From an uncultured Planctomycetaceae bacterium (lineage in GTDB: Bacteria > Planctomycetota > Planctomycetia > Isosphaerales > Isosphaeraceae): a stretch of 64,000 nt of DNA. The stretch is taken from the NCBI GenBank assembly GCA_963833985.1, contig CAWIAD010000002.1, forward strand, positions 6,400,001 to 6,464,000, read 5' to 3'. Made by a program: the position numbers and the translations under genes. Below the pieces are notes generated by a model that had not been told where the DNA came from, made no database searches, and saw only the letters and a list, made by a program, of their open reading frames with translations. Of this stretch, positions 1 through 64,000 are shown in pieces (the stretch's first letter is position 1; each line of letters begins with the position of its first letter).

Positions 1-114
1 CATGCATTGGGGTATGGCCCAACCTGCCCCCAGGAACTTGCGGCTGATTGTTACCGCATGTATGCTCGGCCCTCCGAAACACCCTTGACTTCACGTTATT
101 GGGGGCAAACGCTG

Positions 115-516
115 ATGGACATCAATCGACGCAGGTTACTGGCGAGTGGAACGACCTTGGCGGGCTTCTCGGCGCTGCATGGCGTGGCAGAGGTGCAGGG
201 TGGAGAAACGGCCAACGTTCCGACCGAGGCAGTAGTTCTCACGGCCATGGTGAAGGCCAGGACGGGGCAGGAAGAAGCGGTGAAGGAAGCCCTGCTCTCC
301 CTGGTCGAGCCGACTCGGAAGGAACCTGGCTGCCTCTGCTACAACCTTCACCAGTCGAAGTCCGACCCGACTCAATTCATGTTCTATGAACAATGGGCCA
401 GCAAGGAGGATCTGGCTGCCCACGGTAAAACTCCCCACATGAAGGCCCTGGGTGGGAAGCTCAAGGACAGAACAGAAAAAGGAGGCGGGGTGGTCTTGTA
501 CGAGTTGCTGAAGTAA
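115..516 (+). CDS. Putative quinol monooxygenase (ABM family) with a Tat-like signal peptide
   Basis: 'EPTRKEPGCLCYNLHQS...FMFYEQW...AAHGKTPHM' fits the ABM family; N-terminus MDINRRRLL followed by a hydrophobic stretch; ATG at 115. Confidence 0.85.
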   Translation: MDINRRRLLASGTTLAGFSALHGVAEVQGGETANVPTEAVVLTAMVKARTGQEEAVKEALLSLVEPTRKEPGCLCYNLHQSKSDPTQFMFYEQWASKEDLAAHGKTPHMKALGGKLKDRTEKGGGVVLYELLK

Positions 517-520
517 GGGG

Positions 521-647
521 CAGAGAATACAGGACAGCAGCCGGATAGACGCGGGAGAGAAACCGGGACGTCTTTGGTATTGAAGCGGCAGATCGAAAAC
601 GAGAGAGAAACCGGGACATCCTCAATATTGCAGTGGCGGGGGGTGTC
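521..647 (+). repeat. Left-end repeat cluster of the Y1 transposase element
   Basis: GAGAGAAACCGGGAC at 555-569 and 603-617, a degenerate copy near 521-535, and a hairpin GACATCCTC...GGGGGTGTC at 615-647. Confidence 0.8.
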
Positions 648-662
648 GGCGATACTGGTTCC

Positions 663-1340
663 ATGCCACGAACAGCACGATCGATCGAGGCGGGGATGGT
701 TTATCACGTTCTCAACCGGGGGAACGGGCGGTTGCGGCTGTTTCACAAGGATGAGGACTATGAAGCCTTCGAACGCGTGCTCAGCGATGGGTTGCAGAGG
801 TACCCGGTCGACCTGCTGACGTATTGCCTCATGCCCGATCACTGGCACCTGGTCGTCAGGCCGAGAGCCGACGCGGCACTGGGGAGGTTCATGGGGTGGG
901 TGGGCGTGACCCATGTCCGCCGACACCAGGAGCGCTATCACCGTCGGGGATCCGGACACCTCTACCAGGGCCGCTACAAGAGCTTTCCCGTCGCCGAGGA
1001 TGCTTACTTCCTGACCCTTTGCCGCTATGTCGAGGCCAACGCGGTGCGGGCCGGATTGGTGGCGCACGCCGAAGAGTGGCGCTGGGGGGCGTACTGGCGG
1101 CGGGCGCATCGCCGCACCGACCTTCCTCTGGGTCGCTGGCCTCTGGAGCGTCCCCGGAACTGGAGGACCCTGGTCAACGGCCGCCTCTCCCCTGAAGAGC
1201 TGAGCCAGGTCCGCAAGTCTGTTACGCGCGGCCGCCCGCTCGGGACAGAAGAGTGGATTCTGTCGACAGCGGCTCGATTGAAGCTGGAATTCACCCTCCG
1301 CAGCCCGGGCCGCCCACGTGCGAATCCCGAGAATCTGTGA
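663..1340 (+). CDS. REP-associated-type tyrosine (HUH/Y1) transposase, RAYT-like
   Basis: MPRTAR...YHVLNRGN, YCLMPDHWHLVV (HUH motif), GHLYQGRYKSF, catalytic RYVEANAVRAGL, WRWG, C-terminal PGRP. Confidence 0.92.
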   Translation: MPRTARSIEAGMVYHVLNRGNGRLRLFHKDEDYEAFERVLSDGLQRYPVDLLTYCLMPDHWHLVVRPRADAALGRFMGWVGVTHVRRHQERYHRRGSGHLYQGRYKSFPVAEDAYFLTLCRYVEANAVRAGLVAHAEEWRWGAYWRRAHRRTDLPLGRWPLERPRNWRTLVNGRLSPEELSQVRKSVTRGRPLGTEEWILSTAARLKLEFTLRSPGRPRANPENL

Positions 1341-1375
1341 TGTCCCGTTTTGTACGCCGTCCCGTTTTGCACGCC
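1339..1375. repeat. Right-end repeats of the Y1 element
   Basis: GATGTCCCGTTTT (1339-1351) is a near-perfect reverse complement of AAACCGGGACATC (608-620); tandem GTCCCGTTTTG(T/C)ACGCC at 1342-1358 and 1359-1375. Confidence 0.8.
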
Positions 1376-1414
1376 GGGTGCGATCGCGGGATTTGGCCTC
1401 TGATGAGAAGGATT

Positions 1415-1709
1415 CCAGGGATGATTACGCGGGTCGTCTACGGCCAGCCCTTCGGCGGTGGCGTCGTCGTCGGGGGCGTGGTCGGCCGAGATCAGCGTCA
1501 CCAGGGCGAAACCGGCGTCCTGCTCTTTCCAGTCGATTTCGAGGGTGGCCGCGAGCTGCACGGCGTCATAGGTGCGGAGCGCATGCGCATTGGCCAGCCG
1601 CATGGCGTCGTCGAACAGGGCTGGTGGAATTTCGAGAACCGCGTAACGGCCGGTCAGATGCTGGCGGGTGCGATAGAGGATCGACGACGCCTTGGCGGGG
1701 GAGAGATAA
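1415..1709 (-). pseudogene. 5'-truncated VapC/PIN toxin fragment
   Basis: 'FDDAMRLANAHALRTYDAVQLAATL...LISAD...AEGLAVDDPRNHP' is the C-terminal half of a PIN domain; the N-terminal catalytic Asp region is replaced by the repeat cluster at 1701. Confidence 0.75.
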
Positions 1710-1792
1710 TGGGACAGGAGAGGAGAGTTAACGGGACATCTATGGAGGAGAATTAACGGGACACCTTCGATATTGAAGCGGCGAGGGGTGTC
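1701..1792 (+). repeat. Second left-end cluster (three GAGAn6GGGAC copies plus a hairpin)
   Basis: Copies at 1701-1715, 1723-1737 and 1748-1762; 1748-1792 matches 603-647 at 35/45 positions, ungapped. Confidence 0.8.
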
Positions 1793-1871
1793 ACTGCAAC
1801 CGACACCGAAAATGCATGTGCAAGAGCCAACGAACCTCTTGCTTCCGTAATCCAGCGCATGCGACCGTATA

Positions 1872-1886
1872 GCTAGACAGTCTAGC
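1872..1886. promoter_or_regulatory. Probable antitoxin operator palindrome
   Basis: GCTAGAC-A-GTCTAGC, a perfect 7-1-7 palindrome just upstream of the antitoxin RBS (GGAG) and ATG. Confidence 0.6.
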
Positions 1887-1904
1887 CAATCTGGAGAACC
1901 TCTC

Positions 1905-2144
1905 ATGGACTGGAATCTTGCGGATGCCAAGAATCGATTCAGTGAGGTCGTGAACCTCGCGCTCACTGAAGGGCCACAGCGGGTTCGTCGCCGAAAGGAC
2001 ACGGTTGTTGTCGTGTCCGCCGCAGAATACGAGAGGCTCACCGGAGAACGTCCGGCCTTCAGAGACTACCTCGCCCAGGGGGAATCCTTCGAGGGTCTCG
2101 ACCTGGCTCGTGACCAGAGCCCCGGTCGGGACGTGGCCCTGTGA
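1905..2144 (+). CDS. Phd/YefM family antitoxin
   Basis: 'WNLADAKNRFSEVVNLALTEGPQRVRRR...VVVSAAEY'; GTGA overlap with the toxin gene. Confidence 0.92.
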   Translation: MDWNLADAKNRFSEVVNLALTEGPQRVRRRKDTVVVVSAAEYERLTGERPAFRDYLAQGESFEGLDLARDQSPGRDVAL

Positions 2145-2563
2145 AGGTCCTGCTCGATACCTGCGTCCTGGCGGAGCTACGCGGTCCCGAGGGACATCCC
2201 GCCGTCAAGGCCGCAGTCGCGGAGCTCGCTGACGGAGATCTCTTCTTTAGCGTCCTGACCATCGGTGAGATCGCCAAGTGCGTTGCGCTTCTCGCCGCCG
2301 GCCGAAAGAAGAAGGCCCTCGCATCCTGGCTCAACGGTCTTGAGGTCAAGTACGCGGACCGGCTCCTCGCCATCGACGCCGAAACGGCCCGGATCTGGGG
2401 CGAGTTCACGGCTCGTTCACAGCAGGCCGGGCAAATTGTGCCCGCCGTGGATGGGCTGCTCGCGGCAACCGGAATCCGTCACGGTCTGCACGTGATGACC
2501 CGCAACACTCGCCACTTTGAAGCGAGCGGGGCGCTTGTTCTGGATCCCTGGCAGGATTCATGA
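2141..2563 (+). CDS. vapC: VapC/PIN domain toxin
   Basis: LLDTCVLAE, SVLTIGEI, DGLLAATG, MTRNTRHF. Confidence 0.92.
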   Translation: MKVLLDTCVLAELRGPEGHPAVKAAVAELADGDLFFSVLTIGEIAKCVALLAAGRKKKALASWLNGLEVKYADRLLAIDAETARIWGEFTARSQQAGQIVPAVDGLLAATGIRHGLHVMTRNTRHFEASGALVLDPWQDS

Positions 2564-2768
2564 GCAAGCACAGAACGACGAGTCACCGAGGCGACCAGGC
2601 TGAAACTCTGAGAGAACTCTCTGAAAATCTCCACGGTACTCGATCACATTGACAGTAGTCATATCGCGTTGCTTGAGTTTCCGCGTGGCTCCGTCTGGAA
2701 TCGCGACCAGGTTCGCGGACTGTTTGACTCCCTCGTTCGGCGACACCCAGTCGGGTCGGCGGCCTGCT

Positions 2769-2857
2769 CGCGGCCCCGGACGCCTTCGTACGAACCCCGA
2801 AAGCGAGTCATGTCCCGTATTGGACCCGTATTGGGCCCCCGTCCAGTTTTGGACCCC
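2769..2857. repeat. Second right end: remnant of the transposase 3' end plus GTCCCG repeats
   Basis: 2769-2822 matches 1299-1352 at 40/54 positions, ungapped, followed by decayed CCCGTATTGG repeats. Confidence 0.75.
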
Positions 2858-2943
2858 TTCGGTATGATGAATTCCGATGTACACTCAAGAGTCTGCGCCA
2901 GATCCGTATTTGCTTCGTCGAACTCCATGCGGGGGGAGCGTTC

Positions 2944-3531
2944 ATGAGATACGACTTCATCGCCATCCCGGACGAGGAGATCCCCCAGGCACGAGAACCA
3001 CTCTTCCAGCACCTCGTCGTCACCTATGCCAGCGAGACCAACAAGACCGCCAGCATGTGGCGGGCGATACCCGGCGATCTGCTGGACTTCAAGCCCCACG
3101 AGAAGGTGAACACCATCCGTGCCATACTGATCCACCAGATCCTTTCCGAGCGACGGTTTTTCGCCCAGTTCGTCGGCATCCAGGAGCCACCTGTCGAAGA
3201 GCTGCTTCCTCCAGGCGATCATCCGATGGTAGGAGAATACCTGGACCAGTACGTCCTGTGTGCAAAGAGACGATTACCTCAGCTTACCGAGGCGACCGCT
3301 GAATGGTGGCTGACGGAGATGCCGTTCTTTGGTGGGCGGAGCAGGCAGCGAATCTGGACGTTCTGGCGGCGTGTGCTTCATACTTGCCACCATCGGACTC
3401 AGATCCAGACCTGGCTGCGCCTGGCGGGTCAACATGTCCCCGCGATCTACGGACCATCCGGGGATGTGCAATGGGACGACGCTGATCCGACCTATTCCCT
3501 GGAGGCGGCGAGGCGGGGCGGGTCAGGTTAA
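2944..3531 (+). CDS. DinB family protein
   Basis: 'LLDFKPHEK...ILIHQILSE' and 'RVLHTCHHRTQIQTWLRLAG..VPAIYGPS' give the DinB His triad. Confidence 0.85.
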   Translation: MRYDFIAIPDEEIPQAREPLFQHLVVTYASETNKTASMWRAIPGDLLDFKPHEKVNTIRAILIHQILSERRFFAQFVGIQEPPVEELLPPGDHPMVGEYLDQYVLCAKRRLPQLTEATAEWWLTEMPFFGGRSRQRIWTFWRRVLHTCHHRTQIQTWLRLAGQHVPAIYGPSGDVQWDDADPTYSLEAARRGGSG

Positions 3532-3628
3532 AAGGGCGGGCTCGGTCTCGTGGGGAATCTTGTAGTCATTTTGATTGATGACACAGGCTATCCAGCCTTA
3601 TCATGAAGCGTAGTACCAGAGGGCTGTC

Positions 3629-3823
3629 ATGCGTCTCTTTCCGAGGTTGGCACTGACACTCGTCCTCATCGCTTTCACGGCGTTCTGCGGGTTCGGGTTC
3701 CTTGCCAGCTTCGAGTCGCCTGGCTTTCTCGTGTTTCGGTGGCTCTACGGGGCTGTTGCCATCGCATGCGTCGTTGCCATCGTGGTAGTGTGGCTCAAAA
3801 CATACGCTCACAAGATGAACTGA
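3629..3823 (+). CDS. Small two-TM membrane protein
   Basis: 64 aa, two hydrophobic helices, GAGG upstream. Confidence 0.6.
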   Translation: MRLFPRLALTLVLIAFTAFCGFGFLASFESPGFLVFRWLYGAVAIACVVAIVVVWLKTYAHKMN

Positions 3824-3918
3824 CCAGTAGTTTCCGCGAAAAACCGCACAATCACGGCTTGATGCCTGCCACCCCGGTTGCTCCGGCGGCCCCACCTCGC
3901 CACCAGGCTTTTCTCGCG

Positions 3919-4030
3919 GAGAGAAAACGGGACATCTTCGGGACTCGTACGAAACCCTAAATTCAGTGACGTCCCGTCTTGGAACTCAAATTCAGTGACT
4001 TCCTATTTTGGAGCCGCTGTCCCGTTTGGG
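3919..4030. mobile_element. Empty left-end plus right-end (MITE-like) derivative of the Y1 element
   Basis: GAGAGAAAACGGGACATC (3919-3936) is followed by 3946-3981, which matches the right end 2787-2822 at 28/36 positions, then by decayed tandem copies. Confidence 0.7.
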
Positions 4031-4102
4031 AGCCCGTTTCGGCTTCATCGTCATTCAGTCCGCCCTGCTCCGTGGAATCACACGCGTACGGCGCGGCAGC
4101 AA

Positions 4103-5392
4103 TCAGCGCGGGGGACTTTCCGCCGGATCGGCTTTCTTCCAGGCCCGCACGTATTCGACGCTGAAGGTGGAGGGGAGGTCGGAATCCTCGGGCATGCCGA
4201 ACCAGTCTGGCATGGTCTCGCTGTCGAAGATCAGGAAGAGCGGCTGGTGCCAGTGGGTGTTCTCGACGCGCCGCACGGCAACACCGTCCACGTAGTACGT
4301 GATCTCGTCACTGCTCCAGTCCAGCCCGTAGACATGGAAATCCGCGGCCAGGCGCCAGGGGGCCACCCAGACCCCGCCTTCCTGCCAGTGCTTCCGCTCC
4401 GTCGGGGTGCGGAAGACGTGCAGCGTCATGTTGTCCTTGAAGTCGAATCCCCGGGCCTTGCCGCCGATCTCGAACACGTCGATCTCGGTCTGCCAGCCTG
4501 GCACCTCTTCCTGCTGGAACCAGAAGGAGCTCAAGCCGCCGGAGTCCATCGGCCTCGCCTTCACCTCGTAATAGCCGTAGCTGGACCGGGCCTTCGTATG
4601 CAGTGCAGCGCTGGTGTAATCTCGGTAGCCAAGCCTTTGAAACTCCTTCGGCACGGGCTCTTTCCGCATCGTCAGGTGCAGCTTGCCGTCCGAGACCGTC
4701 ACGTTTCCGTCCGAGAAGAGTGCCGGCTGCCGGCCCTTCCACCAGGACATTCCCATTGTCCATTTCGATGGATCGAGCGCATTGCCTTCGAACTCGTCGC
4801 TCATCGGCTCGAATCTCGTCCAGCCGCCCCTGTTCTGCTGGTCGGAGAACGGGTAAGCATGGGTCGCGTGCCTGGGTGTCTCGCCCAGTGGTCCTACCCT
4901 CGTCCAGACTTTCCCGGGGCGGCGCTCCACCGCGCTGAATGACGCCTTGCCGATCTCTCTGCCATTCTCGATGAAGCGGACTGTCCGGTACGGTCCACTG
5001 GGAACGGATACGATGAGCGGTGAGGCGAACGTGGCGCCGCCGCCGTCGCGCGGTGTCGCCTGGTACTGCACGGAGAGCGTTCCCTCGTCAGCGGTCACGC
5101 CCTCGACCCGGTACTCCCACACCCGATCGCCGCGTTTGATGAGGCCGGCGACCATCCGGCTGTCAAACGCGTTCGCCGGCAGCACGTTCGGTTTCTTGCC
5201 CTGTGTGAATGCGACTCCGAACGTCCTGTCAAACACCGCCCGGTCCCTGATGGCAAGGCAGCTCGATGCACCCTTCAGGCCGGAGTCATTCCTCTCGAAG
5301 TATCCGCTGTGGACGGTATATGGAACCGGCTGGCCCGGGGCCATCAGCAGCGATGCAGCCAGGCAAAGGCTCAAGACGGTGAGCTGGGGCAT
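4103..5392 (-). CDS. Secreted GH16 glycoside hydrolase with an extra N-terminal domain
   Basis: Signal peptide; SDEFEG, YGYYEVKAR, SSFWF, catalytic EIDVFE, FHVYGLDW, VEYVRAW. Confidence 0.9.
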   Translation of the reverse strand: MPQLTVLSLCLAASLLMAPGQPVPYTVHSGYFERNDSGLKGASSCLAIRDRAVFDRTFGVAFTQGKKPNVLPANAFDSRMVAGLIKRGDRVWEYRVEGVTADEGTLSVQYQATPRDGGGATFASPLIVSVPSGPYRTVRFIENGREIGKASFSAVERRPGKVWTRVGPLGETPRHATHAYPFSDQQNRGGWTRFEPMSDEFEGNALDPSKWTMGMSWWKGRQPALFSDGNVTVSDGKLHLTMRKEPVPKEFQRLGYRDYTSAALHTKARSSYGYYEVKARPMDSGGLSSFWFQQEEVPGWQTEIDVFEIGGKARGFDFKDNMTLHVFRTPTERKHWQEGGVWVAPWRLAADFHVYGLDWSSDEITYYVDGVAVRRVENTHWHQPLFLIFDSETMPDWFGMPEDSDLPSTFSVEYVRAWKKADPAESPPR

Positions 5393-5637
5393 GTTCGTCT
5401 CCTCCCGGTTGTTCGACCGGCCATCGAGGAAGGAATGTTCGGCGGCCCGGCTTCGGCCTGAGGGCTCGTCGGCTCTGGCCTGAGGGCTCGCCGGCATCGG
5501 CATCGGCATCGGCGGCAGCGGGCATCGCCGTCACCATTCTTGATTCTGCCTGTTCCGGTCGGCCGGGTCAAAGGAGGGGTCGCCTGGCGCGGGGCGGACC
5601 GCGGGTGCCTGCGCGGCACCCAGCGCGTCCGGGACGA

Positions 5638-6461
5638 TCAGTCCTGGCGCGGGTGCAAGAGCCGGAGGCTGAGTGGCATCTCCAGTCCGTGGGTTTCCAT
5701 CAGGCCTGAATCGCCAAGGATCGTGCGGCTGGGGCCGTCGGCGACCATGCGGCCGCGGTCGAGCAGGACGGCGCGGGGGCAGATTTCCAGGACCAGTTCG
5801 AGGTCGTGCGTGGCGATCAGCTTGGTCGCGGTCAGGCCGCTGATCAGCTCGATGAACCTGCGCCGGCCGCGCGGGTCAAGGTTCGCCGTGGGCTCGTCGA
5901 GCACCAGGATCGCCGGCCGGCAGGCCAGCACGCCTGCCAGGCAAACGCGCTTCCGCTCGCCGAAGCTGAGGTGGTGGGGCGGGCGTTCGGCGGCCTCGAG
6001 CAGGTTCACGCGCGCCAGGCACTCGCGGGCAAGCGCCGCGCCTCGTTTTGGCTGAGGCCCTGGTTCAGTGGGCCGAAGGCGACGTCCTCGAGCACGGTGG
6101 TGCAGAAGAGCTGGTCGTCGGGATCCTGGAAAAGCAGGCCGACCTTGCGGCGGACCTCGGCCGCCGTGCGCTGGTTCACCGCAACGCCGTCCACCCAGAC
6201 ATGGGGAGTGGCGCGGCCGTTGCCGCCGCCGAGCCGCAGTCCGTGCTGATGGCCAAGCTCCGGCCGTCCCTTGCCGGGAAGCAGACCGTTGAGGTGCAAG
6301 AGCAGCGTGCTCTTGCCCGCACCGTTGGGGCCCACCAGCGCCACGCACTCGCCCTGCGCGAGCTCGAGGTCCACTCCCCGGAGCGCCGGGCTGCCGTCGG
6401 GATAGGAATACTCCAGCCCGCACAGGCGAAGGGCAGGTGCAGCGGTGATCTCAGTGGTCAT
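5638..6461 (-). CDS. cbiO: ECF transporter ATPase NikO/CbiO (frameshift near 6040)
   Basis: GPNGAGKST and FQDPDDQLF in one frame; LSFGERKRVCLA and LDEPT in the next. Confidence 0.9.
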
Positions 6462-6554
6462 GAGACTTGAACACGGTTACGAGGTTTATTACGTGAAGGC
6501 AGACCATCGAGGTCCAGGTCTTGCGACGGCGTCCGGGGACGGCCCTCGGGGCGT

Positions 6555-7214
6555 TCAATCCAGGTGATGGAATTCCCCATCCCATCCACGGGCAAGCATG
6601 GCCAGGTGCACGCGCTCGGCCCGGTCGACCGAGCGCAGGAACAGCGAACCGATCATGCCCGTGAGCGGCCTCCAGGAGCGGACCGCGCGTGCCGTGGCGA
6701 ACGTCCGTGCGCGGCGGGCCTGTGTCATCCGCGCCAGCTCATCGCCCAGGACGTGGATGTACCGCTCCATGAAAAGGAGCGTGGCCACCAGTGCCCGGGG
6801 GACGCCCAGCCTGGCCATGGCGCGGAGCAGCCGCGGCCACGAGCAGGCGGCCGCCAGCACCAGCATCATGAGCAGGGCCAGACTGTTTTTGGCCACAATG
6901 GAGAGGACGACCGTCAGCAATCCGTGGCTCGTCCGCGCGGGCAGGCCAGGCGCCACCAGTGCGGCAAGGAAGGCGATGAGGATCCCGAATCCCGACCAGC
7001 GGAGCAGAAGCGACCGCACCGAGACGCCGGAGATCCCAGCCACCAGAGCCAGCACCAGGCCCAGCCCGCCCAGGACCCGCCACTGGCCAATCGGCGTGGC
7101 CACCACGGCGATGACATACACCAGGGCGAGGAGCAGACCGTAGCGCGCGTCGAGCTGTTGCAGGCGGCCCGGCGGGCGGGGCCGGAGGCCAGTCTCTTCC
7201 GCGTCAGGCGGCAT
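6555..7214 (-). CDS. cbiQ: ECF transporter T component NikQ/CbiQ
   Basis: 'ERYIHVLGDE..RMTQARRAR' and 'AERVHLAMLARGWDG'. Confidence 0.9.
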   Translation of the reverse strand: MPPDAEETGLRPRPPGRLQQLDARYGLLLALVYVIAVVATPIGQWRVLGGLGLVLALVAGISGVSVRSLLLRWSGFGILIAFLAALVAPGLPARTSHGLLTVVLSIVAKNSLALLMMLVLAAACSWPRLLRAMARLGVPRALVATLLFMERYIHVLGDELARMTQARRARTFATARAVRSWRPLTGMIGSLFLRSVDRAERVHLAMLARGWDGEFHHLD

Positions 7215-8214
7215 CCGCGGCAACCCTTTCCGTTCGCTTCTCCGGGCCGGCGAAGATGCGCGCGAGCGCCCAGGAGAGCGCAAAGACAATCAGGGTGCCA
7301 ATCAGGCCGGCGGCCGCTGTCGCCATCTTCACATGCTCCATCCTGGGCAGCGGGAGCTGGTAATCCGGCATGGGCACGGGCAAGGGCAAAGGCGAGGGGG
7401 CGGGCTCGGCGGCAAGCAGTCCCAGCTTCGCGCCCACGAACTCGAGGCCGTCGGGGAAGTCGGACGCCAGCGGAGAGAGGAACACGGCCACGGCCAGCGC
7501 GACCCCCAGTCCGCCGAGGATCGTGGCCGCCCAGCGCCGGGGTGGACGGCCTGCCGGCACGCCGGCTTCCAGACCCGCGGGGCTCTCACCGGTGATCAGC
7601 TCGGGCCGCGTCAGGAGGATGAACCGGACGACCAGGCCCGTGATGAATGCCTCGCCCAGGCCGATGGCCGCATGCACGAGCGTCATCCAGGTGAGGATCC
7701 GGAAGAAGTTTTGCCGGTCTCCCGTGGCCGCCAGTTCGACGGCGCAGGCACCCGATGCCACCAGCACCGTGAACCAGGCGGCGATCATGGCACCGATGAG
7801 GATCCCCCGCTGGCCGCCAATGGCCCTGCGGATGGGCGCGTAGATGGAATAGCCCAGGACCGAGCCGATCAGCCCCATGTTCACGAAGTTGGCACCCAGC
7901 GCCGTGAGCCCGCCATCACCAAACAGGAAGCACTGCACGATGAGCACGGCGGCAATGACCACGGCCCCGGCCCACGGTCCCAGCACCGCCGCGGCCAGCA
8001 CGCCGCCCAGCAGATGCCCCGCCACTCCCGGTCCCACGGGGAAGGTCACCATCTGGGCCGCGAAGATGAAGGCGGACATCATGCCCATGAGGGACGTGGT
8101 CCGCTCGCCGAGCTGGCGCTCCACGGACCGCAGGCCGTACGCCAGGCCGGCGGCACCCACGACCCCCGTGGCCGCGGCCACCCGGGGATCGAGAATCGCG
8201 TCCGGAATGTGCAT
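7204..8214 (-). CDS. cbiM: Nickel/cobalt ECF S component NikM/CbiM fused to a PDGLE (NikN) domain
   Basis: MHIPD N-terminus, AFIFAAQM, GHLLGG, FGDGGLTALGAN, C-terminal PDGLE motif. Confidence 0.92.
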   Translation of the reverse strand: MHIPDAILDPRVAAATGVVGAAGLAYGLRSVERQLGERTTSLMGMMSAFIFAAQMVTFPVGPGVAGHLLGGVLAAAVLGPWAGAVVIAAVLIVQCFLFGDGGLTALGANFVNMGLIGSVLGYSIYAPIRRAIGGQRGILIGAMIAAWFTVLVASGACAVELAATGDRQNFFRILTWMTLVHAAIGLGEAFITGLVVRFILLTRPELITGESPAGLEAGVPAGRPPRRWAATILGGLGVALAVAVFLSPLASDFPDGLEFVGAKLGLLAAEPAPSPLPLPVPMPDYQLPLPRMEHVKMATAAAGLIGTLIVFALSWALARIFAGPEKRTERVAADAA

Positions 8215-8274
8215 GAGTCGAACCTCGAACCGTCGGTCGTTGCGCGCTCAGCCGGGGATGCCACAACCCCTGCC

Positions 8275-8314
8275 ATGATACGTGCCGTATGCCGTTTCGT
8301 CAAAAACTTCATAC
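8275..8314 (-). promoter_or_regulatory. Sigma70 promoter overlapped by a NikR-type operator
   Basis: Minus strand TTGACG (8303-8298), 17 bp, TATCAT (8280-8275); GTATGC-N16-TCATAC at 8287-8314 versus the E. coli NikR consensus GTATGA-N16-TCATAC. Confidence 0.8.
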
Positions 8315-8358
8315 CGAGAAGAACGGCGAGCTGCGCTGGCTGACCGCCGCTGGTGCGC

Positions 8359-9600
8359 TCACCGGAGCTGCCTTTCGCATGCGGGCATATTGTTCAGCGC
8401 GAAGGAGAACTTCTCGTCAATTTGCGCGCGGGCGTCGTCGTAGAGCAGGCGCTCGAATTCCTCGATCCGCTCCGGCGACAGGGCGACCCGCGCGGAGTAG
8501 TAGCCAGGGAGGTTGGGCAGGGGCACACGGGTGCGCGCGGTCGGGGTACTTTGCCAGATCTCGGTGCTCCTGAGGAAGAGCTTCAGCCGCGCATCGATGC
8601 GCGTCAGGCGATTCTTCGAGGCCATGTAGTTCCCCTCGTTCTGCTCGCGGAGCTCCAGGCGCAGGCGATAGGGCGCGGCCGACCAGAGGTCCTTCCATGG
8701 CGACTTCTCGGGCTGCGGCAGATAGCCTCTGGCGCGCAGCATTTTGAGGAGCGCAGGCACCATGGTCTTGTTGTACCTGGCAATCGACCCCGCGAGGAAC
8801 TGGCCGCGTGGCGGCTCGACCACGATGCCCTGGCTCTCCACTCCGGCGCGGACGATCCGATCGGCTTCGGCCTGGAGCCGTGAGCGCTCCGACTCATCCA
8901 GGTGCACTGCCAGCGGGGCCGCGCGTTCGCAGTGCTCGAGCGCTTTCGAGGCGTCACCGGCGTGGGCGCACGAACTGGCCTCCGCCAGCGCGGTCTCGAT
9001 GTGGACGCACAGCGACCGGCGGAACTGGTCGGCCACCGGCTGCCGGAGGGGCGTCAAGTCGGGGTCGGCGGCCACGCGGGCCTCGAGGCCGAGCCAGTCA
9101 CCCATGGGGAATGGTGCGCCGGCAGCCGCATGGAGCCGGTCGAGCAGGCTCTGGGCATCCTTCCGGACCAGCGTCTGGCGCCTCGAGCGAAACGCGTCGA
9201 GCTGCTCCGGGTTCGAGCCGCCCGCGGAGGTGCCGAGCTGGATCGCGGTATCCAGGTCAAGCACCGCCTGGCCGAACCGGCCGGCATGCTCGTGCTCGTC
9301 GGCGGACGCCACGAGCCGCTCGATCGAACGCATCAGCCCGAGCCGCGCCTGGTGGCCCACGAACCGGACCGCCGCGGCCGCCAGGATGAGGACTCCGAGC
9401 AATGCCAGGGCGGCCCACGACCAGACGACCCACCAGGGCCGCTGGTAGCGCCTACGTTTCCAGCCTGGCGTGGCCACCCTGGGAAGGTAAGGCACTTCCA
9501 GGAGCCGGTGGCAGAAGCCACAGCGCACCTGCCGGCCCGGTGCCAGCCTCTTGATCTGGACCGTGGTCCCGCAGTCGGGACAGGCAAAGGCCTGGTCCAT
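8359..9600 (-). CDS. Hypothetical membrane-anchored protein with an N-terminal Zn ribbon
   Basis: CPDC...CGFC, one TM helix, helical C-terminal region. Confidence 0.7.
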   Translation of the reverse strand: MDQAFACPDCGTTVQIKRLAPGRQVRCGFCHRLLEVPYLPRVATPGWKRRRYQRPWWVVWSWAALALLGVLILAAAAVRFVGHQARLGLMRSIERLVASADEHEHAGRFGQAVLDLDTAIQLGTSAGGSNPEQLDAFRSRRQTLVRKDAQSLLDRLHAAAGAPFPMGDWLGLEARVAADPDLTPLRQPVADQFRRSLCVHIETALAEASSCAHAGDASKALEHCERAAPLAVHLDESERSRLQAEADRIVRAGVESQGIVVEPPRGQFLAGSIARYNKTMVPALLKMLRARGYLPQPEKSPWKDLWSAAPYRLRLELREQNEGNYMASKNRLTRIDARLKLFLRSTEIWQSTPTARTRVPLPNLPGYYSARVALSPERIEEFERLLYDDARAQIDEKFSFALNNMPACERQLR

Positions 9601-9816
9601 GCGAATTTCCTCGACGACCCTCAAGCGTTTGCCTGGCCTGGATGCGATGGTGGCGGAGTCCCTCGCGGCGCAGTGCCGCGCCGGAACGAATGGAGGCCCG
9701 GGCGACCACGGATGCCGCTGTCGTCATCCATCATACGGGATGAGCCGGCGCAGGGGCAGTCTCGGAGGGAAATCGCAAGGGCCGGAGTCCCCGGTCCAGG
9801 CGCATGGGCCCGGAGC

Positions 9817-10602
9817 TCAGAGGGTGGTCTGGCCCGTGCAATGGTTCATCAGCCAGGTATCCACGTCCCCCAGCATCTGGCTGTTCAGCCGGTGGGTGGA
9901 GGGATACGACTGGAAAGCCACTCTGAGGCCGCCGGCTCGCAGTGCGGCAACGTCCCGCCGGGCGTTCGAGAGCGGATGCCTGGAATTCCAGGCACCATGG
10001 ACGACCAGGAGGGGCAGATCGCGGCAGGCCTTCATGCGGCCGAGGGGGCGGAATCCCGTCGGCAGCCAACCGTTGACGGCCACGACGCCGGCGAAACGAT
10101 CGGGATAGCTCAATCCGAAGCGGTAAGCCACCGCGGCACCTTCGCCGCAGCCCACGAGGAAGATTCGCTCCGAGTGGATATGGAGCAAGCTGCGGGTTTT
10201 GCGGATTGCCGTGAAGATACCGTCTTCCAGGCGATCGAGGTCGTCAGGCTCGGGGTCGAACAAGCAACGACGAACGGTCTCGGCCTCGGAAGGGCGCGGC
10301 CGCGATCTCAGACCGGTGCGATCCGGCAGCTCGAAGTCGCGTCCCCAGGTGAAGCCGGCCAGCTGGTCTCGCCGGGTGACCGGGGCGGGCCCCCGCAGGC
10401 CCAGGCCGACGTAATTGCGCCAGCTCAGGGCAGGCATCGCCCGTACGAGCTGATCCTCGTCTCCCCCCCGTGCGTGCAGCAGCACGAGCAAGGGGTACGC
10501 GTAGTTTGGCTCGTACTGCCGCGGGATGAACCGGGCTTCCACCAGCACGCTGGTTGGGGCCGACGTCGAGGACAGAGGAGCATTCACCCGATCATTGGTC
10601 AT
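9817..10602 (-). CDS. Phospholipase/carboxylesterase-like alpha/beta hydrolase with an atypical nucleophile elbow
   Basis: PLLVLLHARGGDE, RIFLVGCGEGAAVA, PDRFAGVVAVNG, LVVHGAWN. Confidence 0.8.
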   Translation of the reverse strand: MTNDRVNAPLSSTSAPTSVLVEARFIPRQYEPNYAYPLLVLLHARGGDEDQLVRAMPALSWRNYVGLGLRGPAPVTRRDQLAGFTWGRDFELPDRTGLRSRPRPSEAETVRRCLFDPEPDDLDRLEDGIFTAIRKTRSLLHIHSERIFLVGCGEGAAVAYRFGLSYPDRFAGVVAVNGWLPTGFRPLGRMKACRDLPLLVVHGAWNSRHPLSNARRDVAALRAGGLRVAFQSYPSTHRLNSQMLGDVDTWLMNHCTGQTTL

Positions 10603-10921
10603 TCCTGAAGACCTCCCTTGTCGACGCTTCGGGGGGCGGTCGCGTCTCAACGGTGCTGGGGACAAGCAGGGTTCGTGAAATTGCTCATCTTGCCATGACG
10701 GGTGTGACCGGACTCGCAAAGCATAGCCACGATCTTGCCACCCTTCAATAAACCGCCCAGTTATTTCCAATTTTGTCTCAAGTTTCCTCGAATGCGATCC
10801 GAATAGTCTCCGAATTCCCGAAAGCTGCTTGGGTTATGTGGGTTGGTTGCGATCCGGAAGATAGGAGAGGCGGGCTAACGGCGGACTCCAGGGGCTGGAG
10901 GCTTTTCTCCGGCACGGGCCG

Positions 10922-12472
10922 TCAGATGTACTTCTTGATGAGGCTGTTCACCCGCGTGGGGAAGACACTCAGATTGTGGACCAGGCCGCTTGGTTTGGGC
11001 GGTGGTCTGCGGAAGAGCAGCTTGCTGCCCGTTGAGCTGGACTTCATGATAGGCTTTCGCGCTCCCTTGGCCACGACGGGGGCCTGCACGGGGAGAAGCT
11101 GTCCTGGAGCCGGCAAGTTGGGCACGAAGCTGGCGCCGTCGGTGCCGAGCAGCTTCAAGGTGACCGGTCCGGAGACGGCGACGTTGTTGTTCTTGAAGGT
11201 CTCGCTGAGCAGGTTCAGAGGGTCCGCGATCGCGGCGATCCGGGCGGTACCCAGGCTGCTCAGCGTGAGGTTGGCGGGCAGGCGAAGCGGCAAGGTTTCC
11301 GTCTGGCTTACCACTGTGGCCGACCCCGGATCCAGACCCGGAAGCGTCACATCACCAAGATAAATTGCATGGGTGATGTCGCCGCTTGCACCGGTAAGCA
11401 CAAAGCGGACGTCGAACGGGCCGGGATTGATGTCTCCCAGGTTCTGGACGACGGCCTGGGCGGTGAAGCTGTGGCCCCAGTTGAGGATGGATGCAGAGGT
11501 CGTCACGGCGCCGGTGGCCAGGTCGGAGAGAGGTCCCAGCGAAGGAGGGGTGGTGCCTGCCGGGACCGTGATGTTCACGGCCTGCTGGTCGACTCCATTC
11601 TGGCCGCTTGGGTAATGGGGATAGACGGGGTTGGTCGTGTAGTTCACGTCCGGTTCAACCCAGAGGGTGAACTGGCTGTCGTTCGCAATCAGTGACGGCG
11701 GGGTCACCGGCAGGTTCACGGTCTTCTCGACGTTGACGCTCGACCAGGCGGGGATTGGCGGCACATTGATGCTGCCGATGACCACGTCCGACCCGGTGTT
11801 CGGCGTCACGCCCGCGGGGGTGAGCACGATGGCCTCGGTCGTGGCGGGGGCAGCGCCGTAGGCCTGGTTGTTGACCTGGGCGGTCACGGTCAAAGAGCCG
11901 CCCCACTGGGCCGAGGCCGAATAAACGCCGATCGCGGTATTGACCAGGTTGGCAGGCTGCGCAGGAGCGATCTGCACGGCCGATTCATCGTAACCCGGGC
12001 CAAGGCCGGACTGGTTGAGATGGTTGCTCTCCGGAACCACGTGCTGAGGATCAATCTTCATGTTGATGTGGACCTGGCCGTTGAAGTTCATACCGGGCAA
12101 CGGCGAGGAGGGAAGCTTGACGGTGGTGGTGAATGAGGTCGACTGGCCGGGTGCCAGGCCGCCGGGGATGGTGACCTGGCCAAGCAATACGGAGTAGGGA
12201 CCGATGGTGTAGCTATGCGAGGCGTAAATTGCCACGTTGAACGATGTCTTCACCGCTGCGTTGCCCTGGTTGGTGACGGTGCCGGTGGCCGTGATCGGCT
12301 GGTTCCAGTCGGCATTCGGGGTGGTCACGAAGGACGAGCCAACCAGGTTGGGCAAGGGCACGCTACTGGCGGCCAGGAGCTCACGCCGCTCCAGCGACTC
12401 GAACTTCAGAATGATGGGGCCCCGCCCCCAGGCGCGACGGCGTCCGGCAGCCCTACGGTCCTGGGATGACAT
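10922..12472 (-). CDS. Extracellular CARDB-like repeat protein with a planctomycete leader
   Basis: ESLERRELLA leader; three Ig-like units (VTNQGN...VPESN; VQNLG...SETFKNNN). Confidence 0.75.
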   Translation of the reverse strand: MSSQDRRAAGRRRAWGRGPIILKFESLERRELLAASSVPLPNLVGSSFVTTPNADWNQPITATGTVTNQGNAAVKTSFNVAIYASHSYTIGPYSVLLGQVTIPGGLAPGQSTSFTTTVKLPSSPLPGMNFNGQVHINMKIDPQHVVPESNHLNQSGLGPGYDESAVQIAPAQPANLVNTAIGVYSASAQWGGSLTVTAQVNNQAYGAAPATTEAIVLTPAGVTPNTGSDVVIGSINVPPIPAWSSVNVEKTVNLPVTPPSLIANDSQFTLWVEPDVNYTTNPVYPHYPSGQNGVDQQAVNITVPAGTTPPSLGPLSDLATGAVTTSASILNWGHSFTAQAVVQNLGDINPGPFDVRFVLTGASGDITHAIYLGDVTLPGLDPGSATVVSQTETLPLRLPANLTLSSLGTARIAAIADPLNLLSETFKNNNVAVSGPVTLKLLGTDGASFVPNLPAPGQLLPVQAPVVAKGARKPIMKSSSTGSKLLFRRPPPKPSGLVHNLSVFPTRVNSLIKKYI

Positions 12473-12736
12473 GGGTTTCTCCTCCTTGAGAACGGAAATC
12501 GCACGGGCGGAGCCAGCAGATAGGTCTTTCGAGCGCGGCGCAGTGCTTGCGGCCGGCTCGCTCGTCCCGTGCGTCGAGCGTGTGTCGGGATCAACCCCTT
12601 CCTTGGGCGATGGGGAAATCTACAGGCTTGCTCCAAAACGGTCAAGCCGGCTCGAGAGCGAATCTCCCCCTGGCCGGCAGGTTGCGGCCGCGCGGCGCTC
12701 ACCCAGGATTGCCTGATCCCCTGTGCCACGGCCGGG

Positions 12737-14808
12737 TCAACCCGGTGGCGGCAAGACATCCAGCAGCGAGTACTCTGCCGATTCGCCGGGCCCGCTGTTT
12801 TCCTGATCGCCCCGCGCGGCACGCTCGATGGCCATGTAGACCGATTGGCCCAGTCCGCGCTGGCACACCTCGTAGACATCGTAGCGGCAGGCGAACAGGC
12901 TCTGGACGATGTCGCTGTCCCACTGGCTGCCGGCCCCAGCCGCGAAGATGTCCTCGATCCGCGGCTGCGAGAGACCGGGGCGATACCGCCGGTGCGACAT
13001 CATCGCATCGCAGGCGTCCGCCACGGTGAGGATCCTTGCCATCAGCGGGATGGCGCCGCCGGCCAGCCCGTCCGGGTAACCTGTGCCGTCGATGCGCTCG
13101 TGGTGGCTGCGGACTCCCGGGCGGAGGTACGCCAGGCGCGGAACACTGGCAATGATGCGCTCGCCGATCACCACATGTTCCTGGATATGGCGGAACTCCT
13201 CGGGGGTCAGGCTTGCCGGTTTCAGGAGCACCTGGTCCCGGATGCCGATCTTGCCCACGTCGTGCAGGAGCCCGGCGAGGTAGAGGTCGCTGATCTCGCC
13301 GCCGGAGAGGCACATCTCTTTCCCGAGGCGTACCGCGATGCGGGCCACGCGCTCGCTGTGGCCGCAGGTGTAAGGGTCTTTGGCGTCGATCGCCGTGGAC
13401 AGGCAGCGGATCGTGCCGAAGAGCGTTTCCTTGAGGTTGTCGTGGACCTTCGCGTGGCGCTTCTTCTCGATGTGCAGGCACCAGAGCATCTGGGCGAGGC
13501 GCAGGTCGGAGACGACGAACGGGCTGCTCTCGCCGAGGCGGAGGGCCACCACCCGGCTCGACTTCGGGTCCTCGGTTTGAAGTGCCAGCGCCGAGGCCAG
13601 AACAACTTCGCCCGCTGAAGATTGGGGCGTACCGGCATGGCTCTTCCAGATCCCGCCTCCGGGAAGCTCCGCCGCCAGTTGCTGGACGACCTGGCGGAGC
13701 CACAAGTGAGGCTGCGGGTTGTCGCCCACGGTCTCGACCACCTCGCCGTCCGGATCGGCGCAGGCGAAGACGATGTCGGCCTGCACAGCCTCCTGGATGG
13801 CCACCAGCGCAGCCCGATAACTGGCCGGGACCTTGCGGCTGTCGCGGATCATGCCGAAGGAGCGATTCAGCGGTTGCTGGCACGCGGCCTCGACCGGCTG
13901 CCAGCCTCGGGAGCGTGGGCCGCCCTCGGAGGCGACAGCCGACCCACCGCCGCCTGCCTGCCTGCTGGGGACCGCGCCGAAGCAAGCTGCCGAGGCCGAT
14001 TCTTCAGTGCCACCGGGCCCGGTCGCGTGTTCTCCAGAGGAGCCTGCCGGGAACGCCCTCGAGACGGATTCGGCCTCGTGGTGATGAGTCACGCGATTGC
14101 GGCCCTGGCTCTTTGACATGTACAGGGCCCGGTCGGCCTGCCTGAGCAGGGCGTCTGGGTCCTCGGTCCCAGGATCGAGGGTCGCCACGCCAAAACTTGC
14201 CGTCACCCCAGCATGCTGCCAGGGGTATGATGCGATGGCTTTCCTCAAGGTCTCGGCATGCGCCAGTGCCTGGGCGCGTCGGCGGTCGGCAGCAGCACCG
14301 CGAATTCTTCGCCGCCGATCCGCGCTGCAACATCATAGGTTGTGCAATTCTTGACAAGCTGTTCGGACACGCCGCAAAGAACCGCATCGCCGGCCGGGTG
14401 TCCGTAGCTGTCGTTGTACCCCTTGAATCGGTCCACGTCGAGCATGATGACCGAGAGGGTCGAGCCCTGGCGGATGGCCAGTGAGAAGTTCGCCCGCAGC
14501 GCCTCGTCAAACCGCCGCCGGTTGTCCAGCCCTGTGAGCATGTCGGTCGAGGCAAGTTCGTTGAGTCGAGCGATCGTGTCAGTCAGGTCCACCTGGAGCC
14601 GGGTCAGCTCGCTGATGCGCTCGTGCGCCCGGGCGAGTTCCTGGACCAGGTGCTCACGCTCGGGATCCGCGTGCACAACCGCGGAGCGTTCCGAGTCCTT
14701 GCCCGAGCCCCGGCTCCAGTTGATTGTCGGTGAGCTGCAAGCGGCAGCCTCCGCGGGTTGCTCCGGAACCATCCGGTGCCTGATCCAGCTGAGCGGCATC
14801 CTCGTCAT
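12737..14808 (-). CDS. Diguanylate cyclase (GGDEF) / HD-GYP phosphodiesterase hybrid (frameshift near 14260)
   Basis: DMLTGLDNRR, DVDRFKGYNDSYGH, RIGGEEF; then LLRQADRALY, HSERVA, LHDVGKIGI, HHERIDGTGYP. Confidence 0.88.
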
Positions 14809-14945
14809 CCTCCCCTGCCGAGCGGACCGTTTAGTCCAAAGAAACATAGCTCTCGCCGAGGCGGTTGAGCGATCCGCAGCCTGTGTCTTTGATGCAATAC
14901 CGTTGAAAAAGCGTGCAGGAAAAGGCGCAAGAGGCTTGCGGCAAA

Positions 14946-15075
14946 CTTGTTCCCACGCTCTGCGTGGGGACACCGGTCGGGACGCTCGGCGTTGCCTGGA
15001 TTTCCCAGCCTCAGCACGGGACCAATCGACGCGGAGCGTCGCAGACGGCATTCCCACGCGGAGCGTGGGAACGAG
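14946..15075. repeat. REP doublet (REPIN-like), TTCCCACGCTCYGCGTGGG family
   Basis: CTTGTTCCCACGCTCTGCGTGGG...GACGCGGAGCGTC...TTCCCACGCGGAGCGTGGGAACGAG; inverted arms, each self-palindromic. Confidence 0.85.
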
Positions 15076-15524
15076 GGACAAACCTATGCCTGCACTCAGC
15101 TTATCGCTATTTCAATATTTCAACGGTATTGGCCTTTGAAGCTTTCGATGCGGGCCAGTGCGGGATCGAGGAGAGAACGATGTCGAGTTTCCGGCCCCTT
15201 TGAGAATCGTTGTCGGTCCGGTCCGATGCGGCGAATGCGGAACAGAAAGGTGCATGGGGACAACAACCATCGTTGGATGATCTCGCAGGTGCTCATTCCA
15301 CCGCATCTCTCCCGACTGGAACTTAGAGTGCTCATGGGGACATTCGCGCAACCTCTCGGGGATGTGGAAGCGATGGTCCCGGCCGCAGTATACGATCCAC
15401 CGGATTCCGAACTCCATGTCGAGAACTCCGACGAGCGACCGCGCCACTGACCTGGGGTGGCATCGCGGCACCGCCCGAGCGTGGAGCGTTCCAGATCGAT
15501 TGCCAGGGGAAAGCGTCGATTCAC

Positions 15525-18500
15525 ATGGCGAGTCGCGACTGGATCAGGCCCGGTTCCTCGCTGAGTCTCCTGAGAGCGACCGGATCATCGGACGACTCGT
15601 TGACTGGTGATCTGATCCACGACTTCGAAGTCGGCGGCTCGAGCTGGTCGCGTGCCGCCCAGGTGGCGCGCGCCGAAGCCGGTCGTGGTCGGGAGCCGGC
15701 CGACCAGGCGCAGCGCACGAGTCACAGCCTATCGTCTGTGTCGCGATCCATTCCGGGCTTCGCGAACGGCCGGCGACCCAAGCCGGAAGTTCCCGGCTAT
15801 GAGATCCTCGGCGAGCTCGGACGCGGTGGGATGGGCGTGGTCTACCAGGCGCGTGAGGTCCGGCTCAACCGCCTGGTGGCGCTGAAGATGATCTTGACCG
15901 GCGAGCACGCCAATCACGAGGCCCTCGAGCGCCTGTTGAGCGAGGCCAAGACGATGGCCCAGCTCCACCATCCCAACATCGTGCAGATTTACGCGACCGG
16001 AGACTGTTGCGGGCAACCGTTCGTGGAGCTGGAATTCGTCGAGGGTGGCAGCCTGGCATCGCGGCTGGACGGAACGCCCTGGCCTCCTCGGGCGGCCGCG
16101 CGGCTGGTGGAGCGGGTGGCGCGGGGAGTGTCCGAGGCGCACCGGCTGGGTATCGTCCATCGCGATCTCAAGCCGGCCAACATCCTGGTGACGCCCGCGG
16201 GCGAGCCCAAGATCTCCGACTTCGGGCTGGCCAAGACGTTGACGAACGAATCCGGATTGACGCGCACCCAGGCTATCATGGGCTCGCCCAGCTACATGGC
16301 TCCGGAGCAGGCCGAGGGGCACACCCGGGAAGTCGGACACGGGTGCGATATCTACGCCCTGGGCGCGACCCTGTACGAGCTGGTGATTGGCCGGCCTCCG
16401 TTCGTCGGTCTGACTCCCCTGGCCACGCTGGATCTGGTGCGTCATAGCGAGCCGGTACCGCCCCGGCGGCTGCGCCATACGTTACCACTGGACATCGATA
16501 CCATCTGCCTGAAGTGTCTGGAGAAGGACCCGCGGCGGCGCTACGGCTCCGCCGAGGCGCTGGCCGATGACCTGGCGGCGTTCCTCAACCACGAGCCGAT
16601 CCGGGTGCGCCGCCCGCCCCCGTGGGAGCGGTCGCTCAAGTGGGTGCGCCGCCGGCCTTCGCTCGCCGCCCTGGTTCTTGTCTCGATCCTCGCAGGCTTC
16701 ATCTGCACCGCGGCCATCTGGGGCCATGCCGCCGAGGTTGCGCGTCAGCACAGGCAGGCCCGCCTCCACGACCGGGCGCTCTGCGCCGAGATCGAGCAGT
16801 TCATCGGGCACGGGTGCGCGGCCGTCGCCGGCAGCGACTGGGAGGCGGCCAGGACGCATTTCAGCAGCGCGCTGGCCCTGATCCGCTCGGAGCCCGGGCT
16901 CGGTACGATTCGCGCCACGGTCGAAAGTCTGCTGGCGGCCAGTGAACGGAACATCGCCGAACGCAAGGGCCGCGAGCTCTCGCGTGGCCGGCTCGCCAGG
17001 TTCCAGCAGCTCCTGGATGAGGCGATCTTCTGCGCGTCCGACTTCACGGGCATGGCGCCCGAGACGAAGCTGCGGGCAGGCCGGGCCGCGGCCCGTGCCG
17101 CGCTGGAGCAGTTCGGGCTCAGGCCTGGCGGCCCGGATCGGCTTGCGCTGCAACTGGACCCGAAGCACTTCAGCGTCCAGGAACACGGCGCATCGCTGAT
17201 AGCTGCTATGTTCTGACCCTGTTGCTGGCGGACGCCGAGTCGCAACCGCTCGGTGATGAAAACGCCAGCGTGCAGCTTCGCAAGGCCCTGAGTCTGATCG
17301 CGGGGATGGAGACGATCCGCCCGTTGACTCCGGCCTATCATCACCTGCGCGCCGGTTACCTGGAACGGCTGGGTGAGCACGCGGCCGCCCGGGAACAGGA
17401 CGCGCTCGCCGCGCGGACGTCGGCATCCGCGTCATCGATCGACGAGTTCCTGGCGGGCGAGCAAGCCTATCGCCAGGGCGACCTGCCGGCCGCCATCGCC
17501 GCGCTGCAACGCGCCCTCTCGCTGGAGCCTGACCATTTCTGGGCGCTCTACTTGCTGGCCGTATGCCACCTCAAGCGCACCACCCCGGTGAAGCACAGGC
17601 CGCACTGGTGGCCTGCCAGAGCCGCCGGCCAAAGTTCGTCTGGACTTACCTGCTGCGCGGCTTTGCCGAGGGCGAAATGCACCAGTTCGAGCTTGCTGAA
17701 ACCGATTTCGATCACGCTCTGGAGCTGGGCCTGAACGACGATGAGCGGTACGTGCTGCTGGTCAACCGCGGTGTGTTACGCGTCCGTCGTGGCCTGGACG
17801 TTCAGGCCATCGAAGACCTGTCCGCGGCGATCGCGCTGAGGCCCGATCACTTCGAGGCCTACCTCAACCGTTCCCAGGCGTACATGGACCTGAAGCGGCC
17901 GGAAGACGCGCTGGCGTCGCTGGCCCAGGCAATGGAACGTGCCCCGAACCAGCCGGTGCTCTCTCGGCGCGGCGCAGATTGAGCGGACACTGGCACGCAC
18001 TGACGCGGCGCTGCTGGATCTGGCCCGAGCCATCGAGTGCTCCGGCGGCGCGACCCCGCCGTGGCCGCTGACCATGTGGAACGTGCACTCATCTACCAGC
18101 AGGCCGGGAAGTTCCAGCAGGCGCTGGAGGCTTGCGACCTGGCCATCCGCCTGGCGCCGGATCGGTCCGACGCCCACCGGCTGAGGGGAATTGCACTGCT
18201 CGGTCTGAAACGCTATGACGAGGCCGTGCGGGCGCTCGATACGAGCCTCGGCAAGGGTGCGGCGCCGCAGGCGATCCACGAGATTCGCGGGCTGGCGCAT
18301 TCCTGGTCCGGCGCCTATGATCGGGCCATCAGCGATTACACCCTGGGGCTCTCGAAGGGGCGGCCCAGCTCGTCGCTGTACGGGAACCGGGGCTGGGCGT
18401 ACCTCATGGCCGGTGCGCCGGGGCCTGCCATCCGGGACTTCAACGAAGCCCTGCGCCTGGATGCAGAGAATGCCCATGCCCTGGGCGGCCGGGCCCTGGC

Positions 18501-18915
18501 CGGCGTGCAGCAGCGCAGGGCTCATGAGGCCGTGGCCGACACCCGCAGTGCCGTTCGCTTGAGCCCGCGCGACGAGCGGCAGCTCTACAACGCGGCGCGG
18601 GTGCTGTGCCAGGCGGCCGTCTGCCTGGAGACCGATCCCGTTCACGTTCGAGGCGCTTGGGCCGCCGCCGACCGTTGCCGGGCTGAGTGTCTGGACTATC
18701 TGGCGCGTGCCACCGAGCTTCATCCGGAAGCCGGTCGCGCGCGGTTCTGGGACGAGGTCGTCCGTGCGGACGCGGCGCTCGCGCCGGTGCGAAAGTCGCA
18801 CAAGTTCCTGGAGATGGAAGCGCGCACGGCCCGCCTGCCGCGGTCCTCGCTTTCCGAGAAAGAGAATCGCCATGATGCTTCGGTCGCCGCGCACGGGTTC
18901 AGCGCGGGCCATTGA
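15525..18915 (+). CDS. Ser/Thr protein kinase with a TM helix and TPR repeats (frameshifts near 17190, 17578 and 17965-18040)
   Basis: LGRGGMGVVY, VALKM, HRDLKPAN, DFG, SPSYMAPE; TPR segments continue across successive frames. Confidence 0.88.
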
Positions 18916-21900
18916 GCGGCTCAGCCAGCGACACGACCGCCGCCATACACTGCCGGTGATCGAGACTCTCGAAAGTCGCTGCGTGCTGAGCGGGACGAAC
19001 CTGGCCGCGTTGTCGGCGACCGCGTTGCCGACCGACCCGAGCCTGGCTCTGACCGGTCAGCTCGGAGCCGCCAGCCGCAGCGTGCTCTACCGTTTCACGA
19101 CCGACGCGGACGGGCAGGTCAAAGCCCTGGTCCAGCCGGCTGGTTTCGGGGTGCTTCTCTCTCTGCTGGACGCTGGAGGGAACGTCCTGGTGCAAAGCGA
19201 GGCAACCTCGGCCACGAACCCCAACGCCCGGATTGCCGAACACTTGCCGGCCGGTAGCTATTTCCTGTCAGTGGCTGATCGCAACGGAGCGGGTACGTTT
19301 CAGTTGAGCACCACGTTCACCCAGTCCTCGCTGCCGAACCAGCCGCTCGTCGAGGGCGAGGGGTCCCTGTCGGTGGCGACGGCCGACCTGAACGGCGATC
19401 GCATTCCCGACATGATCAACACGGACTATTACGACTGCCAGATACTCATCAATTTCGGCCTCGGGGACGGCACGTTCCAGCCGCCGGTGGCGATCCCCGT
19501 CGGCGTGTCGCCCTCGTTCGTGTTAGCGGCCGACCTGACCGGCAACGGGGTTACCGACCTGGTCGTCGCCAACGAGTCCTCGAACAACCTGACTGTACTC
19601 GTGGGCAATGGCGACGGCACGTTCCAGGCCCCGGTCACGGTTCCGACCGGCGCCGGGCCCACGAGCATCGTCGCCGGCGACTTCGAAGGCGACGGCCGCA
19701 TCGACCTGGCCGTGGCCGATACGCTCGGTAATTGCGTCGACATCTTCCATGGCAACGGTGATGGCACGTTCACCCGGATCGAGGAGCTGGCCGGGCTCAC
19801 AGGTGCATGCTCGCTGGCCGCCGGCGATTTTCAGAAGAACGGCCGCATCGACCTGGCCGTCGCACAATCGGGCCCGGGCGTGCTGACCATTCTCCAGGGG
19901 CTTGGAAATGGCAAATTCGTCGCGAGCCAGACGCTTCCGGTCGGTCCGGCTGCCTGCGGGGTGACTTCCTGCGATTTCAATGGGGACGGATGGCCCGACC
20001 TGGCCGCCCTCAGCACCACGGACGGTACGGTGGCGGTGTTTGCGAACCACGGCGGTCGGTTCACCGCCTCGGCCTCGCTGAACTCGAGCGAGGAACCTTT
20101 CGGCCTGGTTGCGGACGACTTCAGCGGCGACGGCCGCATCGACCTGGCCGCGTGCAACTCCGGCTCCAACAGCGTCTCGGTGTTTCAGGGGCTGGGCGAC
20201 GGATCCTTCCAGACGGCGGTGACGGTGCAGACAGGCGGCGGCCCGGCGGCCATCGCCGCCTGCGATTTCAACGGCGACGGCAGGCTCGACCTGGTGACCG
20301 CCGATTATACGGGAATGACCCTGTCCGTCTTGATGAACAGGGGCGACGGCACGTTCCTGTCGCCGCCCCCGACGCCGCTCTCCCTCGGTCCCGAGGGCAT
20401 AGTGGCCGTCGACCTGACCGGCAACGGCATCCTCGACCTGGTCACCCCTGACTACAACCTGAACGAGGTGTCCGTGCTCATGGGCCGGGGCGACGGCACC
20501 TTTCGCCTGCCGATCCAGGTCCCCGCGGGCGCCGGCCCACTCGATGTGGCCGTTGGAGATTTCACCGGCGACCACATTCCTGACCTGGCGGTCGCAGACA
20601 GCCTCACGGACACGGTCATGATCCTGCAAGGCCGGGGCGACGGCACGTTCTTCCCCATCAATACCCTGGCCGCGGGCGGTGCTCCCTCCTATGTGCGGGC
20701 GGCCGACCTGGACGGTGACGGCAAGCTCGACCTTGTCGTCGCCAATTACCTTTCCAACACTGTGTCTGTTTATTACGGGCTCGGTGGAGGGAAGTTCACG
20801 AGCCAGCAGGTCTATCCCGTCGGGCTCACGCCGTCGGGACTCGTGGTCGGCGACTTCAACGGCGACGGCCGTCCCGACATCGCGGTCTGCGATGCCGGCA
20901 CCAGCGACGTGGAAGTGCTGCTGGGCACGGGCAATCGCACGTTCGCGGCGCCACTCTGCTTCCCGACCGGCGCCGAGCCCTGGGCGCTCGGGGCGGCGGA
21001 CCTGAACCACGACGGCCGCATCGACCTGTTTCTGACCGATGGCGGATCGTGGCAGACCCCGTGTGTCGCGGTTCTCCTAGGCAAAGGCGATGGCACCTTC
21101 CAGACCGCGGTCCAGTACAGGGTCGGCGCCACCCCCTACCCCGTGGCGGCCGGCGACTTCAACGGCGACGGCAATCTCGATCTCATCTCGGGCAACGACG
21201 GGTCGAACGATGTCTCGCTCCTCGTGGGCCGTGGCGATGGTACCTTCGCCCCCGAAGTCCGGTTGCCGGCCGGGGAAACACCGTACGGAATCGCCGTGGG
21301 TGACTTCAACAGGGATGGGCATGCCGACTTCGCGGTTGTGAACACGCGTTCCGACGATGTCACCGTGGAACTGGGCAACGGAAGCGGCGCGTTCCAGGCC
21401 CCGATCACGCAGAGCCTGACCGCCTCGACCTACCCGACGGTGACGGCGAACTTTGACGACGACGGCAACCTGGACCTGGCAATCGCCAACCCTGACATGG
21501 GGACCGTCACGATCGAGACCGGAGACGGCAATGGCAGGTTCACCTTGAGCACGACGATCCAGACCGGCGGTCGTCCGTCCGGCCTGCTCGCGGGCGACTT
21601 CAACGGCGATGGCCGCACCGACCTGGCCATCGCCGACTCGGCACTGAACCAGATGCTGATCCTGCTGGGCAACGGCGACGGCACGTTCCAGCCGCCTCTG
21701 TCATACAATGTGGGCATCGCGCCCGGGTCGCTGGTCATGGGCAACTTCTTGGGCAGCGGTCATACGGATATCGCCGTTGCGGACGCGCGCTCCAATGACA
21801 TTGCCTTGCTCTACGGCAACGGTGACGGCACGTTTCGGGTCGGGCCGCGACTGCCGGTCGGCTCGGAGCCGGTGGCCCTGGCCGCCGCCGACCTGGCGGG

Positions 21901-24900
21901 CAACGGCCTGGACGATCTGGTCACCGCTGATCAGAGCTCGGACGACCTGACCGTCTGGTGGAACCTGGGCGCGGGACATTACCAGCGCCAGACCATCGGG
22001 ACGGGGGTTTCGCCCGCGACACTGGTTGCCGGCGACTTCTTCCAGAACGGTCGTGTCGAGCTGGCCTACACCGAAGCGGTCGGCGACCAGCTCTTCGTGG
22101 TCGCCCCCGTTGGCCCTGCCGGGTCGTGGACAACGCTCACGGTCAATCTGGGTCTGAACGCGGCGCTCCTGGCCGGCTGCGGACTGAACGCACAGGGCGC
22201 GCTGCCCGATGAACTGGCGGCCGCCGACCAGAACGGGAACGTGGTGATCGTCCGCAGCCAGAGCTGCGGCGCGTTGAGCGTTCTGCCGTCCATTCCGCTG
22301 GGGGTTCGCCCCGGCTGGCTCGCCTTCGGCGACGTCACGGGACGCGGCCGCGCCGATATGATCGCCATCAGCGTCTCCTCGGGCGCCGTCGAGGTCCTGC
22401 TCAGCCTTGGCAATGACCAGTACGCCCAGCCCCAGAGCACGGTGCCGCTACCGAACCCCGCGCCCTGGTCTTCAGGACACCCTCAGGTGGGACTGACATC
22501 GTCACGATGAATTTTCAAGGCCACGTCCGGGAGCGGAACGCCAGCGCCGCGCGCCGGGGCAGTTCAGCTCGGCCTTCGACCCCACAGCGGGCAACCCGAT
22601 TACGATCACGGGCTGGGCCGTGCTGGTGGACGGTGGAATTCCGGCGGTTGCGGTCCTCGACTCCCGGGACTCATTGATCCTGATCCTGAGGACGGACATG
22701 GAGGCGGTCGTCGCGATCATCGGGTCCATTCCCTTGCCGCCGGGCGCCGTGTACACCACGCTCGCGGCCGGCGACCTGAACCGGGACGGCCGCGACGATC
22801 TGGCCGTGGTGGACCTGGGGTCCAACCGCGTGCTGGTATTCGCCCAGGACGCAAGCGGAGGCTTTCGTCAGCAAGGCGCACCCATCGCCGTGGGTTCCGG
22901 GCCCACCGCGATCACGATTAACGAATCGACCAGGAGCGGCTGGCCGGAGATCCTCGTCTCCAACGGCTCGTCGGGCGATCTCAGCATCATCCCCGTCGGC
23001 CCGAATTTCGCGTTCGGGGCCGAGGTCCGCATCCGCGCCGGCCTGAGCCCGGCAGTCGCCGTCGCGACCGCATCGGGCTTGCAGACGACGAGCACCGACG
23101 AGCCGGTCGACGTGACGACCGGGGTCTTCGACGCCTCGAGGCTGACGAGCGTCGTCATCGTCCTGCAAGGCGCCAACAGTATCTCGGTGCTCCAGGAAAT
23201 AGCGAATGGCGGCGTGGCCGATCCCAGTCCAGCCTCTTGCTATTCGACCGGAATCGAACCCGTCCAGGCCGTCGTCGCGCCGCTGGGGAGCGATGGCTTG
23301 AACGACATTGCCGTGCTCAATGCCGGCAGCCAGGACATCTCGATCTTCATGAACGATGGGCACGGCGGCTTCGTGACGATGCCCCGGGTCGACGCCGGCA
23401 ACGACCCCACAGGGCTGGCGGTTCATGACGTGAACGGGGACGGCATCCCCGATTTGCTCGTGGGCAACAGGTTCGGCGATCTGCTCATTCTCCTGGGCAA
23501 CGGCGACGGCACGTTCCGGCCCTACGTGCGGGCGGATCCGACAGTGAGCTTGGCCGTCGGCGACCTGAACGGCGACGGCAAGCTCGCCTTCGTTTTCAGC
23601 CAGAGTGCGCAGGACGCCCTGTCGGTGAGCTACCAGGGATCCAATGCCTTCTTCGTGCAGGGCCGGAGCGAGGGAATCCTCGCGCCTGGCCCGGTACTCC
23701 TCGCCGACCTCAACGGCGACGGCGTCCCCGACCTCATTGTGGCCAACACCGGCGCGAACGACGTGCTGGTTTACCTGGGACAGGGGCACGGCCGGTTCTC
23801 CGCCCCCCTGCGCTTCTTCACCGGCATGTCTCCACTGGGCCTGACCGTGGCCGACCTGAACGGGGACGGCATCCCCGATCTGGTGGTCACCAACGAGGCC
23901 TCTGACGACCTGACGATTCTCTTTGGGCAAGGACGGGGAGCGGACTGGACGTTCGTGCCGGGACCCCGGCTGAAAGCCGGCGACCGCCCCGTATCCACCA
24001 CCGTGGCCGACCTGAGCGGAGACGGCATCCCTGACATTCTCTGCGTGGACCAGGGGAGCAACGACGTGTTGCTGCTCAAGGGTCTGGGCCGCGGCTGCTT
24101 CGACGACCGGAACCCCGTGGTCTTCCCGTCCGGCCAGGAGCCGATCCAGGCGTTCGTGGGGCGGTTCGGTTCCAGCCGGTCGGCCGGTCTGGTCATCCTC
24201 AATGCAGGCTCGAGCACGATGACTTACTACCCTGGGCCAGTTGTTCAGGGTGAGGCTGCGATCACGCTCTCCAGCGGCGGGCTCGACCCGGTTGCCGGGG
24301 TCATGGGAGACTTCGCCCAGAACGGATTCGACGACCTGGTCATTGCCAACAGCGGCGATTCCCGCCTGGCGGTCTTCATCGCCAGCGCACGGGGGCTCAT
24401 ACTCTCCAACATCGTCTCCCTTGCCGCGACCAGCCAGGTGACGGACCTGGCGATCGTGGCCAATGGAGGGGGTGGATTCGAGCTCTTCGTCAGCACCCAG
24501 AAGGCAGGGCAGGTGATCGGCGTCACGCTGATGGCAACGGGCTCGGAAGGCATCTTGCCGGGGCAGTCCGGTGTCGCAACCGCTTCAACGTGGGCCGGCT
24601 CGCTCGGCCCTGGAGCGGGTGCCTTCAGTTTCCTCGCGACGCCCGCCAGTGCCATGCTGACCGAGGAGTCTGCCCTCGGGCAGAGCCAGTCCGCCACAGC
24701 CACCGTGACCCTGTCGGAGAGTTACGTCGGCCAGATTGCAGCGACCGTCGCCACCCTCACGCAGGAACTCTTGCCCATTCTGAACGCTCCGCTCTCCTCG
24801 CTGGCGAGCTTGACAGAGAGCCTGATCCAGGTCGCGCAGCTCCAGATCTCGGATATCTTGCCGCTTGGTCAGACCGAGGCCGCCATGGTCGCGGTGCTCA

Positions 24901-25625
24901 CGTCCGTCACCCAGACGGTGGACCAGGACTCCTCGGACGCCGCAGAGAGCCAGGGCGCCGAGCCTGCTGCGACGGGCCAGATCGCGCACGAGGGCGGAGC
25001 ATCGCCACCGTCGGCCGTGGACCTGTTGCTCTCCTGTCCCGGGGTGCCGCCTGACCTGCTTCGTCGTGACCTTCTCGATGCGCGGCCAGGCGGCCGACCG
25101 AGCTGCGAATGGGTCTGGAATGCCCGCACGGCCCCTCCCGGTCAGGCTCCTCGGCCTGCCGTCGATCTTGCCACTCTCCAGCTCGCCGCGCTGGGCCCGA
25201 TCGTCCCCGATCAGGCCCCGGGTGCAACAAGCGACGCCGGGTTCACCCCGAACCTCGAGGCGGTGGTCTGGGGCGAAAGCAACGGGCTGGAGCTGCCGCC
25301 CGCAGATCCGGGTGACTTCCGGCCCGGCCTCGCGTTTCCCGTCGCCGCGGCCACCGTGGTGTCAGGTGTCGTGATTGGCGCCGCTCTCTGGAAGTGCCGC
25401 GAGCGCATCTTCCGGGCCGCCCGGCTGCTCGGCGACGACGGTCCGGATGAACCACCTTTCACTGTGTCACCCGGACAAAGGGCGAGTCGAAGCTCGAGAT
25501 TCTCGGAAATGAACTCGCGGCCGAGTCGCGACTTGCCGCCCTGGGTGAACTCACCGGTCTCCGAACGCCTCGGCAAGAATGGCAGGAGCCGGCTCTCCGG
25601 CTGGCTCGTGTCCATGACGTACTGA
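18872..25625 (+). CDS. Giant FG-GAP/VCBS repeat surface protein (frame breaks at about 22465-22700)
   Basis: ETLESRCVLS leader; more than 20 DxNGDGxxDL...GxGDGTF repeats; C-terminal TM helix followed by basic residues. Confidence 0.88.
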
Positions 25626-25785
25626 GTGTCCTGGCGCAGTCGATGCGACGGGCGCGGGTTGGGTGCCGTCTCTCAGGCTCTTGCGCCGCGCCGTCGCGAA
25701 TTCCTTGGCAAGCTCCTGCGCCACGGTCCTGGCGAACCAGGACCGCGCACGCGGCCGGGTCGCCGTCACGGCGCCCGGTCCAGGT

Positions 25786-26883
25786 TCAACCCACGTTGGC
25801 GACGAAGCCATGGAACACGCCGTTCGCGTCGGAGTAGAACCCGGTGATCTCGCCCGAGTTCGTGATCCCCGTGATCTGGGTCACTTCCACGCCGTTGCTG
25901 AAGGCCTCGCTGGGATCGTCGAGGAAAGTGTACTGGCCGGTATTGGTGTTGTAGATGAAGCCGTGCTGGCTCGTGGTCGAGTCGCCATAGTAGCCCACGG
26001 CGATGCCCTTGTCGTTCACGGACAGGATCTGCGAGAACACGAACGTTGCACCCGGCTCGCCGGGGACGTTCGGGATGCTCGGGTCGGCCACCGCGGCTCC
26101 CGTCAACGTGTGGTGTCTTGCTTTCGACAGACTGGCCGTGAAACCGTGGTCCTGGCCATCCGTCCCCACGTAAAAGCCGACCACCAGCCCATGGTTGTTG
26201 ATGCCCTGCGCGTTGACCATGTTCGGACCGGACGGGGCATTGACCGTGGTGTAGCTCCCCCCCTTGCTCAGGATGAAGCCCGGCATCTGCCCATTGACCG
26301 TCTCCTGGCCGACGATCATCGCCTTGTCGTTGATTCCGAAGGCAACCGCCGAGGAACTTCCCGGAGGAACGAACGTCTGTAGCTTGCCACTCGCGGAAAG
26401 CGTGAAGGCGTTTCCGTTGCCATCCGTTCCCACCACGGTGCCATAGTTGTTTGTCCCAAACGCCTGGGCCGCCGTGGAGCCGTTGATGTTGAGGGCTTTC
26501 ACTTTCGTCGACTTCAGCGGGTTGACTGTGAAGTTGTGGAACCCTCCGTTGTTGTCGATCGTGAAGCCCACGGAGTTGCCGATGTTGGAAATGCCGTTCT
26601 GATTGGTACCGGCGCCCGCCATGTTTCCGGCGCCCGGTCCGTCAAAGTTCGTGAACTGGTAACCCCCCGCGCTCACCTGACCCAGGATGGTGATTCCCGG
26701 GCCGGACACGCTCGGACTGACCTTGTGATTGAGATGCCCTTGCACGTGCACCTCCGCGGAGACGTGCGAATGACTCAGGCCGTGCGGCATGTGGGCGTTG
26801 AGCAGGACTCGCTCCTCCAATGATCCCACAGTGGGGCTCAGTTGACGATTGCGTTCCCGAGTGGACCGGTTGGTACGCAGCAT
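25786..26883 (-). CDS. Extracellular protein with HAF-like beta-propeller repeats
   Basis: GSLEERVLL leader; repeated 'AFGINDK..IVG', 'GINNHGLVVG' and 'HGF'. Confidence 0.75.
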   Translation of the reverse strand: MLRTNRSTRERNRQLSPTVGSLEERVLLNAHMPHGLSHSHVSAEVHVQGHLNHKVSPSVSGPGITILGQVSAGGYQFTNFDGPGAGNMAGAGTNQNGISNIGNSVGFTIDNNGGFHNFTVNPLKSTKVKALNINGSTAAQAFGTNNYGTVVGTDGNGNAFTLSASGKLQTFVPPGSSSAVAFGINDKAMIVGQETVNGQMPGFILSKGGSYTTVNAPSGPNMVNAQGINNHGLVVGFYVGTDGQDHGFTASLSKARHHTLTGAAVADPSIPNVPGEPGATFVFSQILSVNDKGIAVGYYGDSTTSQHGFIYNTNTGQYTFLDDPSEAFSNGVEVTQITGITNSGEITGFYSDANGVFHGFVANVG

Positions 26884-27403
26884 CGAAATAGCTCCTGGTG
26901 AAAATCAACTGACGTCTAACGAATGCAAGGGCGACACGATCCCGCCCCAGAGACGGATCTGGAGGATTTCAAGACCGATGGTGCGCCCGAAGTCCCCGGC
27001 ACCGGTGATCATTGCAGCCGAGGACAGGGGTCAGTCAGGGCAGGTCGAGCAACGCCCTCGACAGGCGAGAATCTGCGGAGCAGACCAGCGTCTCTCCGCT
27101 CCACCAGGAAATTGCCAGTTCGCGAGATTGTCAGACAGGACTGACATTTTTTTTTCGGAATGTGTCAGAAAGGAGCGCCCGCTCCGTCACGGGCAGGGGC
27201 AACGTCACCCGTTCCGAGCGCTTTGCCAGGATCAGCGGTGCCGGGAACCTGAGCGGCATCACGTACTGGAGCTTCAGAGACTGGCTCCCGGTACCGCTTT
27301 TTTCAAGCTGCCTGGTGACGGCGTTTTATCTAAATGGATCCTCGCCTCTTGGAATGTGGGCCAGCCGCCCTCGGCTGGCCCACACTTTCCCTCTCACGGG
27401 CAG

Positions 27404-27895
27404 CTATTTAGGCGCCACGATCACCTCGGTCTTGCCCGGGACAACGACCTTCGTCTCGGTCTTGCCGGCCGACGTGACGTCGATGACGCGCACCTCGGGC
27501 TGGCCCTCGATCACCTTGACTTCCTTGACGACGGCCAGTTCGTCGATCACCGTCGTGACGCCCAGGGTGTTCGCAACCAGCTCGACCGCGGTTTGCTTTG
27601 CCGAGTCGCTGATGACGGAACCGCGCAGGACGATGGTACCGCCTGCCCGGGCTTCGAACTGGAGCGCCGAGCCCGCGAACCGCTTGTCCCATTCAATCCG
27701 GCGCATCACGCGGCCAAGAACTTCCCGCTCCTGAGCAGTGATCTGCCCACGGGCGATCTCCGATTCCACGCGGTAACGGATGTTCTTGCCCATGTTGTCG
27801 AGCGCTTGCCCGGCCCGCTGAATCGGTCCCTCCTGGGCAGACGCCGCGGAAATGATCGTGATCGCGACCAGTGCTGCGGAGAGCAGTCGAGCCAT
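27404..27895 (-). CDS. Secreted BON domain protein
   Basis: Signal peptide; 'GTIVLRGSV...KQTAVELVANTLGVTTVIDEL'. Confidence 0.8.
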   Translation of the reverse strand: MARLLSAALVAITIISAASAQEGPIQRAGQALDNMGKNIRYRVESEIARGQITAQEREVLGRVMRRIEWDKRFAGSALQFEARAGGTIVLRGSVISDSAKQTAVELVANTLGVTTVIDELAVVKEVKVIEGQPEVRVIDVTSAGKTETKVVVPGKTEVIVAPK

Positions 27896-28016
27896 GGTCG
27901 TGCTCCTCTCTGTAAAGGAAAGAGGTTTGTGGTTGGACTGGAGACTATGCCGTGGAAACCGAGCGACCCCGGAAGCATCCGATGTGCCGCCCTCACGGTA
28001 TTCCGCGCGCACCAGG

Positions 28017-28052
28017 ATGACCCGGAGTCCGGATATGACCCGGAGTCCGGAT
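28017..28052. repeat. 18-bp perfect tandem duplication
   Basis: ATGACCCGGAGTCCGGAT twice. Confidence 0.8.
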
Positions 28053-28260
28053 ACTCCGGCCCTGAGATCTGTGCCTTGCCGACGCCACGGGATATCCGAT
28101 TCCAACAGCTGTCCTGCGTGGCAGCCGGGAGAGAATCCCGTTCTGCCTGGAGCTCGATCGGGATCGCGATCACGGACGGGATCCGGAAACCCTGGCACGA
28201 ACTCTTCTCGGCGGGCGGCCGTTCGCTCGAGCGGCTTTCGCCCGGATCGCAGACTGAGAC

Positions 28261-28341
28261 CGGGGGCAGGCATTCCTGCCTGCCGGAGCAGGCCTGCCCT
28301 GGCAGACAGGAATGTCGGCAGACAGGAATGTCTGCCCCCCG
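28261..28341. repeat. REP doublet, GGGGCAGACATTCCTGTCTGCC family
   Basis: CGGGGGCAGGCATTCCTGCCTGCC ... GGCAGACAGGAATGTC (twice) TGCCCCC. Confidence 0.85.
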
Positions 28342-28379
28342 AAACTCAGAAACTGCCTGCAACGCGTCAGAAAACTGCT

Positions 28380-29165
28380 CTAATCGAGCCTTCCGAGTCC
28401 TTTTTCCCGGCTGCGCTCGAACATCCAGGCGAAGAAGAGGATGGCCAGGGCCAGGTAAAGGATGTTCAGTGCAAAGCTGAGGAACAGGTCGTTCAAGGGC
28501 ATGGGGCCACCCCGGAGGACCTGCCGCATGCCCTCGAAGATGTAGGTCATCGGCAGGACCATGGCGATGGCCCGGGCCCAGCCGGGAAGGACATCGAGCG
28601 GATAATAAACGGCGCTGAACGGCGCGAGCGCAAAGCCGGCGATCCAGGCGATGCTCTGGACCTTGCGGCCGTAGTAAACGATCACGCCGGCCCCGGCGAA
28701 ACCCATGAACCAGCCCGAGATCAGGAGCGAGAACAGGAACGGCAGCATCAGCCAGCCGATGGCGAAGATGTTCAGCCGGTACAGTACCCACACCGCGCCC
28801 GCGCCGATGATCAGCGTCAAGATGTTCTTGATCAGCCCCAGCAGTACCAGGCCCACGCACCATTCCCAGACCGAGAGCGGCGTGGCAAAGAGGTTGACCA
28901 TGTTCTGGTTCCAGAACTCTTCCAGCAGGTTCACCGAGATCTCGTAGTTGGCTCGCCAGACCACCTGCCAGAAGACCACGCCGGTCAGCAAGATGAGCGC
29001 GAGCTGCGGCACCTCGGAACCGGCCGTCTCCACCCACCTGCTGGTGAGACCCCAGATCACCAGGTCGATCACCGGCCAGTAGACCGTCTCGGCCCACCGC
29101 TCGAGCGTGCGGGGGAACAGGTAAAGGTGGCGCATGACCACGGCGCCAATGCGATGCAGCCTCAT
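28380..29165 (-). CDS. ABC-2 type transporter permease
   Basis: Multi-TM protein; 'VYYPLDVLPGWARAIAMVLPMTYIFEGMRQVL'; ATGA overlap with the ATPase gene. Confidence 0.9.
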   Translation of the reverse strand: MRLHRIGAVVMRHLYLFPRTLERWAETVYWPVIDLVIWGLTSRWVETAGSEVPQLALILLTGVVFWQVVWRANYEISVNLLEEFWNQNMVNLFATPLSVWEWCVGLVLLGLIKNILTLIIGAGAVWVLYRLNIFAIGWLMLPFLFSLLISGWFMGFAGAGVIVYYGRKVQSIAWIAGFALAPFSAVYYPLDVLPGWARAIAMVLPMTYIFEGMRQVLRGGPMPLNDLFLSFALNILYLALAILFFAWMFERSREKGLGRLD

Positions 29166-30184
29166 GATCCGAGGGATCTCCCCTCGCCCGCGGCCGGGAC
29201 GGTTCCCGCGGCCCTTGCGCGCACTGCACGCGTAGTCCGTCCCCGCGCCAGCATGATGAAGTAGTCTTCCAGCGTCGGCTTGAAGAGCGCGATGCCGGTG
29301 TACCGCACCCCCCTGGCGGCGAGGTCCTGAAGGAAGCCGGCGACGTCGTGCTCGTCGATCTCCACCTCCGCCGTGGTCCCGGAGAACGTGGCGGCCAGCC
29401 CGCACGCGGCTGCGGCGTGCAGCAGATCCGGCAGGCCCTGCTCCATGGTGAACCGCGCTCTGGTGGCGTCGGCCTGGGCCGCCAGCTCCTCGGGCGTTCC
29501 CACGGCGGCGATCTTGCCGCCGTCGAGGAAAAGCACGCGATCGCAGATCTGCGCCACTTCATCCATGTTGTGCGAGGTGTAGAGGATCGACACCCCGGCA
29601 TCATCACGCTGCTCGCGCACGAACCCGCGGACCTCGTGGGCGATGTCCGGGTCGAGCGACGCCGTAGGTTCGTCCAGCAGCGCGATCCGCGGACGGGCAA
29701 GAAACGCCTTGGCCAGCATCACGCGAGTTGTCTGGCCGGCCGACAGTCCCGCCATCGTGCGCCGGCGCAGCTCCCACACGCCGAAGCGTGTCAGCAGCTC
29801 CTTGATCCGCTCCTTCCGTTCGCTCGCCGACATGCCATAGAGCCGGCCGAAGACATCCAGGTTTTCCTCGATCGCCAGGTGCGTGGGCAGCTTGGAATAG
29901 GCGCTGGCGTAACCCACCCGGGCCAGGATTGCCTCCCGGTCCCTGTCCAGCGACTTGCCGAAGTAAGCGATCCGCCCGGAAGTCGGTTTGAGCGTGCTCA
30001 GGAGCATCTGGATCGTCGTGGTCTTGCCGGCGCCGTTGGGTCCTAGAAGGCCCAGGACCTCGCCCCGGCCCAGCTCGAAGCTGATGTGATCCACGGCCGT
30101 CACCGGCTTGCGGCCGCGAAAGACCTTGGTCAGGTCGCCGACCTCGAGCACGGGAGCCGGCGCGCCGCGGCCTTGCATCATCAC
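29162..30184 (-). CDS. ABC transporter ATP-binding protein
   Basis: GPNGAGKTT, LSAGQ, LLDEPT, SHNM. Confidence 0.92.
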   Translation of the reverse strand: MMMQGRGAPAPVLEVGDLTKVFRGRKPVTAVDHISFELGRGEVLGLLGPNGAGKTTTIQMLLSTLKPTSGRIAYFGKSLDRDREAILARVGYASAYSKLPTHLAIEENLDVFGRLYGMSASERKERIKELLTRFGVWELRRRTMAGLSAGQTTRVMLAKAFLARPRIALLDEPTASLDPDIAHEVRGFVREQRDDAGVSILYTSHNMDEVAQICDRVLFLDGGKIAAVGTPEELAAQADATRARFTMEQGLPDLLHAAAACGLAATFSGTTAEVEIDEHDVAGFLQDLAARGVRYTGIALFKPTLEDYFIMLARGRTTRAVRARAAGTVPAAGEGRSLGS

Positions 30185-30559
30185 TTCCCTTCACACACGA
30201 GGCCCGGACGCAGCGCGAACACACGGCAGCCGGCTTCCCGGAAAGCTGGACACACCCGGCCGCGTCCGGGTTCGCTCTGTTCCGGCATCGCCCGAGGCGA
30301 GCCATACACCCGGCCGGAACCACGCGCCACTCGACGCGTCTGCCGCGTTATGATACCAAGGCTAAGGTCGGCAATTTGAGGTCACCCGGCCTCGGCGGCG
30401 GTGCGTTGGCTCCGATTGGCCGAACCGGATATCGGGTTTCCTTCTGCCCAGGCCATCTATTGCCCCCAGTTTCTTGCCGGTCCGGCCATTGCCTGCCGTC
30501 CTCGCGCCCGCGAACGATGCCCGACCGGCCCCGGAGTCGTGCCCGACCAGGAGTCAGGA

Positions 30560-31576
30560 TTGACGGAGCAGATCGTCTCTCATCTCGGATACGTCGGCAT
30601 CGCCCTGATCTTGATCCTGGGCGGCGTCGGTCTTCCCATTCCCGAGGAAGCCCCCGTGATCCTGGCGGCCGTCCTGTCGCGGAGCGGCAAGATGGTCCCC
30701 GCGCTGGCCCTGGCCACATGCCTGATCGGAGTGCTGCTGGGGGATTTTGTGGTCTACTTCCTTGGGTTTTATTATGGCGAGAAGGTGCTCAGCCTGCCTT
30801 TGACCCGGCGCTTTCTGACCCGCGCCCGCGAAGCCCAGATCAAGGGCTATTTTCACCGTCACGGTTTCAAGATCCTGATCCTGGGCCGGTTCGCCGTGGG
30901 CTTTCGCACGGCAGCCTACATGACCGCCGGCATCCTCAAGCTCCCTGCGCTCAAGCTTTTCTTCACCGACCTGATCGCCGCGTCGCTGAGCACGTTCCTG
31001 ATGTTCGGGCTCGGCTTCATCTTCGCCCAGCAGATCCAGAGCGGGATCCGCGAGATGCAGCAATACTTCGCACTCGCGCTGGCCCTGGGACTGGCGTCCT
31101 GGCTGCTCTACCGCTTTTACATGGGCCGCAAGCGGGCCGGGCTGCCTGTTGGCCCACCAGTGCTCTACGGTGACGAGCCGCCCCTGCCGCCCGACGATCT
31201 CTCGGCGTTTTCCGGGAAGCGGGAACGACTGGCGGAATCACAGGCCGGGCCCGCTCGTTCCCGGACGATCGAGCAAGCGGAGCCGGAGCCGGCACTCACG
31301 GTCGCGGCGCCACCGCCGGCTCCCCCCGTCGCGGCGCCACCGCCGACTGCTCCGGTCGCGGCCCTGCCGCAGGATGCCCCGGTCGCGGCCCTGCCGGCGC
31401 CACTGCCGGAGGTGCCGGCCGCCTCCCAGCCAGACGGCGCCGGCCCGTGTCCCAGCCCGGCGCACCGGCTCCCCGGCGATGAGGCGATGGCCGTGGCGTT
31501 CCAGGAAGCGCACGCAAATTCGCGTGCCGGTGCGCACGCGCCATTGCCAGGTCGGGCAGAGCCAAAGTCGTGTTGA
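30560..31576 (+). CDS. DedA/VTT family protein with a Pro/Ala-rich tail
   Basis: GLPIPEE, GDFVVYFLG, GRFAVGFR; TTG start after AGGAG. Confidence 0.88.
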   Translation: MTEQIVSHLGYVGIALILILGGVGLPIPEEAPVILAAVLSRSGKMVPALALATCLIGVLLGDFVVYFLGFYYGEKVLSLPLTRRFLTRAREAQIKGYFHRHGFKILILGRFAVGFRTAAYMTAGILKLPALKLFFTDLIAASLSTFLMFGLGFIFAQQIQSGIREMQQYFALALALGLASWLLYRFYMGRKRAGLPVGPPVLYGDEPPLPPDDLSAFSGKRERLAESQAGPARSRTIEQAEPEPALTVAAPPPAPPVAAPPPTAPVAALPQDAPVAALPAPLPEVPAASQPDGAGPCPSPAHRLPGDEAMAVAFQEAHANSRAGAHAPLPGRAEPKSC

Positions 31577-31950
31577 CCGATGCGGCTCTTCCTGATACTT
31601 TCCCGCCGTCTTGACCAGTCTCATCACTGGATCAAGTCATGCTTGAAATGACGGAGCTGTCGTTCTGGCCAGCAGAGGCGTGTCCGCTCGCGCAGGAAAC
31701 TCCGGGCCGCTCCCGGCGGATGCCGAGGCAGGTGGCTCATCATGCCGCGGGTCGGGTTGCAAGGACGGTGGTTCCGCGAGGAGGCCGCGGCTCGCCTGGC
31801 CGTGCAGGCTTCCTCCCCCCGGGCTCGATGCAAAGCTGCCCGCGGGGCCCGTCCGGAGTCGTTCTCCGGCCGGCGAGTTAAGGATCGACTCGCACGGGGG
31901 AAATCATTGCCTCGATGACTTCCCCGGATCAACCCTGGAAGATCGCTCGA

Positions 31951-32739
31951 ATGAACAAAATTCCTTTCGCCCTGGCCCTGGGGGCTGGTCTCGTGCTGAG
32001 CTTGGCCGGCCCGTCTGCCCATGCTGCTCCTATCGTCCAGCAGCTCGCCACACCCACGATGACGTCGACGGAGTTCAACAGCCTGTTCCAGCCGATCTCC
32101 GGCGCTGCGCCCATCATGTCATCGTACCAGTTCATGAACACCCCCGTCACCGGTATGGTGGACTCGCAGGTGTTCAAGGGCACAGGCGCCGCCGCGGGGC
32201 TGTACGCCTATGCCTACCAGATTGCCGTCAACAACGTCTCGGACACGAGCGGCCAGACGACCTCGGTCAACAGCGCCTCGCTCATCTTCAACAGCACGCC
32301 GACCCCGGCCAGCTTCAAGGCCGGCACCGCAGCGTCCTCCGTCTACGTCGTTCCCACCGGACAGGTCGGCAGCCTGAACCTCCCCCAGGCCGCGCCGGGG
32401 AGCATGATCCAGACGCCCACGTCCGTGGCGTGGATGCCCGGCAGCAAGACCGGCGCACTGACGTTCCAGTATCTCGACGCGGCGCAGAACACCGGCCCTC
32501 TCCAGGCCGGAGCCAACAGCGCGACGATCGTCGTGCTGTCGAGCCAGCCATTCACCACCCAGCCGGTCAGCCTTCAGAATGCCGACCCGCAGATCGGCTA
32601 CCCCTCCGCCTACTCCGCGCAGGGCGGCACGATCCAGGAAGTTCCCGTCCCCGAGCCGGCCACCGCCCTGGCCTGGGCCGGGATGATCGGCGCCGTGGCC
32701 CTGGTGCGGCGCGTCCGCAAGAACCGCCAGGCGGCCTGA
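31951..32739 (+). CDS. PEP-CTERM sorting domain protein
   Basis: Signal peptide; C-terminal VPEPATALAW + TM helix + RRVRK. Confidence 0.9.
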   Translation: MNKIPFALALGAGLVLSLAGPSAHAAPIVQQLATPTMTSTEFNSLFQPISGAAPIMSSYQFMNTPVTGMVDSQVFKGTGAAAGLYAYAYQIAVNNVSDTSGQTTSVNSASLIFNSTPTPASFKAGTAASSVYVVPTGQVGSLNLPQAAPGSMIQTPTSVAWMPGSKTGALTFQYLDAAQNTGPLQAGANSATIVVLSSQPFTTQPVSLQNADPQIGYPSAYSAQGGTIQEVPVPEPATALAWAGMIGAVALVRRVRKNRQAA

Positions 32740-32774
32740 TGCGACCGCAGATCCTCTGCAACCGAAAAACCCTC

Positions 32775-32818
32775 CGGCTCCCGGCGACCTCCCTGAAGTC
32801 GCCGGGCCGTTTCGTTTT
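32775..32818 (+). terminator. Intrinsic terminator
   Basis: CCCGGCGAC/GTCGCCGGG stem followed by TTTCGTTTT. Confidence 0.6.
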
Positions 32819-33189
32819 CAGAACGGGATCATGCATCGGGAGTCGTTTCCCTGTTTCCTGTGCCTGCCTTGTGGCGCAGCGTCCTCTCCGGTCCAGGGCG
32901 GGGCACTGTCTCATCTGCCCACTCCGGTCAGCAGGGTCGCCCCGCCCAGGTCATCAGAGCAATAGAATTAACATATATAAATTAAATTGAGCACGAATTC
33001 TTTCCTGCGAGTTCGTGAGCCCTCACCTGGGGCCGTGCCAGCGGTCATGATCCATGCGGCTCAGTATGAAAGGAGACGTTGAGCAGTCAGCCATGCGGAA
33101 GTGAATGGCTATGAGATTGACAAGGATGTTTCGATTCGAGCCAATCTGATGAGCATTGAAGCCAGGTCTGCTCTCGGAAGGTTAACCGG

Positions 33190-34080
33190 ATGACACCTGT
33201 TCGGATCGGAAAACCGCGGCTGCCTCTCTCGTTCATGCTGTTCGTGCTCTGGGGGCTCTTCATCCTTTATGGCACGACGATTCCATTGGTTTTCTCGGCG
33301 TCCTCGGACCAGGTGATAGCAAAAGTTCACCAGGCCTTCGATCGGCCCGGGCAGGCTTCGTCGCGCATGGACATCATGAGCAATGTGCTTCTCTTTCTAT
33401 TGTGTGGATTTCTCTGCGCGATCTGGCTTGCAGGGCGTGGTGTTGGCGACGTCCCGGCCGCCGTCGCCGCTTCCCTCGCGGGGTTGGCGATCAGCGGATT
33501 CGTGGAAACGATTCAGCTCTTCGCTCCCTCGCGTACCACCTCGCTCATCGACCTGGCGACCAATTTCTCCGGATCGGTGGGAGGCCGCCTGATCGGCTGG
33601 CCTCTGGCGCGATGGGCCAGCCCATTGGCCGTACCCTGGTTGAAACGATTGGTTGCCGCGAGGCCCATGCTTTCGATGGCCTTGCTTGCCGCGGGTGGTC
33701 TGATGCTCTTTGAGCGCGCTCCATATGACGTGAGCATCGACGTCGGCGATTTGAAAGCGGCAATCAAGTCGGCGCGACTGGTTCCGTTTGGTCCTGCCGT
33801 GGACTGATCTGAAGTTGCAGCGGAACCCTGGTCATGGACCAGCGAGACGCTCACCTGGATGCTGGCGGGCGGACTTTTCGTGCTCGCGTTCAGGGAAGCC
33901 GGGCGAACGGGAACCCGGGCCAGCGCCGCCAGCGCACTGGTTGCGGCCATTTTACCTCTGGCAAGCGGGGCAAATGCTGTGCGACCCGTCCCGAGGTGTC
34001 GCAAAGTATCGCGTCGGCACGGTCAATCGCCCGGCCTGACGCGAGGCGGCCCGATTGGGTCGGCTCATCGAGCACAGTAA
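33190..34080 (+). pseudogene. VanZ family membrane protein with an in-frame stop and degraded 3' end
   Basis: DIMSNVLLF, VETIQLFAPSRTTSLIDLATN; TGA at 33805-33807 with same-frame hydrophobic continuation. Confidence 0.7.
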
Positions 34081-34619
34081 AACACGGTGCATTTTTGCAA
34101 CTCATTGCATGCATTTCGTGTTTGCGCCGCTTTAATTGGCGTGCGTTGCAATCTGCGTTTCGCTCTGATCCTGGATGATTCATCTCATCGAGGCAGACTG
34201 AATGAGACGGTGTGGCTGCTATCACAACGCAGTGGGGGCATGCGTTGATGAATTCTTGGACTTGCCGGGATGGCCCAGTTAGGCATGCTTTCTCGCGCCG
34301 TTTGCTCCGGATTCTTCTACATTCGAGCGTCAAAAAAGTCTTTTGTTCTTGAATCTCCGTTCCCGACGCGGTATAACGGCCTCAATCATTGTACCCTCTA
34401 TGATATCACCCAATGCAGTAAAGGCCCAAACACGCGCGATGAGACTCAAACGACACTCGCGGCGCGCGACAAGGCCGACTGAATCGATTTGCTGTCGCTC
34501 CGGAAGCACCAGGTTTCTGATCAACGAGCTGGCTAAGCGATCGAAGTCTACATTGCCGTGAAGTTTCGCGTGAACGGATCGCAATTCTTGGGTGGCACAC
34601 TACCACGCGGAGCCCGACC

Positions 34620-35402
34620 ATGCTCACGGGCAGCTGGAATGAGGATTCAATCGTGCAAGCGGCACCACCGGTGTATCAAATGACACGGCACGTATCCTTC
34701 GAACGGATCAGAGCTGCGGTCAACATCAGTGTTGCGAGTGTCTCGCTCGTGCTCACGTCGCCACTTATTTTGCTTTGCATGATCGCTGTACGCCTCAGTT
34801 CCAGGGGACCGGCGGTCTACTCACAGAAGCGACTGGGGTCGAAGGGCCGGATCTTCACGATCTACAAGATCCGGACAATGCACCTGGACAGCGAGCGCTA
34901 CCATGGCCCGGTGTGGTCGGGCCCGGGAGATCCGCGGGTCACTCGGATCGGGAGATTCCTGAGGGCGACGCATCTTGACGAGCTTCCGCAACTCTTCAAC
35001 GTGGTGCGCGGCGACATGAGCCTGATCGGTCCCCGGCCCGAGCGGCCGGAGATTGTGGCCCAGCTCGATCGCTGCCTCCCCGGCTATCGAGATCGGCTCC
35101 TTGTTCCACCCGGACTGACCGGTCTGGCCCAGGTACTCCAGGGCCCTGATACCAGCCTTCGTGGTGTCAGCACCAAGTTGCGCTATGACCTTTACTACCT
35201 GGACAACCAGGGAATCTGGCTTGATCTGCGGATCGCGCTTGCCACCTTGTTCCACCTCGCGCGGACACCCGGCCCGATCGTGGCCCGGCTGTTCGGCTTC
35301 CCGATTTACGATCGGCTCCCCGTTGAGGAGATCCCCCAGGGAGAGCCCGTTGTTGTCAGCGCACGTATCCGTACGGACTACGTGAACAGCGCCGCGATGT
35401 GA
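34620..35402 (+). CDS. Polyprenyl glycosylphosphotransferase (bacterial sugar transferase)
   Basis: [55 protein letters not shown]. Confidence 0.92.
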
Positions 35403-35493
35403 GGCGATCGAGCGCCTGCGTGCTGCATCGTCCACCTCCCATGATGGGCTTCCAGAAACAACAGTCGGCCCTCCCAAGATTGCGCGGTGCCTC

Positions 35494-38400
35494 ATGAGAA
35501 AGCTGAATCTGGTTTTCCTGGCGAGCCTCGTTGCGGCGTTTCTGGTGCTGGGCGGCGGCGCGTACGTTGTTCGCCGCTGGCAGGTGCAACGCAATGTGTC
35601 GGCGTTGCTCGCCCGGGCCGAGCGCGAGCAGCAGCAAGGCCAGAGTGCCAGGGCGGTGGAAACGCTCAAGCAGTACGTCAACTTGCGGCCCGACGACAAC
35701 GCGGGGTGGCGCACGTACGCCCGGCTGATGGATGAGACGACGGACGCCCCGCGGCGCCGGGAAGAAACTTACCTGGTGTATCAGGAGGCCCTGAACCACA
35801 ACCCGGGCGACCTGGAGCTGCAGCGACGCAGCGTGGACCTGGCCCTGGAGCTGCGGCCGGAACGGACCAGCGACGCCAGGCGCTTCCTGAAGGACCTGAT
35901 TGGCCATGCGGCCGAGAAGCTGGAGAAGAGCCAGGACGCCACCAAGGCCGCCAGCGCCGCTCTCGAGCTGGCGGAGCTGAAGGAGCTCGACGCCAAGTGC
36001 CTGCTTCTGGATGCCGACTTCCCGGCGGCGGCGAGCGAGTTCGAGGAGGCGATCTCGTACGATCCGAGCCGGCTTTTCTGCTACGTCCAGCTTGCCCGGC
36101 TGGAGCGCGGGTCACTGGGCAAGGATCCCAGGGAGGCCGACCGCGAGATCGACTGGATGATCGCCGGCAACCCGGGCTCGGGCCTGCGCTCGTCTCGAGC
36201 GGTTCCATTATCTCGCGGAGTTCCACCCGCCCGCGCCGGTTGCCGATCTGGAGCAGGCCCTGCAACTGGCTCCCGAGGACTCCGATGTCCTGCTGACAGC
36301 GGCCCTGGCTGCGGAGCAGAAAAAGGACCTGTCCGCTGCGCGGGGTTATCTCGAGAAGGGGCTGAAGCGGCATGCCGGGAATATCGCCTTCCCGATCGCA
36401 CTGGCCGAGCTGGAGACTCGTGATGGGCAGCTTGACCGGGCCGAGGCGGTACTGCGGCAGGCCGATCAGGCGAATCCCTCTCTCGATCTGGCCTTCCGGC
36501 TGGCGGAGACGCTGATCGCGGAAAACAAGATCGACGGCGAGAACCAGGCCGAAAGCTACATCAAGCGCCTGCGTGAGGCCGGGCTGGGCGAGACGCTGGG
36601 CCGCTACCTGGAAGCGAAGATCCTCTACCAGCGCAAGCAGTGGGCCGACGCGATCCCCAAGATCGAATCGGCGCGAACCTTCCTGAATACGCTCCCCCGG
36701 CTCGCTGCCACGCTCAATCGCATGCTCGTTGAGTGCTACGGCCGCGTCGGGGCCGAGGAGCAGAGGCTCCGGGCGCTGCGGGACGTGGCGGAGAACCGGC
36801 TCGCGGGCGAATCGACGCGCGTCGAGTACGCCCGCTCACTGGCTCGGGCCGGCAAGCTGGATGACGCGATCGCGGTGCTCATTCCGCTGGCGGAGCGCCA
36901 GGCCGAGGTGAAAGTCGATCTGCTTGAGGCACTGGTTCAGAAAGCCAGCCGAATTCCGGGGGACCCGGCTGCGTGGCGTGAAGTGGAGCGTCAGCTCGGC
37001 CTCGCCGAGAAGGCGCTGCCCGGTTCGATCGAGCGGCTGACGCTGCTGCGAGCCGACATGCTGGTGGCCCGGAAGCGGATGGACGAGGCGCAAAAGCTTT
37101 TGACGGAGGCCGAGGCGAAGGACCCGCGCAATCTTCCTTACCGGCTGGCGCTTGCGCGGCTCTCCCAGCGCCAGGGGAAGGGAGCGGAACCACTGAAGAT
37201 TCTCGACGAGGCGGAGAAGGACCTGGGGCCGAGCCTGGCGATCCAGCTTGCCCGCCTGAGCCTCTGGGGGCGGCAAGGTGATGAAGCCGCGAAGGCGGCC
37301 GTGGCGAAGCTGGCGGAGACGCGGCAGCAGGTGGCGGCCGCCGATCGCCCCGCGCTTCTGGACCGTCTGGCCCTGACCGAGATCCGGCTCAACGAACTGG
37401 CCCTGGCGCGACAGCATTACCAGGAGCTGGCGGCTCTCGAGCCGGAGAACATCCCTGTTCGTCTTGCTCTGTTTGACCTGGCCATCGAAGCTGGCGACCA
37501 GACCGGTGCGGGCGACCTGGTGAATGAAATTCGCAAGCTCGAAGGAGACAAGGGGACCCGGTGGCGGTTCGCGCAGGCGGCCTTGCAGATCGACCGGGCG
37601 CTGCGAGGATCCTCAAGCAACCTGGACGAAGCCCGGTCCCTGGCCGCCGAGATCGCCGCGCAGCGCCCGGACTGGTGGGCCGGCCCGACACTCAATGGTC
37701 GGCTCGCCGAGCTTGCCGGCTCTCCTGACCTGGCGATCGAGCAGTATCTCCACGCGATCGAACTCGGAAACGCTCAGGTGCCTCTTGCGCAGGCTCGTGA
37801 GCATGCTCAGCCTGCGGAATCGTTGGGCCGATGTCGACCGCGTGTCGAAGCTGCTGGGCGAGCGGGACGTCGTCCTGGATGACATCACGCTCATCAAGGC
37901 CCAGGAAGCCATCCGCAAGCAAGATTACGACCAGGGAATCGCGCTGGCCCGCCAGGTCTTCCCTGACAATTCGACGAGCGCTGCGGATCACCTCGTGCTG
38001 GGCGATTTCTATGCGGCCGCGGGCCAGAGTGGTGCCGCGGGCAAGGAATTTCGCCGCGCCGTGGAGCTTGGTCCGGGGTTGCCGGGCACATGGCTAAGCT
38101 ACGTCCGGTACCTTGTCCAGGGCAGGCAAATCGACCAGGCCAGGACGACGATTGAAGCAGCGCGAAAGGCCTTGCCCGCCTCTCAGGCCACTTTGCCACT
38201 GGCCGAGTGCTGGATCGCTGTCCGCGACTTCAGGCAGGCCGAGGCATTGATCGGCAAGGCCCTGAATGAGGAAGGCAAGTCCGCCGATCCGAACACGCTC
38301 AAGACCGCCGCCATCGTCGCTCTCGGTCAGGACCGCCGCGACAAGGTTGATGACTACCTGAACAAGCTTGATGGGCTCGCGAACCTCTCCACGAGCGACC

Positions 38401-39707
38401 GGGCCTGGGTCAACCGCGTTCGGGTCTCACTCCTGAACGCGGGCCGACTGGCCGACCAGGATCAGGCACTCGGGCTGATCGAGGAAAACCTGAAAACCGA
38501 TCCCAGCAGCGTCGAGGACCTGCGGCTCAAGGCCACCCTTCTCGCGCGTCGACCCAGCCGGCGTGTCGAGGCTCTGCGTCTCCTCGAACCGCTCGAGAGT
38601 GCGAACCGGCTGGATGCCAACGAGCAATTCCTGCTGGCCCAGCTCTACCTGGCCCAGCACGATGAGCAGAAGTACCAGGACGAGATGTTCAAGCTGCTGA
38701 AGTCCAGGACCAGGAGCCCGCAGCACCTGGCCCACTTTGTCAGGTACTGGATCGGCCAGAAACAGTTCGACCAGGCCGATCGCTGGCTGGGCGAGCTCAA
38801 GAAGACCGAGCCCCGCGGCGTCGCGGCCCTGGAGCTGGAGGCCAGTCTCCTCGACCTGCGGAAGCGCAGGCCGCAGTTGCTGACGCTGCTGCAGTCGCGC
38901 GGCCGCGAGGTCCCCGACCAGATCGGCATCGTGGCCGACCTCCTGAGTCATTATGGGTTCGCGAAGGAGGCCGAGGCCGCCTACAAGGCCTTCGCGGCCC
39001 GCGACCCGAAGCAGCCGGAACGGATGCTCCCCCTGGCCCAGTTCCTGGCCCGTCAGGATCGTGCCGAAGAGGCCATGGCGATCTTCCAGAATGCCTGTAG
39101 AACGTGCCCTCCCGAACAGGTCGCCGCCACCTCTCTGTCGCTCTACGACGCTCCCTCCGCGAACGAGACTCAGAAGCGCCAGGTGGAAGCCTGGACGGCC
39201 CAGGCCGTGCAGTCGCACCCCGACTCGGCCATGTTCACATCCAATCTGGCGGGAATCCTCATCCGCCAGGCCCGTTTCGATGAGGCCGAGGCGCTTTGCC
39301 GCCGCGCCCTGGCCAGCAACCCCGATAACGCGGGAGCGCTCAACACGCTGGCCTGGCTGCTCGCGCTGCGAGATCAGGGCAAGGGCCAGGAGGCGATCGA
39401 GCACATCGATCGCGCCATCGAGATCGTGGGAGAGAATCCTTCTCTGCTCGATACCCGGGCCGTCGCCCGCATCAGCGCGGGGCAGGCCGGTCAGGCCGTG
39501 GAGGAACTGCTCGCGCTCCGCAGGCAGGCTCCCTGGAAGCTGAACTTCGTGCTCCACCTGGCCTGGGCCTATCAGGCGAAGGGACAAACGGAGCAGGCTC
39601 GCACGGAACTCCAGGATGCCGAGAAGCTCGGCCTGAAACCCCAGGTACTCGATCCGCTCGAGCTTGCCGTGCTCCAGCGGCTCCGGAAGGAGCTGTTTCC
39701 CGGCTAG
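35494..39707 (+). CDS. Very large TPR protein with an N-terminal membrane anchor (frameshifts near 36190 and 37780)
   Basis: N-terminal TM helix; TPR repeats continue across three frames; ALNTLAWLLA...LLDTRA near the C-terminus. Confidence 0.82.
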
Positions 39708-39992
39708 CTCCAGGGCGATCGACAGGGCGCAACGATCATTCCTCGATTCGATGCCGTTCGGATCTTCGGATTTGATCAACGGAATCCAGGACCAGGGCAG
39801 AACGAGGGATCACAAGGAAAGGAGGGGAACCCGACAGCAAAGAAACGTGTCCGGATTGACCGGGAGCGCCTGGTGCTCTCCGTCAACAGGTAAAAACTCG
39901 CAAGCTTTGATATGAGTTCAGTGTTCGACATGGGATGAAGCGTTGAACTTCTCAACGCGGTCCCAGTGCATCTTTCCCAAGGGGATTTCAAC

Positions 39993-40691
39993 ATGAGACG
40001 CGCGATTGGAATGTTTCGGATGATGGCACGTTGCCTGCTGGGCATCGTCGCTCTCGCAGCGATCAGTCTGGCGCTGCCGGGATCGGTCAAGGCCGACACG
40101 TATTCGGTCTCTGTCTGGTTAAACACGAGTGCGGCGTCGAACGCCAAACTCCCCGCCCCGTCGGGTACAGCCGATGTCACGTTCACGACGACGGCGATCA
40201 ACTTCCAGCTTGGAGGGACGCAGGCCGACGCCACGGTCGGACAGTGGCTCAGCAGCCTCATCGGTGGCACTGAGAGTAATATCACCTACAATAACGGTGC
40301 CAGCGCATCATCCGCGTTCACCACTAAGGGTGACCTGGTTAATGGCTCCTACGTCCTGTTCACCGGCTCCACCGGTCTGGCCGCCGGCACCAATTCGTTC
40401 ACCGTTCATCACGACGACGGGGCGTCACTCTATATCGGTTCGACACAGGTGTTCAGTGCACCTGGGCCAACCTCGGAAGAGACCAGCACCGGCACGTATA
40501 ACGCCGCTGCCAACGGAGTCTACGGCTTTAGCCTGGCGTATGGCGAAGTGAACGGCACGCCCGCCATCATCGACTTCGCCCCGAATCCCGTCCCCGAACC
40601 CAGCACGCTGGCCATCGCCGGCCTCGGTGCCCTTGGCTTCGGTGCCTACCACTACCGGCGGCGCCGCCGCACGGGCAAGGCCTCAGCCTGA
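39993..40691 (+). CDS. PEP-CTERM protein with a PA14-like domain
   Basis: Signal peptide; HHDDGASLYIG; VPEPSTL + TM helix + RRRRR. Confidence 0.9.
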   Translation: MRRAIGMFRMMARCLLGIVALAAISLALPGSVKADTYSVSVWLNTSAASNAKLPAPSGTADVTFTTTAINFQLGGTQADATVGQWLSSLIGGTESNITYNNGASASSAFTTKGDLVNGSYVLFTGSTGLAAGTNSFTVHHDDGASLYIGSTQVFSAPGPTSEETSTGTYNAAANGVYGFSLAYGEVNGTPAIIDFAPNPVPEPSTLAIAGLGALGFGAYHYRRRRRTGKASA

Positions 40692-40730
40692 CCTGAGCGA
40701 TCTTCTTCTCACGTCGTGATCGATTCCGAG

Positions 40731-40764
40731 GCTGCCCACTGCCCGCGCGGTGGGCAGCTTTTTT
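40731..40764 (+). terminator. Intrinsic terminator
   Basis: GCTGCCCAC/GTGGGCAGC stem followed by TTTTTT. Confidence 0.8.
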
Positions 40765-40776
40765 CTGCTACTCCCC

Positions 40777-42846
40777 TCACCGCTCCGCCCCCTGGTCTTC
40801 AGCAAATCGCTGGAGATCAAGAACCAGGTACTCGTCCTGGTCGAAGAGCCGATGCCGCGTCTGGCTCAGGTCCTTCAAGCTGGCGAAGATGTCCAGGACG
40901 TCGCGGGTATGGCAATTCAACCAGGAATCGAGGCTGCGCCAGTCCCAGATCTTCCCCTTGGCGGCGATCTTCTCCCATACCTTGATGTTGTAAAGAACCG
41001 AGTGATTGCTGATGCGGAAGGCGATGTAGCGAATGGACAGAGACGAGAGATAGCGCGCCAGACCCTCCGGCCCCTTCCCGAGCGGAAACCCGGGCGGTGG
41101 ACTGACGCTGCCAGGCCAGTCGAAGATGCAGACCGTATTGCGCCGGAAGTCAAGCCGGTACGGCTCATCGAGTATCACGAGCAGCTTCTCGCCGGGCGGC
41201 ACGGCGCTCTGGATCTGCTGGTAAAGGACGTCGGATCGTTCGGAGCGGATCGGCGCTGTCGAGAGTGCGGTGGCGGCCAACCGGATCCTGCCGAGGTAGA
41301 ACCGGCCGATGTCTCCCTGGTGCACGTGAAGCTGAATGGCGATCGCGCAGAGTGTAAGGATGGGCGCGATCCGATCAACCGGCGCACGCTCGCGCCACTG
41401 GCGTTCTGCGAGCGCCGGGATCGTTTCCAGGCAGACCGCGAGCACGCAGGGTAAGATCACCGGGAGTTGATAGCGGCTCGTGGTCCCAAAATCGCCGCAG
41501 AATGGGGCCGCCCCCCAGCTCATGGCCAGGGCGCTCAGCGCGCAACCAAGCAGGAAAACCTTCAGGACGTGCTGCGAGCGCCGGCCGGTCATGAGGGCAC
41601 CGGCCAGGAAAAAGGTGAGCGGCGAGCTGATCGTCCCCTCTCGAAACAGGGTGGCTCGCGCCACGAAGCGGAGCCGGTCGGCAAGCGGGATTGCGGGCAT
41701 CAGGCTGACCTCGTGCCCCCCCCCGCCGACAAGGAGGGGGAAGAGGAAGGTCCCACAGGAGCGCAGGCTGAGGATCCACCAGGGGGCCAGCAGCGCCGCG
41801 CCGACGAGCGCGACCCGGACTGCCTGGCCCGCCCACCTCCAGCGGTCCGCACGCGGCGCCTGCATGGCGAACAGGAGAAGGCCAAGCCCCGTGATCACGG
41901 TGGCAGGGACGAGGTGAGTTTGGCGAAGCGTCACGGCCGCGGCCGGGAACAGGGCTAACCCAGCGGCGCTGCGCCACCCGAGCCTCCGACCGGCCTCGTC
42001 CTGCTCCTTGAGCACACGCAGGAGTCCGAAAAAGCAGACGCAACCGGTGAACGAGGTGGCCATGTTGTGGCTTGGTCGCAAAATGATGAGGAGCAGGAGC
42101 AGCGCGCTCATCTCCCCGATCCGCTCTGCTCCCGTCCTGCACCGCGCGTAACCCCAGACGAGCCCGGCCAGGATGAGCAGTGCGATGCCCTCGTCCACCA
42201 CATGCAGGCTGGATACGGCAGCACGGGCGAGCACGAGGGCGTCAAGGTAAGATTGACCCCCCAGCGCGGTGATCCGCCGCAGCGAGAAGGGTTCGATGAG
42301 CGTTCCCGAGCCGAGCATCTGCGGCGCGAATTCCAGGTAGGCAACCGAGTCGTCCCAGAGATTGATGTTCGGATCGCCCACGGACATCAGGTAGCAGAGA
42401 GCGAACAGCGACGCGAGCCCGATTGTCCCGATGACGAGGAATGGCCGATTGCGTCGTGATCTCGGCGTCCTCGCGGCGTTCCCCGTGTGCGACAGCGCCC
42501 AGGCGCGCCTGACCTCGTGACGGCCGAGGTAGCCAAGCCCGACGAGGACGACCGCGATGGAGCTCGCGACCGAAACGAGGCAGAGGGCTGCAAGCAGCCC
42601 GCCCAGGACGATCACGAAGGCCAGTCCCAGGGCCGCTCTCAGCCCCCAATCGAAGGCGCACCGCGGGAAGAGCCAACTGCCCAGCGCGGTGCCATACCCG
42701 ATCATGGCTGCCAGCACCGCCAGTCCCCAGAGCGTGGAGCGGAACGGCGCGCCCGGCAGCGCAAGGGCGAGGAGGCACGCCGCGAAGGCGCCCGCACTCG
42801 CCCACAGGAGCCTTGGTTCACTCGCCACAGTCGCCCCCTCGAGCAT
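40777..42846 (-). CDS. Polytopic membrane protein, possibly a GT-C glycosyltransferase
   Basis: More than 12 TM helices, a loop with 'WDDSVAY', adjacent to a GT2 gene. Confidence 0.6.
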   Translation of the reverse strand: MLEGATVASEPRLLWASAGAFAACLLALALPGAPFRSTLWGLAVLAAMIGYGTALGSWLFPRCAFDWGLRAALGLAFVIVLGGLLAALCLVSVASSIAVVLVGLGYLGRHEVRRAWALSHTGNAARTPRSRRNRPFLVIGTIGLASLFALCYLMSVGDPNINLWDDSVAYLEFAPQMLGSGTLIEPFSLRRITALGGQSYLDALVLARAAVSSLHVVDEGIALLILAGLVWGYARCRTGAERIGEMSALLLLLIILRPSHNMATSFTGCVCFFGLLRVLKEQDEAGRRLGWRSAAGLALFPAAAVTLRQTHLVPATVITGLGLLLFAMQAPRADRWRWAGQAVRVALVGAALLAPWWILSLRSCGTFLFPLLVGGGGHEVSLMPAIPLADRLRFVARATLFREGTISSPLTFFLAGALMTGRRSQHVLKVFLLGCALSALAMSWGAAPFCGDFGTTSRYQLPVILPCVLAVCLETIPALAERQWRERAPVDRIAPILTLCAIAIQLHVHQGDIGRFYLGRIRLAATALSTAPIRSERSDVLYQQIQSAVPPGEKLLVILDEPYRLDFRRNTVCIFDWPGSVSPPPGFPLGKGPEGLARYLSSLSIRYIAFRISNHSVLYNIKVWEKIAAKGKIWDWRSLDSWLNCHTRDVLDIFASLKDLSQTRHRLFDQDEYLVLDLQRFAEDQGAER

Positions 42847-42890
42847 CGGGTTCCCTCGTCATGAAGCGCCTCGAACGCTCGGAAGAAAAC

Positions 42891-44330
42891 TCAGCGGGGA
42901 GTTTGTGCCAAGCCTGCCGCCCTTGCCGCGATCCTCTTCGGTGTTCCGACGCGTCCGGGCCGCACCCGCAGGAACCCCACAATGGTCATCTTCAGGAGCA
43001 TCCAGCCGTGTCGGAAGCGGCTGATATTGGTGGTGCCGTAGACCCGTCGGCGATAACGGATGGGCATATCAACGATGCCGAGCGCCAGTATGGCCGCGGG
43101 AAAAAGGAGCTCGAAATCTCCGAAGGGATCAAAGTCACCAAAATCCTCCCGCCACCTCACGAAGCGTGCGTAATCGGCGCGCCGCAGGAGTTTCGTGCCG
43201 CAGAGCGAATCGCCCAGGCGAACGCCCAGCACGGCGCTCAGGGCCTTGGCGAAGAAGATGTTGCCGAGCCGGTTGAGGAAGCGCATGGCATCGCCTTCCA
43301 TGGGATAGGTGAGGCGATTGCCGTTCACGAAATCTCCCAGGCCCCGGCAATAGGCGTCGTAGAACCGGTGCAGCAGTTCGGGAGGCATGGTGAGGTCGGC
43401 GTCCAGGATGGTGAGAAGCTCGCCGCGCGCCTCCGAGAAACCAAGACGTACGGCATCGCTCTTGCCCTTGCCGCTCTGCCGCAGGGCCCTGATCCGGTAG
43501 CGCTCCTGGTAGAACGGGATCACGCGCTGGATCTCCTCCCAGGTGCCGTCGGTGGAGTGTCCCTCGACAAAGATGATCTCCAGATCGACATCGCTGAAGG
43601 AATCGAGCCGCTTCAATGCATTTTCAATATTTCCCCTTTCGTTCCTCGCGGGTATGACTACGCTCAGGGACGGGCGAGTGGCCTCGGGCTGCCGGGCGCG
43701 CAAGACGGCTACCGAGGTCAGCGAGAGCCAGCGAACCAGCGGCACGAGGGGCAGCAGGGCGTTGAAAACGTTGCCCAGGCCCCCGAGGCGCCACGGACAA
43801 TAGACAGCGTTCCGCGTCGAGGTGAGTTCCAGTCCGGCCAGGGTCGCGATACTGGCAAGCCCGGCGCGGCTGAGGAAAGTAGACGGCTTTTCTCCTTTCC
43901 GGATCCCGAGGCGACTGGCCCAGACGTAGAGGAATTGCGTGAAGGGGTTATAGGCGACGAGCACCAGCCGGTCACCACGCCCCATGACGGTCCTCAATCT
44001 GTTCAGTGTCTCCTCGACATCCAGGTCGTAGTTGAGGTTGCCGTTCACCAGGAACACCCTGCTCGACTCTCGCTCCACGCCGACATTGTCACTGCCGTGC
44101 AGAGCGAGGGCCGCCGCTTTTTCAGGACAGTCAATCATTTCAAGGAGAAGGCCGCTGTCGTGCTCACGCGGTTCCACCTGCACCGTGCGATCGTAGTACC
44201 GGGACAGGGCAGAGATCTCCGCGGCGAGCAAGGAATTGACATACCTTCGCCAGGCGGGATGTCTTGCGGAGTGGGAACGGACAGGGGCTTCCGGGACCAG
44301 GTGTTCCGCTCTGACTGCTTTCGATTCCAT
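42891..44330 (-). CDS. GT2 glycosyltransferase with a degenerate methyltransferase-like N-terminal domain
   Basis: SVVIPARNERGNI, VEGHSTDGT, ILDADLT, DSLCGTK. Confidence 0.88.
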   Translation of the reverse strand: MESKAVRAEHLVPEAPVRSHSARHPAWRRYVNSLLAAEISALSRYYDRTVQVEPREHDSGLLLEMIDCPEKAAALALHGSDNVGVERESSRVFLVNGNLNYDLDVEETLNRLRTVMGRGDRLVLVAYNPFTQFLYVWASRLGIRKGEKPSTFLSRAGLASIATLAGLELTSTRNAVYCPWRLGGLGNVFNALLPLVPLVRWLSLTSVAVLRARQPEATRPSLSVVIPARNERGNIENALKRLDSFSDVDLEIIFVEGHSTDGTWEEIQRVIPFYQERYRIRALRQSGKGKSDAVRLGFSEARGELLTILDADLTMPPELLHRFYDAYCRGLGDFVNGNRLTYPMEGDAMRFLNRLGNIFFAKALSAVLGVRLGDSLCGTKLLRRADYARFVRWREDFGDFDPFGDFELLFPAAILALGIVDMPIRYRRRVYGTTNISRFRHGWMLLKMTIVGFLRVRPGRVGTPKRIAARAAGLAQTPR

Positions 44331-44572
44331 GTCCTCTCCTAAAACGGGTGCTCCACAGCAGCGGAAATCGTTTCGCCGGGTCTCGGCAAGAGGTGCCGCG
44401 GGTTACGGCGATGTGGGACAGGAGGCTTCCAGAGGATAACTTCATGGACTGGCCAGCAAATTGCTCAATATGAGAGAATCGCCGTCAGACCAGGCAAGCA
44501 GGCCGGGATGATCTGCCGGCTCGCCCATGGGTGGCCCACTCTTTCGTCTCGGGGATAGCAGGTTGGAGAGGA

Positions 44573-45544
44573 TCACTGCCCGGTCAACCGGGGCGTGTTA
44601 AGGCGCCGGCCAATTTCCTTGTCGTACCAGGCTATCGTCTCGCTGAGGCCGTCGCGCAGGCTCGTCGTCGCCTCAAAACCGAATGCTTTCTTCGCCCGGG
44701 TCGTGTCGAGACAGCGGCGCGGCTGGCCGTCCGGCTTGGACGTGTCCCAGCGGATGGTTCCCTTGAAGTCACACAGCGCACAGATCGTCTCGGCCAGTTC
44801 ACCGATGGACACTTCGACTCCCGAGCCAATGTTCACCGGATCCGGGTCGTTGTAGAATTCGGTGGCCAGGGCGATGCCCCGGGCTGCGTCGGCGACGTAG
44901 AGGAACTCGCGCGACGCCCTGCCTGTTCCCCAGACGTCGATGAGTTCCTGGCCGGCATCGCGCACCGTGATCGCCTTGCGCACCAGAGCCGGGATAACAT
45001 GGCTCGTGTCTGCGTCGAAGTTGTCGCGCGGACCGTAGAGGTTGACCGGCAGCAAGGTGATTGCGTTGAGATCGTACTGCTTGCGGTAAGCCTGAGCCTG
45101 CACCATGAGCATCTTCTTTGCCAGGCCATAAGGTGCGTTGGTCTCCTCGGGGTAGCCCATCCAGAGGTCGTCTTCCTTGAAGGGCACCGGGGTGTGCTTG
45201 GGGTAGGAGCAAATGCTGCCTATGCCGACGAATTTCGCAACTCCATGGAGCCGGGCCTCTTCCATGAGCTGGATGCCCATGATGGCGTTGTCGTAGAAGT
45301 AGAGGCCGGGGTTGACCATGTTGGCGCCAATGCCGCCGACAACCGCGGCCAGGTGGATGACGATGTCGGGCTGGGCGACCTGAAAGAGGCGGCGGATTGC
45401 GGTTCGGTGGCGGAGGTCGTACTCGATGCTGCGGGGAATGAAGACGTTGGCCGGCTCGTAGCTTTTCAGCTCGTGGCAGAGCGCCTGTCCGAGAAAGCCG
45501 GCCCCGCCGGTGACAACGAGGCGACGCCCCTTGATGAAACTCAT
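44573..45544 (-). CDS. fcl: GDP-L-fucose synthase
   Basis: [61 protein letters not shown]. Confidence 0.93.
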
Positions 45545-45974
45545 GCGTCGATTCCTGAACCAGGAGCGCGAATCAGAGCGCGACGGTGTGTCGGTTGAGG
45601 AGGGGTGGAGGGGAAAGCGTCCCCTTGCGAGATTATACTCCAAATGTAGAACAGAACAGAAGAGAACTCCAAGATCCATTCAGTAGCGATAGAGACGAGC
45701 CTGGCGAGAGCATTATCCACAACTTGGTCCCGTTCTGTCTCGCGGTTCCGTTGCGCTTTCGAGTTTTCGAAATTCTTGGCCTGACTTTTGCCGTCCGGCG
45801 GGCTTCATGCCTTGAGTGTGGATTTATTTCCGATTCTTCGTTCCATTCATTCTTCGGCGACTCTGTGGTCTGGCTCGTCCTGCCCGAGGGAGTCAGGGGC
45901 TTTGGTGCTTCAGGCGGCTCCGGGTATACTAGGGTTCCCATGAACCACCTCGAAGGACCCCTGGCCTGGCTTCC

Positions 45975-47351
45975 ATGAATCTCCCACCGATTGCTCGCGT
46001 CCGCCGCCAGTTTGATCAGCCCGAGGTTGCCGACGTCGCCGCCGAGATCACCCGCGCCGTTCGCTCCAGCCACCTGGCAACGCGCGTGCTTGCCGGCGGG
46101 CGGGTTGCCATCACGGTGGGTAGCCGGGGCATTGCCGGGGTGGCCGCCATCGTGCGGGCCACGGTGGATGCCGTGCGCGGCCTGGGCTTCCAGCCGTTCG
46201 TCGTGGCGGCCATGGGCTCGCACGGCGGCGGCACGGCGGAAGGCCAGCGCGCGCTGCTGGCCGAGTTCGGCGTGGATGAGCGCTCGGCCGGGTGCCCGGT
46301 GCGCTGCGAGATGGAAACCGTGGTCCTGGGTACGAACTCGTTCGGGCTGCCCATCCATTTCGACCAGAACGCCTTCGACGCCGACGGCATCATCCTCCTG
46401 AACCGGATCAAGCCGCACACCTCGTTCACTGGCTCATACGAGAGCGGCCTGCTGAAGATGCTCACCATCGGCCTGGGCAAGCGCGAGGGTGCCGCGCAAG
46501 TGCACAAGCTGGGGCTGCCCGGCCTCAAGACCATGCTTCCGAAGGTCGGCGCGTTCCTGCTCCGGCGCACGCCGGTGGCCTTGGGGATCGGCATCCTGGA
46601 GAATGCGTCCGAGCACACCGCGCGGATCGTCGCCGTCGAGCCCGAGGAGTTGCTGGAGGTCGAGCCTCATTTGCTTGACGAGGCGCGCGCGCTCATGGGA
46701 CGGCTGCCGTTCGACCAGATTGACGTTCTGATCGTGGGCGAGCTTGGCAAGAACTACAGCGGAACCGGGCTGGACCCGAACGTGATCGGCCGGCAGCGGG
46801 TGGAAACCATGCCCGATCTTCCCCGGCCCGTGATCACGCGCCTCGCGGTGCTCGATCTCTCGGCCGAGACCCGCGGCAATGCGCTGGGCGTGGGGCTGGC
46901 CGATCTGACCACTCAGCGTGTCGTCGACGCGATTGATCCGGTGCCCATGCGGGTCAACAGCCTGACCAGCAATTTCCTGACCCGGGCGCGCGTGCCGCTG
47001 GCGCTGGCGACCGACCGCGACGTGATCACATCCTGCCTGGAGACCTGCTGGCGGATCGACCCTGCCGAGGCCCGGCTGGTGATCGTGCCGAATACGCTGG
47101 AGCTCACCACGCTCTGGGTCACACAGCCGCTGGCCGCCGAGGTGGAGGCGCACCCCGAGCTGACTTTCGAGACCGATTTTCGTCCCCTTCCCCTGAACGC
47201 ATCGGGAACGCTCGAGCAGGAGCAGCTCTTCCCGGACAGCGTGCGCGGCCGCCGGCAGCGCCCGTCCCGCGGCGCGGTCAACGGCATGGCCGCCGATCGG
47301 CCGGGCATCATCGAGGCGCGGACCGCGGAGCGCGTGCCGTACCCCTGGTAG
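45975..47351 (+). CDS. LarA-like N-terminal domain (DUF2088/DUF362-type) protein
   Basis: VAITVGSRGI, AMGSHGGGTAEGQ, NRIKPHTSF, ESGLLKMLTIGLGK, GKNYSGTGLDPNVIGR. Confidence 0.8.
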   Translation: MNLPPIARVRRQFDQPEVADVAAEITRAVRSSHLATRVLAGGRVAITVGSRGIAGVAAIVRATVDAVRGLGFQPFVVAAMGSHGGGTAEGQRALLAEFGVDERSAGCPVRCEMETVVLGTNSFGLPIHFDQNAFDADGIILLNRIKPHTSFTGSYESGLLKMLTIGLGKREGAAQVHKLGLPGLKTMLPKVGAFLLRRTPVALGIGILENASEHTARIVAVEPEELLEVEPHLLDEARALMGRLPFDQIDVLIVGELGKNYSGTGLDPNVIGRQRVETMPDLPRPVITRLAVLDLSAETRGNALGVGLADLTTQRVVDAIDPVPMRVNSLTSNFLTRARVPLALATDRDVITSCLETCWRIDPAEARLVIVPNTLELTTLWVTQPLAAEVEAHPELTFETDFRPLPLNASGTLEQEQLFPDSVRGRRQRPSRGAVNGMAADRPGIIEARTAERVPYPW

Positions 47352-47355
47352 CGAG

Positions 47356-48057
47356 GTGCTCAAGTTGGCGATTTCCGAGACGATTGCCGCCGTGGTCTTC
47401 GACCTCGACGGACTGATGTTCGACACCGAGGCCCTGTTCTTCCGGGTCTCTTCCGACATGCTGGAGGCGCGGGGCCGGAGCTTCACGCCGCAGATCATGC
47501 GCGCCATGATCGGCCGGCGCTCGGTCGACGCCGCTCACGTGCTCAAGACCATGACCGGGCTCGACGAGCCGCTCGAGGTCCTGCTCGCGGACGTCCGGCA
47601 GCGGTTCAACGCCGAGATCGACACCGCCGTGCACCCCACGCCGGGGCTGATCCGCCTGCTCGACCGCCTGCACCAGCACCGCCTGCCGTTGGCCGTGGCC
47701 ACCTCGTCGCGGCGGGCCTACGCCGAGCAGCTACTGGCGCGGCACCGTCTGCTCGAGCGGTTCTCGTTCATCCTGGGCGCCGAGGACGTGACCCGTGGCA
47801 AGCCCGACCCGGAGATCTACGCCACCGCCGTGCAGCGGTTCGGCGTTCCCGCACGTACAGTCCTGGTGCTGGAAGATAGCCCGGCGGGTGTGGAGGCTGG
47901 CGTGCAGGCCGGCACGGTGGTCGCTGCCATTCCGCACGAGCACAGCCCGGAGACTGGCCTGCACGCCGCGCACCTGGTCGTCCCGCGCCTGGACGACCCG
48001 GCGATCTTGCGGCTGTTCGAGCCACGCATCTCCGATGTGGGCAGGGCCTCGTCATGA
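47356..48057 (+). CDS. HAD family phosphatase
   Basis: FDLDGLMFDTE, ATSS, GKPDPEIY, LEDSPAG. Confidence 0.92.
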   Translation: MLKLAISETIAAVVFDLDGLMFDTEALFFRVSSDMLEARGRSFTPQIMRAMIGRRSVDAAHVLKTMTGLDEPLEVLLADVRQRFNAEIDTAVHPTPGLIRLLDRLHQHRLPLAVATSSRRAYAEQLLARHRLLERFSFILGAEDVTRGKPDPEIYATAVQRFGVPARTVLVLEDSPAGVEAGVQAGTVVAAIPHEHSPETGLHAAHLVVPRLDDPAILRLFEPRISDVGRASS

Positions 48058-48779
48058 CATCGACCGGGCCGCAGCCGCTGGAGCCGCAGATCCGGCCTTC
48101 TGAACAGGGCCGCATTGATGCCGGATGGCGGGCGATGGTGCCCTACCTGGCTCCCATGCTGGTGTTCCTGGTCCTGACCAGCCTGGAACGCTACGTGCCC
48201 GCCCCGACGTGGTATCCGCTCGCCTATAGCCTGAAGATCGTTCTGGTCACCCTGGCCGCCTGGGCAAGCCGTTCCACATGGTCCGACCTGCGTCCTGTTC
48301 CGCCGTTTGGAATGCTGCTGGCCGGTGTTGTGACCGGGTTGATCGTCTTTGTGCTCTGGGTCGGGCTTGAAGGCTGGTATCCGGAGCTTGGCTTCCTGGG
48401 CAAGCGCACCGGATTTGATCCCTCGACGTTGAGCCCGCGCTGGAAGTGGCCGTTCCTCGCGGTCCGCATGGCGGGCCTGGTGCTACTGGTCCCGCTCATC
48501 GAGGAGCTGTTCTGGCGGTCGTTCTTGATGCGCTGGGTGATCGATTCGGATTTCTGGAAGGTGCCTGTCGGCCAGGTGACGCCGCTGGCCGCGGGGGTCA
48601 CTTCGGTGGCCTTCGCGCTCTCGCACCCCGAATGGCTTCCCGCGCTGCTGACCGGCCTGCTCTGGGCGTGGCTGCTCTGGCAAACGCGCTCTCTGCTGGC
48701 GTGCCTGCTGAGCCACGCCGTGGCCAACCTGGCGCTCGGTATGTATGTGCTGGCTACGGGAGCGTGGAAATACTGGTGA
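48054..48779 (+). CDS. CAAX prenyl protease-related protein (PEP-CTERM-associated type)
   Basis: PLIEELFWRSFLMR, FALSH, SHAVANLALG..V...G.W.YW. Confidence 0.85.
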   Translation: MTSTGPQPLEPQIRPSEQGRIDAGWRAMVPYLAPMLVFLVLTSLERYVPAPTWYPLAYSLKIVLVTLAAWASRSTWSDLRPVPPFGMLLAGVVTGLIVFVLWVGLEGWYPELGFLGKRTGFDPSTLSPRWKWPFLAVRMAGLVLLVPLIEELFWRSFLMRWVIDSDFWKVPVGQVTPLAAGVTSVAFALSHPEWLPALLTGLLWAWLLWQTRSLLACLLSHAVANLALGMYVLATGAWKYW

Positions 48780-48860
48780 GGAGCACATCGCAGCAGCGGT
48801 GGGCCTGAAGCAACGTCTGCTGGAAGGGTCCGTTGCTCGGGACTGGCGCGGATCGGCCCC

Positions 48861-49313
48861 TCATGGATGCTGCCATTGCCCGGGCGCGGACGAGCCGGCT
48901 CCCGCATCGAGACGACGTATCAAGCTCTTGAATTGCTCCGCGGAGCTTGTCGCCTGAAATGCCAGCCCCGCCTCATACATCCCGCTCGTGGTCGGCTTGA
49001 CCCGCAGGATCTTCATGGCGTACCAGCGCGTCTGCACGGGCTTGACAAGCTGGACCAGGACATCCTCGTGACCTGGCATTTCGTGCAGGGCGATCAACGC
49101 ACCTCCCTGGCTGAGATTCAGGATCCGTGCGTCGATCTTGTGAATCGTCTCGCCAGCCCACCAGCCCATGAAAGCCTCGTTCGGCGCAGTGGGATAGCGA
49201 GGGTGCGCGCGGCGATCCACGCGGGCGATGGGTGAACCATCGCCAGTGACTGATTCCACTTCCGGGGGATCGAGTGAATTCGAGACCTTGAACGAGTGGT
49301 TCGAGATGAACAT
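48861..49313 (-). CDS. PilZ domain protein
   Basis: RRAHPR (RxxxR) and NLSQGG (D/NxSxxG) motifs. Confidence 0.8.
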   Translation of the reverse strand: MFISNHSFKVSNSLDPPEVESVTGDGSPIARVDRRAHPRYPTAPNEAFMGWWAGETIHKIDARILNLSQGGALIALHEMPGHEDVLVQLVKPVQTRWYAMKILRVKPTTSGMYEAGLAFQATSSAEQFKSLIRRLDAGAGSSAPGQWQHP

Positions 49314-50646
49314 GACCTTGCCGCTCCTGAGGTGTCAGTGACGGAAACCGCGGCCAGCCGAAGCCGAGGGACTCCGTAAGCTCCGGCCTCGTGGGTCCGG
49401 CCTCGTGGGACAAGATTCCAGTGCGCCGTGGAAAGGTGTTGGTCTTCAGTGGGTGTAACTCCCACCCGGCAACTGGGTCGCTCCAGCCGGTAGCTATCGG
49501 AGCGGCGGTGGAGGAGACGAAACCGTCGGAGCCTTCGAGACAGATGTGTCGCTTGGCGATGCAGCGAACCGACAGGCCGTAACGCGAGTGAACGTTGAGC
49601 AGGCCTCGAAAAGTCCAATGTGGTCGCCGACCTTGCTGGAATATGGGGAAGGCCGCCGTCGCTGGGGATGAAAGGGAAACGGTTGGAATAGGCCGCCCCA
49701 CGAGCGATCAGAACCCAGCGGGCCACCGGGGTATTGACGACGGCATGTCGGCACACGGAGATCAACACAACACGGGAAACCCCAAGCGGTGAGGGCGCGT
49801 GACCCTCAACCGGACGCCCGCGAGGGACCGGCCGGGCTGCCTGGGGTGGCGGAGAGGCCCGTAGTACCGTCGACGCCGGGTAACTCCGGTCGAGGGAAGG
49901 GGCCTTGGTTCAAGGTCAACGCAACAAGCGGCAGACAGCCGGGAGATTGGCGTGAGTCTATCACCTCCACTGAAGGTCGGGAAGTTGCAGACGGCGTTGC
50001 ACACCAAAGCGAAGAACGCGCCCAACTATCGGTTCTACGTCCTGTACGACAAGATTTATCGACGTGACGTTCTGGGATTCGCCTACGAACGCTGCCGTGC
50101 CAACGGCGGCGCGCCGGGGATCGACGGCCAGAGTTTCGCCGACATCGAGGCGTCCGGGAAGGAACGATGGCTGGACGAACTGGCGGAACAACTTCGTAAG
50201 GAGACGTATCAACCCCAGGCGGTGCGGCGCGTGTACATCCCCAAAGGGGACGGCAAGCAAAGGCCGCTGGGCATTCCTTGCATCAAGGATCGTGTGGTGC
50301 AGATGGCTGCGGTGCTGGTCTTGGAGCCGATCTTCGAGGCCGACCTGGAGCCGGAACAACACGCCTACCGCCCGGAGCGCAGCGCCCTGGACGCCGTCCG
50401 CGAAGTCGAACGGCTGCTCAAGACGGGGCACACCGAGGTGGTGGACGCGGACTTATCTGGATATTTCGATAGCATACCCCATTCCGAGTTAATGAAATCG
50501 GCGTCACGGCGCATCAGCGACGGTCGCGTCCTGCGGCTGATCAAGATGTGGCTGGAAACACCGGTGGAAGAAACCGACGGGAAGGGGCAGCGCCATCGAA
50601 CGACCCGGAATAAAGACCAGGGGATGGGTACACCGCAAGGTGCACC

Positions 50647-52665
50647 GATCACGCCCCCAACAATGTTGCAAAATCGTCCCTGATTCCTGACTCTGTCATT
50701 TCCAGATCGCGGCTTCGACCGAAGTACGGGCACGGATGGCAGCCCCGACTCGATCCCGATCCAAGGCAGGCTGGCGGCCGCGCTCTCGGAGAGGAGGAGT
50801 CGACATGATCACGTCCCCACGGAGGCCCACGTTCAGTCCTCCTGTCACCCGCCACTTCGAGTTCACTCGGCTTCAGGAGCAATTGATCGCGCGTGCATAT
50901 CAGGTCTTGATCCCGGTCGTTTCGCAGCGCCTGGATCGGCCGCGACCCAGCCGCAACCACGCGACTGTGGTCCACACTATCCAGTCCAAGGTCGGGGGGG
51001 TTTGACAAACCATGATCACGGACAATCTCCGCGTGGCGCTCTACGCCCGGGTTTCGGGGGAGCAGCAGGAGAAGGAGGACACGATCGCCAGCCAGCTCGA
51101 GGCGGTCACTCAGCGGATCGCCACTGATGGCTTGGAATGCGAGCCCGAACTGCACTTCGTGGACGACGGCGTCAGCGGTTACATCCTGGCCCGACCGGCA
51201 CTCGAGCGACTTCGGGACCAAGCCGCCGCTGGAGCCATCGACCGCCTCTATATGCTCGATCCGGATCGACTTTCACGCAAGTATGCCTATCAGGTCTTGA
51301 TCCTTGAGGAACTTATCCGGTGCGGTGTCGAGGTCGTCTTCTTGCGCAACCCCGTCGGCCGCAGTCCGGAAGCCGACCTGCTGCTTCAGGTCCAGGGAAT
51401 GATCGCGGAATACGAGCGCGCCAAGATCATGGAGCGTTGCCGCAGGGGCAAGCAACACGCCGCCCGCCGCGGTTCGGTCAACGTCCTCAGCGGCGCACCG
51501 TACGGCTACCGTTACATCGGCAAGCACGAGGGAGGTGGCGAGGCGCGTTATCAGGTCCTCGCTGAAGAGTCCCGGGTCGTGCGGAAGATCTTCGAATGGG
51601 TGGGTCAGGAACGGTGCTCGATCGGCGAGGTGTGCCGACGCCTCCGGCGCGACAGTATCCCGACGCGGACCGGGAAATCGGCCTGGGATCGCGCGACGGT
51701 CTGGTTGATCCTCAAGAACCCTGCCTACAAGGGGACCGCGGCCTTCGGCAAGACGCGCTCAGGTGAGTTCAAACCTCAACGCCTCCGCCCGCAGCGAGGC
51801 CGCCCCGAACACTCCCGGCGACCGGTCTCACGGGTTGATACATCCTCGGAAGATCAAATCTTCATTGAAGTCCCCGGGCTGGTGAGCGAAGACCTCTTCC
51901 TGGCTGTCCAGGCCCAGCTTGAAGAGAACCGGCAACGCCGTCGCGACCGGCCCGGCGGTGGCCGATATCTGCTCCAGGGCCTGGTCGTCTGCAAGCGCTG
52001 CGGCTACGGCTGCTACGGCAAGCCGACGAGCCGAGCCGCGTTCGAGGGCAAGGGTAGGGTCCGCTACGCGTACTACCGTTGCACGGGCTCTGACGCCTAT
52101 CGTTTCGGCGGGCAGCGCCTCTGCTGGAACAAGCAGATCCGCACCGATATCCTTGACGCTGCCGTCTGGGAGGACTTACGAGGTCTCCTGTCCGAGCCGG
52201 AGCGGGTCCGGGAGGAGTACGAGCGGCGGCTGCAGGGTGCCCAGGGCGGGCCGAATCAGGAGGTGGAGCATCTCGGCAAATTGATAAATAATGTGAAAAA
52301 GATGATTTCTCGATTAATCGATGCTTACGGCGACGGGTTGCTCGACAAATCGGAGTTCGAGCCCCGGATCTCGGCGGCAAGGACGCGCCTCTCGAGATTG
52401 GCGGAGGAGCATCGACAACGAATCGGCGAGGCCGCCCAAGAGGCGGAATTGCGACTGGTGATCGGTCAGTTGGAGGAGTTCGCACGTCGCGTCTCGCAAG
52501 GGTTGCAAGAGCCGGACTGGGCCACGCGACGGGAGGTGGTTCGGGCCTTGGTGAAGAAGGTCGAGATCGACGAGCAGGAGGTCCGCATCGTGTATCGGGT
52601 CAGTCCGTCCCCTTTTGAGAAAGGCCCCCAACAACGTAGTTCGCAACATTGTTGGGGGCGTGATC
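50647..52665 (+). mobile_element. 2.0-kb serine-recombinase integrative element with 23-bp perfect inverted ends
   Basis: GATCACGCCCCCAACAATGTTGC (50647-50669) and GCAACATTGTTGGGGGCGTGATC (52643-52665); GATC is present at both junctions. Confidence 0.92.
50805..51005 (+). CDS. Small (66 aa) accessory protein of the recombinase element
   Basis: Strong RBS GAGGAGGAG; 'FEFTRLQEQLIARAYQVLIP'; ends 6 nt before the recombinase ATG. Confidence 0.7.
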   Translation: MITSPRRPTFSPPVTRHFEFTRLQEQLIARAYQVLIPVVSQRLDRPRPSRNHATVVHTIQSKVGGV

Positions 52666-52886
52666 TCACCATTGTTGTCCAACATCTACATGCGACGATT
52701 TGTGAAGGGATGGAAGACTGGTGGACACGAGCGGCGTCTGGTCGCGCGAATCGTCAACTATGCGGACGACTTCGTCATCTGCTGTCGCGGCACGGCCGAA
52801 GAGGCCATGACGGTGATGCGGAAGATGATGTCCAGGCTGAAGTTAACGGTGAACGAGACCAAGACGCGGCTGTGCCACCTGCCTGA
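51012..52886 (+). CDS. Large serine recombinase (resolvase, recombinase, Zn ribbon and coiled-coil domains)
   Basis: ALYARVS (catalytic Ser), DDGVSG..L.RPALERL, DRLSR, APYGY, ILKNPAYKG, YLLQGLVVCKRCG...YYRC. Confidence 0.95.
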   Translation: MITDNLRVALYARVSGEQQEKEDTIASQLEAVTQRIATDGLECEPELHFVDDGVSGYILARPALERLRDQAAAGAIDRLYMLDPDRLSRKYAYQVLILEELIRCGVEVVFLRNPVGRSPEADLLLQVQGMIAEYERAKIMERCRRGKQHAARRGSVNVLSGAPYGYRYIGKHEGGGEARYQVLAEESRVVRKIFEWVGQERCSIGEVCRRLRRDSIPTRTGKSAWDRATVWLILKNPAYKGTAAFGKTRSGEFKPQRLRPQRGRPEHSRRPVSRVDTSSEDQIFIEVPGLVSEDLFLAVQAQLEENRQRRRDRPGGGRYLLQGLVVCKRCGYGCYGKPTSRAAFEGKGRVRYAYYRCTGSDAYRFGGQRLCWNKQIRTDILDAAVWEDLRGLLSEPERVREEYERRLQGAQGGPNQEVEHLGKLINNVKKMISRLIDAYGDGLLDKSEFEPRISAARTRLSRLAEEHRQRIGEAAQEAELRLVIGQLEEFARRVSQGLQEPDWATRREVVRALVKKVEIDEQEVRIVYRVSPSPFEKGPQQRSSQHCWGRDLTIVVQHLHATICEGMEDWWTRAASGRANRQLCGRLRHLLSRHGRRGHDGDAEDDVQAEVNGERDQDAAVPPA

Positions 52887-54205
52887 GGAGACGTTCGACT
52901 TTCTGGGTTATACCCTCGGCCGGAACTACGACCGACGAACGGGCCGATCCTACATAGGGTCACGCCCATCGCGGAAGAAGATCATTCGGCTGTGCAGCGA
53001 GATCAGTGCGATGACGACGCGCCAGACCACTGGACAGGACGTCGAGATGCAGATTGGTCGGATCAATCGCAAGTTACGCGGTTGGTCCAACTATTTTCGC
53101 ATCGGAACGGTGAGCCCAGCCTATCGCCAAGTCAACCACCACGTCCGCTACCGGGTACGTCAGTGGTTGTGTGCGAAGTTCAAGGTGCCGGGTCAGGGGC
53201 TCAGACGCTACCCTGACAGATACCTGCACCAGGAGTTGCATCTTTACCAGCTGCAACGAACCTAGCCGCGATGGTTTCGTGAGCGAACGTGTGAACTCAA
53301 CCGATGAGACAAGCCTTGTCCGAAAGCTGGATGCGGGAAAACCGCCCGTCCAGTTTGATGAGCGGGGTGTGGAAACGAGGCCCAGCCGAGCCATCGACTC
53401 GAGCCCACCGCGCCACACCTCGACTCTACGTCTTGTCACTTAAATAGATAATTGTACTTAAATCTGAAGAGACAAGATGGGAATCTTGTTCCGCGAGAGA
53501 GGCTCAAGAGTCAACGGCCGAGGCTCGGCGGCGTCACGTCAGCCAGTTCCAATGTTGTCATCTTCTTGTTCCGCATACCCGGCCACGACCATCAGCCTCT
53601 GATTGTCCCCCCTTGCCCTTGTGGGACAGGCTCCGATCAAGCGGTTTCCCTCATCATGACACTACTTCAAAACGAGGAGATTGACGAATCGCCGGGGCTC
53701 AACCGCGGGTTGAAAAGATCAACGCGGGGGACTTGTCGGTGTACGCCGCTTCATCGGATTGGGCGCTGAATACGGCCCTGAGGAAGGCCGGGTGCGCGAG
53801 CGGCGTGTCGGTTCGTCAGTGACTTTTTGTCTCGATCCTGGCAAAGGGAGCGCCGGGAAAGGCGAGGTCCAGCAAAGCGTTCGGGTTCGGGAATCGGCTC
53901 GCAGAGTGTGATCGCCTCATGCGGCGTCCCGGCTGCGTCGGCAGGGACGGCGGCCAGGCACCCGGCCGGTTTCTCCGCGAAAACCGGCAGTGACAACGAA
54001 AGCCGCATCATCCCCACAAATGACAAGGTCTTCGCTTGCAAAGCCTGGATTCATTCGGCACGATGGATTGCCAGGCAAATCAGCACTCAAGGGAAAGACG
54101 CCTGCGGCGCTCGCCGTTTGTGTACTTGAGATACGCGTCACGCCCGGTGCAAGAAGGCATTCGCAGCTTCCGCTCGACCGGGATTCCGCTTCGTGGGAGG
54201 GCTTC

Positions 54206-57159
54206 ATGAGTCGCATCGGGCTACTGGGTTGCGCCGCGGCAATGGCCGTGGCTCTGTACGTCCTTGCAAATGGCCCGGGGGCCAAGGCGCAAGAGCCGCA
54301 GCCGCCTGTGAATATTGATTTCGAGGAGGTCGTCGCGGCCGCCCGGAGCGCGGGGCGCACCGCGGGCCGTCCAGTCCGTTTCGTGATTTCAACGAGGTCA
54401 CCCGCCAGGCCGAGAAGGTGGAGGGGCTGTTCACGCTCTACAAGACGGGCGATCATCTCTACGCCGAGGTCCGTCCCGACCAGTTCAACCACCCGCTGCT
54501 CACGCCGGTGACCATCGCGCGCGGCATGGCCCAGGCGGGAATGCCCGTGGGCGACGACGACCGCGTGCTCATCTTCCGCCGCGTTGGCGACCGTGTGCAG
54601 ATCGTACAGCGGAATATCCATTACAAGGCGCCTGCCGGCACCCCCATCGAGAAGGCGGTGAAGCAGAACTACACCGATTCGGTCCTCATGGCCTTGCCCA
54701 TCGTCGCCATGAACCCGATGCGCGGCGGCGCGGTGCTATTCGATCTTTCCGACCTGTTCATGACCGATTATGCCGAGCTGGGCCTGGGCGCGATTGACCG
54801 TAGCCGCAGCCAGTGGACGAAGGTGAAAGGCTTTCAGAACAACATGGAGCTGGAGCTCGAGGCCACGTACAGCGGCGGTGGATTCCGCCGCGGGGGCATG
54901 AGCCGGGGCATGGGCGGGCCAGACCCGCGGGGCCTCACCCTGGTGCTGCATTACAGCATCATGCGGGCGCCGGGGATGGATTACCGCCCGCGCGTGGCCG
55001 ACGACCGCGTGGGCCATTTCCTGAGCGCCACCAAGGATTTCGGCCTCAACGATTCGGACACCAACTTCGTGCGTTTCATCAACCGCTGGCAGCTCAAGAA
55101 GTCTGAACACGGTGCCAGGCTTTCCCCTCCGCGGAAGCAGATCGTCTGGTACGTCGAGGACACCGTGCCCACCGAGTACCGCCCGTACGTCGAGGATGGC
55201 ATCAGTGAATGGAACAAGGCGTTCGAAAAGATCGGCTTCCGGAACGCGATCGCCGTCCGCTGGCAAGAGGAAGGGCGCGACGACTTCGATCCCGAGGACA
55301 CCAACTACTGCACGTTCCGCTGGGTGGCCAGTGAGGCGGGCTTTGCGATGTCGTGCCTGCGGGCCAACCCGATGACCGGGGAGATGATCGACGGCGACGT
55401 GATCTTCGACGCCAGCTTCATTCGGTACTGGAAGCAATCGTACGCACTCCTCATCGGCAGCACGACCACGGCGTCCGGCCAGTCCCAGGCGACCCCCCTG
55501 GCGTTCGGTGAGGTGATCAGCCCGATCCTGGCCTCGAAGATGGGCTTCGGCCAGCCGAACTCGCGCAAGCTGCTGGGCCTGAGCGCGCTCGACAGGCCCG
55601 CGGGGCAGATGGTCGCCGAGGCCGTCCCCTCGGACGAGGACTACCTCCGGTGGCAGCTTGCCAGGAACCTGGCCCGGGGCACGCGCGGCTTCTGCCAGTT
55701 CCAGACCGGCTTCCAGCACGACTTCGGCCTGGCCGCGATCGCCCTGGCCGATGCATCACGCACCGACCCCCCCAGGACGGACAAGGAAAAAGAGAAAGAC
55801 AAGGACAAGGCCCCAAAGAAGCCGGAGCCGAAAACGGAGTTGCCCGAGGAGTTCATCGGCCAGGCGATCAAGCACATCGTGATGCACGAGGTGGGCCACT
55901 CGCTGGGCCTGCGGCACAACTTCAAGGCCAGCACTATGCTCACGGCCGACCAGCTCAACGACACGTCGATCACCCGCACCAGGGGCCTGGTCGGCAGCGT
56001 GATGGACTACAGCCCCATCAACATCGCCCCCAGGGGAAAGAAGCAGGGAGATTACTACTCGACCACGCTTGGCCCCTATGACTACTGGGCCATTGAATAT
56101 GCCTACAAGCCGATCAGCGGCGACGAGGCGAGCGAGCTGAAGAAGATCGCCGCGCGGGCGCCCGAGCACGACCTGGTGTACGCGACCGACGAGGACGCTC
56201 GGCTCAATGATGATCCGTACGTCAACCGCTTCGACCTAGGCGCGGACCCGTGCCAGTTCGGCAAGGACCGCATCGCGCTGGCGAGCGAGCTGCTCAAGGA
56301 CCTGGATTCCCGCGTGGTCCGGGACGGCGAGTCGTGGTCCCGGACCCGGCGCGCCTTCGGCATCCTCATTGGCCAGTTCGGCGACGGGGCCACGCTCGCG
56401 TCGCAGTACATCGGCGGGCAGTCGGTCTCACGCGACCACAAGGCCGACAAGGACGCGCGAGACCCGATCATGCCGGTTTCGGGGGCCAAGCAGCGCGAGT
56501 GCCTGAAGTTCCTCACCGACACCATCCTCAGCGACCAGTCGTTCCAGTTCTCGCCCGTGCTGCTGCGCAGGCTGGGAGCGGAGCGGTGGATGCACTGGGG
56601 CAACGACGGCCTGAACGGTCCGGGCATCGATATCTCGGTGCTCGAGCGGATCCTGGGCATCCAGAAGATCGTGCTCAGCCACTGCCTGGGCGCGGGAACC
56701 CTGGCCCGGCTGGAGAACCAGCAGCTTCAGGCGAACGCCGGAAGCGATCCACTGCGCATGGAGGAGGTCTTCCGGGCGCTCACCGATGGCATCTGGTCCG
56801 ACCTGGACAGGCTGTCGGCGCAGAAGGATCCCAAGGTCAAGGCCGCGCTTTCCACCGTGCGCCGCAACCTCCAGCGCGAGTACCTGCGCCGGCTGGGCAT
56901 GATGGTGCTGGGTGATCGCTCGAACGGCTACAGCGACGCCTTTGGCTACCTGGTGATCACCAGCGGTGGCAGCCCGACGGTTCCGGCCGACGCCCGGGCC
57001 CTGGCTCGCCTGCACCTCAAGGAGATCAGCGGCCGCATCGGCGTGGTCCTGGAGGCCAGGAGCGCCGGACTCGACGACACCACGCGAGCCCATCTCGAGG
57101 AGTGCAGGCACCGGATCGCCAAGGTGCTGGAGGCGAACCTGGACATCCAGGAACCGTGA
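54206..57159 (+). CDS. Secreted zinc-dependent metalloprotease (DUF5117/DUF4953 type; frame break at about 54330-54415)
   Basis: Signal peptide; PRVADDRVGHF, HEVGHSLGLRHNF, SVMDY Met-turn, GPYDYWAIEYAY. Confidence 0.9.
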
Positions 57160-57249
57160 TGAACCCTGGTGACGGATCCCTTTTCCAAGACGTCCCGCCG
57201 GGGCAGTCACTCCGGCGGGACGGCGTTGTTCTGGTGCAGGAGGATGTGG

Positions 57250-58019
57250 ATGAGCCACCGAAGCCATCTCTTCGCGGCCGTCGCCTGTGCGCTGGTGATG
57301 GCCGGTGCGGGGTCGCCGGCCCTGGCGCAGGGTACTGCCGTGCCGCGGCCGGGCCTGACCGCGCAGCAAACCCGCACGGCGGTCACCGTGGCCAGAGACA
57401 AAATGGCCGAGCTGCGCAGGCAGACCCCGGGGGCGGAGCAGCCCGGCGCCGACCGCCGCGAGTTCGTGGTCGGAGTGGAACTGCTCGCCACCAAGGAGCC
57501 CGCGCCGGGACCAGCGAAGGCCGGGGACCAGGGCGCAACGGAGTCCGGCAACCCTGCTTCCACAAAGCCGGATGACGGCGGCCAGGGAGCCGCGCCCCGG
57601 CGCGCGGGCCGCTGGCGCTGGTCACCTCCTACCGGTACTTCGATGACCTGACCATCTTCGCCACCGTGGACCTCGCATCGGGCCGGGTCGTCCACCTCGA
57701 GACCGCACAGCACCTGCGCACCCACCTGTCCGACGCGGAATTCGAAGAGGCCCGGAAACTGGCTCGCGAGCGCAGCGAGCCGGTCCAGGCCCTGTACCGG
57801 AAGTTCGGAGACGCGCTCGCGGTCAACACCCAGTTCAGCCAGTTCACCGTCAAGGGCGACGCCAGGATCCACCGGGCGCTGCATTTGACGTACCGCGTGG
57901 GTACGCGCGACCTGAGCTATCCGCGGCCGATCATTGACCTGACCACGCGCGAGGTCACGACGCCCGCTCCGGAAGAGTTTCCCAGACCACGCGGGGCCGC
58001 TCGCTCGCCCGGACCTTGA
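57250..58019 (+). CDS. Secreted hypothetical protein, possibly amine oxidase N-terminal-domain-like (frameshift near 57610)
   Basis: Signal peptide ...PALAQ; after the shift 'LVTSYRYFDDLTIFATVDLASGRVV...LSDAEFEEARKLA...IDLTTREV'. Confidence 0.6.
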
Positions 58020-58049
58020 ACCGAACTGCCCGAGACGAAGGAGCCTCGC

Positions 58050-59336
58050 ATGACCTGGGTGCCGGCTTGCCGCCGAGCGATGATCGTTCTTGTGGCCGGG
58101 ATGCTCACCGCGCCCGCCGCGCACGCGCAGTTCTTTTCGCGCCGGACGCTCCCCGACCCGCCGTCGCAGGAGCTGACCGCCGAGTTCCTGGTCGGTGACT
58201 CGGGCGGCCTGGAACCGCGCAAGGGGACGGCCTGGAAAGTGCACTATGCGCCGGCCTGCACCGCGGGCTGTACATCACAGGTGCCTGGTACAAGAGGAAC
58301 CTGTCGGAGGACTGGATCAAGGTTCTGGCCGACGCCCGTGTCGCCGAACTGTTCGTGCCGTACCACCAGTCCAGCCAGATTCGCTACTTCGACCTCACGG
58401 GCTTTGCCTTCCCCATGGCCCAGGTGCGCGAGGAGGACGCCGGCGCCAGCGGAGCGCCTCTTGCCGCCGTTCGCGGGCGACTCGTACCCGACCGTGGTCC
58501 GCGAGTACCGCGACCGCGGCGTGGTCTGGAAAGACAACGTGCACGGCGTGCGCCGGGGGAAGGAGCTTGTCATCTGGGGCGCCATCGATGCAGCTAACTA
58601 TATGTATATTCTTTCCTATGGATTCCATGATGACGGCACCATCAGCTTCCGCGTGGGCGCGACCGGGCAGAACCTGCCCGGCCATCGCGGCGAGTCGCAC
58701 ATGCACAACGCGCACTGGCGCATCGATATCGACCTGATCGACGGCAAGAAGAACTCGGCAATGGTGATGCGGCATGTGGAAGACCCCGCGAGCCTGACCG
58801 CCGAGGACGTGGAGGAGCCCTTCAATCGTGGGTTCGAGGGAGGCATCGACTGGGACCCCAAGGAGTTCACCATGGTCCGCATCGAGAGCAACCGCAAGAA
58901 CGCGCGCGGCAAGACCATCGGCTATGACCTCATGCCCGTGCGCATGGGCTCGGCGCGGCATAACGAGGGCTTCACGCAGCACGATTTCTGGGTCACGCAG
59001 GCGCACCCCGAACGGCCCCTGGAATACCTCTACTCCAACCTGCCGGCACTGGTGAAGGACGAGGAGCCGGTGGAGCTCGCGGATATCGTCCTCTGGGCCA
59101 CCAGCTCGTCGCACCACGAACCGCGCGATGAGGATGGCAAGCCTGATTCCGCTCCCAGAATCTGGCCCGGCGACGACGCCTGGGAAGGCTCGGCCCTGGT
59201 GATGTGGAGCGGCTTCGACCTGCGGCCCAGGAACTTCTTCGACCGCACGCCGTTCTATCCCTACCCGCCCTCGCCGCAGGCCGCGCGGCCTGGCCCGGCC
59301 ATCGACGTCGGCCAGCAGGGCTCGGCACGCGAGTGA
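58050..59336 (+). CDS. Copper amine oxidase catalytic-domain-like protein (compensating frameshifts at about 58255-58460)
   Basis: AELFVPY...YFD in the alternative frame; ANYMYILSYGFHDDGTI, HMH..HWRIDID, HDFWVT, DIVLW, HHEPRDED, FDLRPRNFFDRTP. Confidence 0.8.
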   Translation: MTWVPACRRAMIVLVAGMLTAPAAHAQFFSRRTLPDPPSQELTAEFLVGDSGGLEPRKGTAWKVHYAPACTAGCTSQVPGTRGTCRRTGSRFWPTPVSPNCSCRTTSPARFATSTSRALPSPWPRCARRTPAPAERLLPPFAGDSYPTVVREYRDRGVVWKDNVHGVRRGKELVIWGAIDAANYMYILSYGFHDDGTISFRVGATGQNLPGHRGESHMHNAHWRIDIDLIDGKKNSAMVMRHVEDPASLTAEDVEEPFNRGFEGGIDWDPKEFTMVRIESNRKNARGKTIGYDLMPVRMGSARHNEGFTQHDFWVTQAHPERPLEYLYSNLPALVKDEEPVELADIVLWATSSSHHEPRDEDGKPDSAPRIWPGDDAWEGSALVMWSGFDLRPRNFFDRTPFYPYPPSPQAARPGPAIDVGQQGSARE

Positions 59337-59444
59337 AACGGCCCGTCGGATCCGACATCTGTCATTGACCCGGCTCGATCGGCGAGCTAGCATCGACGTT
59401 CGGTTCAGGGCGACAGCGATCGGTCCTGCGGGGGGCCCGCGGAG

Positions 59445-61148
59445 ATGTGTTCGTTGACTGGCTTTCTTCGCGCCTTTGCGGCCGCATGCCTGCTGCTGGG
59501 TCCGCCGCCTCAGGCGCAGGATCGTGAAGTGCGGGAGGTTCCTCGCACCCGGTTCGTGGACCGTTATCAGAACGAGCCGGTGCGGCCGAAAGCGAGTGAG
59601 CCGATCCGCTTTGTCGATTCGTATGAGGACGCGCGGCGCCAGGCAATGGCTTCGGGCCGGCGGCTGCTGGTCTATTTCACGGGGCCGGGCTGTGCGTGGT
59701 GCCGGGTGCTCGAGGCCCGCACGTTCCCCGACGCGGAGGTGGCTGCGCTCAGCCGCGAATTCGTCTGAGTGGCCCTGCATACCGACCGCGACAGCCTGCT
59801 CGCCGATCAAATGCGCGTCGATTCGATTCCGCGATCGATCGTGCTTGACCCCGACGGCACGACGGTGGACGTTCAGGTGGGGTACTGTCCCGCGGCCGAA
59901 TACGCAGCGTGGCTGAAGTCCGCGCGGTCCAAGCCGTCCGTCCGGCTGCCGGCGGTTGCGGGCCAGACCGCTCCACCTCCCGCCGGTGCCGGCGAGGGCG
60001 AGGCGAGCCTGACCGTCTGGTTCGTGGACAATGACCGCGTTGCGTCCACCTGGAACCAGGCAGAGGCCTTTCGCCACCCCGGGCTCCTCTGGTTGCTTTC
60101 GTCGCTGGGTCTCAAACCGCGCATCGAACACATGAGCCGATCGGATTTCCCCACCCGCTGGCAGCAGGCCGAGGCCCAGCACCGGCTGCCCGACCTGATC
60201 AGCCCCACCAACCGGGCCGGCACGATTCGCGATCTGGAAAAAGCCGGGCGATTTCGCGCCGTTGGTTCCGAGCGACTATCGCAACGGACCGAGAACGCCG
60301 CCTGCCAGGATTTCGCCCGACGCTTCCTGTACCTGGTACGCGGGTCGCTGCATGAGTCCAACGGTCGAATGGCGGTGGGCCTGCTGCTTGGTCCCGGCCC
60401 CGGGAACGAGCTGCCCGGACGGGCGCTTTCGCAGGCGGATGGTCGAGCGGAAGCCGAGCAGGTCGCGAGCGAGGCCGTCGCGGCCTACCTGGCGGGCGAG
60501 CCGGAGAAACTGCGGCCGCTGGCATCACGCCGGTCGTCGCAGCTCGCGGAATGCACGCGGCCCGGGCCGTCGCTACGGGGCATGACAGCCCAGACCAGCG
60601 GCGTCGACCTGCGCGGCAATGCACGATTCGCCGTCGGCCTGGTCGAGGCCACCTTCGAGGGCGATCGCTTCCTCGGTGGAGACCCGGTCGCGGTCGTCCT
60701 GCATCGGGAAGATGAGCGTTGGAGGGTGCTGGCGATCTGCCGGGATGCGCTGACGGTGCGGGACGCCGGGCCGGCGCTCTGCGCGCTGACTTCCCAGTTG
60801 GATTCCTCGACCGCGGCTCCCGGCCAACCGCGAATCATCGCGCCCCGCGATGGCCAGGAGGTGGGTGAGGAAAAGCCGGACCTCACCTGGACGATCGAGC
60901 CGGGAGCTGGACCCATCCTCGCGCAGGTATTCGTTCATTTATGCGGCAACACCGACGAGCCCGAGGCAAGCTGGCCCTTTGCCCGTCTGTCGGTCCGTCC
61001 GGCGGAGCCGTCAGGAGGGCGGGTGAACCTGCTTGCCGAGCTCGCCGGCAGCCGGATGAGTGGCTCGGTCTGGGCGATCGGTCGCGGTGGCCATGTCGCG
61101 CTCGCTCCGGACGTACACTACGTGCGCGCTCCGCTCCGAGTGAAGTAA
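59445..61148 (+). CDS. Secreted thioredoxin-fold (CAWC) fusion protein with an in-frame TGA at 59766-59768
   Basis: Signal peptide; LLVYFTGPGCAWCRVLE; REFV*VALHTD continues in the same frame to SIPRSIVLDPDG. Confidence 0.75.
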
Positions 61149-61653
61149 AGACGCTTCGACGAAGGAAACGACCCATGCCGAAGCCGGCCCTTGTCATCGG
61201 GGATAAAGACTAGCGGCCACCCTCGCTGGCGGTTCGGGTTAGTATCCGCTCTTGAACTTTGGCCAATATCAACCTGTGAACCGGGAGCATTGGGACGATC
61301 CCTTGGCTTGAGGCCACCGCCACCGCGCACCGATCACCTGCGTGGACGCAGGACCGGAGCGCGGGTCTGTCATCGTTCCGGATTGTCAAAGAACGTCTCG
61401 TCATACTGAATTCACGATGCAAAGGCATGACCCTTCCGTGGTCGCCGGAATCGTGCTTTTATGCTGCTGTCCCGATGGCGGCCACGACAGGTTCGTTGTA
61501 CGACGGACGCCCACTCTGGACGATCCTCATTGAGACTTCATAGCATGGCCCTCTGTTTCCCTCCGAGCCTCAGCGGGCGCAAAGGATGAACTCTATTGAC
61601 GCTTGATATTTTGAGCGACGGTAACCAGCGGGACACCGACCGCCGCCGGGGTC

Positions 61654-64000
61654 CTACCGGACGTCGCCGTCGAGTGGGGCTCTCATTTGCCCATAGCCGT
61701 ATCGGGACCAGGTCAACCACCACCGATCCTCGTAGGAACGCCCGATTCTCTGTCCAAGTCCATAGCTGAGTTGAAGGATGTCCTTGGTGTCAAGATCCGC
61801 CGTCGCGCGCAGTTGCTCGACCCTTGCAACCGAGGCGCGGGGATCCAAAAGTAGCCAGCTCAGAAACCAATCCACCCGGTTGGCCAGCTCTCGATCGTCC
61901 GCCTGTTCCATCATGGCTCGATCTGTTTCGAAGACAGTCGCAGCCACATCGTGGTCGTACCAACTGAGCAATTGGACAAGTTGGCTGAGGGATGGATCGT
62001 TGAGCGAGCGCGGATTGCCGATAGCAGGTCGCGCGGCGACGGCGCGCCAGAAAACCTCGGGCACAAGAGTCGGGTCGATCTGCTCCACCAGCGGCATCAA
62101 AGCCCCGGTCCCCCCCCGAATCTGCATGGCGAGGAATTCCGCTCCCTCTTCCAGCAACCGATCGATCCCTTTGATGCCTTTCCAGAACGCTTCTTCCGCG
62201 GCCAACGGGTCGCGCCCCTTCAAGCCACAGGCCAGATAGAGGTAGGCTTCCGGGGAATCGTAATAGCGCTGAGTTTCGTCAACCAGCCTCCGGGCACGCG
62301 CTGGATCGGTCATGGCCATCTTCCAGGCGATCGCTGGGGCCAGCCATCTCTGTCCTTCCTCTTGGGGGACCATTCTCAGCACCCGCTCGGCTTCAGCGGG
62401 CTTGTCTGCCGCCAGAGCGACGGCAACGTTCCGTAGAATCAGGTTTGCGGGCGGCCGATGAGTGGCGGACAACTCCCTGGCGATGTTAATCGCTATCGGC
62501 GGGTTGACACGGGCCAGCTGAAGTCCACAGTTCACGCGGTCCGCGAGGTCGTCTTGCGCGAGGCGAACACCCTCGGCCGCCAGGGCCTTGGCCTTTTCCT
62601 TCACTCCCAGCTCATGCAAGCTCCGGGCGACTCTAATCATCGACAGCGGTGCTTTGGCGGCCCTGGCTTGAACCGCGGCGCACGCCAATAAGGCGACTTT
62701 ACGATCGTGAGCTTCCATGTGCAGCTCGTCAGCCACCGCCCAGAGCGCCGCGCTACGGCCACTCGGTGAGTCGATCGATTCGGCCACTTTCTCGGCTCGA
62801 GCCAGATCACTTCGGGCCAAAGCCCTAGCCGCATAAAGCTTGATCACCCGGACCCTGTCTGGCGTCGCGATGCCGTCGGTCTCAAGCTTCTGCAAGGCGC
62901 CAGCAGGATCAGCCGCAGCGAGATAGATCAGCGCATCACCTGCGTAGTTCTGGTTCTTCCGAGCAAGGGCCGCTTCCCAGTACGGCTCCAGTAACCGCCG
63001 CGCCAGAAGCCGCCATTCCTCCTGTGGAATTGCATCGGGAAGCGTGCGCAGCTCCAGCGCCGGCCGTTCGCCGATGCGGATCAACTCGACTGCGATCTCA
63101 TCCTCGCTGGGTTTGATGAGCCGGCCGAAATAGCGAAAACCCTCACGGCGCGAGGAGAAACACCGGCCCCTCGCGAAAGCCCCCCAGCGCGAACCGGCCG
63201 TGATCATCGGTTTTCGTCGTGGTTCGCTCCGGTCCATCGCCCGACTGAAAGACTTCCACGCTGGACAACGGCTTACCCTGTCGGTCGACGACCCGCCCGC
63301 GAATCGAACGCAAGGGCCTCTGGAGCATGGGCAGCAAGAGTTGAGGCCGCTCGCTTATCGTGACCCATTTCGACAGGGTCGGCTCGAACCCGGGAGCGCG
63401 GATCACCACCCGATACGAGGAGCCGACCAGCAGGTTCTCGGGCGTGCGGAACGAGCCGTCAGCCGCGGTGCGCAGGGGGCCATCCTGGAAACCGACGGGT
63501 CCCACGCGGAGAAGGGTTCCGCCTCTGGACCAGACCTCGACCTCCCGGCCTCCGACCGGTTGCCCGGCTCGGTTCCGGACACGGCCGGCCAGCCGTCGCG
63601 TTGGCTTGAGACGGATGGTGATGGTGTTGCCCTGGTTGTCGCGACGTGAATTCTCGACGAGCTGCAAGTCCTGGGTGCCAATCGCCGCGGCCGTGAGGCG
63701 CACAACAACCAGCTGATCGCCGCCCGCAAGGTAATTGATCGTCGCCTGGCCGTCCGGCCCGGTGGTGACGGCAAGCGACACGGCAAGCGAATCAGGAACA
63801 TGCTCGTGGCTGCTGCGGCCGGCAACGGTAAGTACTTGTGGAGAGAGTCTCGCGCTGGGAACCGGTCGTCCGTCGGGGCCTTCGACCTTGACCGTTTTCG
63901 GCCGAGGCTTCCGTAAGGCCAGATCAAACTGTGGTGTGTTGCTCGGCGTGAGTGCGATGGCCAAGCCCGGCCGATAGGACCACAAACGGAAGACAGCCCG
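61654..64000 (-). CDS. Hypothetical protein with carboxypeptidase-regulatory-like repeats and a helical C-terminus (partial; frameshift near 63150)
   Basis: 'GRVVDRQGKPLSSVEV...TTTKTDDHGRFAL' repeats, then an alpha-solenoid-like region; runs off the window end. Confidence 0.7.

Follow-up and report, generated by a model that had tools for sequence, protein, structure and literature searches.

The repeat array studied here is best modeled as a scar of gene shuffling, not as an integron-like cassette system, and its transposase gene is, judging from sequence, a Y1 HUH transposase of the TIRtron/TIRYT kind, a kind already described. Within the window, by which we mean the whole 64,000-nucleotide stretch analyzed, we see an intact enzyme, symmetric ends, gene-less units and two flanks that never belonged together (Table 1). 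We think it rather probable that the locus is a TIRtron hot spot, where the enzyme attaches its ends singly to DNA that is unrelated to them and builds a patchwork. If so, the genes that now lie between these repeats are probably remnants of such joins and not purpose-built cargo.

Table 1. Features of the repeat array and its flanks, in window coordinates
Feature	Position	Strand	Evidence or remark
ABM-family monooxygenase gene	7..516	+	Upstream flank; Pfam PF03992, E 1e-20
Two partial left-end copies, outward-stacked, cores near 530 and 564	518..599	+	
Left end L1: ~20-nt terminal inverted repeat and -35/-10-like promoter	600..662	+	Sequence; same layout in relatives
HUH/Y1 transposase, intact, 225 aa, TIRYT type	663..1340	+	Pfam PF01797, E 2.5e-15
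Right end R1, overlapping the transposase stop codon, and one outer partial copy	1328..1376	-	
PIN/VapC gene, 3' part	1415..1705	-	Homologue residues 63-158 of 158 aa, 74% identical
Left end L2 and two outer partial copies	1698..1792	+	35/45 to L1
Probable right end of a second TIRYT family, facing L2	1793..1812	-	Sequence match; evidence for and against
phd-vapC segment with its own upstream region, both frames open	1813..2563	+	
phd antitoxin	1905-2144	+	Pfam PF02604
vapC toxin	2141-2563	+	Pfam PF01850
GmrSD-family restriction gene, decayed 5' stub	2618..2768	+	~50 codons of ~650 aa
Right end R2: ~14 last transposase codons (paralogous gene), inverted repeat, outer partial copies	2769..2860	-	
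DinB-family gene	2944..3531	+	Pfam PF05163
Hydrophobic ORF, 64 aa	3629..3823	+	No family match above cut-off
IS701-like element, terminal 93 bp	3825..3917	+	This genome and G003 have longer copies
Empty unit 3: left repeat and ~40 nt of R2-type right end (3918-3984), then outer partial copies	3918..4045	+	
GH16 glycoside hydrolase gene	4103..5392	-	Downstream flank; Pfam PF00722

The repeats in the window are real and far above chance. The earlier note on this DNA had matched L2 (1748-1792) to L1 (603-647) at 35/45 positions and had found 40/54 positions of 2769-2822 identical to the last codons and end of unit 1 (1299-1352). Both counts were reproduced on recomputation, and the best matches in the reversed 10-Mb genome reach 28/45 and 34/54. 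The right part of unit 3 matches R2 at 31/39 positions (reversed control, 26), and this unit is, as claimed, a left end fused to a right end with no cargo. Repeat matches and gene families held up in that account, while its end pairs, hairpin and gene positions needed correction. End copies are more numerous than three pairs, since most ends have partial ones piled on their outer side (cores near 530, 564, 1710, 1732, 1364, about 2840, 4005 and 4024). L1 and R1 are complementary over the core, and in close relatives near-perfect inverted repeats of ~20 bp flank the genes at fixed spacing. End copies are 22-26% diverged and therefore old. The end profile finds 27 matches in this genome and 3 in its reverse; this exact left end occurs in 3 of 401 genomes in a phylum-wide search, and viral contigs gave a single left-end match, apparently by chance.

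The 45-nt left end resolves into a ~20-nt inverted repeat followed by a promoter-like -35/17-nt/-10 arrangement. In L1 the boxes read as TTGCAG (628-633) and GATACT (651-656), the latter 6 nt upstream of the ATG, and the spacing of repeat, promoter and gene is the same in relatives; a transcript from this putative promoter would probably be leaderless. L2 keeps the inverted repeat and the -35 box and has lost the -10 box. The "same hairpin" once assigned to L1 and L2 falls away: when nine end segments were folded as single-stranded DNA, z on either strand never fell below -2 (range +2.0 to -2.0), and the hairpin is not conserved in relatives' left ends.

The transposase frame is intact, and residues H60-W-H62 and Y122 are present. 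Across an alignment of 24 proteins H60 is invariant, H62 and Y122 are at least 90% conserved, the C-terminal extension is conserved, and no protein matches an HTH Pfam family. The predicted model (pLDDT 89) finds its best fold match in TnpA-REP (4ER8); a sequence search of the PDB returned no meaningful match. The protein scores 64 bits against NF047646, under the cut-off of 80, and 13 bits against the IS200/IS605 family NF033573 (cut-off 55). It reads YVEANA where the class-2 signature is Y---NP, with NP in part of its relatives, and it has no conserved serine. A genome scan identifies it as the only full-length copy of its sub-lineage, while Y1 enzymes as a whole are multicopy and scattered and not fixed at an array head. 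TIRYT-type Y1 genes occur in 85 of 121 genomes of the family.

The available text of Di Nocera, De Gregorio and Rocco 2013 (PMC3733652) describes the TIRYT as a Y1 HUH gene with terminal inverted repeats that are unrelated to REPs and lie at a near-fixed distance from it, and TIRtrons with repeat families that lack the gene and occur singly, as dimers or in clusters, and with a core close to GGGGWSAS. The pairing of a Y1 enzyme with terminal inverted repeats, which the note set against the known Y1 enzymes, is already on record there. Our locus shares the Y1 HUH gene, the non-REP inverted repeats and the gene-less families, and differs in its core, CGGGACAY. Six window ends agree with GGGGWSAS at 6-7 of 8 positions, and the L001 end at 7 of 8; this core is not required of a TIRtron, because only some TIRs share it. 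Stacked partial ends, flank replacement, passenger genes, hybrid ends and biochemistry do not feature in the descriptions in the available text of PMC3733652. Searches of the open literature found TIRYTs treated only in PMC3733652 and PMC6006769, and no report of TIRtron cargo or flank replacement; the papers found do not report TIRYT cleavage or movement.

TnpA-Y1 subclass 2.1 corresponds to RAYT Group 1 (Quentin 2018, PMC6006769, and Bertels 2017, PMC5581495, available text), and PMC6006769 finds subclass 2.1 in 14.9% of strains. Its members resemble ours in length (~225-240 aa), a class-2-like core with a C-terminal extension, the lack of REP hairpins and a multicopy, IS-like distribution; the window protein differs in its YVEANA motif and missing serine. 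The REPtron provides the best structural match, but the window has no GTAG-tagged hairpins, end folding is not significant, and the gene is multicopy and apparently mobile. We rejected assignment to the REPtron class, since GTAG-tagged REP hairpins are absent at both ends and the NF047646 score is below cut-off. The ends of IS608 and ISDra2 are asymmetric, with subterminal hairpins on a single strand, and these elements insert cleanly beside a short target (Ton-Hoang 2012, PMC3333891, available text). The IS200/IS605 group shares the HUH/Y1 fold and the absence of target duplication, whereas the window ends are symmetric and clean insertion was not found. This class was rejected as well, on the missing hairpins and clean insertion and on the NF033573 score.

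Three neighbors in the window are cut at an end: vapC, gmrSD and the IS701-like element. VapC lacks its 5' part, and the cut point is the outer edge of the L2 stack; the 150-bp gmrSD stub, its start codon lost and its frame broken, is cut exactly at R2, with a few bases of microhomology at the join; the IS701-like element, for whose linked ORF NF049999 gives a sub-threshold match (E 2e-8), is cut 3 nt outside the L3 repeat. On the upstream side, ABM homology to a relative's copy extends 1 nt past the stop codon and ends at the start of the first partial end copy. Pfam confirms the Y1_Tnp, Phd, PIN, DinB and ABM families named earlier. The ABM gene, placed between units, lies upstream of unit 1, and unit 2, described as phd-vapC, does contain that pair but also the gmrSD stub.

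The upstream region of phd-vapC is homologous to two same-genus copies from about 1813 onward. Immediately before this point, 1797-1812 matches a repeat beside a Y1 gene at G000:C2:2427251 at 13/16 positions, a resemblance of 1793-1812 that was spotted post hoc, and the reversed genome has 4 matches. A broad profile built on 22 sites in other genomes does not support the match, giving 1797-1812 a non-significant 5 bits, with 5099 real and 5499 control hits. L2 is probably closed by this second-family end, in which case 1698-1812 would be a hybrid empty unit. The facing positions of L2 and R2, both about 75% like the unit 1 ends, and the transposase codons in R2 also fit a single element with its interior replaced.

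Across the clade, we surveyed 109 distinct paired elements under 950 bp, of which 29 have the size of a transposase unit, 53 are miniature, 23 are empty and 4 fall into none of these groups. Empty and miniature units, 76 of the 109, are therefore routine in the clade. Gene-less units spread, because a miniature family of ~128 bp is dispersed in G011 and G006, where end-motif matches number 74 (3 reversed) and 67 (0 reversed). No target duplication was detected: the longest shared word is 4.14, against 4.13 in shuffled pairs (n = 103). Nor was clean insertion seen, as the opposite flank continues the element-free homologue in 0/26 ends. The 26 flank homologues are 67-96% identical and come from other species or paralogues, about 8 being other transposase copies, so later deletion could hide insertions that were originally clean. 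Junctions at these ends fall outside the repeat profile by 0-14 nt, with a median of about 5. The comparison of the orthologous locus for unit gain or loss, proposed earlier, returned only scattered single-gene matches and no synteny in 40 relatives, which is why a true empty allele of the locus was not seen; empty alleles were likewise absent for 66 elements, and for 108-109 elements when the flanks used were longer. In metagenomes, some left ends are orphans and run into DNA unrelated to them (L212, L187, L222 and L184). From ends beside unrelated flanks, 0/26 clean insertions and no duplication, we predict an unusual, destructive mode of movement.

Passive decay would be another route to such a pattern. 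The enzyme might insert only its own element, and the patchwork would then arise through microhomology recombination by the host and through IS4, IS701-like elements and introns, which would erode copies accumulating in a dispensable region. The age of the end copies and the microhomology at the gmrSD/R2 join agree with this, as does an IS4 element that targets these ends: its 11 copies sit mostly in repeat-like sites, and 3 of the 11 have inverted flanks without duplication. Long pairs, too, mostly hold an IS-like or intron-like insert (labels assigned by eye). However, junctions are not random; they cluster a few bases outside the repeat, also beside intact transposase copies, and none of the 26 is clean. 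An outer partial copy accompanies 61 of 209 ends, and the stacked copies all begin at the same tip. We regard passive erosion as quite unlikely.

The model that we favor, ends joined one at a time, can be laid out in steps that we infer from HUH chemistry. The enzyme would bind the repeat in single-stranded DNA, for which TnpA-REP and IS608 offer precedent, and Y122 would form a phosphotyrosine as it nicks a few bases outside the repeat. Resealing would then occur onto a second nick of low sequence specificity; E. coli TnpA-REP shows cleavage and strand transfer of low specificity (PMC3333891, available text). If the second nick fell within the same end, the product would be a stacked partial copy; further inside, it would be a miniature or empty unit such as unit 3. 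Were the second nick to fall in neighboring or incoming DNA, a gene would be truncated and the flank deleted or swapped, as may have befallen vapC, gmrSD and the IS701-like end. Repeated local hopping would pile up units in the same direction. More speculatively, TIRYTs may be general one-ended splicers that attach a fixed end to nearly any single-stranded target, fuse the ends of different families and assemble, and occasionally mobilize, end-gene-end composites such as L2-phd-vapC-R2, an extension we hold rather doubtful. If true, HUH enzymes would form gene islands in a way that differs from integrons, ISCR rolling circles and IS608-type peel-and-paste.

The earlier note proposed that cargo can replace the transposase gene. 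Unit 2 would then be a non-autonomous TIRtron in which phd-vapC and the gmrSD remnant took the place of a paralogous copy's transposase gene by internal strand transfer, the whole being mobilized in trans. L2 and R2 do point toward one another across 1.07 kb, share a sub-lineage and each have outer partial copies, and R2 retains the transposase's last codons. Gene-less derivatives spread, and at L134 two facing ends enclose 5 kb of genes, the one loose candidate cargo unit. Related cases are described in the available text of PMC3333891: in E. coli REPtrons, precise gene loss leaving the repeats (7 strains) and replacement of the transposase by the hicAB toxin-antitoxin pair (24 strains), as well as REPtron/RAYT units picking up flanking genes and a proposal of flanking-gene sequestration for BIME units. 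Against this, L2-phd-vapC-R2 has no second copy in this genome, and no match spans the vapC-gmrSD or gmrSD-R2 join in 120 family genomes. Apart from the loose candidate, none of the 104 metagenomic left ends, 109 paired elements or 5 long pairs forms a left end-gene-right end unit, and no paired element under 950 bp holds a foreign gene (0/109). No end-cargo-end unit recurred at a second site, and none had an empty allele; the missing 5' half of vapC does not lie beyond R2, so the flanks rebuild no target; and L2 is probably closed by another end. The cargo reading of unit 2 is weak, and we judge it unlikely. The best reading of unit 2 has three parts, namely a left end that an end of the second family closes, a segment of foreign DNA, and a right end without a partner, much as the note's own alternative of decay would have it: decayed ends around unrelated DNA. 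Its parts could in principle move as a composite. Resistance of toxin-antitoxin pairs to loss is the probable reason that phd-vapC has stayed here.

An integron-like platform had also been proposed. In such a system the Y1 gene would head an ordered array, and the ends would serve as cassette sites at which whole genes are captured and reordered, precisely and reversibly, under the left-end promoter. Integrons employ the tyrosine recombinase IntI and hold whole-gene cassettes that end at a folded recombination site. The locus resembles them in having repeats of one orientation that enclose small genes and a toxin-antitoxin pair. Units in one orientation, separated by small genes, are also present at G000:C2:2537597-2544840, neighboring units are co-oriented in 17 of 22 pairs, and left ends carry promoter-like sequence. 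Replication-strand bias, considered as the cause of this co-orientation, amounts to a weak skew (19 of 29 Y1 loci, p = 0.14). Unlike integrons, the locus has an HUH enzyme, multicopy and scattered, instead of IntI; integrase is absent from the 10 ORFs scanned within 1-5400, and Rfam finds no match in 1-6000. The supposed cassettes fare no better, as their boundaries cut genes, with no pattern of one site per gene, and such ends are absent at the borders of phd-vapC homologues (7 loci) and dinB homologues (6 loci) and at an 82% DinB paralogue elsewhere in this genome. Toxin-antitoxin and defense-like genes are not enriched beside ends: by hand count they make up 9/108 genes within 400 bp of ends and 6/108 at least 3.5 kb away (p = 0.59; the far set is 108 of 129 called genes), and the neighbors include housekeeping enzymes. 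The absence of cargo enrichment, which the note had named as counting against it, is therefore in part what we find. We set the integron class aside on the Y1 HUH head gene, the three truncated neighbors and the non-significant folding. The truncated genes largely refute the integron-like reading, and we consider it very improbable.

The earlier interpretation is thus only partly upheld. The window does contain an HUH enzyme whose ends are inverted, derivatives that lack its gene, and foreign DNA attached to those ends, and the ends probably drive rearrangement; the cargo and cassette parts are not supported. The integron-like reading would matter most but lacks support. Exact oligonucleotide substrates are now defined for the end sequences. 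If the joining of ends one at a time is true, TIRYT elements would keep producing deletions and shuffling genes in large soil genomes.

On its sequence, the element is a fresh example of a TIRtron, an already described kind of predicted element in which a Y1 transposase gene lies between terminal inverted repeats. The names TIRtron and TIRYT (the enzyme) come from PMC3733652, which also notes gene-less repeat families, as dimers and clusters; PMC6006769 places most TIRYTs in subclass 2.1. Since TIRtrons and gene-less repeats are both in print, empty units are to be expected, and the premise of the earlier note that Y1 enzymes lack inverted ends fails. Residues H60, H62 and Y122 of the transposase are conserved in an alignment with 24 relatives, and its structure model (pLDDT 89) most resembles E. 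coli TnpA-REP (4ER8), followed by ISDra2 and IS608. The protein scores under the NCBIfam cut-offs for both RAYT and IS200, its nearest named records are from planctomycete MAGs, and of 121 family genomes 85 encode homologues, in numerous cases as many copies. In the window's own genome (G000), Y1 loci or fragments number about 29 and fall into several types; more than 12 have a long insertion in the core and look subclass-2.3-like by eye. G000 also encodes two divergent TIRYTs of a second family (L160, G000:C2:3098949; L161, C2:2427251), about 39% to the window's, each gene being bordered on either side by long arrays in which partial ends are stacked.

Features of the element and its surroundings, in window coordinates
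Feature	Position	Strand	Description
Left end of unit 1 (L1)	603-647		35/45 bases identical to L2
Y1 HUH protein	663-1340		225 aa; Pfam E 2.5e-15
Transposase tail and right end	1299-1352		40/54 identical to 2769-2822
Open frame	1025-2041	-	338 codons
Left end of unit 2 (L2)	1748-1792		
Candidate second-family right end	1797-1812		directly inside L2; 13/16 match to right repeat of G000's second TIRYT family
Right-end match of unit 2	2769-2822		

The repeats lie where the earlier note had placed them, and the left and right matches are not due to chance, because the best scores in the reversed 10.2-Mb genome were only 28 and 34, respectively. Unit 3, the empty unit, is an R2-type right end (31/39 identical to R2, the right end of unit 2) fused onto a left repeat. 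The 45-base left end comprises an inverted repeat of about 20 bases and then a -35/17/-10-like promoter, 6 bases upstream of the ATG; the spacing of repeat, promoter-like sequence and ATG is alike in relatives. The hairpin proposed at the ends folds without significance and is not conserved. Overlooked in the earlier note were stacked partial end copies on the outer side of most ends.

Unit 2 contains an intact phd-vapC pair, its own upstream region included, followed by a gmrSD remnant of about 50 codons, its start missing and frame broken, severed precisely at the start of R2. No match spanning vapC and gmrSD was found in 120 family genomes, and ends of TIRtron type were absent beside phd-vapC at seven homologues in relatives. 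Outside L2 there is a second vapC, of which only the 3' part (residues 63-158) is present; its 5' part was not found following R2, and the two flanks thus cannot be put together into a target. The minus-strand frame, which crosses L2 and continues antisense to the transposase gene, is open because this vapC fragment lost its stop codon, and is probably incidental.

An end profile built from relatives gave 27 matches in G000 and 3 in the reversed control. Distinct paired elements shorter than 950 bp in all fetched loci (n=109) were transposase-sized (29), miniature (53), empty (23) or other (4), the last being one transposase whose left part is longer, two deleted ones, and an insert, IS-piece-like by eye. 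A metagenome scan yielded at least 104 distinct left ends; among the matches listed, 49 led into a transposase, 21 were miniatures, 13 were too short and 21 were other. We inspected 14 of these 21 (the remaining seven had only 319 bases) and nine truncated or clustered transposase loci, and encountered orphan ends, inserts intron- or IS-like by eye, and chance matches. Five facing end pairs of at least 950 bp were found, two with an intron-like or IS-like insert, one with a weak second end and one a mis-pairing of two miniatures in G000. The fifth pair, at L134 (L134:4508-9557, G009:C10), is the only parallel seen to the end-genes-end arrangement of unit 2, and a loose one: 5 kb of genes lie between two facing orphan halves of miniatures. 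With no left-gene-right unit in the 14 and nine inspected metagenome loci, among the matches listed, it is unlikely that unit 2 is a true mobile cargo unit.

A miniature family of about 128 bp, conserved in its interior and bearing the repeats of the clade, is scattered in two relatives (G011 and G006; L113-L132), in dozens of copies per genome and often in groups of two or three spanning a few kb; G000 has its own miniature of about 190 bp, whose two sites are separated by 0.8 Mb. An inserted element, by eye a probable group II intron, carries a 559-aa reverse-transcriptase-like ORF and occupies the identical spot just inside a TIRtron left end at three metagenome loci (L232:1277-4637, L204 and L239).

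No target duplication was detected across 103 elements (4.14 vs 4.13 bases). For 26 ends with an element-free flank homologue (67-96% identical; about eight of the flanks are other transposase copies), homology broke 0-14 bases outside the repeat profile, with a median of about 5. The opposite flank continued that homologue in 0 of 26, a result in which later deletion could hide clean insertions. An outer partial copy is present on 61 of 209 ends. The window's junctions follow this clade-wide pattern: the first partial copy marks the point, one base after the stop codon of the ABM gene, where homology of that gene stops, vapC is severed at the L2 stack, and an IS701-like end is severed 3 bases outside L3. 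In one metagenome (L182:6759-6839 and L222:6253-6333), a truncated element is fused at an internal point to DNA that is 94% like a full sibling element's right flank, a possible trace of capture from that flank.

Directly seen, then, are an intact enzyme, symmetric ends, stacked tips, the position of the junctions and unrelated flanks. We lean towards a model where the enzyme would nick single-stranded DNA just outside a repeat and the nick would be resealed to a second nick of low specificity. A single reaction with a variable second nick could produce stacked copies, miniatures, empty units, orphan ends and truncated neighbours, and may thereby explain the patchwork; passive decay, helped by other elements, seems to us quite an improbable source of it. 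According to PMC3333891, E. coli TnpA-REP cleaves at a bare dinucleotide distant from its binding site and performs strand transfer, and this low-specificity cutting is the model for the proposed reaction. Empty REPtrons were also observed, as was hicAB in place of the gene, and the authors' proposal was that flanking genes become sequestered in units of this kind. The literature searched, which took in few subscription papers, yielded no description of flank replacement, stacked tips or hybrid ends in TIRtrons.

The integron-like capture platform suggested earlier draws on the co-orientation of neighbouring units (17/22 pairs, p=0.017, pairs not independent) and on a second same-direction cluster (G000:C2:2537597-2544840), where the genes, as labelled by eye, encode small membrane proteins and a PadR-like protein. 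A replication-strand bias, which might underlie the co-orientation, reached 19 of 29 Y1 loci (p=0.14) with a weak skew. However, toxin-antitoxin or defence-like genes are not enriched beside ends (9/108 near vs 6/108 far, p=0.59), and genes within 400 bp of ends include MetRS, RecJ, UvrD, and proC-type and trpF-type enzymes; such a system is very improbable.

The second hot spot, L158 (G000:C2:2537597-2548900), takes in the same-direction cluster above. It has four left ends that belong to the window's sub-lineage and all point the same way, along with two miniatures, the small membrane-protein genes, a pair of IS elements that by eye look ISAzo13-like and IS1634-like, and a longer Y1 gene bearing stacked ends of its own. 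An IS4-family element of 1,478 bp is present in G000 as 11 copies about 97.5% identical (C1:292152, C2:1901081, C2:3541198 and eight more), mostly in GGGAC-type sites. Eight copies have an 11-bp duplication; the three without it have inverted TIRtron-like flanks, two of them with stacked tips, and probably arose by deletion between two ends.

Matches as good as that of the candidate second-family end inside L2 number 76 in 36 clusters of G000 vs 4 in the reversed genome, and homology to the phd upstream region of relatives starts just outside it. Because it was spotted post hoc and gained no support from a broad profile based on other genomes, we go no further than calling this end likely. Ends of different TIRYT families are less than 150 bp apart at L115:1616-1719, L162:5397-5462 and L210:248-322, which suggests cross-family targeting. 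If the end inside L2 is real, L2 would be a closed hybrid unit and R2 an orphan, and phd-vapC would lie outside an end.

Follow-up and report, generated by a model that had tools for sequence, protein, structure and literature searches.

A class F-like group II intron in the loops of REP hairpins, with its reverse transcriptase gene split by a serine-recombinase element

How a mobile intron comes to reside inside a short intergenic palindrome, and by which pairings it finds that palindrome, is the question raised by one locus in a 64,000-nt stretch of planctomycete DNA (the window). A preliminary description read the locus as a nest of three elements, in which a recombinase element lies within a group II intron and the intron within a doublet of repetitive extragenic palindromes (REPs), and proposed that the intron homes to a multicopy intergenic repeat, possibly through a non-canonical second pairing. 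Our reading, to which we give a probability of roughly 0.7, is that an intron resembling class F and lacking an endonuclease retrohomes to REPs by EBS1, EBS2 and EBS3 pairing, and that a form with a split reverse transcriptase (RT) gene has spread with RT from two intact copies.

Layout of the locus and class of the intron

The locus comprises the following features:

49382-49409, plus strand: 14-bp tandem duplication (TCCGGCCTCGTGGG twice) at the left end of the repeat unit; local and derived
49405-49420, plus: 5' exon, comprising the tag (GTGG), stem and loop of the left REP arm's 5' part
49421-53429, plus: group II intron, class F (g3)-like; 4,009 nt with the insert, 1,994 nt in intact siblings
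49952-50649, plus: RT/maturase gene, 5' part, interrupted within the PQGAP/ISP motif ahead of YADD
50648-50649 and 52663-52664, plus: AT bounding both ends of the element; copies F and H, whose site is empty, have a single AT
50650-52662, plus: large-serine-recombinase element, 2,013 bp, with perfect 20-bp terminal inverted repeats
50805-51005, plus: small ORF, 66 aa (89 aa from 50736)
51012-52886, plus: large serine recombinase gene (Resolvase, Recombinase and Zn ribbon domains)
52663-53265, plus: RT/maturase gene, 3' part, with YADD and domain X but no endonuclease domain
53322-53429, plus: domains V and VI (Rfam) and the intron 3' end, set by sibling flanks
53430-53437, plus: 3' exon, the 3' stem of the left REP arm; IBS3 is G 53430
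53440-53470, unstranded: AT-rich doublet spacer, 81% A+T
53471-53497, minus: right REP arm, inverted; the repeat unit runs on to about 53579

The nest is real: the element splits the RT gene and the intron splits the left arm. Joining the exons gives GTGG and GACAAGAT-TCCA followed directly by GTCTTGTC, a hairpin that is the left arm of the doublet and which the right arm matches in inverse orientation at 23 of 27 positions, as previously described. The intron has the hallmarks of group II, namely a GUGYG 5' end, domains I to VI and an AY 3' end; its termini read GTGCG...CTCTAC, and Rfam scores are 98.9 bits for D1-D4-4 and 41.2 bits for D5/D6. It is flanked by a PilZ gene on the minus strand and by ORFs on the plus strand, and no sigma-70-type promoter was found in 48800-54500. 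No exon-exon or excision joint was found in four public runs, made up of contigs of mostly other strains; the best-matching public run contained 0.32 of the words.

In a ten-row tree with no class D, E or g4 reference, the RT joins Ni.ha.I1 against g1 and g2 at 99/99, and its identity is 50% over 431 aa to Ni.ha.I1, compared to 36% to g2 and 30% to g1. The protein of 432 aa has no endonuclease domain, only RVT_1 and GIIM being present in the two RT halves. The RT of an intact sibling, encoded in domain IV, scores 356 bits on TIGR04416 (cut-off 300).

Exon recognition by the intron

The elements that bear on exon recognition are:

49408-49411, plus: IBS2 GGAC, in the 5' exon
49415-49420, plus: IBS1 ATTCCA, in the 5' exon
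49477-49482, plus: alpha GTCGCT, partner of alpha' 49703-49708
49613-49616, plus: EBS2 GTCC, in the canonical place 5' of EBS1, pairing with exon positions -13 to -10
49637-49642, plus: EBS1 TGGAAT, which the 49626-49653 stem carries in its loop; delta 49636, delta' 49603
49674-49708, plus: internal stem-loop that holds TGGAAT 49684-49689 and CCCACGAG
49734, plus: EBS3 T, pairing with base +1 of the 3' exon

Covariation across 41 introns points to the TGGAAT at 49637-49642 as EBS1: it forms 209 of 246 Watson-Crick pairs with the exons against 79±9 in shuffles, which overstate significance because the relatives are kin, and the stem bearing it is maintained (121/123 and 138/164 pairs kept). This word had been named earlier as the alternative EBS1. 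EBS2 is weaker in support and branch-dependent, with 97/164 Watson-Crick pairs across related introns against a shuffled 63±6 (maximum 85); neighbouring registers also exceed shuffles because of G runs, and the AT-rich-target and AGACWGTCT branches pair poorly. At the intron sites of this genome EBS2-IBS2 makes four of four pairs in 13 of 13 cases. IBS1 pairs at only four of six positions in copies A and B, and at two of six with one wobble in copy I. EBS3 is Watson-Crick paired in 25 of the 31 relatives with a readable 3' end, and alpha-alpha' is paired in 236 of 246 cells, mostly invariant.

The preliminary description had instead favoured the TGGAAT at 49684-49689 as EBS1, together with a non-canonical EBS2 at CCCACGAG (49697-49704), lying 3' of it. 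Both TGGAAT words and CCCACGAG are found at the positions it gave, and CCCACGAG is complementary to exon positions -19 to -12, with six to eight of eight Watson-Crick positions, at 12 of the 13 own-genome sites, which are not independent because they are copies of one repeat; in relatives it slightly exceeds shuffles (122/328 against 108±6, maximum 132). The proposed EBS1, however, makes 63 of 240 pairs, which is the chance level, does not covary with the exons across the 41 introns and lies in a loop that is independent of them. CCCACGAG ignores exon changes, being retained in relatives whose exons are unrelated, and both segments lie in intron-internal structure, which the preliminary description had itself named as grounds for rejecting its scheme: the CCC of CCCACGAG pairs with GGG 49674-49676 (70/90, including a GC-to-CG swap in six) and its AG is the start of alpha'. 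Folding 49560-49760 as a single strand yielded no signal (z 0.04). We regard the earlier scheme as largely refuted by covariation, and as very improbable; the pairing mechanism is ordinary, and what was most striking about the first interpretation falls away.

Copies of the intron and the repeats that they occupy

The REP arm consists of GTGG, an 8-bp stem and a 4-nt loop, and REPs are defined in the available text of PMC3733652 by a GTRG tag followed by a hairpin of 6-9 bp. Within five mismatches the genome holds 177 free arms in 74 clusters, compared to 1, 0 and 0 for three shuffled controls. Eight of 12 additional genomes from the genus contain the repeat, and none of 24 further genomes searched does. 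In two relatives (G009 and G001) REP pairs flank a RAYT-like gene, the G009 frame matching NF047646 at E 6e-16 and 58.6 bits, under the cut-off of 80. One query with the RAYT-like gene found no close homologue in the present genome (best 34%), and a cognate RAYT was also rejected among its Y1 loci, 0/7 being flanked by the REP.

The genome contains 13 intron loci, 12 of which are at the same base of the same REP with at most five mismatches from its consensus, which supports the idea of a multicopy, presumably intergenic repeat as target; that such a target is harmless, as first proposed, would follow from an intergenic position. The flanks of copy E are not REP arms: they have 11 mismatches to the REP and two of eight stem pairs, yet perfect IBS1 and IBS2, and the hairpin is therefore not required. 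Segmental duplication was rejected as the source of the copies, as flank similarity among 12 loci compared covers only about 60-310 bp of repeat. A possible lagging-strand bias, 10/13 (±300 kb) or 8/13 (±100 kb), is read from a weak GC skew. GGAC at -13 to -10 is found at 13 of 13 intron sites against 53 of 177 free REP arms. Where the same words and T-15 are present, 11 of 39 hairpin sites are occupied against one of 23 without a hairpin, and this higher occupancy would allow for some contribution from structure or selection.

The structural version of this contribution would have the REP hairpin, extruded or nicked by a RAYT, take part in target recognition or provide single-stranded DNA or a primer to an endonuclease-less intron, on the model of the terminator and attC hairpins that serve class C introns. 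Besides the occupancy figures, several relatives' targets, being palindromic or beside Y1 transposase genes, are in its favour. We consider it unlikely nonetheless, given copy E and the single query that found no close RAYT in this genome; a folded hairpin would moreover compete with EBS pairing, because IBS2 and part of IBS1 occupy the stem, and the excess of hairpin sites could be due to purifying selection against insertions in genes, which is uncontrolled in 11/39 against 1/23.

The 14-bp tandem duplication noted earlier before the insertion site is present, at one of the 13 intron sites and at none of the 177 free arms; copies D and I and intron-free homologues have a single unit. Exon duplications initially appeared enriched among relatives (12/41 exons against 4/418 flank and 4/1500 random positions). 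A scar of intron insertion was rejected as their origin, as intron-free copies of one target repeat in three genomes (G007, G009 and G010) have the same stacked partial duplications, some extending beyond the insertion point (4 of the 18 clusters listed), and none of 11 regions chosen for at least two motif copies contained an intron start. In the single target-repeat family checked, such duplication looks like a property of these repeats and not an intron scar.

The exon motifs of relatives are themselves multicopy in their own genomes, with 48, 35 and 18 copies against 3, 0 and 1 for controls, 46 against 0, and 134 sites against 4, while GGGTCAGAC reaches only about twice its control. Close relatives, judging from these sequences, have retuned EBS1 onto other multicopy repeats; EBS2 stays near G(A/T)CC, and related introns enter different small repeats that are multicopy in their hosts. 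With numerous EBS1 words that fit different repeats, the lineage supplies a natural retargeting series for a little-studied class of intron, and with it target rules open to direct testing.

Probable spread of the form with a split RT gene

Most intron copies carry the recombinase element; its insertion is precise, at an AT core, and both orientations are seen among intron copies. The recombinase gene has no stop within the element, so that flanking DNA encodes its tail; the small ORF, which has no Pfam or NCBIfam match, may encode a directionality factor. Two intron copies, F and H, retain open RT frames of 432 aa. Seven of seven complete forward composites have C at position 52680, while two inverted and two empty copies have A, and one orientation with one SNP common to seven RT-split copies fits spread as a unit.

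Alternatively, the intron entered REPs intact and the element spread later by gene conversion or repeated integration, the 4-kb composite never having retrohomed. The element is evidently mobile alone, as there are two stand-alone copies besides the two inverted ones, and in relatives 13 of 13 readable left ends are at the same RT motif (nine forward, four reversed). Composite B and empty copy F have near-identical flanks (97% over 98 bp, 99% over 138 bp), and distal SNPs are mosaic, K sharing 50251T with G and 53425C with F, and D having alleles common to A and to W, so that recombination, conversion or assembly mixing is needed. Against this, one would not expect separate integrations at an AT core, which is palindromic, to yield 7/7 forward on allele C and 2/2 inverted on A, and no empty allele-C intron exists among the copies. 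Conversion, in which the SNP 18 bp from the core is co-converted with the element, can explain the pattern of orientation and allele; repeated integration does so less well. We hold this later-spread account possible, with odds of about one in three.

We continue to prefer spread of the RT-split composite as a unit. The intron occupies a single invariant loop base of a REP hairpin that is genus-specific and GTGG-tagged, and has likely reached it by standard retrohoming through EBS1, EBS2 and EBS3 pairing with the repeat sequence; a site-specific serine-recombinase element splits its RT gene here, and the split form has likely moved with RT supplied in trans by copies F and H. Splicing, retrohoming and this supply in trans are what we infer from sequence, as is the choice of the repeat as a source of many non-coding targets. 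A bolder formulation, which we advance tentatively and with somewhat less than even odds, is that a class F lineage has specialised on RAYT-associated repeats, with EBS2 as anchor and EBS1 retuned per host, and that the RT-split 4-kb form is the main moving unit here. An RNA vehicle would then bring a working DNA recombinase element into REPs with RT borrowed from the few copies that the element has not hit, and REP, intron and element would thus form a three-level dependency. If the composite does retrohome in trans, it would amount to a natural intron that delivers 2 kb of functional DNA cargo, and would illustrate how a parasite of an RT gene can profit from the mobility of its host.

Large serine recombinases acting at a 2-bp core are known from the Tn4451 and Tn5397 transposons (TnpX and TndX), from which the present element differs in its length of 2 kb, its terminal inverted repeats, its lack of cargo and its targeting of one RT motif. 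REPs are known targets of DNA transposons, and a REP-homing intron, or any retroelement with a fixed site inside REPs, was not found in the literature searched. IS1397, IS621, ISPa11, ISPpu9/10 and ISRm19/22 likewise use one fixed position within a REP ('type 1'; PMC1525189, available text), although they are DNA transposons and the present element is a retroelement whose own RNA guides it; the same text places only two of nine P. putida group II introns near REPs. From the available part of PMC3552965, class F/g3 introns (Ni.ha.I1, D.a.I1) share an endonuclease-free RT-X protein of about 430-440 aa and an intact length of about 2.0 kb, and domain I is alignable with that of Ni.ha.I1 at the nucleotide level; as g3 targets that paper lists a transposase gene or non-coding DNA but no REPs, and the extra stem-loop 3' of EBS1 is missing from the Ni.ha.I1 alignment. 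Class C and IIC-attC introns also insert at multicopy hairpin-forming DNA, the hairpin replacing IBS2 and insertion following it (PMC7923331, in part); the present intron has a sequence-paired EBS2 and an EBS1 of 6 nt, and its insertion point is inside the hairpin loop; class C (IIC) was rejected on these grounds. In the Thermosynechococcus TeI3 introns, ORF-less copies with a driver RT, RT-deficient copies also outnumber RT-proficient ones, and mobilisation of RT-less introns in trans has been demonstrated for other introns (available sections of PMC2882425); loss of the ORF has made those introns smaller, whereas the one here is twice as long and contains an intact recombinase gene. RmInt2 of Sinorhizobium meliloti similarly lacks an endonuclease and uses EBS1/2/3, with a relaxed EBS2 and a U-A EBS3, to enter a multicopy non-coding repeat, the inverted repeats of ISRm17, but it belongs to another class (D), targets an IS end instead of a RAYT-associated REP and, in the text available (PMC4615759), has no recombinase passenger.

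Nested structure and copies of the intron

The nested arrangement, a REP palindrome holding an intron that in turn holds a recombinase element, is real. The hairpin formed by the joined exons, the 23/27 inverted arm, the AT-rich spacer (81%) and the 14-bp duplication of the preliminary description are each present in the window, and the doublet has homologues without an intron. The principal features are as follows, with the intron termini set by comparison with sibling copies:

49421 and 53429, termini of the intron
49447-49587 and 53322-53404, group II domains (Rfam, window)
49952-50649 and 52663-53265, two pieces of the RT/maturase gene, flanking a large serine recombinase gene
50650-52662, recombinase element, 2013 bp, with 20-bp perfect terminal inverted repeats and AT at either side

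The genome (10.16 Mb in two contigs) carries 13 intron loci, besides two stand-alone copies of the recombinase element.

Intron loci of this genome, by state
7 of 13: complete, element forward
2 of 13: element inverted, one of them with an additional 1.3-kb insertion
2 of 13: without the element
1 of 13: diverged remnant; the element at the identical site is a related one (87%)
1 of 13: halves at both contig starts, continuity assumed

The 1.3-kb insertion (G000:C2:2147541-2148825, in this genome) sits within the 3' portion of the RT gene of inverted copy G, resembles a transposase gene and adds a fourth tier. Mapping of the intron copies bears out the proposal that a multicopy REP is targeted: at 12 of the 13 loci the joined exons differ from the REP consensus at no more than 5 positions and meet at an identical base, copy E having 11 mismatches.

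The target repeat is a REP, with GTGG as its tag and a stem of 8 bp. There are 177 free arms in 74 clusters, where three shuffled control words gave 1, 0 and 0. Eight of the 12 other genomes of the genus have the repeat, against none of the remaining 24 genomes searched. A RAYT-like gene is bracketed by REP pairs in two other genomes, G009 and G001; the G009 frame matches NF047646 at E 6e-16, which is under the curated cut-off, and one query found no close copy of this gene in the present genome. The window has a RAYT-like Y1 gene of its own at 696-1037 (NF047646, E 3e-9, under the cut-off), with CGGGAC-type repeats at 552-637, 1299-1355, 1745-1782, 2769-2825 and 3916-3984; the 5' exons of two related introns, L054 and L074, end close to such a motif. 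Two further long inverted repeats of differing sequence (14946-15075 and 28266-28319) are probably other REP-type families. Elsewhere in the window, a coding-repeat array of ~147-bp units (19372-24340) presumably consists of FG-GAP/VCBS repeats, and the overlap of the ORFs at 53990-54511 and 54418-57159 suggests that a Met-zincin (DUF5117/DUF4953) gene is frameshifted.

Recognition of the target

The window copy was aligned with 40 related introns, taken from the longer ones among the matches listed. EBS1 falls at 49637-42, where 209 of 246 cells pair with exon -1 to -6 (79±9 in shuffles, maximum 111) through 27 different words, and these six pairs take the first six places in a blind comparison of every intron column with exon -1 to -25; related introns being kin, shuffle tests overstate such figures, but the contrast between candidates on identical data is clear. 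EBS1 had been placed at 49684-89, where pairing is at the shuffled level (63/240 against 66±5). The proposed second pairing by CCCACGAG (49697-49704) fares little better (122/328; shuffled 108±6, maximum 132), and this segment is not free for the exon, as its CCC pairs with GGG at 49674-76 and its terminal AG starts alpha' (236/246). The UGGAAUAG loop (49684-49691) is conserved in about two thirds of the relatives whatever the exon.

For EBS2, GTCC at 49613-16 pairs with exon -13 to -10 in 97 of 164 cells (shuffled 63±6, maximum 85) and at all 13 sites of this genome, with the caveat that adjacent registers likewise exceed shuffles and that pairing is poor in two branches. Splicing of class E/F introns in vitro has been reported not to depend on EBS2. 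T49734, the EBS3, tracks the opening base of the 3' exon in 25 of 31 relatives, in one of which the detected end is that of a second intron. Along the intron, EBS2, EBS1 and EBS3 follow one another in the canonical order; the unusual pairing is not real, while the targeting of REPs is.

GGAC is present at 13/13 intron sites against 53/177 free REP arms. GGAC-NNN-A(T/C)TCC(A/G/C) occurs 172 times in the genome (12 occupied, 28 free in hairpins and 132 free elsewhere), and all 12 occupied word sites have T-15. Sequence accounts for most of the site choice, since requiring T-15 as well leaves 22 free non-hairpin sites, and copy E shows that the hairpin is dispensable. Occupancy of sites with word and T-15 is 11/39 in hairpins against 1/23 outside them, a residual excess for which structure could be responsible, or else selection against insertion into genes.

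The window's tandem duplication is local and derived, recurring at no other intron site of this genome (1/13) and at none of the 177 free arms. Among the aligned introns, 12 of 41 exons have a tandem duplication that ends no more than 20 bases from the junction, but such duplications are also carried by intron-free copies of one target repeat of the relatives, where they are stacked, the left end being constant and the right ends varying. We take the window's duplication to be a side effect of repeat dynamics, likely driven by RAYT, and not a part of homing. Intron-free GCTTCGCGGGGTC repeats carry partial duplications stacked in this manner at L083 (G010:C3:370592-370980), L088, L103 and L111-L121, and a GCTTCGCGGGGTC ladder with 13 exact copies adjoins a Y1 transposase match at G010:C3:371092.

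Six recurring motifs, judged by eye, stand at the exon ends of 23 of the 40 related introns: three are clearly multicopy in their hosts (only 6 copies in genome G020), one is weakly so, one borders Y1 transposase genes of this genome (9 and 21 copies), and one has a copy count from this genome only. In about eight other relatives both the EBS1 word and the exons are AT-rich, and no repeat was seen. It is therefore a part of the lineage that habitually targets repeats. A branch with AT-rich EBS1 (e.g. TATATA) lies in AT-rich DNA of GC-rich hosts (L053, L064-L066, L070, L072, L073, L075, L077).

Spread of the recombinase element and relation to known introns

Intact siblings have a single AT at the element's insertion point. 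Left ends could be read at 13 of 16 loci, all 13 at PQG-x-x|ISP of an RT (9 forward, 4 reversed), and two of the 40 related introns carry the element. The recombinase gene (51012-52886) has no stop within the element, its length being set by the flank: open frames run to 575-626 aa across flanks, and to 603 aa with the element ends joined. The right inverted repeat runs in frame into the 3' half of the RT gene (52615-53265), reading ...NIVGGV-ISPLL and mimicking the RT motif that the element splits; a TTG start could yield a 216-aa ORF with YADD and domain X over the same interval.

All seven forward composites and the remnant have C at 52680, where inverted and empty copies have A. The simplest reading, at a probability of roughly 0.55, is that a single founder would have spread as a 4-kb unit. 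The intact copies F and H could provide RT for the RT-split copies, as driver RTs do for other introns elsewhere (PMC2882425). Conversion, or repeated integration of the element among existing introns, is a less probable account of the same distribution, favoured by mosaic distal SNPs and by the flanks that copies B and F share; both observations argue that conversion or assembly mixing played a part as well.

The literature compared comprised PMC3552965 with its Table S2, PMC7923331, PMC3522654, PMC3733652, PMC1525189, PMC4615759, PMC2882425 and PMC8919778. Neither 'palindrom' nor 'repeat' occurs in the passages compared from PMC8919778. In coverage mostly at abstract level, no paper turned up that describes a group II intron holding a fixed REP site, or a serine recombinase directed at the RT genes of introns; supplements to the papers compared could list such targets. 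Among plasmid sequences, the RT has its best relatives in planctomycetes (65-68%), so a planctomycete host is probable. Identity of the RT is 50% to Ni.ha.I1 (g3), 36% to B.th.I3 (g2) and 30% to Sr.me.I2 (g1), and an RT tree that retains 6 of the 11 offered relatives, without class D, E or g4 references, agrees with the g3 placement. Ni.ha.I1 appears as g3, class F, in Table S2 of PMC3552965, and its domain I is alignable with that of the window intron.

Follow-up and report, generated by a model that had tools for sequence, protein, structure and literature searches.

The organisation of the locus was determined in the window, that is, the whole stretch of 64,000 nucleotides that was analysed. 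A group II intron, recognised by its GUGYG 5' end, its D5/D6 region and its reverse transcriptase (RT)-maturase open reading frame, carries within the RT gene an element of 2,015 bp. The element consists of a small open reading frame and a large serine recombinase gene and splits the RT at PQGAP/ISPLL (here and below a slash marks the insertion point). Without the element the intron has a length of 1,994 nt. The following features were assigned:

49421..53429, + strand, host group II intron (GTGCG...CTCTAC), with identical ends in 10 complete genome copies
49447-49587, no strand given, intron 5' part (Rfam RF02003)
49952..50647, + strand, RT/maturase 5' half, 232 codons, ending in PQGAP (RVT_1, TIGR04416), same as in uninterrupted copies
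50647..50669, + strand, left arm, 23-bp perfect inverted repeat; element proper from 50650
50648..50649, no strand given, left crossover core AT, the first two bases of the RT Ile codon and alone common to the non-intron junctions
50650..50808, + strand, startless frame of 52 codons (predicted recombinase C-terminal tail), readable only across joined ends
50805..51005, + strand, small conserved protein, 66 aa, F-E-x-x-R...AY..L.P, conserved in relatives
51012..52662, + strand, large serine recombinase, 550 codons in the element, without stop (Pfam Resolvase, Recombinase, Zn_ribbon_recom)
52643..52665, + strand, right arm, 23-bp perfect inverted repeat; element proper to 52662
52663..52664, + strand, right crossover core AT, within the right arm
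52663..53265, + strand, RT/maturase 3' half, ISPLL...YADD...domain X, 200 codons and stop (RVT_1, GIIM)
53322-53404, no strand given, D5/D6 (Rfam RF00029; fold z -3.3)

The length of the element, the 66-aa frame, the recombinase, the perfect inverted repeat and the GATC present at both junctions had been proposed from the sequence alone in the original prediction, and all of them were confirmed. The same holds for the RT, which is open at 432 aa (...PQGAPISPLL...YADD...) once the 2,015 bp are removed. The claimed coding content was right for both genes and missed the 52-aa tail frame at the left end. GATC as a 4-bp target duplication was considered and ruled out, since only AT is common to all junctions. 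The recombinase exhibits the conserved residues S15, R13, D85-R86-R89 and four Zn cysteines. The element is cargo-free, with two genes only, and a scan of its integrated form for sigma-70 promoters gave 0 sites. The host intron itself occupies the loop of a hairpin, GACAmGAT-TCC-n-n-TCkTGTC (window 49402-49420 and 53430-53497), that is repeated in the genome and of which 15 matching sites are empty. A PilZ-domain gene lies directly upstream of the intron (window 48861-49313, - strand).

The recombinase reading frame, stopless within the element, runs into the flank and yields 624 aa in the window copy. Across joined element ends, 53 residues would be added and a protein of 603 aa is predicted. 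The left end is predicted to encode a conserved C-terminal tail of the recombinase with the motif NNVAK..I.R..LRP.YG. Among the matches listed, this frame was open for at least 45 codons at 61 of 68 left ends of the genome set, as against 0 and 9 for the two alternative frames, and at 49 of 66 in a second set, versus 2 and 15. The tail stop overlapped the start of the small frame (ATGA) at 55 of the 131 left ends listed. The synonymous bias in the tail was weak (36/139 versus 19-31 synonymous changes in the other frames). As the junction of the joined ends (attP) would lie inside the recombinase gene, the whole protein would be made only when the ends are joined, and database proteins called from integrated copies would have wrong C-termini in this family.

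The family of the 66-aa protein is large and unnamed (1,247 clusters at 50% identity). The protein matched no Pfam family, its atlas matches lay below 0.9 and were to unnamed clusters, and the predicted model consisted of one helix (pTM 0.24). No likeness between the small protein and the recombinase tail was detected. The protein is a candidate directionality factor or regulator.

Element copies in the source genome

The source genome of the window contains 11 full, near-identical copies of the element. Nine of these are located in introns at the same RT codon, seven in sense orientation and two inverted, each with at most two substitutions relative to the window copy; the other two lie elsewhere. 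The element has recently multiplied. Two intron copies are empty, with an intact RT and a target site exactly as predicted by removing the element, and in a further one the contig ends 15 nt into an element arm. In all, 10 of 12 intron copies are loaded. A diverged intron carries a decayed element copy (81% identical) at the same RT codon, and a second RT, 39% identical and with the motif PQGGVLSPL, is unoccupied. A search of the 10 Mb with the strict target motif matched only the two empty intron sites.

The junctions of the two non-intron copies read C-AT-C / G-AT-G and T-AT-C / G-TT-G. One of these sites corresponds to CCGCAAG-N8-AT-N4-CCTTTG, in register with the RT site, and the copy at the other (C2:5865418) shows the core AT on the left and TT on the right. 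Empty versions of the two sites were sought in the genome and none was found. Since AT alone is common to intron and non-intron junctions, it was assigned as the core, and the proposed crossover at a 2-bp core was borne out by this comparison, with AT as the only candidate. In the copy at C2:5865418-5867434 the recombinase is frameshifted by 1 bp; a tRNA-like fragment, itself repeated twice nearby, is found at a distance of about 75 bp. The other non-intron copy (C1:1741772-1743790) is found among short phage-like ORFs, and the frame beside it is one which we take to be HNH-like. One inverted-loaded intron copy is broken in its 3' part by a transposase-like insertion, presumably ISAs1-like (C2:2147541-2148825).

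The position 16 nt past the core is C in all seven sense-loaded introns and A in the two inverted-loaded and the two empty ones. By simple count this split is expected once in 330; the assembly is rich in near-identical repeats, so that single SNPs could be consensus errors. Other SNPs among the intron copies are mosaic, and therefore retrohoming and gene conversion are not separable. The linked C would fit a copying of intron and element together by either route and is suggestive only. The proposed spread inside the intron is supported to this extent. The two empty, intact introns could supply RT in trans, as had been suggested.

Target sites of related recombinases

Relatives were chosen by recombinase similarity alone (the best 79 of 548 genome matches and the best 80 of 565 metagenome matches), element ends were located by an arm profile and each flank was read separately. 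This flank check had been proposed with the original prediction. An RT-motif flank on one or both sides was present at 50 of the 73 genome loci with a readable flank (best 79 of 548; the rule gave 51, L011 was dropped as a false match and 6 loci had no usable flank) and absent from the remaining 23. The corresponding count was 69 of 75 metagenome loci (best 80 of 565; 5 unusable, L172 doubtful); loci that share a genome or clade do not count as independent. Upstream and downstream RT halves were both present at 57 loci among the matches listed, with the element in sense orientation in 30 and antisense in 27. The loci cover at least six phyla: Planctomycetota, Chloroflexota, Pseudomonadota, Acidobacteriota, a spirochaete and, through plasmids, Actinomycetota. 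The targeted RT genes are only 30-50% identical to one another and are hit at the same codon in dozens of cases, and near-identical elements reside in unrelated RT genes inside single genomes. As the same site is used by nine of the 11 full genome copies and by most relatives, insertion at the RT codon is not due to chance.

Forty-eight plasmid records were matched, of which 14 were examined; five carry the element at the RT codon (L080, L086-L088, L090). Four of these (L086-L088, L090) represent a distant clade with about 40% identity and an RHH gene, which occupies the same RT codon on rhizobial and Rhodococcus plasmids. At the DNA level, relatives were detected in 6 of 40 kin genomes, and the elements of relatives are often decayed or frameshifted.

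Outside RT genes, Pfam identified transposases of the IS256 (L057), IS3 (L032) and IS200 (L035) types. The flanks of L049, L082 and L092 show what we take to be an IS5-like motif. A Pfam search of the L067, L049 and L027 flanks gave no match, so that their labels (IS4-like, IS5-like and Fic-like, respectively) are tentative ones given by motif. In a tree of 89 sequences with a weak backbone and an arbitrary root (L091), the IS256, IS5 and IS3 cases form one branch with a support of 0.84, and RT targeting is present in both deep clades. Close relatives also occupy a sulfatase-like and a Fic-like gene, and L006, L010 and L011 lie beside a REP-like hairpin, not an RT.

In the half-site consensus (92 and 87 distinct half-sites among the matches listed), CCnCAnGG is invariant on the upstream side and CC..T..T.G.AA on the downstream side. 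Both target sides have GG at -6/-5, as do the element arms, whose consensus over the relatives is ACGCCCCCAACAATGTTGCAAA. The DNA signature of the RT motif-4 codons is CCnCAnGGnGGnnTn-NN-nTCnCCnnTnnTnGCnAA; it is near-symmetric, which explains both orientations. The arms mimic this target DNA, and therefore the outward reading of either arm gives GGV (at 173 of 259 ends among the matches listed). ATG in the GGV frame was present at only 45 of the 128 right ends listed. A reading of the right-arm GGVI (GGVISPLL) as a restart or rescue of the RT has to be abandoned in favour of DNA mimicry.

Comparison of the junctions, with cores read in 100 two-ended loci among the matches listed, revealed a crossover at a 2-bp core and no target duplication. 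The cores were AT in 55, CT in 31, GT in 16 and GC in 6 of 114 cases, and the two junction cores were unlike in 20 of 57 RT loci (both among the matches listed). L033 (GC/AT) shares its RT with L018 and L020 (AT/AT). Together with the core mismatches this makes a donor-carried core likely, and mismatches are likely tolerated. Empty copies that would reveal the native core were sought for L071, L086 and L040, and none was found. Part of the mismatches may come from swapped flanks instead of mismatch tolerance; at 13 of the loci listed the two RT halves are both upstream or both downstream ones. In L199/L211 (G159:C63), two inverted copies lie 13 kb apart with reciprocally swapped RT halves, resulting in chimeric RT loci. 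This looks like a reciprocal inversion, with misassembly possible for short-read contigs.

At L007, L009 and L055 one and the same flank is present on either side of the element as long inverted copies (76 to >500 bp), which represent either inversion or an assembly artefact. A second, unrelated large-serine-recombinase element (681-742 aa) was observed in RT genes at a YFD/xIxH motif (L003:1009-3472, L038:728-3482, L011:1054-3459, L006:5789-8193). In L003 and L038 both recombinase elements are found in one RT gene.

Proposed mode of propagation and its rivals

We regard it as highly probable that this is a minimal, IS-sized element which inserts at one exact RT codon and which likely moves as a DNA circle by means of its recombinase. 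Judged from the sequence comparisons, it very likely parasitises group II intron RT genes as a specialist and so lives on another genetic parasite. The predicted specialisation is correct in so far as PQGxx/xSP codons are targeted; exclusivity was overstated, as two of 11 copies lie outside introns and sister branches reside in transposase genes. The recombinase would recognise the near-symmetric DNA signature conserved in the motif-4 codons and cut around a 2-bp core, the first two bases of an I/L/V/A codon. The cut RT site would then be joined to the palindromic end-to-end junction (attP) of the excised circle, with a core likely brought from the donor site and mismatches likely tolerated. 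The full 603-aa recombinase would be made from the circle only, integrated copies giving a flank-dependent tail, and this C-terminus swap together with the small protein would likely set integration versus excision. In the intron the element may have a landing site that is safe and multiplies by itself, thereby supplying new empty targets. With RT provided in trans by an intact copy, a loaded intron may be copied together with its element.

A joined-end circle of the element is inferred by comparison with phage WO (see below). Of the searches that had been proposed, the one for empty sites succeeded with the two empty introns and the one for a circle junction yielded no joined ends in the sequence data searched: the exact pattern gave 0 hits in metagenome contigs and 0 in viral contigs, and contigs of four soil runs with relatives showed no circle joint among the joints listed, results by which absence is not established.

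The two copies outside introns, one of them at a site that keeps the motif in register, could also be produced by a transposon with a loose motif, for which RT genes dominate as harmless and abundant sites without any evolved specialisation. The close relatives at the REP-like hairpin and in the sulfatase-like and Fic-like genes would fit such relaxed targeting as well. We consider it improbable, because one and the same codon is hit in dozens of divergent RT genes and the arms mimic RT codons. Purifying selection would not impose one codon within the RT gene, RT targeting is present in both deep clades of the tree, and the strict motif found only the two empty intron sites in 10 Mb.

The predicted switching of the RT is sound in that excision would restore the gene precisely. 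A regulatory switch was an overstatement, for which no evidence was found. A domesticated switch, in which the host or the intron retains the element to silence the RT and frees it on a signal, would profit from the same precision and from the 10 loaded copies among 12, which would lower RT dosage. It is nevertheless very improbable: multiplication in both orientations and also outside introns is a selfish pattern, relatives are often decayed and patchily distributed (6 of 40 kin genomes), and no host regulator was seen. The linked SNP in the seven sense-loaded copies indicates that co-transfer may account for some of the local spread. A single old insertion borne along passively by one intron lineage is scarcely conceivable beyond that in view of the two orientations, and as a full account it is ruled out by the non-intron copies with their clean ends and by the near-identical elements in unrelated RT genes of single genomes.

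Extending the reading of a specialised, circle-forming parasite, the element may represent a large two-gene family of hyperparasites, new to the literature, which radiated onto conserved catalytic codons of mobile elements (intron RTs; IS256, IS3, IS5 and IS200 transposases). In such a family the att site inside the recombinase gene would set direction through a C-terminus that differs between the circular and the integrated form. Core mismatches would be tolerated, loaded introns would carry the element as RNA, copy-copy recombination would shuffle RT halves, and phage WO would use the same module. This entire scheme is tentative, and we hold it to be possible and somewhat short of probable. 

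As a natural suppressor of group II introns that also hitch-hikes on them, the element would be widespread and would account for many of the split RT 'pseudogenes' found in annotations. With att inside the gene, serine recombinase direction could be controlled in a new and testable way. Perfect palindromic attP sites, known short targets and clade-wise target switches would form a set for learning recombinase specificity rules, the family would be a source of integration tools, and the link to phage WO provides an experimentally confirmed attP as a starting point.

Comparison with known systems

With its Resolvase, Recombinase and zinc-ribbon domains and the catalytic Ser motif the element's protein belongs to the large serine recombinases, which likewise move Tn5397 (TndX) and Tn4451/Tn4453 (TnpX). 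Transposons of the Tn4451/Tn5397 type have a circular intermediate. Unlike the element they are larger, use a GA core and carry resistance, mobilisation or conjugation genes, and to our knowledge no perfect terminal repeats or split gene are known for Tn5397 and Tn4451/Tn4453. The N-terminal domain of TnpX (2mhc) is only a distant sequence match to the element recombinase (E 3e-8). Apparently, the element acts like a circle-former of the TnpX/TndX type that lacks their GA core and cargo. According to PMC4430133, TndX has a preference for a central dinucleotide and for a conserved target that encodes protein (Fic domain).

A canonical phage serine integrase has the same core in attL and attR and a fixed orientation; here both orientations occur and the cores differ in 20 of 57 loci. 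IS607-family elements encode a short TnpA with an N-terminal DNA-binding domain, and TnpB. The element recombinase scored 25.9 bits against NF033518 (cut-off 110), and the element contains no TnpB ORF. The NCBIfam equivalog scores for SCCmec Ccr and XisF were also far below the cut-offs (CcrB 103 versus 900; XisF 101 versus 375).

Durrant et al. (PMC10083194) have described site-specific large serine recombinases which disrupt a conserved gene, a single site in one gene family being shared by diverse enzymes; among the targets no reverse transcriptase, maturase or RVT is mentioned in the available text and 8 supplementary files. The element differs from the systems in that part of the work in that its target is another mobile element and that it is cargo-free. 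Helper-embedded PICIs resemble it in an integrase clade which repeatedly hits genes of another mobile element and in the lack of a replacement sequence. In contrast, they are phage satellites in prophage late genes, and the word 'serine' is absent from the accessible text (PMC10111431). No published description of the element family was found in the literature searched, and a term search of PMC12884075 gave zero matches.

The closest phage relatives are the recombinases of Wolbachia phage WO (40-47% identical), and that of WOVitA1 (KX522565.1) is 40% identical to the element's. The WOVitA1 particle genome contains the same arms joined around AT (L219:2775-2822), and its recombinase gene reads through the joined arms as LQHCTGRHDVYNNVTKN. 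The likeness extends to the arm motif TTTGCAACATTGT...ACAATGTT.CAAA around AT, a homologous tail after attP and a small ORF upstream of the recombinase; tail and upstream ORF match the family profiles, with 0 of 500 shuffles as high. The available part of PMC5062602 describes a WOVitA1 attP amplicon that was Sanger-sequenced, and its forward primer corresponds to L219:2742-2762, 36 nt before the core. The joined form is thus real in a relative. The WO recombinase differs in that a 65-kb prophage is moved into a non-coding repeat, with no RT targeting, and the accessible parts of PMC5062602 and PMC9203015 contain no remark on attP lying inside the recombinase gene. The structural and eukaryotic-association modules of phage WO are absent from the two-gene element of 2,015 bp. 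The element and phage WO share one recombinase module composed of small ORF, attP-in-gene and arm motif.
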